Assembly: GCA_964203715.1 (NCBI GenBank)
Contig: CAXNNI010000001.1
Span: 1-26,143 of the forward strand
Source of the DNA: Gammaproteobacteria bacterium
Lineage (GTDB): Bacteria > Pseudomonadota > Gammaproteobacteria > Poriferisulfidales > GCA-002705445
Length of the DNA stretch: 26,143 nucleotides
Direction: 5' to 3'
In this document: positions 1 to 26,143 of the stretch, piece by piece
Layout of the letters: every line of letters starts with the position of its first letter
How positions within the stretch are numbered: position 1 is the stretch's first letter
Notes under the pieces: model-generated
The model's input: only the letters and a program-made list of their open reading frames with translations
The model's database searches: none
Told to the model about the DNA's origin: nothing
Translations under genes and position numbers: made by a program

Positions 1-93
1 TGAGTCTATAGATACATTAGAAACTTGTCTATCTTCTCCGTATAATTCTCCGTTTATATATTTTGCTAAATCCGATAAATAATATTTATTCAT
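1..93 (-). CDS. murF: UDP-N-acetylmuramoyl-tripeptide--D-Ala-D-Ala ligase, N-terminal 31 codons (runs off the window edge)
   Basis: Not in the ORF track. Hand translation from ATG at 93 gives MNKYYLSDLAKYINGELYGEDRQVSNVSIDS, resembling a Mur ligase N-terminus (…SIDS[R]). It has an ATGA overlap with the murE stop (90-93), and murF normally follows murE. Confidence 0.8.
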   Translation of the reverse strand, partial: MNKYYLSDLAKYINGELYGEDRQVSNVSIDS

Positions 94-1544
94 GAAAAAA
101 TTTTTTTAACCTCAAATTCATCACTTATATTAATAGTTTTATTTTTTAAAAGCTGTATTTGTTCATGCCCTTTTCCTAATATTAAAACTAATTTATTAGA
201 ATTTTTTTTTGATATAGCTTTTTTAATTGCTCGTCTTCTATCAAGAATAGTCCTACATTTCTCAATTACGCTTATACCAGTTTTAATGTCTTTTGCTATA
301 TTTATTGGAGTTTCACCTCTAGGATTATCATTTGTGATAATAATTTCATCTGAATATTTATTCACTATCTCGCCCATTTTTTTTCTTTTATTTCTATCTC
401 TTTCTCCTCCACATCCAAATACTGTAATAACTTGCTTATTCGGAAAATGCTTTTTTACAGAAAGAAGAACATTTTTTATTGCACCCGGCGTATGAGCATA
501 GTCTATAAATACTAATGGGTATCCATTTTTTTTAAGTATATTCATCCTTCCTTTTGCTTGAGAAATTTTCAGTATGTTATCTATATGAGTATTGTATGTT
601 TTTTTACTACATGTTATAGCTGCTAATGATAACAATATATTTATTATCGTAAAGTTCCCATACAAATTTAATAAAACTTCTCTTGAGCCAAATTTTGATT
701 GGATTTTAAATATTAATCCACTTTCATTATACTTTATATGATCTGCATAAAAATCAGCATCACTATTTTTTAAAGAGACAGTGACTAAATTTTTGTCGTT
801 AAAAAAATTTCTTGCAATTTTTTTTCCATAAACACAATCAATACATATTACTTTTTTTTTATTTTTATACTCAGAAAATAACTTAAATTTCTCACGAAAG
901 TAAACTTTCATACTTTTATGATAATCTAGATGATCTTGAGATAAATTAGTAAATATAACAGTATCAAAATTTAAGCCATGAACTCTTTTTTGACTAATAG
1001 CATGAGAAGATACTTCCATAGCTACATTTTGAACATCTTTATCAGAAAATTTTTTTATGTATTTATTTATGTTAATAATATTTGGAGTTGTTAAACCCTC
1101 ATACTTTAAGTTTGGATAAATACCATTGCCTATTGTTCCTATAATACCACATTTTTTTTTTTCTTGATTTAAAAGTTGCGCTATAAACTGAGTTACAGTG
1201 GTTTTTCCATTTGTGCCTGTTACACCATATATTTTTATTAAATTTTTATTACACGCATAAAATTTTTCAGAAACTTTTAACATATAATTATCGATACTAT
1301 CAACTCTATAAAAAATAGCCTGGTTCTTATATTTATTGGTATCTAAAATATTATTTTTTCTATATATGATTAATTTTGAACCATTTTTAATTGCTTCTAA
1401 GATAAATTTTTCTTTTAAATCTGTAGATATCTTTAAAAAAAAAATATAGTCTTTTTTAACTTCTCTACTATCTTCAGTTAAACCTTTTATGTCTAGTGTG
1501 CAATCTGAAAAAATCTTATCTCTTATAAGATCTTTTAGTTTCAT
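90..1544 (-). CDS. murE: UDP-N-acetylmuramoyl-L-Ala-D-Glu--meso-diaminopimelate ligase
   Basis: P-loop GVTGTNGKTT, MEVSSH, FTNLSQDHLDYH, DYAHTP, FGCGGERD, the DNPR meso-DAP specificity motif and GKGHE. Confidence 0.97.
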   Translation of the reverse strand: MKLKDLIRDKIFSDCTLDIKGLTEDSREVKKDYIFFLKISTDLKEKFILEAIKNGSKLIIYRKNNILDTNKYKNQAIFYRVDSIDNYMLKVSEKFYACNKNLIKIYGVTGTNGKTTVTQFIAQLLNQEKKKCGIIGTIGNGIYPNLKYEGLTTPNIININKYIKKFSDKDVQNVAMEVSSHAISQKRVHGLNFDTVIFTNLSQDHLDYHKSMKVYFREKFKLFSEYKNKKKVICIDCVYGKKIARNFFNDKNLVTVSLKNSDADFYADHIKYNESGLIFKIQSKFGSREVLLNLYGNFTIINILLSLAAITCSKKTYNTHIDNILKISQAKGRMNILKKNGYPLVFIDYAHTPGAIKNVLLSVKKHFPNKQVITVFGCGGERDRNKRKKMGEIVNKYSDEIIITNDNPRGETPINIAKDIKTGISVIEKCRTILDRRRAIKKAISKKNSNKLVLILGKGHEQIQLLKNKTINISDEFEVKKIFS

Positions 1545-1562
1545 AATATATATATAAAAAAA

Positions 1563-1700
1563 TTATTTTTTAGCATTTGCAGTCTCGCTTACCCATTCTG
1601 CTCCTGCTGAAATATCTCTTCCTATTCCGTCTATAGTATTACAACCATGTAATAATGAAAAACTCAAAAAAATCAACCAGTAAAAATTTATACCCTTCAT
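1563..1700 (-). CDS. Entericidin A/B-family small lipoprotein (45 aa)
   Basis: Not in the ORF track. Hand translation: MKGINFYWLIFLSFSLLHGCNTIDGIGRDISAGAEWVSETANAKK*. It has a lipobox L-H-G-C (Cys20) followed by the EcnA/B-like CNTxxGxGxDI pattern, and an AAGGAG RBS 6 nt upstream (1707-1712). Confidence 0.88.
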   Translation of the reverse strand: MKGINFYWLIFLSFSLLHGCNTIDGIGRDISAGAEWVSETANAKK

Positions 1701-1735
1701 TTTTATCTCCTTAACTATATTTAATTGAATTACAT

Positions 1736-3070
1736 TTAATCAGCTTGTTTTCTTAAAAAAGCCGGTATGTCTAAATAATCATAATCTATCGCTTCATTAA
1801 TATTATTTTTTTCTTCACTTTTTTTTCCTTTTACTATATGTTTTCTTTCTTTTTCTCCAGTCTGGATATTTTTTGCATATTCATATTGCTTATCATAATT
1901 ACTTAAATCATTATTTACTTCTATTGGCTCCTCTATAAAAAATTCATAGTCAGCTTGTTTATCATCAAATTCAAATTTTTCTTGAATTGTTTTTGTCTTT
2001 TCTAATTCATTAACTGAAATTATTTTTTCCTTGAAATTTTTTAATTTGTAATATGGGTCTACTTTTATTTCTTTTATTGATTTTTTTGCTTCTAATCCTA
2101 TATTGTTATCCATTCCTGTTGCTACAACCGTTACTTTTATACTACTTTCCAATGATTCATCAATAGTAGTGCCTAGTATTACATTAGCATTAGGATCTTC
2201 TGAATCTAATAAACTACCTATGTGTCCGCCAATAATTTTAATCTCTCCTGTAGTTAAACTTCCATTAGATGAGATATTGATTAATAACTGTTTTGCATTT
2301 TTAATATCAACGCTTTCTAAAAGTGGGCTAGCTATTGCTTGCATTACTGCATCTTCAGCACGATCAACTCCTAAACCCATACCACTTCCCATCATTGTTG
2401 ATCCAGCACATGACATAACACTTTTAACATCTGCAAAATCCAAATTTATTTCTCCTGGTTTTGTTATTAATTCAGCAATACCCCTAACTGCTCTTTCTAA
2501 GACTGCATTCGATTGATTTTTTTGTTCTGTAAGTGGCATTTCATCATCATTTAATAGCTTGTCATTTGGTATAATAATTAATGAATCAACTTTGCCTCTA
2601 AGCTCTTCAATACCTTCTTTAGCATTTGACATTCTTTTTTTACCTTCAAATGCCCAAGGTTTAGTTACTACAGCAACTGTTAAAATACCTAATTCTCTAG
2701 CTATTTCTGCTATAACTGTCGATGCTCCTGTTCCAGTTCCCCCACCCATACCAGCTGTAATAAATAGCATGTCACAATTTCCAATTACATCTTTTAATTT
2801 ATCTCTATCTTCAATTGCTGCCTGTCTACCTACATCAGGATTTGCTCCAGCTCCCAAGCCTCTAGTAATATTTTGACCTATATTGAATTTATTGTTATCT
2901 GAAACTGGATTATATTTTAAATCTTGGGCGTCTGTGTTTATACATATAAACTCAACGCCTTCAACCTTATTTTTTATCATATATTCTATAGCATTATTTC
3001 CACAACCACCAACTCCAACAACTTTAATATTAGCTTTCTGATCTTTATTATCTATTAGTTCAAAAGACAT
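1736..3070 (-). CDS. ftsZ: Cell division GTPase FtsZ with a long C-terminal linker
   Basis: IKVVGVGGCGNNA, GLGAGANP, tubulin signature GMGGGTGTG, INLDFADV and the C-terminal peptide YLDIPAFLRKQAD. Confidence 0.99.
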   Translation of the reverse strand: MSFELIDNKDQKANIKVVGVGGCGNNAIEYMIKNKVEGVEFICINTDAQDLKYNPVSDNNKFNIGQNITRGLGAGANPDVGRQAAIEDRDKLKDVIGNCDMLFITAGMGGGTGTGASTVIAEIARELGILTVAVVTKPWAFEGKKRMSNAKEGIEELRGKVDSLIIIPNDKLLNDDEMPLTEQKNQSNAVLERAVRGIAELITKPGEINLDFADVKSVMSCAGSTMMGSGMGLGVDRAEDAVMQAIASPLLESVDIKNAKQLLINISSNGSLTTGEIKIIGGHIGSLLDSEDPNANVILGTTIDESLESSIKVTVVATGMDNNIGLEAKKSIKEIKVDPYYKLKNFKEKIISVNELEKTKTIQEKFEFDDKQADYEFFIEEPIEVNNDLSNYDKQYEYAKNIQTGEKERKHIVKGKKSEEKNNINEAIDYDYLDIPAFLRKQAD

Positions 3071-3090
3071 TTTACTCTCCCTTATTGTTG

Positions 3091-4827
3091 TTAAAAATAA
3101 TTATCATTATTTAAAGATTTTGTTAAAAAATTATTTTCAATGCCAGAAATATTATCTGGTGTTACATTTAAAATTCTTAAAGCATCAACTCCTACTCTTT
3201 GAAATACTGGAGCTGCAACCTCGCCTCCGTATTGCATAGTTTTTTTTGGTTCATTATTTATTACAACTACAATAACTAGCTTTGGCTTTGTAACTGGAAC
3301 AATTCCTGCAAATAATGAAGCATGTTCTTGATCACTATATTTAAATTTTGAACTTCCCCCTATATACACTTTAGCTGTTCCAGTTTTACCTCCTACTGTA
3401 TATCCTGTTATTTGTGCTTTTTTAGCTGTTCCTGTTTCAACAACACTTCTAAGCATATTTCTTATTTTTAAAAAACTATCTTTATATTTTTGATTTATAT
3501 ATTTTTCAGTTATCTTATTTTTTATGATGTAAGGATTTATAACTAATCCTTGATTTGCAATAACACTATAAGCCTTAGCTAATTGAAGCGGTGTCATTTT
3601 AAATGCATAACCTAAGGCGTGAGACCTCACATCGGATGATCTCCAAGTATTATAATCATTAAGTTGTCCTTTGGATTCAGATGGAAAATTTAAATTTATC
3701 ATTTTTCCAGCGCCTACATAAGAAAGAAAATCATAATAGATTTTTTTATCGAATTTTTCGCTAATTTTAATACTACCAATATTACTTGATAAAGCCAAAA
3801 TTCCTTCTGGTGTTAGTTTTCCATTATCATTTTTATCTTGGTATTTTTTTGAACCATACATTAAGTAACCAGGACTAGTATTAATAATGTCGTCTAAATC
3901 AATTTTTTTAGAATAAAGTGCGGCTGCTATTAAAAATGGTTTTGCGGTCGATGCTGGCTCTATTGAATCTATAATTACTCTATTTCTTTCTTTTCCTGGA
4001 GCATATGTTTTTCTATTATTTAAATCATAAGAGGGGTAAGATGCACTAGCTAATATTTCACCAGTCGTACTATCTAATATTACAACTGAACCAGATTTTG
4101 CATTAATAGAATCTACTTTTTCTTTAAGTTCTCGATATGCAATATACTGAAGTCTTGCATCTATTGTTAGTTTTAACTGCTTACCTTCGTCGGGTAGTGA
4201 AACTTGCCTAATCTCCTCAACAATATTCCCTTTATTATCTACTAATACTAACTTTTTACCATCTTTACCTTGCAGTTCTTTATTAAAAGATTTTTCCAAC
4301 CCCATTTTTCCAATATGATCAATGTCTGTCATACCGATTAATGGGGAAAAAATTTCACCTTCAGGATAATATCTTTTAAATTCTTTAATAAAATATATAG
4401 ATTTTAAATTTAATTTTTTTATTTCTTCTCTTGTTTTTGGAGAAATATATCTTCCTTTAGTTATATAGCTAAATTTTTTATTTTCTCTATTTTTAAGCTT
4501 ATAAACTAAGTCTTCATAGTTTATATTTAATATTGAACAGAATTTTTTAACTTTAGAAATATTTGAAAAAAATTCTTTTGTATCAGATAGAATTACTGTA
4601 TCCATAAGAATACTTTCAGCTAAAATAATATTATTTCTATCTAATATAGATCCTCTGGTTGTTCTAATAATATGATGCTTTATTTCAATACCTTCTATTT
4701 TATTTGAATATTTTTCATTATCTGTATATTGCAATTGAAAACTTCTCATTAAAATAATAATAACTCCTATAATTATAAAAAATACAATATAGTCTATTCT
4801 TTTTTTATTCTTAAAATAATTAATCAT
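3091..4827 (-). CDS. ftsI: Peptidoglycan D,D-transpeptidase PBP3
   Basis: N-terminal TM, RGSILDRN, SxxK (EPASTAKPF), SxN (SSN) and KTG (GGKTGTA). The start is moved from 4848 to the ATG at 4827 (MINYF…), giving an 8-bp overlap with the ftsL stop. Confidence 0.95.
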   Translation of the reverse strand: MINYFKNKKRIDYIVFFIIIGVIIILMRSFQLQYTDNEKYSNKIEGIEIKHHIIRTTRGSILDRNNIILAESILMDTVILSDTKEFFSNISKVKKFCSILNINYEDLVYKLKNRENKKFSYITKGRYISPKTREEIKKLNLKSIYFIKEFKRYYPEGEIFSPLIGMTDIDHIGKMGLEKSFNKELQGKDGKKLVLVDNKGNIVEEIRQVSLPDEGKQLKLTIDARLQYIAYRELKEKVDSINAKSGSVVILDSTTGEILASASYPSYDLNNRKTYAPGKERNRVIIDSIEPASTAKPFLIAAALYSKKIDLDDIINTSPGYLMYGSKKYQDKNDNGKLTPEGILALSSNIGSIKISEKFDKKIYYDFLSYVGAGKMINLNFPSESKGQLNDYNTWRSSDVRSHALGYAFKMTPLQLAKAYSVIANQGLVINPYIIKNKITEKYINQKYKDSFLKIRNMLRSVVETGTAKKAQITGYTVGGKTGTAKVYIGGSSKFKYSDQEHASLFAGIVPVTKPKLVIVVVINNEPKKTMQYGGEVAAPVFQRVGVDALRILNVTPDNISGIENNFLTKSLNNDNYF

Positions 4828-5092
4828 TAAGACTGATATACTCAACATTATTAGGTTTAGACATATTTAAAATATTTTTAGCATCTCTTTCTATTTTTCC
4901 AAAAGAAGCGTACAAATCTTGATTTACTCTTATTTTTTTCCACTCAGTTTTTAAATCGTTTTTTAAATTAGAGTGAAGTTGTAATTTTCTATACTGCACT
5001 CTCGTCAAATGTTCAGTCCATACTACTAAAAATGATAAAGTTATATTTATAATTATCATAAAAATAATAGTATAAATCTTAAAATTACTCAT
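4820..5092 (-). CDS. ftsL: Cell division protein FtsL
   Basis: 90 aa with a single TM, a coiled coil (…LKTEW…) and a KIERDAKNILNMSKP tail. It lies between rsmH and ftsI. Confidence 0.85.
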   Translation of the reverse strand: MSNFKIYTIIFMIIINITLSFLVVWTEHLTRVQYRKLQLHSNLKNDLKTEWKKIRVNQDLYASFGKIERDAKNILNMSKPNNVEYISLND

Positions 5093-6018
5093 ATTTTCTC
5101 TGCCACTCTAAGTCTTGCACTTCTTGCTCTTTTATTTTCTGCAATTTCCTCATCTGATGCTTTAAGAGCAATATTTATTTTTTTAAAATTTAATTTTATA
5201 TTTAAATTTCTTACTGGTAATTTACTAGGTATATTTTTTATCATAGAATTTTTATTTATAAAATTTTTTACTATTCTATCCTCTAATGAATGAAAGCTAA
5301 TAACAACTAAACGACCACCTTCTGTGATTAGCTTTAAAGAGTCTTCAAGAACCTTCTCAAGTTCTTTTAGCTCATTATTTATATAAATTCTAATTGCTTG
5401 AAAGCTCTTAGTTGCAGGATTTTTTTTATACCTTTCTTTTTTTGGATAACATTTTTTTATCAATTCCGACAAATCTGTAGTAGTTTTTAATAAATTTTCG
5501 CTTACAGCTTTTTTTATAGCTTCAGCAATTTTGTTAGAATATCTTTCTTCGCCATATAATTTTAGAACTCTGCTGATATCTTGTAACTCAGCTTCTTGCA
5601 TCCATATTAATGCAGTCATTATAGTAGTTCTATCCATCCTCATGTCTAAAGGACCTGCTTTCATAAAACTAAAACCTCTTTCTGCATTTTCTAATTGTGG
5701 CGATGAAACACCAAGATCTAACAATATTCCATTTACTTTTTTTTCTGGTATGTATTTTTCAACTATTGACTCGATATTACTAAAATTACTTCTAACAAAT
5801 ATAAATCTACTATCATTTATAAAATAATCTTGCGCATGCTTTTCTGCATCCTCATCTTTATCAATAGCGATAAGCTTTCCATTGCTTCCAATTTTTTCTA
5901 ATATATGTTTTGAATGACCACCTCTTCCAAATGTGCAATCAACATACACTCCATCATTAATAACGTTTAAACTTTCTATAGATTTATTAAGCATAACTGG
6001 GTTATGTGTGTAATTCAT
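5089..6018 (-). CDS. rsmH: 16S rRNA m4C1402 methyltransferase
   Basis: HNPVML, DCTFGRGGHS, LDLGVSSPQL, RGFSF…GPLDMRMD, ISFHSLEDRIVK and N.RARSARLR. Confidence 0.97.
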   Translation of the reverse strand: MNYTHNPVMLNKSIESLNVINDGVYVDCTFGRGGHSKHILEKIGSNGKLIAIDKDEDAEKHAQDYFINDSRFIFVRSNFSNIESIVEKYIPEKKVNGILLDLGVSSPQLENAERGFSFMKAGPLDMRMDRTTIMTALIWMQEAELQDISRVLKLYGEERYSNKIAEAIKKAVSENLLKTTTDLSELIKKCYPKKERYKKNPATKSFQAIRIYINNELKELEKVLEDSLKLITEGGRLVVISFHSLEDRIVKNFINKNSMIKNIPSKLPVRNLNIKLNFKKINIALKASDEEIAENKRARSARLRVAEKI

Positions 6019-6025
6019 ATATATC

Positions 6026-6478
6026 CTATAGTTTCAAGTCATTTAATGATGAATTATTTGATTCGTCATCACAAGAATTACTCAACCATGTCTTAATATT
6101 TTTATTCCATATATTTTCTGACCATAACTCAAACTTATTACCTTGACCAAGTAAAATAACTTTTTTTTGAATATGTGCATATTCTCTTAAAGGATTTGGA
6201 ATCATGAATCTTCCTTGAATGTCAATTTCTGTTTCTGTAGCATATCCTATTAATAGTCTTTGAATAAATCTTGCATCTTTATTGTAGGAAGGAAGATTAG
6301 ATAGTTTTTGCTCTATTAAGCCCCAATTACTAAGCGTATATATTAATAAACATTTATCTCTATCGGCCGTAATAATTAACTTAGATTTTTGTTCTAAACA
6401 AAAAACTGCTCTATACCTCTGTGGCATAGAAGCTCTTCCCTTGGCATCTATACTTAAACTACTAATACCCTTAAACAT
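6026..6478 (-). CDS. mraZ: Division/cell-wall cluster transcriptional repressor MraZ
   Basis: Two AbrB-like repeats (IDAKGR, IDIQGRFMIP), A.FIQRLL and LGQGNKFELW. The start is reassigned from the GTG at 6502, which is part of an operator repeat, to the ATG at 6478 (MFKG…). Confidence 0.95.
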   Translation of the reverse strand: MFKGISSLSIDAKGRASMPQRYRAVFCLEQKSKLIITADRDKCLLIYTLSNWGLIEQKLSNLPSYNKDARFIQRLLIGYATETEIDIQGRFMIPNPLREYAHIQKKVILLGQGNKFELWSENIWNKNIKTWLSNSCDDESNNSSLNDLKL

Positions 6479-6487
6479 TTCTTTAAT

Positions 6488-6512
6488 TCCACAATTTTCC
6501 ACTAATAACCAT
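6488..6512 (-). promoter_or_regulatory. Putative MraZ operator: three (G/A)TGG(A/T) pentamers at exact 10-bp period
   Basis: The minus strand reads ATGGT-tatta-GTGGA-aaatt-GTGGA just upstream of the mraZ ATG. This matches the established MraZ operator architecture (GTGGG-like direct repeats, 10-bp period). The first repeat overlaps a TATAAT. Confidence 0.75.
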
Positions 6513-6543
6513 TATAATGCTATAAAATACGTTAGAATGTCAA
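6511..6543 (-). promoter_or_regulatory. Candidate sigma70 promoter elements for the dcw operon
   Basis: TATAAT at 6516-6511 and TTGACA at 6543-6538 on the minus strand. The 21-bp spacer is non-canonical; TAGCAT would give a 15-bp spacer. The pairing is therefore uncertain. Confidence 0.35.
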
Positions 6544-6617
6544 TATTTTTCTATATATGTCAATAACTTACATACATAAATCTTATAAGAAATAATATTA
6601 AATCATAGATATAGAAA

Positions 6618-6650
6618 CTCTACTTAATAACTAACATTAAGTGATAAGAG
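6618..6650 (-). terminator. Possible hairpin or weak intrinsic terminator 3' of rnpB
   Basis: Minus strand CUCU-uauc-ACUUAAU-guuaguu-AUUAAGU-AGAG then UUUCUAU. This is a perfect 7-bp stem extendable by 4 bp across a bulge, but it is AU-rich with a poor U-tract. Confidence 0.3.
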
Positions 6651-6658
6651 ATATATTA

Positions 6659-6998
6659 AAAGTGAGTCGACCTATAAGCTGGGTTCTGTTGAATGTAATC
6701 ATTAATCTTGTATGTTTGTCACCAAACATATCTAGCGGCCTACCCAAAAAAAGTGCGAGTAACACTATATCTTTTTTATTTAGCCTTGCTCCGAGCGGGG
6801 TTTACATTGCCAGTAGTATTACTATTACTGCGGTGAGCTCTTACCTCACCATTTCACCCTTACAATTTACATTGCGGTATTTTTTCTGTTGCACTATCCG
6901 TAAGTTCACACTTCCCAGGTATTACCTGGCACTCTACTCTGCGGAGCCCAGACTTTCCTCTTTGTTTTAACAAAGCGATTACACAGTCGACTCTCTTC
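6659..6998 (-). ncRNA. rnpB: RNase P RNA, bacterial type A (~340 nt)
   Basis: P1 GAAGAGAGUCGAC/GUCGACUCACUUU, P3 hairpin CUUUGU-uaaa-ACAAAG, P4 halves GAGGAAAGUCUGGGC and AACAGAACCCAGCUUAU, a GGUAA loop and a P18-like AUGUUUG-guga-CAAACAU. It sits in the usual rsmI-rnpB-mraZ position. Confidence 0.97.
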
Positions 6999-7014
6999 AA
7001 TTAGATAATAAAAA

Positions 7015-7890
7015 TTAATACTTTGCAAGACTGATATACTTATCGTATATTTGATTTTTTTTTAATTCAAAATGGTTACATGTGATTTTTATTGCAACAT
7101 TATACGAAATATTATTTTTTAATAACATATTAATAAAATCTTTTATTTCATAATCTTTGGTAAAATTTTTTACTGCTTCAGCTTTAGGAATTATAAATAC
7201 AAACTCACCTCTTAATTTTTCATTATTATTCTCTTGATAGTATGTGATTAAATTATCTATTGAATTAATATTTATATCTTCATACATTTTTGTAATTTCT
7301 CTAGCAATAATTATAATTTTTGTTCCTTCATATATTATCTTTAAATTATCTAGAGTTTTTAATACTCTATTTGGTGATTCAAAAAAAATTAAAGAAAAAT
7401 CACTATTGCTATTTTTTTTCAAGATATCAATTTTTTGCATTATTTTCTTTGGCAAAAAACCAATAAATTTAAAATTATTTGACGCTTTTCCGCTTACGCT
7501 AAGAGCTGATATAACCGAGGAAACACCTGGAATTGGAGAAACTTTAATATTTTCTTTATAAGCACTAGAAATTATAACATCTCCAGGATCTGATATCCCT
7601 GGCGTTCCTGCATCAGACACAAGCGCAACACTTTTTCCATTTTTAAGAATATCAATTAAATAATTAGTTCGCTCTAACTCATTATGCTTATGGTAACTTA
7701 TCTGTTTTGTATTAATACCATAAAAATTTAATATTTTTTTGCTACTTCTTGTGTCCTCTGTTGCGATAATATCAACTTTTGATAATATATCTACAGCCCT
7801 AAAAGTTATATCATTTATATTACCAATTGGTGTTGCAACAACATATAATGTACCGTATAAATTATTTTTTATTTTGTTAGTATTTTGCAA
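7015..7890 (-). CDS. rsmI: 16S rRNA Cm1402 2'-O-methyltransferase
   Basis: LYVVATPIGNINDIT.RA, EDTR, VSDAGTPGISDPG, PIPGVSS, FIGFLP, FFESPNR, AREITKMYE and RGEFV. TTG start with AGG upstream. Confidence 0.96.
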   Translation of the reverse strand: MQNTNKIKNNLYGTLYVVATPIGNINDITFRAVDILSKVDIIATEDTRSSKKILNFYGINTKQISYHKHNELERTNYLIDILKNGKSVALVSDAGTPGISDPGDVIISSAYKENIKVSPIPGVSSVISALSVSGKASNNFKFIGFLPKKIMQKIDILKKNSNSDFSLIFFESPNRVLKTLDNLKIIYEGTKIIIIAREITKMYEDININSIDNLITYYQENNNEKLRGEFVFIIPKAEAVKNFTKDYEIKDFINMLLKNNISYNVAIKITCNHFELKKNQIYDKYISLAKY

Positions 7891-7906
7891 AATTTTTAAA
7901 CCTATT

Positions 7907-8011
7907 ATGAGAAATTATTTTTATCAATTAAATATATTCATATTAAGTATAATTCTATATGGATGCAATATAAAAAATAAGAAAATGATAACTAATATTC
8001 ATAACAAGTAA
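7907..8011 (+). pseudogene. 34-codon lipobox ORF; possible lpoA remnant or small lipoprotein
   Basis: MRNYFYQLNIFILSIILYGCNIKNKKMITNIHNK* has a basic N-terminus, a hydrophobic core and L-Y-G-C (Cys20). It is divergent from rsmI where lpoA usually lies. There is no clear SD and only 16 bp to the rsmI start, so it may be spurious. Confidence 0.35.
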
Positions 8012-8030
8012 GAGTATACTTTTTAAATAA

Positions 8031-9404
8031 ATGATTGAAAAAAAACATATAAAGTACTTTAAAAAGCTATTGCCTGATAATTTTGTTTTTTATGAGCCAG
8101 GTGATTGTTGGTCATATGGATATGATAATAGTAAAATTCATGTAACACCTGATTGCGTATTATTTGTTAATAATAAAATTCAAATAAAAGATATCATTTC
8201 ATATTGCTATGAAAATTCTATTTGTATTTCTACTAGAGGAAGAGGCACAGGTAATACAGGTGGATCAGTACCAACAGATAATTCAATTGTCTTGTCACTA
8301 GAAAAAATGAATAAAATTTTAAGTATTGATATAAATAATAGAATTGCAATTGTAGAACCAGGAGTAATAAATAAAGTTTTGCAAGATTTGCTTTATGAAA
8401 AAAAATTTTTTTGGCCTCCAGATCCTTCTAGTCAAGAATACTCTACAATAGGTGGTAATATTGCAAATAATAGCGCAGGACCTCGCGCTATAAAATACGG
8501 AACACCACGAGATAATATTCTAGGCTTAGAATTTATATCTGGTACTGGTGAAATACATAAAGCTGGGGTCAAAACTTCAAAAGGTGTTGTAGGTTTAGAC
8601 TTAACAAGACTATTTGTAGGTTCTGAAGGAACATTAGGAGTACTAACAGAAGCAACTTTAAAAATTCTTCCTATTCATAATACTATAAAAACAATAGAAA
8701 TTGTATTCGAAAATATTTCCCATGCAGTAGAGACAATTATAAATTTAATGACTCAACCTATAACACCATACAAATTAGAATTTGTAGATTACGAATCTAT
8801 AAAATTAATTAACGAAATAAAAAAAAATCATTATGATTCAAATGCAAGAGCGGCTATTCTTTTAGAAATAGATGGAGATAATAAGTATATTGAATTAATA
8901 TTAAATGCCATTATAAGTATTATAAAAAAAACTAAATATTTTAAGATTAATATAGCAAACGATGCAGAAGAAGTAGAAAAATTATGGGCAGCAAGAAAAT
9001 CTTTATCTCCAGCCTTGAGAAAAATCGGTGGTTATAAAATAAACGAAGATATTGTAGTTCCAATTTCAAATCTAGCAGAGCTTTTTTACAAGCTTGAATT
9101 GTTATCAAAAAAATATAATATCAAAATAGTTAATTTTGGACATGCTGGAAACGGAAATATACATGTAAATCTTTTATTTAAAACCAAAGAAGAAAAAGAA
9201 TCAATTAATGCCACTAATTGCTTAGATAAAATATTTGATCTAGTATTAAATCTAGAAGGAACGATTAGTGGTGAGCATGGTATAGGGATTATCAAAAAAA
9301 ATTATTTGATAAAAGAAATTAATAAAGAGACTTTAACTCTTATGAGAAATATTAAAAATCAATTTGATCCTAAAAATATTTTAAATCCTAATAAATCTAT
9401 TTAA
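8031..9404 (+). CDS. FAD-linked oxidase/dehydrogenase, GlcD / D-lactate / D-2-hydroxyglutarate dehydrogenase family
   Basis: RGRGTGNTGGS, VEPGVIN, PPDPSSQEYSTIGGNIANNSAGPRAIKYG, GSEGTLGVLTEATLK, GHAGNGNIH, GEHGIG and FDPKNILNPNK. Substrate cannot be assigned from sequence alone. Confidence 0.9.
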   Translation: MIEKKHIKYFKKLLPDNFVFYEPGDCWSYGYDNSKIHVTPDCVLFVNNKIQIKDIISYCYENSICISTRGRGTGNTGGSVPTDNSIVLSLEKMNKILSIDINNRIAIVEPGVINKVLQDLLYEKKFFWPPDPSSQEYSTIGGNIANNSAGPRAIKYGTPRDNILGLEFISGTGEIHKAGVKTSKGVVGLDLTRLFVGSEGTLGVLTEATLKILPIHNTIKTIEIVFENISHAVETIINLMTQPITPYKLEFVDYESIKLINEIKKNHYDSNARAAILLEIDGDNKYIELILNAIISIIKKTKYFKINIANDAEEVEKLWAARKSLSPALRKIGGYKINEDIVVPISNLAELFYKLELLSKKYNIKIVNFGHAGNGNIHVNLLFKTKEEKESINATNCLDKIFDLVLNLEGTISGEHGIGIIKKNYLIKEINKETLTLMRNIKNQFDPKNILNPNKSI

Positions 9405-10017
9405 AATAATTATTTCTTATTTCTTCCTCTTGCTCTGATAAATTTTCAAAAAAAGAATTTCTTTGAAATACTCTTGCTGCATATTTTAAAAGTATACTAG
9501 ATTCTTTTTCGAGTAAATCTATACCATATTCTGGAAGTCGCCATAATATTGGAGCCATGCTACAATCAACGATACTAAAATCATTACTTAAAAAATATTT
9601 ATTACCTTGAATAAAATCTATAGAAAACATAAGATTTTCTTTCAATTTTTTTTTAGCAAAATTTGATTTTTTTTCATTATTTAGTTTTATATCATCTAAC
9701 AATCCATATAGGTCTTTTTCTATGTAATGTAACACCATTCTTGTTTTAGCTCTGACTACAGGATCAACTGGCATTAACGGTGGGTGAGGAAATCTTTCAT
9801 CGAGATACTCCATTATTATTTTAGGCTCATATAAAACTAAATTTCTATCAACAAAGGTTGGTGTTAGATAATTTGGGTTTAGAGTCATAAGATCTTCATT
9901 TTTTTCCCCGTCATACACATTTACAACGTTAAATGTTAAATCTTTCTCTCCTAAAACTATTCTCACCCTGTGAGATTGGGCGCTACATGGATCTGAGTAA
10001 AGTGTCATGGTATGCAT
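9397..10017 (-). CDS. sspA: Stringent starvation protein A (GST-like fold)
   Basis: MTLYSDP..SHRVRIVL.EK, LNPNYLTPTFVDRNLVLYE..IIMEYLDERFPHPPLMPVDPVVRA and DCSMAPILWRL. It lies downstream of petC. The start may be 10008. Confidence 0.95.
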   Translation of the reverse strand: MHTMTLYSDPCSAQSHRVRIVLGEKDLTFNVVNVYDGEKNEDLMTLNPNYLTPTFVDRNLVLYEPKIIMEYLDERFPHPPLMPVDPVVRAKTRMVLHYIEKDLYGLLDDIKLNNEKKSNFAKKKLKENLMFSIDFIQGNKYFLSNDFSIVDCSMAPILWRLPEYGIDLLEKESSILLKYAARVFQRNSFFENLSEQEEEIRNNYFK

Positions 10018-10043
10018 ATTTATTTGCCTTTAATTTTTATCTA

Positions 10044-10775
10044 TTATTTTACATCATTCCAGTATTCTTTCTTAGTATAATAAGCAACTATCGAAAAAAT
10101 AAATAAAAATATAAGAACCCAAACCCCTATTGATTGTCTTTTTAGTTTCGCTGGTTCCGATACATATACTAAGAAATTATTAATATCATTAGTTAGCTCT
10201 ATGTATTCTTTTTTATTCAAAGTTCCTTTAGAAAGAATTTCAAACCCAAGTGGATTATTTTCTTTATCTATTTTAACATTTTGTTCTCCTTGAAGAGATA
10301 CTAAAACATGTGGCATTACAGTATTAGGATAGGTCAAATTGTTAAAACCGGTACTTTTAGCATCATCAATGTAATAAGTATTTAATAAAGAAAAAACATA
10401 ATCTTGGCCTTTTGATCTTGAAACTAAACTTAAATCTGGTGGAATAGCTTCAAACCATTCTGCTGCATCTGAAGAATTCATTGCTATTGTCATTGTTTCT
10501 CCAATTTTTTTATCAGAAAAATTTAAATTCATCAAAAAAGATTCTTCGTCTATTCCTAAATCACTAGCTAGCGTTTTAATTCTCATGTATTTTAAAGAAT
10601 GACACCCACTACAATAATTAACAAAATATTTTGCCCCTCTTTGTAAAGAGGCTTTATTATTAATATTATTATCAGCTTTATATTTTAAAAGCAGTTCATT
10701 TTTTTCTTCAGCTGCATATGAAAAATTAATACTTAATAATAATATTAAAAAAAAAATTATTTTTTTAATCATCAT
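10044..10775 (-). CDS. petC: Cytochrome c1 of the bc1 complex
   Basis: Signal peptide, SLQRGAKYFVNYCSGCHSLKY (CxxCH), PPDLSL, MPHVL and a C-terminal TM anchor ending KKEYWNDVK. Confidence 0.97.
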   Translation of the reverse strand: MMIKKIIFFLILLLSINFSYAAEEKNELLLKYKADNNINNKASLQRGAKYFVNYCSGCHSLKYMRIKTLASDLGIDEESFLMNLNFSDKKIGETMTIAMNSSDAAEWFEAIPPDLSLVSRSKGQDYVFSLLNTYYIDDAKSTGFNNLTYPNTVMPHVLVSLQGEQNVKIDKENNPLGFEILSKGTLNKKEYIELTNDINNFLVYVSEPAKLKRQSIGVWVLIFLFIFSIVAYYTKKEYWNDVK

Positions 10776-12169
10776 GGTGTCAACCTATTAGGTACTTCTT
10801 TTTCCCGATTAAGATTCGTATAAATAGGAGAAAGTGTCATAAAAGCTACAAATATACATATAATTAAAAGACTTATTAAAATTGATATGTAATTATTACT
10901 ATCAACTCTCATTAAATCGTATATTACTATTAAAATAATCAAAATTCCTGAAAAGGAATAACTAAAAATCTTTTCTCTTGGCTTGCTATAAAAATAAGAT
11001 AGAATAAAAAAAATAAAATATATTTCGCTAAACCTTAAAGCTAAAACATTGTATAACGGAGTTGGCGCCTTAACTCCTAAATATCCTAAAATTAAAAAGC
11101 TAATAACAAATACAAAAAGATTTATTTTAAACAATATACTTCGGTATCTGATCGATTTAACTGGATTTTTATCTATCCACGGTAAAAAAAATAAAACTAT
11201 AATAGATAAAGCCATCGCAAGAGCACCATATGCTGGATCAGGGATTGCTCTTAAAATTGAATAAAAAGGAGTGAAATACCAAACTGGCGCAATATGCTCT
11301 GGAGTAACTAAAGGATTTGCAGGTATAAAATTAGCATGCTCTAAAAAAAATCCTCCCATTTCAGGAATAAAAAATATTATTAAAGCAAATAAAAATAAAA
11401 AAACCCCTATTCCTACAAAATCTTTTACAGTGTAATAAGGGTGAAAAGGTATACCATCTAGAGGAATTCCATTGGCATCTTTATTTTTCTTTATTTCAAT
11501 ACCATCAGGATTATTTGAGCCTACAGTATGTAATGCAGATAAGTGTAATATAACTAGTAATAAGATAACCATTGGAACAGCAACTATATGTAAAGCAAAA
11601 AACCTTGTTAAAGTTGGATCAGATATTGCAAAGTCTCCTCTAATCCAAATACCAAGTTCAGGTCCTATGAATGGTATTGTAGTAAAAAGATTTATAATTA
11701 CTTGAGCACCCCAATAAGACATCTGGCCCCATGGCAACAGATAACCCATAAAAGCTTCTGCCATTAATGCTATATATATAAAAACACCAAATAACCATAA
11801 TAATTCTCTTGGGTTTTTATAAGAACCGTACATTAATGCTCTAAACATATGAAGATAAATAACTATAAAAAAAGCTGAAGCTCCCGTCGAATGCATGTAT
11901 CTAATTAACCAGCCTAAGTTAACATCTCTCATAATATATTCTACAGAATCAAAAGCTAAATTTGCATCTGGTTTATAATGCATAGCTAAAAAAATACCTG
12001 TAAATATCTGTATAAATAAAATTAAAAAAGCTAAAGAACCAAAGAAATACCAAAAATTAAAATTTTTAGGTGTGTAATAGTGTGTTAAATGGTTTCGAAT
12101 AAAACTTAAAATAGGCAGTCTTTCATCTATCCAGCTTATCACTCCAGTTGATTTATTTTTATCATCCAT
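10772..12169 (-). CDS. petB: Cytochrome b of the bc1 complex, with a C-terminal hydrophobic insert
   Basis: WYFFGS, GWLIRYMHSTGAS, GYLLPWGQMSYWGA.VI, LTRFFALH, HLSALH, HPYYTVKD and PEHIAPVWYF. Confidence 0.98.
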   Translation of the reverse strand: MDDKNKSTGVISWIDERLPILSFIRNHLTHYYTPKNFNFWYFFGSLAFLILFIQIFTGIFLAMHYKPDANLAFDSVEYIMRDVNLGWLIRYMHSTGASAFFIVIYLHMFRALMYGSYKNPRELLWLFGVFIYIALMAEAFMGYLLPWGQMSYWGAQVIINLFTTIPFIGPELGIWIRGDFAISDPTLTRFFALHIVAVPMVILLLVILHLSALHTVGSNNPDGIEIKKNKDANGIPLDGIPFHPYYTVKDFVGIGVFLFLFALIIFFIPEMGGFFLEHANFIPANPLVTPEHIAPVWYFTPFYSILRAIPDPAYGALAMALSIIVLFFLPWIDKNPVKSIRYRSILFKINLFVFVISFLILGYLGVKAPTPLYNVLALRFSEIYFIFFILSYFYSKPREKIFSYSFSGILIILIVIYDLMRVDSNNYISILISLLIICIFVAFMTLSPIYTNLNREKEVPNRLTP

Positions 12170-12180
12170 TACTAAATTAG

Positions 12181-12762
12181 CTAACCTTTTTTAGTTTCAC
12201 TTATTTTTGGTAACTCTCCAATAACTATAGTGTTTTCATCTTGAAATCTATATGGAGGAACTTTTAAATTTGCCCCAGCTGGACTTCCATTTTCGACTTT
12301 TCCCGCTAGATCAAAAGATGAACCGTGACATGCACAAAAAAATTTATTTTTAGAAAGTTGAAATGCCGGATTACACCCAAGGTGGGTACAAACTCCCTCT
12401 AAAACTAAAATCTCAGGTTTTAAAGACCTATATTTATTTTTTGCAAATTCTGGCTGTTGTTCTGTGTTTTCTGACATAGCATCCTTATATTTTTTTTCAT
12501 CAGTATTGATGCTAGCTAACATGGATTCTGTCCTTTTTACAATCCAAATAGGCTTTTTTCTCCATATTAAGTCAATTTTTTCGCCATTTTTTAATTCACT
12601 AATATCAACTTTTACAGGTGCTCCTGAAGCTTTAGCTTCCGAAGAAGGAGACATTGATGACAAAAATGGCCATAATGTTACTGCTGTTCCAGTTCCTCCT
12701 AGAAACTTTAAAGTCCCAGTTAAAAATTTTCTTCTATGATTATCAGAGTTATTGGTAGACAT
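12181..12762 (-). CDS. petA: Rieske Fe-S subunit of the bc1 complex
   Basis: Tat motif RRKFL, box I CTHLGC and box II CACHGS. Confidence 0.97.
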   Translation of the reverse strand: MSTNNSDNHRRKFLTGTLKFLGGTGTAVTLWPFLSSMSPSSEAKASGAPVKVDISELKNGEKIDLIWRKKPIWIVKRTESMLASINTDEKKYKDAMSENTEQQPEFAKNKYRSLKPEILVLEGVCTHLGCNPAFQLSKNKFFCACHGSSFDLAGKVENGSPAGANLKVPPYRFQDENTIVIGELPKISETKKG

Positions 12763-12848
12763 TAATAATTTCCTTGTTTTTTCTTATCTAAATTAAAATT
12801 AATAAAATGAATTCTATCATAATGAAATATTTTTTTTCTACAAAATTT

Positions 12849-13928
12849 CTAATTTACTGAATTTTTTAAAGATTGTATAAATTTTTCATTTTCACTTTGA
12901 GAGCCAACTGTAACTCTCATGCAGTTTACTAAACCAGGTGAATTCGTCATATTTTTTACTAAAATATTATCTGAGAGGAGCTTAGTATAAACTTCGTTAG
13001 ATGAACCCTTAGTTACCCTAAATAAAATGAAATTTGCATCACTATTGTATACTATTAAATTTTTAATATTTTTCATTTCTTCAAGCATTAATCCTCTATT
13101 CTTAATTAGTCTATTTATTTGATCATTAAGAGTTTTATTATCTATATATAACTCACATATTTTTTGGGATACAGAGTTAACGTTAAAAGGAAGTCTTAAT
13201 TTATTAAAATTTTTTATTAATGTTTTTTCTCCAAATAAGTAACCTAAACGTAAACCCGCAAGCCCGATCTTAGAAAAAGTTTTCATGACAAGCAAATTAT
13301 CATTTTTTTCTATTTCATTAACAAAAGACTTTCCTGAAAAAGCACTATATGCCTCATCTAAAACAACAACACCGTTTGTTTTATTTAATATTAAATTAAT
13401 ATTATCTTTTTTCCATAGATTTCCAGTTGGGTTATTTGGATATGCTAAAAAAATTATTGCAGGATTTAATTCTTCAATTTTATTTACCATTAAGTCCATA
13501 TCAAGTGAAAAATCATCTAATAATGGGACTTCTTCATATTTTAACCCTAAAACTTCGGATATTTTTTTGTACATACTAAATGTTGGCTTTGGAAAAAGTA
13601 AAATATTTTCTGGTTTTAAAAAAGCTAAACATATAAGCTGAATTAACTCATCTGAACCATTTCCAATTATAGAATCTATATTTTCTGTAAGACCATAATA
13701 TTTATGCAAAGTGATTTTTAAGTTTTCACAATTAGATTGAGGATATCTATTTAAATTAACATTACTTTCAACAGTCTCTATATCTTCACTAAATGTTTTA
13801 AATTTAACTAATAAATCATATGGATTTTCCATTGCATCTAACTTAATCATTCCCTCGGAATATGGAATTTCATATTCACCTAAAAGATTTATATCTTTTC
13901 TTAAAAAATTATAAATTTTACTATTCAA
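12849..13928 (-). CDS. hisC: Histidinol-phosphate aminotransferase
   Basis: KLDAMENPY, GNGSDELIQ, PNNPTGN, DEAY and the PLP-lysine motif KTFSKIGLAGLRLGY. Confidence 0.95.
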   Translation of the reverse strand: MNSKIYNFLRKDINLLGEYEIPYSEGMIKLDAMENPYDLLVKFKTFSEDIETVESNVNLNRYPQSNCENLKITLHKYYGLTENIDSIIGNGSDELIQLICLAFLKPENILLFPKPTFSMYKKISEVLGLKYEEVPLLDDFSLDMDLMVNKIEELNPAIIFLAYPNNPTGNLWKKDNINLILNKTNGVVVLDEAYSAFSGKSFVNEIEKNDNLLVMKTFSKIGLAGLRLGYLFGEKTLIKNFNKLRLPFNVNSVSQKICELYIDNKTLNDQINRLIKNRGLMLEEMKNIKNLIVYNSDANFILFRVTKGSSNEVYTKLLSDNILVKNMTNSPGLVNCMRVTVGSQSENEKFIQSLKNSVN

Positions 13929-15234
13929 TACTTTTATCCTCTAAATTTCTTAAAATCGCCGACTCTTTATGAGAATATAAACCTTCCGCTTTCGCTAAAA
14001 TTGAAGCGTGTTGGGATAATATTTTTAAAGATTTCTTAGAGCATTGAATTATATTTGATCTTTTTTGAAAATCATAAACACCTAAAGGAGAAGAGTACTT
14101 AGCCGTACCCATTGTTGGTAAAACATGATTGGTACCAACACAGTAATCACCAAAAACTTCAGGACTATTCTCATTTAAAAAAATAGCACCAGCATTTTCA
14201 ATTTTATCTATATATTTTTTACTATTTTTTATTGATAACTGTAAATGTTCTGGAGCCAAAAAATTTGAAATTTCTATAGCTTCATTGATATTTTTTACAT
14301 TAATTAATATCCCAAAATTATTTAAAGATGATTCAATAATATCTTTTCTTTTTAAATCCAAAATTTTTTTTGCCATATGAATTTCAACTTTTTTTAATAA
14401 ATTTTTATCTGGAGATATTAATATAGATTGCGCTAGTTTATCATGCTCTGCTTGTGCAAATAAATCTGAAACAAGCCATGAGATATTTGCTGAAGAATCT
14501 GCTATTACTAATATTTCTGATGGACCAGCGAAATTATCTATACCAACTTCCCCATATAGTTGTTTTTTTGCTTCTGCTACAAAATGATTTCCAGGTCCTA
14601 CAATTTTATACACTTTTGGAATAGTTTTTGTTCCATAAGCCAGAGCTGCTATTGCGTGAGCACCACCAACCCTAAATATTCGATCAACTCCACCTAGACA
14701 TGCAGCGGCTAAAACCATATCACTAACTTCTCCTTTTGGTGAAGAAACGACCATAATAATCTCTTTTACACCAGCAATTTTTGCAGGTATTGAGTTCATT
14801 AAGACACTTGATGGATAAACAGCAGAACCGCCAGGAACATAAATACCAACTTTACCTATTGGCGTTATTTTTTCGCCTACTTTAATTCCTTCTTTAGTAT
14901 ACGTCCATGACTTAAGTTTTTGATTTAAAGAAAATTCTTTAATTCTTTTTTTTGAAAATTTTAATGCTCTTATTTCATTCTTTGTAATTCTTTCAAAAGC
15001 TGAAAAAAATTGTTTTTTAGGTATTTCAAATTCTTTAGCATCTTTTACAAAAAATTTATCGAATTGTCCTGAAAACTTAACTAATGCATTATCACCATTT
15101 TCTCTAACCTCTGAAATAATTTTTTTTACGTTTATTTTAATACTAGCAGAACTGAATTTTCTCTGTGAAACAATATTTTGTAATTTCTTAAAGAAATTTT
15201 TTTCTATAGAACTTATTTTTTTTATTTTAAGCAT
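13921..15234 (-). CDS. hisD: Histidinol dehydrogenase
   Basis: GIYVPGG, PAKIAGV, GPGNHFVAEAK, AGPSEIL, DLFAQAEHD, APEHL, GDYCVGTNHVLPT and EGL..H. Confidence 0.97.
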   Translation of the reverse strand: MLKIKKISSIEKNFFKKLQNIVSQRKFSSASIKINVKKIISEVRENGDNALVKFSGQFDKFFVKDAKEFEIPKKQFFSAFERITKNEIRALKFSKKRIKEFSLNQKLKSWTYTKEGIKVGEKITPIGKVGIYVPGGSAVYPSSVLMNSIPAKIAGVKEIIMVVSSPKGEVSDMVLAAACLGGVDRIFRVGGAHAIAALAYGTKTIPKVYKIVGPGNHFVAEAKKQLYGEVGIDNFAGPSEILVIADSSANISWLVSDLFAQAEHDKLAQSILISPDKNLLKKVEIHMAKKILDLKRKDIIESSLNNFGILINVKNINEAIEISNFLAPEHLQLSIKNSKKYIDKIENAGAIFLNENSPEVFGDYCVGTNHVLPTMGTAKYSSPLGVYDFQKRSNIIQCSKKSLKILSQHASILAKAEGLYSHKESAILRNLEDKSIE

Positions 15235-16285
15235 TAATTCTTCTTTTTTTTATTGCTTCAGATAGCTTATATATAGTTTTTTCTGTATCTTGCCATCCAA
15301 TACATGCATCAGTAACACTTTTTCCATAAATAAGATTTTTATCATTAATATCCTGACTACCTTCAATAAGATTACTTTCTATCATTAACCCTTTAATTCT
15401 CATATCACCTTTACTTAATTGACTAGACAAATCATCAATAACAAGCACTTGTTTTTTAAAATCTTTCGAACTATTTGCATGACTACAATCAACAATAATT
15501 CTTTGCGGTAAATTTGCCTTTTCTAGTCGTGCTGAAACTTCATCAATACTTTTTTCGTCATAATTAACTTTATTTAATCCACCTCTAAGTATAGTGTGAC
15601 AATAAAAATTTCCGCTAGTTGAAAAAATTGCAGATTTACCTTTTTTAGTAACGGAAAGAAAGTGATGTGCGCATGAAGCAGACTTTATTGCATCAAATAC
15701 AATTTGTAAATTACCATCTGTGCCATTTTTAAAACCCACTGGACATGAAAGTCCTGATGCAAGCTCTCTATGACACTGACTTTCTGTAGTTCTCGCACCA
15801 ATAGCCCCCCAACAAATAAGATCTGATATATATTGTGGACTTATTAAATCCAAGTACTCGGTTCCTGGCGATATACCCAAATCAATAATATCTAATAAAA
15901 GTTTTCTCCCTATTCTTATTCCCTCGTTTACTTTAAAACTTCCATCTAACATAGGATCATTAATTAAACCTTTCCAACCTATAGTTGTTCTTGGTTTTTC
16001 AAAATATACTCTCATTATGATAAATATATTCTCGGATACTTCATGTGATATTTCTTTTAATTTTTTTGCATATTCTATTGCTGCAATTGGATCATGTATT
16101 GAACATGGGCCAACTACAATAAAAATTCTATTATCATTTCCATCAAGTATATTCTCAATAGTCCTTCTTGAATTTAAAACCGTATTAACTGCCATTTCTT
16201 TTAAAGGTAACTCTCTTCTCACTTCTTCAGGCGTACTTAACTCTTGGATTTTGATTATTCTTAAATCATCTGTTTTAGAAATCAT
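15227..16285 (-). CDS. aroG: Class I-alpha DAHP synthase, AroG-like
   Basis: DDLRI, VVGPCSIHDP, MRVYFEKPRTTIGWKGLINDP, WGAIGARTTESQ.HRELASGLSCPVGFKN, DCSHANS and GKSVTDACIGW. DDLRI and SGLSC resemble the Phe-sensitive isozyme; effector specificity is an inference. Confidence 0.93.
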   Translation of the reverse strand: MISKTDDLRIIKIQELSTPEEVRRELPLKEMAVNTVLNSRRTIENILDGNDNRIFIVVGPCSIHDPIAAIEYAKKLKEISHEVSENIFIIMRVYFEKPRTTIGWKGLINDPMLDGSFKVNEGIRIGRKLLLDIIDLGISPGTEYLDLISPQYISDLICWGAIGARTTESQCHRELASGLSCPVGFKNGTDGNLQIVFDAIKSASCAHHFLSVTKKGKSAIFSTSGNFYCHTILRGGLNKVNYDEKSIDEVSARLEKANLPQRIIVDCSHANSSKDFKKQVLVIDDLSSQLSKGDMRIKGLMIESNLIEGSQDINDKNLIYGKSVTDACIGWQDTEKTIYKLSEAIKKRRINA

Positions 16286-16294
16286 AATTTTTCT

Positions 16295-16924
16295 CTAAAT
16301 AATTTTTTCAAAAGCTCTAATTATATTCTCTATGGATTCTGCTTTTGTTTTCATAGAAGCTTTATTAATTACTAATTGAGCACTTATGTCAAAAATAGAA
16401 TCAACTTCCTTTAAACCATTAGCTTGCAAAGTTTTACCACTGTCTACCAAGTCAACAATAAAGTCAGCTAAACCAAGTATTGGGGCTAATTCCATTGATC
16501 CATAAAGTTTTATTATATCAACTTGTTTCTTTTTTTTAATAAAATAATCTGTTGTACATTTTACATATTTTGTTGCTACTTTTATTCTTAAGCCTGGATT
16601 GCAATTTGGTAAAGACGCTAAGACCATTCTACATTTTGCTATATTAAGATCCAATGGAACATATATATTATTCAAACTATTTTCAAGCAAAGTATCTTTA
16701 CCTACTATTCCAATGTCCGCAGCGCCATTACTTACATATGTTGGCACATCAAAGGCTCTAACTATTACTATTTTTAAATTATCATTATTTGTTTTATAAA
16801 TTAATTTTCTTGAATCACTGATATTTTCAAGTGTTCTTATGCTCATTTTACTGAGAAGATTTGTTGCATCCAATAAAATTCTTCCCTTTGAAATAGCTAT
16901 TACAATATTATCTTCTAAATTCAT
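16295..16924 (-). CDS. hisG: ATP phosphoribosyltransferase, short form (HisZ-dependent)
   Basis: [61 protein letters not shown]. It is 209 aa with no C-terminal regulatory domain. Confidence 0.96.
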
Positions 16925-18177
16925 TTTGGTAATCTCTTTATACTTGCTCCAAGTTTTCCTAATTTTTCTTCAATACACTCATAGCCTCTATCTATATGAT
17001 AAATTCTATCAATAGTTGTCTCACCCTTAGCAGCTAATCCAGCTAATACTAAACTTGCTGAAGCTCTAAGATCAGTTGCCATTACAGGCGCTCCTATTAA
17101 ACTTTTAACTCCTTTGATAACTGCAATATTGCCATGAACTTCAATATTTGCTCCCATTCTTATCAGTTCCTGTACATGCATAAATCTATTTTCAAATACT
17201 GATTCTTCAACCTTACTGTTTCCTTTAGAAACTGAATTTAATGCAACGAATTGAGCTTGCATATCAGTTGGAAAATCTGGGTAAGGCTTAGTAATAATAT
17301 TTATGGGATTTAACTTTGATTTTACATCTATTCGAATAATATCATTTTTAATCTCTATACTAGCGCCTGCTCTTTTTAATTTATCAATAATAATTTTTAT
17401 TGTATCTGGTCTGCAATGTGTCAAAGTGAGATTGCCTCTAGTAATTGCAGCTGCAACTAAGAATGTTGATGCTTCAATTCTATCTGGCAATACTTCATAG
17501 TTACAACCTTTTAATTTTTTTACACCTTCAATTGTTATAACTGAAGATCCGTCTCCACTAATTAATGCCCCCATTAATCTCAAGCAATTTGCCAAATCAA
17601 CTATTTCTGGTTCTTTAGCAGCATTCTTTATAACTGTTTTTCCTACTGCTAATGTTGCAGCCATCATTATATTTTCTGTTCCAGTTACTGAAGTTATAGG
17701 AAAAAATATTTTAGCTCCTTTAAGTTTTTTAGCTTTTGCAAGTATATAACCATCTATGACTTTAATATTAGCACCCATAGCTTTCAAGCCTTCGATATGA
17801 AAATTTACTGGTCTTGATCCAATAGCACAACCACCAGGCAAAGATACTTTTGCTTCTCCATATTTAGCAAGAAGAGGTCCAAGAACGAGAATAGAAGCTC
17901 GCATTGTTTTTACCATTTCATATGGAGCATAACACTTGTTAATAAAAGAAGTATTTACACTTACCTTCATTTTCTCATCAACAGATAAACTAGCTCCCAT
18001 TTCGCTTAGAAGAGAAATAGTTGTAGTCACATCCTGTAAATGAGGAACATTACTGATAATTACTTCTTCTTTTGTTAATATACTTGCAGATAAGATGGGT
18101 AAAACAGAATTTTTTGCCCCAGATATTCGAACAATACCAGTTAAAGGAACACCTCCATTTATCAATAATTTTTCCAT
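16921..18177 (-). CDS. murA: UDP-N-acetylglucosamine 1-carboxyvinyltransferase
   Basis: [29 protein letters not shown] (active-site Cys), [29 protein letters not shown] and HIDRGYE. Confidence 0.99.
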
Positions 18178-18180
18178 TAT

Positions 18181-18816
18181 TTATTTAGACTGAATCTCTA
18201 GATTTTTTAAAGATTCAGTTTCTAATCTTTTTACTACAGACTCAATACCTTTTTCATCAATCTCTGGCATTAAAGTATTGCGCAAACTTTTAACTAATCT
18301 TACGCCATCTGCCGCTACTTCAATAATTTTCCACTGATCTGAAGTATATTTCATGATATATTGAACTTGATATGGTGGCTTGCCCTTATCCATGAAAAGC
18401 TCGGTAGTCACTACGTGATATTGATTTACTTCTTCAGAGCGAATTATTTTAATTTTTACTTTTGAATAATCTAAAATTGATTTTGAATATATTTTTATTA
18501 ATTGATTTTTTAATACTACTTTAAATCTATATTTTAAATCATCTGACGTCTCTTCATATTTTTTATTTCCAATTATCAATTTTAAAATACTATCAAAATC
18601 AATTAATGGAGATAAAGTTTTATCAACTTTTTTATAGAAACCATCAAGATTTTTTTGATAGAGCTGTTTATTTATTTCGATATCAGAAAATAATTCGTTT
18701 GCTTTTACTAAAATTATATTCTCAGGCTTTTCTTTATTCGCAAAAGAATCTTTACTACATAAAAACATTAATGGTAAAACTATTACTAATAAACTAAATG
18801 TATTAAATTTTTTCAT
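18181..18816 (-). CDS. mlaC: MlaC/Ttg2D-family periplasmic lipid-binding protein
   Basis: Signal peptide, SPLIDFDSI, RF…L…Y, WKIIEVAADGVRLVKSLR and GIESVVKRL. It lies upstream of murA as in the ttg2/mla locus. Confidence 0.85.
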   Translation of the reverse strand: MKKFNTFSLLVIVLPLMFLCSKDSFANKEKPENIILVKANELFSDIEINKQLYQKNLDGFYKKVDKTLSPLIDFDSILKLIIGNKKYEETSDDLKYRFKVVLKNQLIKIYSKSILDYSKVKIKIIRSEEVNQYHVVTTELFMDKGKPPYQVQYIMKYTSDQWKIIEVAADGVRLVKSLRNTLMPEIDEKGIESVVKRLETESLKNLEIQSK

Positions 18817-18857
18817 AAACTATAAATTCCGAAAATTACAATATTTATTAAAAACAC

Positions 18858-21359
18858 TTATGTATTGCCCCCTAAAGGTTTAAATTTTAATATTAACGCA
18901 GGTAATAAAGTTAATGAAGCAACAAGTGCAGCTAGCATTGCTAATCCTGTTAATAGTCCAAAATAAATTGTTGGTATAAAATTTGATAACCCCAAAATTG
19001 AAAAACCTAAAATAACTATTAATGATGTATAATACATGGCTTTGCCGATACTTTCATGACTTATTCGAACAGATTCTAAATAATTTTTATTTATCGCAAA
19101 CTCTCTTTTAAATCTGGTAATGTAATGAATTGTATTATCTACTGCAATTCCAACGCTTATAGCAGCTATCGTTATCGTCATTAAATCTAAAGGTATAGAC
19201 TTAAATCCCATAAAACCCAAAACTAAAATTACTGGAAGAATATTTGGAATAATTGCTATGACAGCCAAAGAAAAGGACCTAAATAAGATAATAAACATGA
19301 ACATTATTGATATAAATACAAATCCAATAGTCTGAATTTGCGATGCATATAGGCTTTGAAGCATATTATTATATAAAACAAGCATATTAGTAGTATAAAA
19401 CCTTTCTTTTGGATACTTCATTTCATTAGATAAAAAATTTTCAACTCTTTGAATAAACTCTTTTCTATTTAATTTTTTATTGGAATCTATAACTCTTAAA
19501 GTTAACCTTGTTTGACTTTCATCATCAGATAAATATGGATGTAATAAAATTTTCTTTACTTCTTCTGATAAAGAACTTTTAATTGCTCCAACTTGTATAT
19601 CTGACAAAGGTTGATTATTATTTAATCCAATTGCAAGTTTATACAAAGTTGCTAATGATAAAACTTTTCCAACCTCTGGTTGAGCTTCTAAAAATTCATG
19701 AATTTTTACTATTTCTTTAAGCTTAGATTTATTGAGCCAATATCCTTTAAAATCTTCTTCAGTTTCACCAAATAATAGTGATAAATCTTCAAACTCAGAA
19801 TTATCACCATTTTTGTCTATTATTTTTTCAAACTTTTCAGCTTGCTTATTAATCACAATATCAAAAGGCGTTGTTCCACCAAGTTTCTTGTCAATTTCTA
19901 GCATACCTTGGTGAATTTCTGTATTAGCTTTAAAGTAATCAATAAATCTATTTTCAACTGTAATTTTTGAGATACCATACATACTAAAAAGAAAAATCAC
20001 AAAACAACTCACAATAATCTTTGAATAATGTTTTATTGAAAATTCAGCAAATTTTTTTGTAATTTTTTTTGTTAAATCACTTTTTTTTATAATAATATCA
20101 TTTGACAGTACCATTAAAATTGTTGGAAAAAGTATAAAAGTTATAATAAATGCAACGAGAATTCCAACTATTATCATATTACCAAAGTCTATAACAGGCC
20201 TGATACAGCTGACTACTAGTGAAGCAAAACCAACAAGTGTAGTTAATGTAGTATACACGCAAGGAACAAACATGTAATGAACGACTTCCTTTATAACATT
20301 TTTTTTATCCCTATCTATATTTTCTGCATGTAATTCCCTATACCGAACTGCTAAATGAATAGTCATAGACATAGTTATTATTAGAAGCAGTGCAGCATAA
20401 TTAGACGAAATAACTGTAACTCTCCAGTCTAAAAAACCAAATAATCCAGTAACAAAAATAACCGATATAATGCAAATAAATAGTGGAATAAAAACCCATC
20501 TAATACTTTTAAAAATTATAAATAAAATTAAAATTAAAAAAATAAAAACTCCAATTCCAAATTTTAAAACATCTTGTTCAATAAAATCCGTCATATCAGA
20601 CGTAATCATAGGAACTCCGCCTAAAAACATAGAAGCACTTTTTTTATACTTACTTATAACTTCTCTAATATTTTTTATAATTTTTTTTTCTTTAGTAGCG
20701 TGTTCCGTACTATAATTTTTAAAATCTACTTCTAACTTTTTTAAAGAAATTATTTCTTGCTTAGTTAAATCTCTAGAAAGAGAAATTTCTCTTAAACTAT
20801 TTCTTTGATTTAGTAATTCAAAAAACTTTTTATCTTTTAAAAAATTTATAATGATGATTGTTGTAGTCGAATCTTTACTCATTAAAAGATCTTTATAAAG
20901 AGGACTTGTTAGAAATTCTTTTTTCACTAAATCATAATCAATATTATCGGACCTTAATGTTCTTGGCTTGCTAGAAAGTTCAGAAAGACTAACTTTTGGA
21001 CTATTTAATAATGGCACGTCTAAAATAGATAAAACACTGCTTATGCCGGGAATATTATCTTTTAAATCCTTAGAAAGGACATCTATTAAATTTAGTGTTT
21101 TTTGATTATATATACCATCTTTTGGCTTAAATGTTATAACCACAAAATCTTCTGCGCCATATCTAGCGCTTGTAGCTCTATGATGTTTAAGTGCAAGATC
21201 GTTCTCTAATACTAAAGAATCAGCAGAAGCATCCATTTTGAAATTTTTGATGCCTATAGAAAACAATATTGTAATAAATAATAATGCAATAATTGATAGA
21301 TATGGTTTTTCAATAATTAAAAAATCATAATACTTTATTATTGCTGAAGTTATTTTCAT
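18858..21359 (-). CDS. MMPL/RND-superfamily transporter (HpnN/YdfJ-like), 833 aa
   Basis: Two repeats of 1 TM + periplasmic domain + 5 TM. Motifs include LGGVPMITSDM, TTLVGFASL, GGTTPFDIV, V.SLAT, GIAVDNTIHY..RF and ILGFSIL..SNF.PT. Confidence 0.9.
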   Translation of the reverse strand: MKITSAIIKYYDFLIIEKPYLSIIALLFITILFSIGIKNFKMDASADSLVLENDLALKHHRATSARYGAEDFVVITFKPKDGIYNQKTLNLIDVLSKDLKDNIPGISSVLSILDVPLLNSPKVSLSELSSKPRTLRSDNIDYDLVKKEFLTSPLYKDLLMSKDSTTTIIIINFLKDKKFFELLNQRNSLREISLSRDLTKQEIISLKKLEVDFKNYSTEHATKEKKIIKNIREVISKYKKSASMFLGGVPMITSDMTDFIEQDVLKFGIGVFIFLILILFIIFKSIRWVFIPLFICIISVIFVTGLFGFLDWRVTVISSNYAALLLIITMSMTIHLAVRYRELHAENIDRDKKNVIKEVVHYMFVPCVYTTLTTLVGFASLVVSCIRPVIDFGNMIIVGILVAFIITFILFPTILMVLSNDIIIKKSDLTKKITKKFAEFSIKHYSKIIVSCFVIFLFSMYGISKITVENRFIDYFKANTEIHQGMLEIDKKLGGTTPFDIVINKQAEKFEKIIDKNGDNSEFEDLSLLFGETEEDFKGYWLNKSKLKEIVKIHEFLEAQPEVGKVLSLATLYKLAIGLNNNQPLSDIQVGAIKSSLSEEVKKILLHPYLSDDESQTRLTLRVIDSNKKLNRKEFIQRVENFLSNEMKYPKERFYTTNMLVLYNNMLQSLYASQIQTIGFVFISIMFMFIILFRSFSLAVIAIIPNILPVILVLGFMGFKSIPLDLMTITIAAISVGIAVDNTIHYITRFKREFAINKNYLESVRISHESIGKAMYYTSLIVILGFSILGLSNFIPTIYFGLLTGLAMLAALVASLTLLPALILKFKPLGGNT

Positions 21360-21406
21360 AGATTTTTTCCTAAACCACTAAAGAAACAAGAATTATACTA
21401 CATACG

Positions 21407-21434
21407 TATTGTTTTTATACATATTGTTTTTATA
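21407..21434. repeat. 13-bp perfect direct repeat TATTGTTTTTATA x2 (15-bp period)
   Basis: Copies at 21407-21419 and 21422-21434, in the divergent MMPL/kdsD intergenic region. Confidence 0.8.
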
Positions 21435-21443
21435 ACAGTAATT

Positions 21444-21478
<35 letters not shown>

Positions 21479-21532
21479 GATATAACTTATAAAATATTAT
21501 ATAATAAGTTAAAATTTTTTATTAAAAAAAAT

Positions 21533-22513
21533 ATGCCAAATTTTCTTCAAAGTGATGTCCTTAATATTGCAATACAAGTAATAACAGCTGAGGTTGCTTC
21601 TATAAATAACCTCAAAAAAAATTTAGATAAAAATCTATATTTTATTTGTAAAGAAATATACAACTGTAAAGGAAAATTAGTAGTTATTGGGGTAGGCAAA
21701 TCAGGTCATATTGGAAATAAAATTTCAGCAACTTTTTCAAGTACCGGCACACCCTCATTTTTTATGCACCCTAGCGAAGCTATGCATGGAGACTTAGGTG
21801 CAATATCAAAAAAAGATTTAATACTTTTACTGTCCTACTCAGGGAGTTCAAATGAAATCATTTCAATATTACCGAGCTTAAAAAAAATTGGCTGTAAAAT
21901 TTTAAGCATATGCGGTAATTCTAAATCACAAATATATGAGCAGTCAGATATTTCTATTAACATTAATGTAAAAAAAGAAGCATGTTTATTAAATCTTGCG
22001 CCAACTTCTAGCACAACTGTTATGTTAATAATTGGAGATATAATTGCAATTATTTTAATGAAAATAAGAAATTTTAGCTCTGAAAATTTTAGCAATAATC
22101 ATCCGGGCGGACGCCTAGGCAAAAACTTAAGTTTAAGAATTAAAGACATAATGAAAAAAGGAAATAAAATTCCAGTAATTAAAAGTGAAAAAAAACTTAA
22201 GGATGCATTAATAGAGATGACAAAGAAAAATTTAGGCTGCGTTATAATTTCAAATCAAAATAATAATCCTATAGGTTTTTTTACTGATGGTGATTTAAGA
22301 AGATCAATATATAAATATTTTGATATCCATAAAACATCTATTAATGAAATTATGACAAAAAGTTTTTTTTCATGCAAAGAAAATGATTTTGCAATAAATA
22401 TCTTAAATGTCATGAGAAAAAATAAAATAAATTCTATGCCCGTTTTAAATACTAAAAATAAAATTATTGGCGTAATAAATATACATTTATTAATAGACTC
22501 TGGAATAAATTAA
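21533..22513 (+). CDS. kdsD: Arabinose-5-phosphate isomerase (KdsD/KpsF/GutQ; SIS + 2 CBS)
   Basis: GVGKSGHIG, STGTPSFFMHPSEAMHGDLG, LAPTSSTT, HPGGRLG and FTDGDLRR. It lies upstream of lptCAB. Confidence 0.95.
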   Translation: MPNFLQSDVLNIAIQVITAEVASINNLKKNLDKNLYFICKEIYNCKGKLVVIGVGKSGHIGNKISATFSSTGTPSFFMHPSEAMHGDLGAISKKDLILLLSYSGSSNEIISILPSLKKIGCKILSICGNSKSQIYEQSDISININVKKEACLLNLAPTSSTTVMLIIGDIIAIILMKIRNFSSENFSNNHPGGRLGKNLSLRIKDIMKKGNKIPVIKSEKKLKDALIEMTKKNLGCVIISNQNNNPIGFFTDGDLRRSIYKYFDIHKTSINEIMTKSFFSCKENDFAINILNVMRKNKINSMPVLNTKNKIIGVINIHLLIDSGIN

Positions 22514-22516
22514 GTT

Positions 22517-23083
22517 ATGAATTATGTGACGAAGAATTTTTATACGATATTTGTGATTGTTATTGGATTTATTTTAATATTATTTATTAATAATAAAGCT
22601 GAAAATGTTTTAGATATAAATAAAATAGATATTAAAACTGTACCTGATAATTTTTTTAATAAGGTAAAGTATGTTGCAATGGACTTTAAAGGGAACTTTT
22701 TATACAAAATTACTAGTCCTACAATGAAACAATTTTATGAAAGTGAAATTATAGAAACTGAAAAACCCAATATTTTACTATTCCGAAAAGATATGCCCCC
22801 TATAAAAGTCACATCTAATTTCGCATCAATAGAATACAAGAAGCATAATATTAAATTAAGTGGAGATGTAAAAATGTACTTTCAAAAAAAACTTAGTGAG
22901 CCATCTTTATTGTTAAATACAGATAATATATATATACGTCTTGATCAGCAATTAGCAGAAACTGACTCGATTGTTCATATAAATAAAGGAGACTCATACC
23001 TAAATGGAAAAGGAATGAAATGTAACCTGACTCTTGGTGAGTTTACAATTTTTAAAGATACTAGAGGTAAATATGTTCAATAA
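22517..23083 (+). CDS. lptC: LPS export protein LptC
   Basis: N-terminal TM followed by a beta-jellyroll-like region (IKLSGDV, LNTDNIYI, AETDSIVHI, GKGMKCNL). Position before lptA-lptB. Confidence 0.85.
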   Translation: MNYVTKNFYTIFVIVIGFILILFINNKAENVLDINKIDIKTVPDNFFNKVKYVAMDFKGNFLYKITSPTMKQFYESEIIETEKPNILLFRKDMPPIKVTSNFASIEYKKHNIKLSGDVKMYFQKKLSEPSLLLNTDNIYIRLDQQLAETDSIVHINKGDSYLNGKGMKCNLTLGEFTIFKDTRGKYVQ

Positions 23084-23567
23084 AAATTATTTTTTATTAT
23101 TTTTTATAATTACTATAAGCTCCATAACATTTTCATATGATAATGATAAAGATAAACCAATTTTTTTAGAATCAAATTCTGCAAAATGGGATGAAACTTC
23201 TCAAAAAAGCACATACGTCGGCAATGTCACAGTAACGCAAGGCAGTATTCTTATGAAAGGGAACTTATTAATTGTAACCTCAAAAAATAATAAAATAGAT
23301 GAAATGCTAATTTCAGGAGACAAATCTACCTATACGCAAACGACTAGAACTGGAAAAATAGTTTACGGAGAAGCAAAAAAAATACAATATGACATTGAAA
23401 AGTCTACAATAACTTTTCTAGATGAAGCTGAATTAGTACAATCAAATAATACTATAAAAAGTAATAAAATAATTTATAAAACTGATAAAGAAAATATCAT
23501 AGCTGGCGATAACGATGGTAAATCGAGAGTTAAAATGATACTTGAACCAAAAAAAAATAATGAATAA
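23073..23567 (+). CDS. lptA: Periplasmic LPS transport protein LptA
   Basis: The start is moved to ATG 23073, with GAGG upstream. Signal peptide, DKDKPIFLES, YVGNVTVTQG, GEAKKIQY, AELVQ..N and RVKMILEP. Confidence 0.92.
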   Translation: MFNKNYFLLFFIITISSITFSYDNDKDKPIFLESNSAKWDETSQKSTYVGNVTVTQGSILMKGNLLIVTSKNNKIDEMLISGDKSTYTQTTRTGKIVYGEAKKIQYDIEKSTITFLDEAELVQSNNTIKSNKIIYKTDKENIIAGDNDGKSRVKMILEPKKNNE

Positions 23568-24285
23568 GTTAAATATTAATAAAATATCAAAAAATTATAG
23601 TGGTACAGAAATTGTTTCTAATGTATCTATAGAAATAAATACTGGAGAAATTGTTGGGTTACTTGGCCCAAATGGAGCTGGGAAAACTACGTGCTTTTAT
23701 ATAATAACAGGGCTAATAAAACCAGAATCTGGAGAAATTTATGTAAATGAAAAAAACATAACTGATTTTACAATTGATGAACGTGCAAATTTAGGTATTG
23801 GCTACCTTGCTCAAGAACCCTCTATATTTCGCGGATTAAGTGTAAAAGATAATATTTTTTCTATCTTAGAATTAAGAAATGATATGAATTTGCAAGAAAA
23901 AAAAGATAAATTAAATGACTTGTTAAAAAAATTTAATATTGAGCATTTACAGAATAGTTTGGGTGTAAGCTTATCAGGAGGAGAAAGAAGAAGAGCGGAA
24001 ATTGCACGTGCACTTGCCTCTAATCCAAAATTTATATTATTAGACGAGCCATTTTCTGGAATAGACCCCATTTCAGTTATAGATATCCAAGAAATCATTA
24101 AAGAATTAAAAAAAAATAATATTGGAATACTCATCACTGATCACAATGTTAGAGAAACACTAAAAATTTGCGACAGATCCTATATATTAAGTAATAGTAA
24201 AATAATAGCTGAAGGAAAATCTATTGATATTTTAAAAAACAAAAAAGTTCAAGAAGTCTATTTAGGAGAAAATTTTAAAATTTAA
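23560..24285 (+). CDS. lptB: LPS export ABC ATPase LptB
   Basis: GLLGPNGAGKTT, GIGYLAQEPSIFRGLSV, LSGGERRRAEIARALA, LLDEPFSGIDPISV, ITDHNVRETL and YLGENF. The start is set at ATG 23560. Confidence 0.98.
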   Translation: MNKLNINKISKNYSGTEIVSNVSIEINTGEIVGLLGPNGAGKTTCFYIITGLIKPESGEIYVNEKNITDFTIDERANLGIGYLAQEPSIFRGLSVKDNIFSILELRNDMNLQEKKDKLNDLLKKFNIEHLQNSLGVSLSGGERRRAEIARALASNPKFILLDEPFSGIDPISVIDIQEIIKELKKNNIGILITDHNVRETLKICDRSYILSNSKIIAEGKSIDILKNKKVQEVYLGENFKI

Positions 24286-24307
24286 AAATTTAAAAAATAA
24301 TAAAAAA

Positions 24308-25666
24308 ATGAAACTTAATTTATCTTTAAAACAATTACCTAAGCAAGTAATGACACTTCAATTACAAGCTGCAATAAGACTTCTGCAATTATCAGCTACT
24401 GATCTTAATCAAGAAATACAAAATATCTTTGAAACTAATCCTTTGATAGAAAAAGAAGAACCCTGCGAAGAATATGAAGATGATAATTGTCATTCTCACT
24501 ACGCACATTATAAAGGAAGTTATTTATCAGAAAATAAAAACGTTAACTCAACCTCTGAAATAATAGAAAGAACCACATCTGAAGAAGATAATTTAAAAAA
24601 ATATTTACTTTGGCAACTACATCTTTTAAATATATCTTCAAAAGATATGTCCATAGCAGAAACAATAATAGATTATGTTAATAATGATGGTTATTTAATT
24701 ATAAAGACTTTTGAATTATTTGACGAGATTTACAAGAATTCAGATATTACAATTGATGAATTTATTGCTGTAAAACATTTGCTTCAAAATTTTGATCCTG
24801 TTGGAACATGTGTTGATGGTATTCAAGAATCTCTGCTAGTACAAATAAAAAATAGTTACGAAAATAATGATATAAAAAGTAAAGCTTTAAGAATGATAAA
24901 TGAATATTTTCAGGAATATACTCAAAAGGACTTTCATACCATTGAAAAAAACTTAAAGTTAAATAAAAATGAAATTTTATTAATAGATCAACTTATAAAA
25001 AAACAAAAGCCAAGACCAGGCAGTTGTTTCTTAGAAAAAAAAAATTATACTTACATAATACCAGATGTACTAATTTCTAAAAAAAATGATAATTGGGTAA
25101 TAAAGTCAAATAAATTAATTTCCCCAGATATAAGAATAAACGAAAAATACACTAATATAAAAAAAAATATAACTATTAATGAAAAAGAATATATTAAAAA
25201 AAATTTACAAGAAGCAAAATTTTTTATAAAAAATATTAAATATAGAAATGATACTTTATTGATGCTGTCTGAATCTATTTTTAAAAAACAAATAAGTTTT
25301 TTTGAAAATGGTGTAGATTATTTATTACCAATGAATCTTAAAGAAATCGCAGCTGACTTGAAGTTAAATGAATCTACTATCTCTAGACTCACAACAAACA
25401 AATATGTTGAAACTCCACACGGAGTTCTTGAATTAAAATTCTTTTTTTCAAGCCATATTAAGAATCAAGAAGGTAATAATATTTCATCAAAATCAATTAA
25501 GCATAAAATAAAAAATATTATTTCTTCGGAAAATAAATCAAAACCTTATAATGACAGTCAAATAGTAAATATGCTTGCTAAAGAAAATATTCTTATTGCA
25601 AGAAGAACTGTTGCTAAATATAGAACGTCTCTAGGCTTTAATTCTTCGTCAAAAAGAAAAAACTAA
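24308..25666 (+). CDS. rpoN: RNA polymerase sigma-54 factor
   Basis: Region I LQLQAAIRLLQLS..DL, NPLIE, QNFDPVG, PMNLKEIA..L.LNESTISR, ELKFFFS and the RpoN box ARRTVAKYR. Confidence 0.98.
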   Translation: MKLNLSLKQLPKQVMTLQLQAAIRLLQLSATDLNQEIQNIFETNPLIEKEEPCEEYEDDNCHSHYAHYKGSYLSENKNVNSTSEIIERTTSEEDNLKKYLLWQLHLLNISSKDMSIAETIIDYVNNDGYLIIKTFELFDEIYKNSDITIDEFIAVKHLLQNFDPVGTCVDGIQESLLVQIKNSYENNDIKSKALRMINEYFQEYTQKDFHTIEKNLKLNKNEILLIDQLIKKQKPRPGSCFLEKKNYTYIIPDVLISKKNDNWVIKSNKLISPDIRINEKYTNIKKNITINEKEYIKKNLQEAKFFIKNIKYRNDTLLMLSESIFKKQISFFENGVDYLLPMNLKEIAADLKLNESTISRLTTNKYVETPHGVLELKFFFSSHIKNQEGNNISSKSIKHKIKNIISSENKSKPYNDSQIVNMLAKENILIARRTVAKYRTSLGFNSSSKRKN

Positions 25667-25732
25667 TTAGTGTTTTATCAAAAAGTTGCTAAACTAAAAT
25701 AATTAATTAATCAAAGAATTGAACTATTTTTA

Positions 25733-26143
25733 ATGTCAACAAAAAATCAAATTAATAAACTTAATACAATTACTGAATTTCTAAATTCTGGGACTATGCT
25801 GGCTGCAAAAATGATTCTAAATGGTCTTCACCCTTCTGAAATTGCTCGTCTATTAGAAAGTTCACCCATAAAGCAAAGAAGATTAATTTGGGAAATGCTA
25901 GATCATGCTAATGATGGTGAAGTTTTATTAGAAGTTGGAGAGGAAGTTAGAAAAAATTTAATGGAACTTATGAACGAAGAATCACTTTTGGCTGCTTCGG
26001 AAACCTTAGATATTGATGATCTTGCTGATCTTCTTGATGAACTGCCTAAAACAGTAGTTCAGCAAGTTTTAAAAGGAATGGATTATCAATACAGGACTAG
26101 ATTAGAAAGCGCTATGAATTATGACGAAGATAGTGCTGGCGGT
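25733..26143 (+). CDS. mgtE: Magnesium transporter MgtE, N-terminal cytosolic part (runs off the window edge)
   Basis: Not in the ORF track. Hand translation MSTKNQINKL…LHPSEIARLLESSP…IWEML…GEVLLEVGEEVR…LDIDDLADLLDELP…NYDEDSAGG matches the MgtE N-domain pattern (HPxxIA, Y.EDSAGG). Confidence 0.92.
   Translation, partial: MSTKNQINKLNTITEFLNSGTMLAAKMILNGLHPSEIARLLESSPIKQRRLIWEMLDHANDGEVLLEVGEEVRKNLMELMNEESLLAASETLDIDDLADLLDELPKTVVQQVLKGMDYQYRTRLESAMNYDEDSAGG

Follow-up and report, generated by a model that had tools for sequence, protein, structure and literature searches.

The Mla system of E. coli and Pseudomonas is composed of MlaA, MlaC and the ABC engine MlaFEDB, and in the record of E. 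coli K-12 the gene order murA-ibaG-mlaB-mlaC-mlaD-mlaE-mlaF is divergent from yrbG-kdsD-kdsC-lptCAB-rpoN. Some authors regard MlaEFD as an ancient and almost universal core, to which MlaA and MlaC were added later, and described in Veillonella a natural variant, the "minimal" MlaEFD, in which half of the canonical parts are absent (PMC10665443). Others hypothesized a proton-driven partner of MlaC in C. jejuni, where mlaA (Cj1371), mlaC (Cj1372) and an RND gene (Cj1373) form an operon (bioRxiv 10.64898/2026.08.28.747810). Similarly, hopanoid transport was proposed to rely on HpnN, HpnM and HpnS, i.e., an MMPL pump, a MlaC-like carrier and a MlaA-like lipoprotein (bioRxiv 10.1101/2025.07.29.667474). 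An earlier note on the DNA described here suspected that the pairing of an RND protein with MlaC was not new, and these two preprints bear this out.

The window, i.e., the whole stretch of 26,143 nucleotides that was analysed, belongs to a small marine gammaproteobacterium of the order Poriferisulfidales. It encodes an MMPL-family RND transporter of 833 aa (18858..21359, minus strand; Pfam MMPL PF03176, 3e-31) located 41 bp 5' of mlaC (18181..18816, minus strand; Pfam MlaC PF05494, 2.6e-28), whose 211-aa product is a lipid carrier of the periplasm and bears a signal peptide at its N-terminus. Only 3 bp separate mlaC from murA (16921..18177, minus strand, 418 aa; NCBIfam TIGR01072, 588 bits), which forms the conserved downstream boundary of the mla slot. 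On the other side, a divergent intergenic region of 173 bp (21360..21532, from the ORF coordinates) precedes kdsD (21533-22513), lptC, lptA, lptB and rpoN (21533..25666, plus strand), which are transcribed away from the MMPL-mlaC pair; their profile matches all exceed the family cut-offs. This gene group is the conserved divergent neighbour by which the slot is recognised. Both gaps and the divergence from kdsD-lptCAB are as the earlier note had described them. The 41 bp that separate MMPL from mlaC (18817..18857) contain no terminator-like site, and none was found anywhere within 16800-21700, which agrees with a possible co-transcription of the two genes.

The MMPL-mlaC pair occupies the slot of mlaFEDCB-ibaG in E. 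coli. The locus thus has in common with the Mla system of E. coli and Pseudomonas the position between kdsD and murA, the fold and family of MlaC, and the presence of MlaA in the genome, but an MMPL/RND gene stands in place of the ABC engine MlaF/E/D/B, and energy would be drawn from the proton gradient rather than from ATP. The likeness to Cj1371-1373 lies in the gene arrangement, as a MmpL-like RND gene adjoins mlaC in both cases, here on the same strand, across the terminator-free gap. However, C. jejuni retains MlaFED elsewhere whereas the order studied here has none, and mlaA is part of the operon in C. jejuni whereas it is found here on another contig.

The earlier note proposed that the ABC module had been displaced; its absence, with MlaC and MlaA retained, was confirmed in the genome itself and in 53/53 genomes of the order. 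Neither MlaD (PF02470) nor MlaE (PF02405) had a match in the genome of the window, which is 77% complete, with controls being matched, and MlaA was recovered on a separate contig (C16; PF04333, 4.7e-66) between argG and a septation-protein gene. Profile searches retrieved MlaD in 0/53 and MlaE in 0/53 genomes of the order, of which 41 are at least 90% complete and many are closed, with sizes up to 3 Mb and 27-75% GC; MlaD was present in 8/8 out-of-order genomes included in the order-wide comparison of this protein. Nearly all genomes of the order harbor a single MMPL ortholog, a single MlaC and a single MlaA, and essentially all with an assembled locus do so. The whole order is thus without the ATP-driven MlaFEDB while retaining MlaC and MlaA. 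Three genomes seemed to have lost both MMPL and MlaC, but this was rejected as an assembly gap (murA begins at base 25 of the contig in G001 and is unassembled in G004 and G013), and an apparent MMPL pseudogene in a fourth, G003, was attributed to an assembly error, murA being frameshifted there as well.

This situation is the converse of that of Veillonella, where MlaEFD is kept and MlaA and MlaC are absent: in the order studied here, the Mla core was lost and the presumed add-ons persist, always with one particular MMPL pump. The earlier note saw the swap as remarkable for a streamlined genome. The swap is not specific to streamlining, as the loss extends across the order, including complete high-GC genomes of 2-3 Mb, and recurs outside the order in 14 or more families of Gammaproteobacteria. 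What is new is the order-wide loss of MlaFEDB together with the pattern of co-occurrence reported below.

The pump matches PF03176 over two stretches (109 bits, cut-off 20.5), and full-length orthologs are found across the order with 44-73% identity. Its AF2 model (pLDDT 84.4, pTM 0.79) presents 12 transmembrane (TM) helices, arranged as two pseudo-repeats that each bear a periplasmic domain, and aligned over its full length with MmpL3/4/5 and HpnN in Foldseek (TM-scores 0.65-0.69), NPC1, NCR1 and Patched being matched as well. The predicted fold is that of the lipid-transporting RND proteins of the MMPL/HpnN/NPC1 type. Mycobacterial MmpL3/4/5, which are proton-driven exporters of lipid or siderophore, are the best structural matches (TM-scores 0.66-0.69), but identity reaches only 11-14%; MmpL3 moreover carries Asp-Tyr pairs in TM4 and TM10, whereas the pump is acidic in TM10 only, and the periplasmic partners of MmpL3 are different. 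The best named NCBIfam match of the pump is HAE3 (TIGR00921), at 188 bits and under the cut-off of 352. We consider this protein as a candidate proton-driven inner-membrane partner of MlaC.

The carrier itself exceeds the PF05494 cut-off (99 bits vs 26), starts with a hydrophobic N-terminus followed by ...SFA/N, and has Ttg2D (6.7e-16) and E. coli MlaC as closest solved sequences; its AF2 model (pLDDT 90.6) yields TM-scores of 0.71-0.75 to both. With 41 bits it does not reach the cut-off (195) of the NCBIfam equivalog PRK15117, and it has diverged from enterobacterial MlaC. Adjacency of MlaC and murA is conserved in the order and in outgroups, and mlaC is the positional ortholog of the canonical mlaC adjoining murA.

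The pump and the carrier could in principle represent a standard hopanoid export pair made of HpnN and HpnM: these names appear among the named NCBIfam matches of the two proteins, and the solved sequence nearest to the pump is HpnN (E = 6e-9). Such an explanation is largely refuted and keeps next to no credit, although the fold of the HpnN structures 5khn and 6wu0 is that of the pump. The scores fall far below the cut-offs (97 bits vs 752 for HpnN TIGR03480, 77 vs 1100 for NF052374, and 54 vs 160 for HpnM), and the carrier is the sole MlaC, canonical and linked to murA. Squalene-hopene cyclase (PF13243), whose presence the earlier note had named as the sign of a standard pair, is absent from the genome itself and its family f1 (0/17, i.e., this genome and 16 relatives), from f3 (0/19) and from f4 (0/1), although the pump ortholog is retained throughout these families; the family of the window has no hopanoid synthesis. 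The cyclase is restricted to 10/16 species of one f2 genus, which also harbors extra MMPL paralogs. The acidic residue of the pump is moreover located in TM10, whereas that of HpnN lies in TM4.

The earlier note rightly recognised an Asp in the TM10-like segment (AVDNTIHY) and none in the TM4 equivalent (TMSMTIHL): Asp741 is found in the former and Ser331 takes the position of the HpnN TM4 Asp in the latter. The note went on to suggest that the proton relay may be atypical. In the alignment of 34 orthologs, D741 is present in 32/34, an acidic residue at position 331 in 0/34, and H335, H745 and Y746 are invariant (34/34). The lone TM10 Asp without a TM4 counterpart is thus a trait and indeed the norm of the whole orthogroup and no anomaly of one genome.

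The arrangement of the locus varies among the families of the order. Families f1 and f4 share kdsD divergent from MMPL-mlaC-murA; f2 retained yrbG-kdsD divergent from MMPL, with mlaC-murA at another site, and f3 has yrbG divergent from mlaC-murA, with MMPL at another site. An in situ displacement of the ABC module by the RND pump, as put forward in the earlier note, is plausible, though unproven. The same note would have taken a separation of MMPL and mlaC in relatives as a refutation; because f2 and f3 do separate them, this was indeed found, yet both genes co-occur in every one of these genomes. Adjacency of MMPL and MlaC also recurs in at least five families, including unrelated ones (genomes G211, G337 and G186), and MlaA, MMPL and MlaC are contiguous in G148 and G307, mlaA being contiguous in G211 too.

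The distribution of the pump was further analysed in a class-wide sample of 297 other Gammaproteobacteria outside the order, 23 without and 274 with MlaE. The ortholog was detected in 17/23 MlaE-less genomes compared to 28/274 MlaE-bearing ones, an odds ratio of 25. Among MlaE-less genomes, MlaC was present in 17/17 with the pump and 0/6 without it, and MlaA in 16/17 and 0/6, respectively; when collapsed to families, the counts were 14 vs 4, and none of the families was discordant. As related genomes are not independent, the support is weaker than Fisher values suggest. More than 7000 homologs were retrieved, which offers material for paired alignments of pump and MlaC. Within the order, the MMPL and MlaC trees have an identical branching (f3,(f2,(f4,f1))). 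A dedicated "MMPL-type" clade of MlaC was considered and rejected, as MMPL-adjacent MlaCs need at least four origins on the MlaC tree, where those of MlaE-less lineages are placed beside ABC-linked ones. Altogether, synteny, co-occurrence and matching trees support the MMPL pump as the obvious replacement partner for MlaC.

Adjacency of the two genes might nevertheless be incidental, the pump exporting, independently of MlaC, some other amphiphile such as a different lipid, a glycolipid or a hydrophobic metabolite, while MlaC and MlaA would use another inner-membrane acceptor or passive delivery. Pump and mlaC are apart in numerous genomes besides those of f2 and f3, the neighbours of the unlinked pump vary (TonB receptor, CNNM, FdhD), and a complex prediction of MMPL (5-831) with MlaC (30-200) scored 0.25 for a mark of 0.32, a value that gives no verdict on binding and counts neither way. 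However, incidental adjacency hardly explains the all-or-none presence of MlaC and MlaA among MlaE-less genomes, nor the recurrence of the MMPL-MlaC pair in separate families. It is also at odds with f138, where pump and MlaFED coexist and every copy of the pump is flanked by an MlaC of its own, a separate MlaC being left for MlaE, and with f2 and f3, where no alternative partner gene is found next to mlaC, the neighbours being Maf, a SppA-like peptidase and yrbG, and none other conserved. We therefore regard an incidental association as quite improbable, and a coupling of the pump to MlaC, whichever its direction, as likely.

The observations made here bear on gene content and order, on co-occurrence, and on folds and conserved residues; the physical coupling of pump and carrier, the substrate, the use of protons and the direction are inferences. 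The MMPL pump would form the inner-membrane end of a MlaA-MlaC lipid shuttle, substituting for MlaFEDB. Outer-membrane MlaA would exchange phospholipids with soluble periplasmic MlaC, which would dock onto the periplasmic domains of MMPL, and MMPL, powered by the proton gradient, would move lipid between this carrier and the outer leaflet of the inner membrane. Protons probably pass by way of the conserved Asp741 of TM10 and the invariant His335, His745 and Tyr746. We lean toward a retrograde flow, from the outer to the inner membrane, by which the role of MlaFEDB in maintaining asymmetry would persist, the outward bulk flow being left to the retained YhdP; for coupling and retrograde direction taken jointly, we estimate a probability of about 0.42. 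Eukaryotes offer a parallel, as the soluble carrier NPC2 hands lipid to the RND-fold protein NPC1 for membrane insertion, but the substrate is a sterol and the kinship distant, and the comparison serves as an analogy for the retrograde reading only.

Coupling with the reverse direction, in which the pump would load MlaC with phospholipid or lysophospholipid drawn from the inner membrane, for delivery to MlaA and the outer membrane, appears somewhat unlikely; retrograde Mla transport would then have been lost in the order and the export route alone kept. To our knowledge, every bacterial MMPL/HpnN pump characterised so far is an exporter, and this speaks for anterograde transport. Precisely such a scheme is also proposed for Cj1371-1373 (bioRxiv 10.64898/2026.08.28.747810). 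About 10% of the MlaFEDB-bearing genomes (the 28/274 above) carry the pump as well, some with only one MlaC (G103 and G094), so that the pump may have its own job and no replacement role, a situation easier to understand if the two engines differ in function. The retained MlaCs, moreover, descend from ABC-associated ones, and one carrier may serve both engines. Against export, the outward bulk flow is already covered in the genus by YhdP, and an LPS-bearing lineage would be left without transport-based repair of asymmetry. MlaA also grants access to outer-leaflet lipid, and both its architecture and the genetic evidence suggest that this lipid is removed. In a broader scheme, which we hold to be unlikely, the MlaA-MlaC shuttle of the whole order and of 14 or more additional gammaproteobacterial families would have no inner-membrane engine but the MMPL pump: canonical MlaC would serve either ABC or RND, the engine would set the direction (ABC inward, RND outward), and the shuttle would be reversed or bidirectional on proton power alone.

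YhdP (1138 aa) was identified in 4/4 genomes of the genus (95-98% complete), in which the Pfam models of TamB and AsmA matched nothing. Because YhdP is present, MMPL-MlaC was rejected as the sole phospholipid route to the outer membrane.

This small marine bacterium and its order provide a natural candidate for an alternative engine of inter-membrane lipid traffic. As a natural MlaFEDB knockout, the order allows the RND-MlaC route hypothesized in the two preprints to be studied without a confounding ABC system, and cultured relatives within the order, with closed genomes in f2 and f3, make genetics feasible. It thereby gives an entry to the long-running debate on the direction of Mla, since the same carrier is here presumably served by an RND engine, and is relevant to the upkeep of the outer-membrane barrier in abundant streamlined marine bacteria.

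As the DNA is AT-rich, its sigma-70-like sites carry no significance (26 observed vs 32 expected); the best hexamer pair on the minus strand (10/12) is located at 21525-21496, inside the 173 bp that separate MMPL from kdsD. Beyond murA, the window continues with hisG, aroG, hisD and hisC, identified through the Pfam families of hisG, DAHP synthase, histidinol dehydrogenase and aminotransferase.

In the window, an 833-aa ORF matching the MMPL family of RND pumps (18858-21359, minus strand; 3e-31) is followed after 41 bp by mlaC (18181-18816, minus strand; 211 aa; family match 2.6e-28) and, 3 bp further, by murA (16921-18177, minus strand; 418 aa; family search), with hisG, aroG, hisD and hisC downstream. 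Terminator-like sites were not found between these three genes, and a 173-bp spacer separates the pump ORF from the divergent plus-strand kdsD, lptC, lptA, lptB and rpoN. As the E. coli K-12 record reads murA-ibaG-mlaB-C-D-E-F, divergent from yrbG-kdsD-kdsC-lptCAB-rpoN, the MMPL gene sits in the exact place of mlaFED, as the earlier note had claimed; all its coordinates, gaps and gene order agree with ORF calls and family searches. The slot also lacks mlaB and ibaG. On the other side, lptC lies directly 3' of kdsD with a 3-bp gap (21533-23083), without the kdsC and yrbG of the E. coli layout, and E. coli KdsC, YrbG, Hpf, PtsN and RapZ gave no tblastn match in this 77% complete genome. An MgtE-type magnesium transporter gene (25733-26143) follows rpoN in place of the usual hpf-ptsN-rapZ; hpf-ptsN is kept in families f2 and f3 of the order, which comprises families f1 to f4 with the present genome in f1.

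MlaD and MlaE had no match in the genome itself, a lack that means little alone since the assembly is 77% complete. The search suggested in the earlier note was extended to 53 species genomes of the order (41 at least 90% complete, many closed), and neither protein was found in any of them (0/53 each); MlaD is present in 8/8 out-of-order genomes of a first sample. The order genomes keep one MlaC, one MlaA, for which a search had likewise been suggested, and one full-length pump ortholog (44-73% identity). Such a loss over genomes of 0.7-3.0 Mb, with 27% to 75% GC at the sampled loci, argues that the swap is, on the evidence of gene content, ancient and order-wide and not tied to genome streamlining; the earlier emphasis on a streamlined genome is not sustained, the loss reaching genomes of up to 3.0 Mb. 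A true absence of pump or MlaC within the genus was considered and rejected, the apparent absences being assembly artefacts: the contig of G001 starts such that murA begins at base 25, G004 and G013 lack murA as well, and G003 has stop codons in the pump reading and a frameshifted murA. The frameshifts and stops in this last, two-contig assembly (G003:C2:564626-569036) resemble sequencing errors and not gene decay.

The pump was then profiled against MlaE, as the earlier note had advised, in 300 genomes of the class with 90% or greater completeness, 297 of them outside the order. A full-length ortholog (36-49% identity) occurs in 45/297, and MlaE was not found in 23/297. Of the 23 genomes without MlaE, 17 (74%) carry the pump, against 28 (10%) of the 274 with MlaE, which include G090, an unpublished genome on which no conclusion depends. 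The odds ratio is 25, although related genomes are not independent and p-values of this co-occurrence overstate the case. Among the MlaE-less genomes, MlaC accompanies the pump in 17/17 and is found in 0/6 without it, and MlaA in 16/17 and 0/6, respectively; by family the comparison is 14 versus 4, with no discordant family. Even allowing for relatedness, MlaE status changed at least four times on the pump tree, and family f128 includes genomes with and without MlaE. Pump and mlaC are neighbors in f1, f4 and the out-of-order families f100, f138 and f163, MlaA-MMPL-MlaC are contiguous in G148 and G307, and f138 has two pump copies, each beside its own MlaC. Co-occurrence, recurrent adjacency and these dedicated carriers together provide strong comparative evidence that MlaC would need either MlaFEDB or the pump. 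Two f138 genomes, G337 and G186, each have two pump orthologs alongside 5 and 6 MlaC paralogs, respectively, of which two or three in either genome adjoin neither pump nor MlaE. In the MlaE-less G274, a second MlaA copy is immediately followed by a second, less closely related MMPL (32% identity; G274:C2:641473-644504), a separate MlaA-MMPL pair.

The carrier has a signal peptide, and its model (pLDDT 90.6) has TM-scores of 0.71-0.75 to Pseudomonas Ttg2D and E. coli MlaC. In the MlaC tree, the carriers of the order are sister to a clade holding the MlaE-adjacent MlaC of G176 and the single MlaC of its MlaE-less relative G329, and those of f100 are sister to an MlaD-adjacent MlaC. Because these neighbors are ABC-linked and MMPL-adjacent copies are scattered, the MlaC retained by the order is, by phylogeny, the canonical carrier; a special MMPL-type paralog was rejected, since the MMPL-adjacent MlaCs fall into more than one clade. 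G103 and G094 have both engines yet one MlaC each, so one carrier may serve both. This supports pump-carrier coupling, but it also allows for a separate role of the pump prior to MlaFEDB loss.

That the pairing might not be new, as the earlier note suspected, is borne out by RND-MlaC-type partnerships proposed, as hypotheses, for C. jejuni Cj1371-1373 (bioRxiv 10.64898/2026.08.28.747810) and HpnN-HpnM-HpnS (bioRxiv 10.1101/2025.07.29.667474). In the available part of a phylogenomic Mla survey (PMC10665443), MlaEFD forms the core to which MlaABC were added; the converse state of MlaA and MlaC without MlaEFD is not mentioned there. What is new is the total lack of MlaD and MlaE over a 53-species order, the all-or-none pattern of MlaC, MlaA and pump in MlaE-less Gammaproteobacteria, the canonical nature of the retained MlaC, and an acidic residue conserved in TM10 only of the pump.

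The confident AF2 model of the pump (pLDDT 84.4, pTM 0.79) has 12 helices and two periplasmic domains, as in lipid-moving RND proteins; its only disordered segment is an acidic loop of the second periplasmic domain (residues 509-537, about 19750-19835, minus strand; pLDDT below 50). The top solved-structure matches are MmpL5, MmpL4 and MmpL3 (TM-scores 0.66-0.69), then HpnN, with NPC1, NCR1 and Patched also among them. In sequence the pump is distant from all characterised members (nearest HpnN, E = 6e-9) and scores too low for the curated HAE3, HpnN and BstA thresholds. MmpL3 has an Asp-Tyr pair in both TM4 and TM10, and HpnN depends on an Asp of TM4, with no counterpart known in TM10. Across 34 orthologs, TM10 of the pump (GIAVDNTIHY) has D741 in 32 and invariant H745 and Y746, while in TM4 (IITMSMTIHL) S331 is never acidic and H335 is invariant. 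The single Asp thus lies in the opposite repeat from that of HpnN, flanked by two invariant His, and alignment indicates a conserved design of the orthogroup, not a defect; the earlier note had rightly seen the TM10 Asp without TM4 equivalent, which is no oddity of one genome. An invariant periplasmic motif right after TM1 (D43, S45, D54) may be a lipid entry or docking site.

Displacement of mlaFED in situ is a plausible hypothesis. The small, low-GC genomes of f1 and f4 fit it, with kdsD<>MMPL-mlaC-murA-hisG-aroG (<>, divergent) where outgroups have mlaF-E-D-C-murA-hisG, but in f2 and f3 the pump lies apart from mlaC. Family f2 has rapZ-ptsN-hpf-lptB-lptA-kdsC-kdsD-yrbG<>MMPL followed by a TonB-dependent receptor gene, with mlaC-murA-hisG-aroG elsewhere behind unrelated genes; f3 has yrbG<>mlaC-murA, and its pump lies between a CNNM/CorC gene and fdhD. 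Pump and MlaC trees agree on (f3,(f2,(f4,f1))) with a monophyletic order, therefore both genes were vertically inherited. The data fit an ancestral kdsD<>MMPL-mlaC-murA from which the pump later moved out in f3, and also an ancestral slot that had been emptied, as in f3, and which the pump entered before the f2/f4/f1 split. G337, from an unrelated family, combines MMPL-mlaC-ibaG-murA with MlaFED and its own MlaC elsewhere, possibly an intermediate.

As for direction, we lean slightly toward inward transport, a true functional replacement of MlaFEDB in which the pump would take lipid from MlaC, from outer to inner membrane. MlaA is built for taking lipid from the outer leaflet, YhdP is kept in the genus for outward bulk flow, and NPC2 to NPC1 offers, by analogy, an RND fold accepting lipid from a soluble carrier. 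Export of lipid through MlaC is favored by the fact that all characterised bacterial MMPL pumps are exporters and by the co-existence of pump and MlaFEDB in a tenth of genomes; it is also the direction proposed by the C. jejuni authors (bioRxiv 10.64898/2026.08.28.747810). In the genus, AsmA (PF05170) had no match, and YhdP (1138 aa) was the sole AsmA-like protein detected. TamB (PF04357), usually near-universal in two-membrane bacteria, had no match in the four members of the genus searched (G010, G012, G001, G009; completeness 95-98%) or in the closed f3 genome G018.

A hopanoid pair of HpnN and HpnM was rejected: squalene-hopene cyclase, whose presence the earlier note had wished to see checked, is absent from f1, f3 and f4, and scores fall 7- to 14-fold (HpnN) and 3-fold (HpnM) below cut-off. 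The cyclase is confined to the one genus that makes up f2, where 10/16 species have it; additional, distant MMPL paralogs of this genus could represent genuine HpnN. In genus g4 (G017, G024, G030, G032, G034 and others), the open frames containing the cyclase domain span 1181-1476 aa, roughly double the normal length, which suggests a fusion protein or a long read-through frame in these high-GC genomes.
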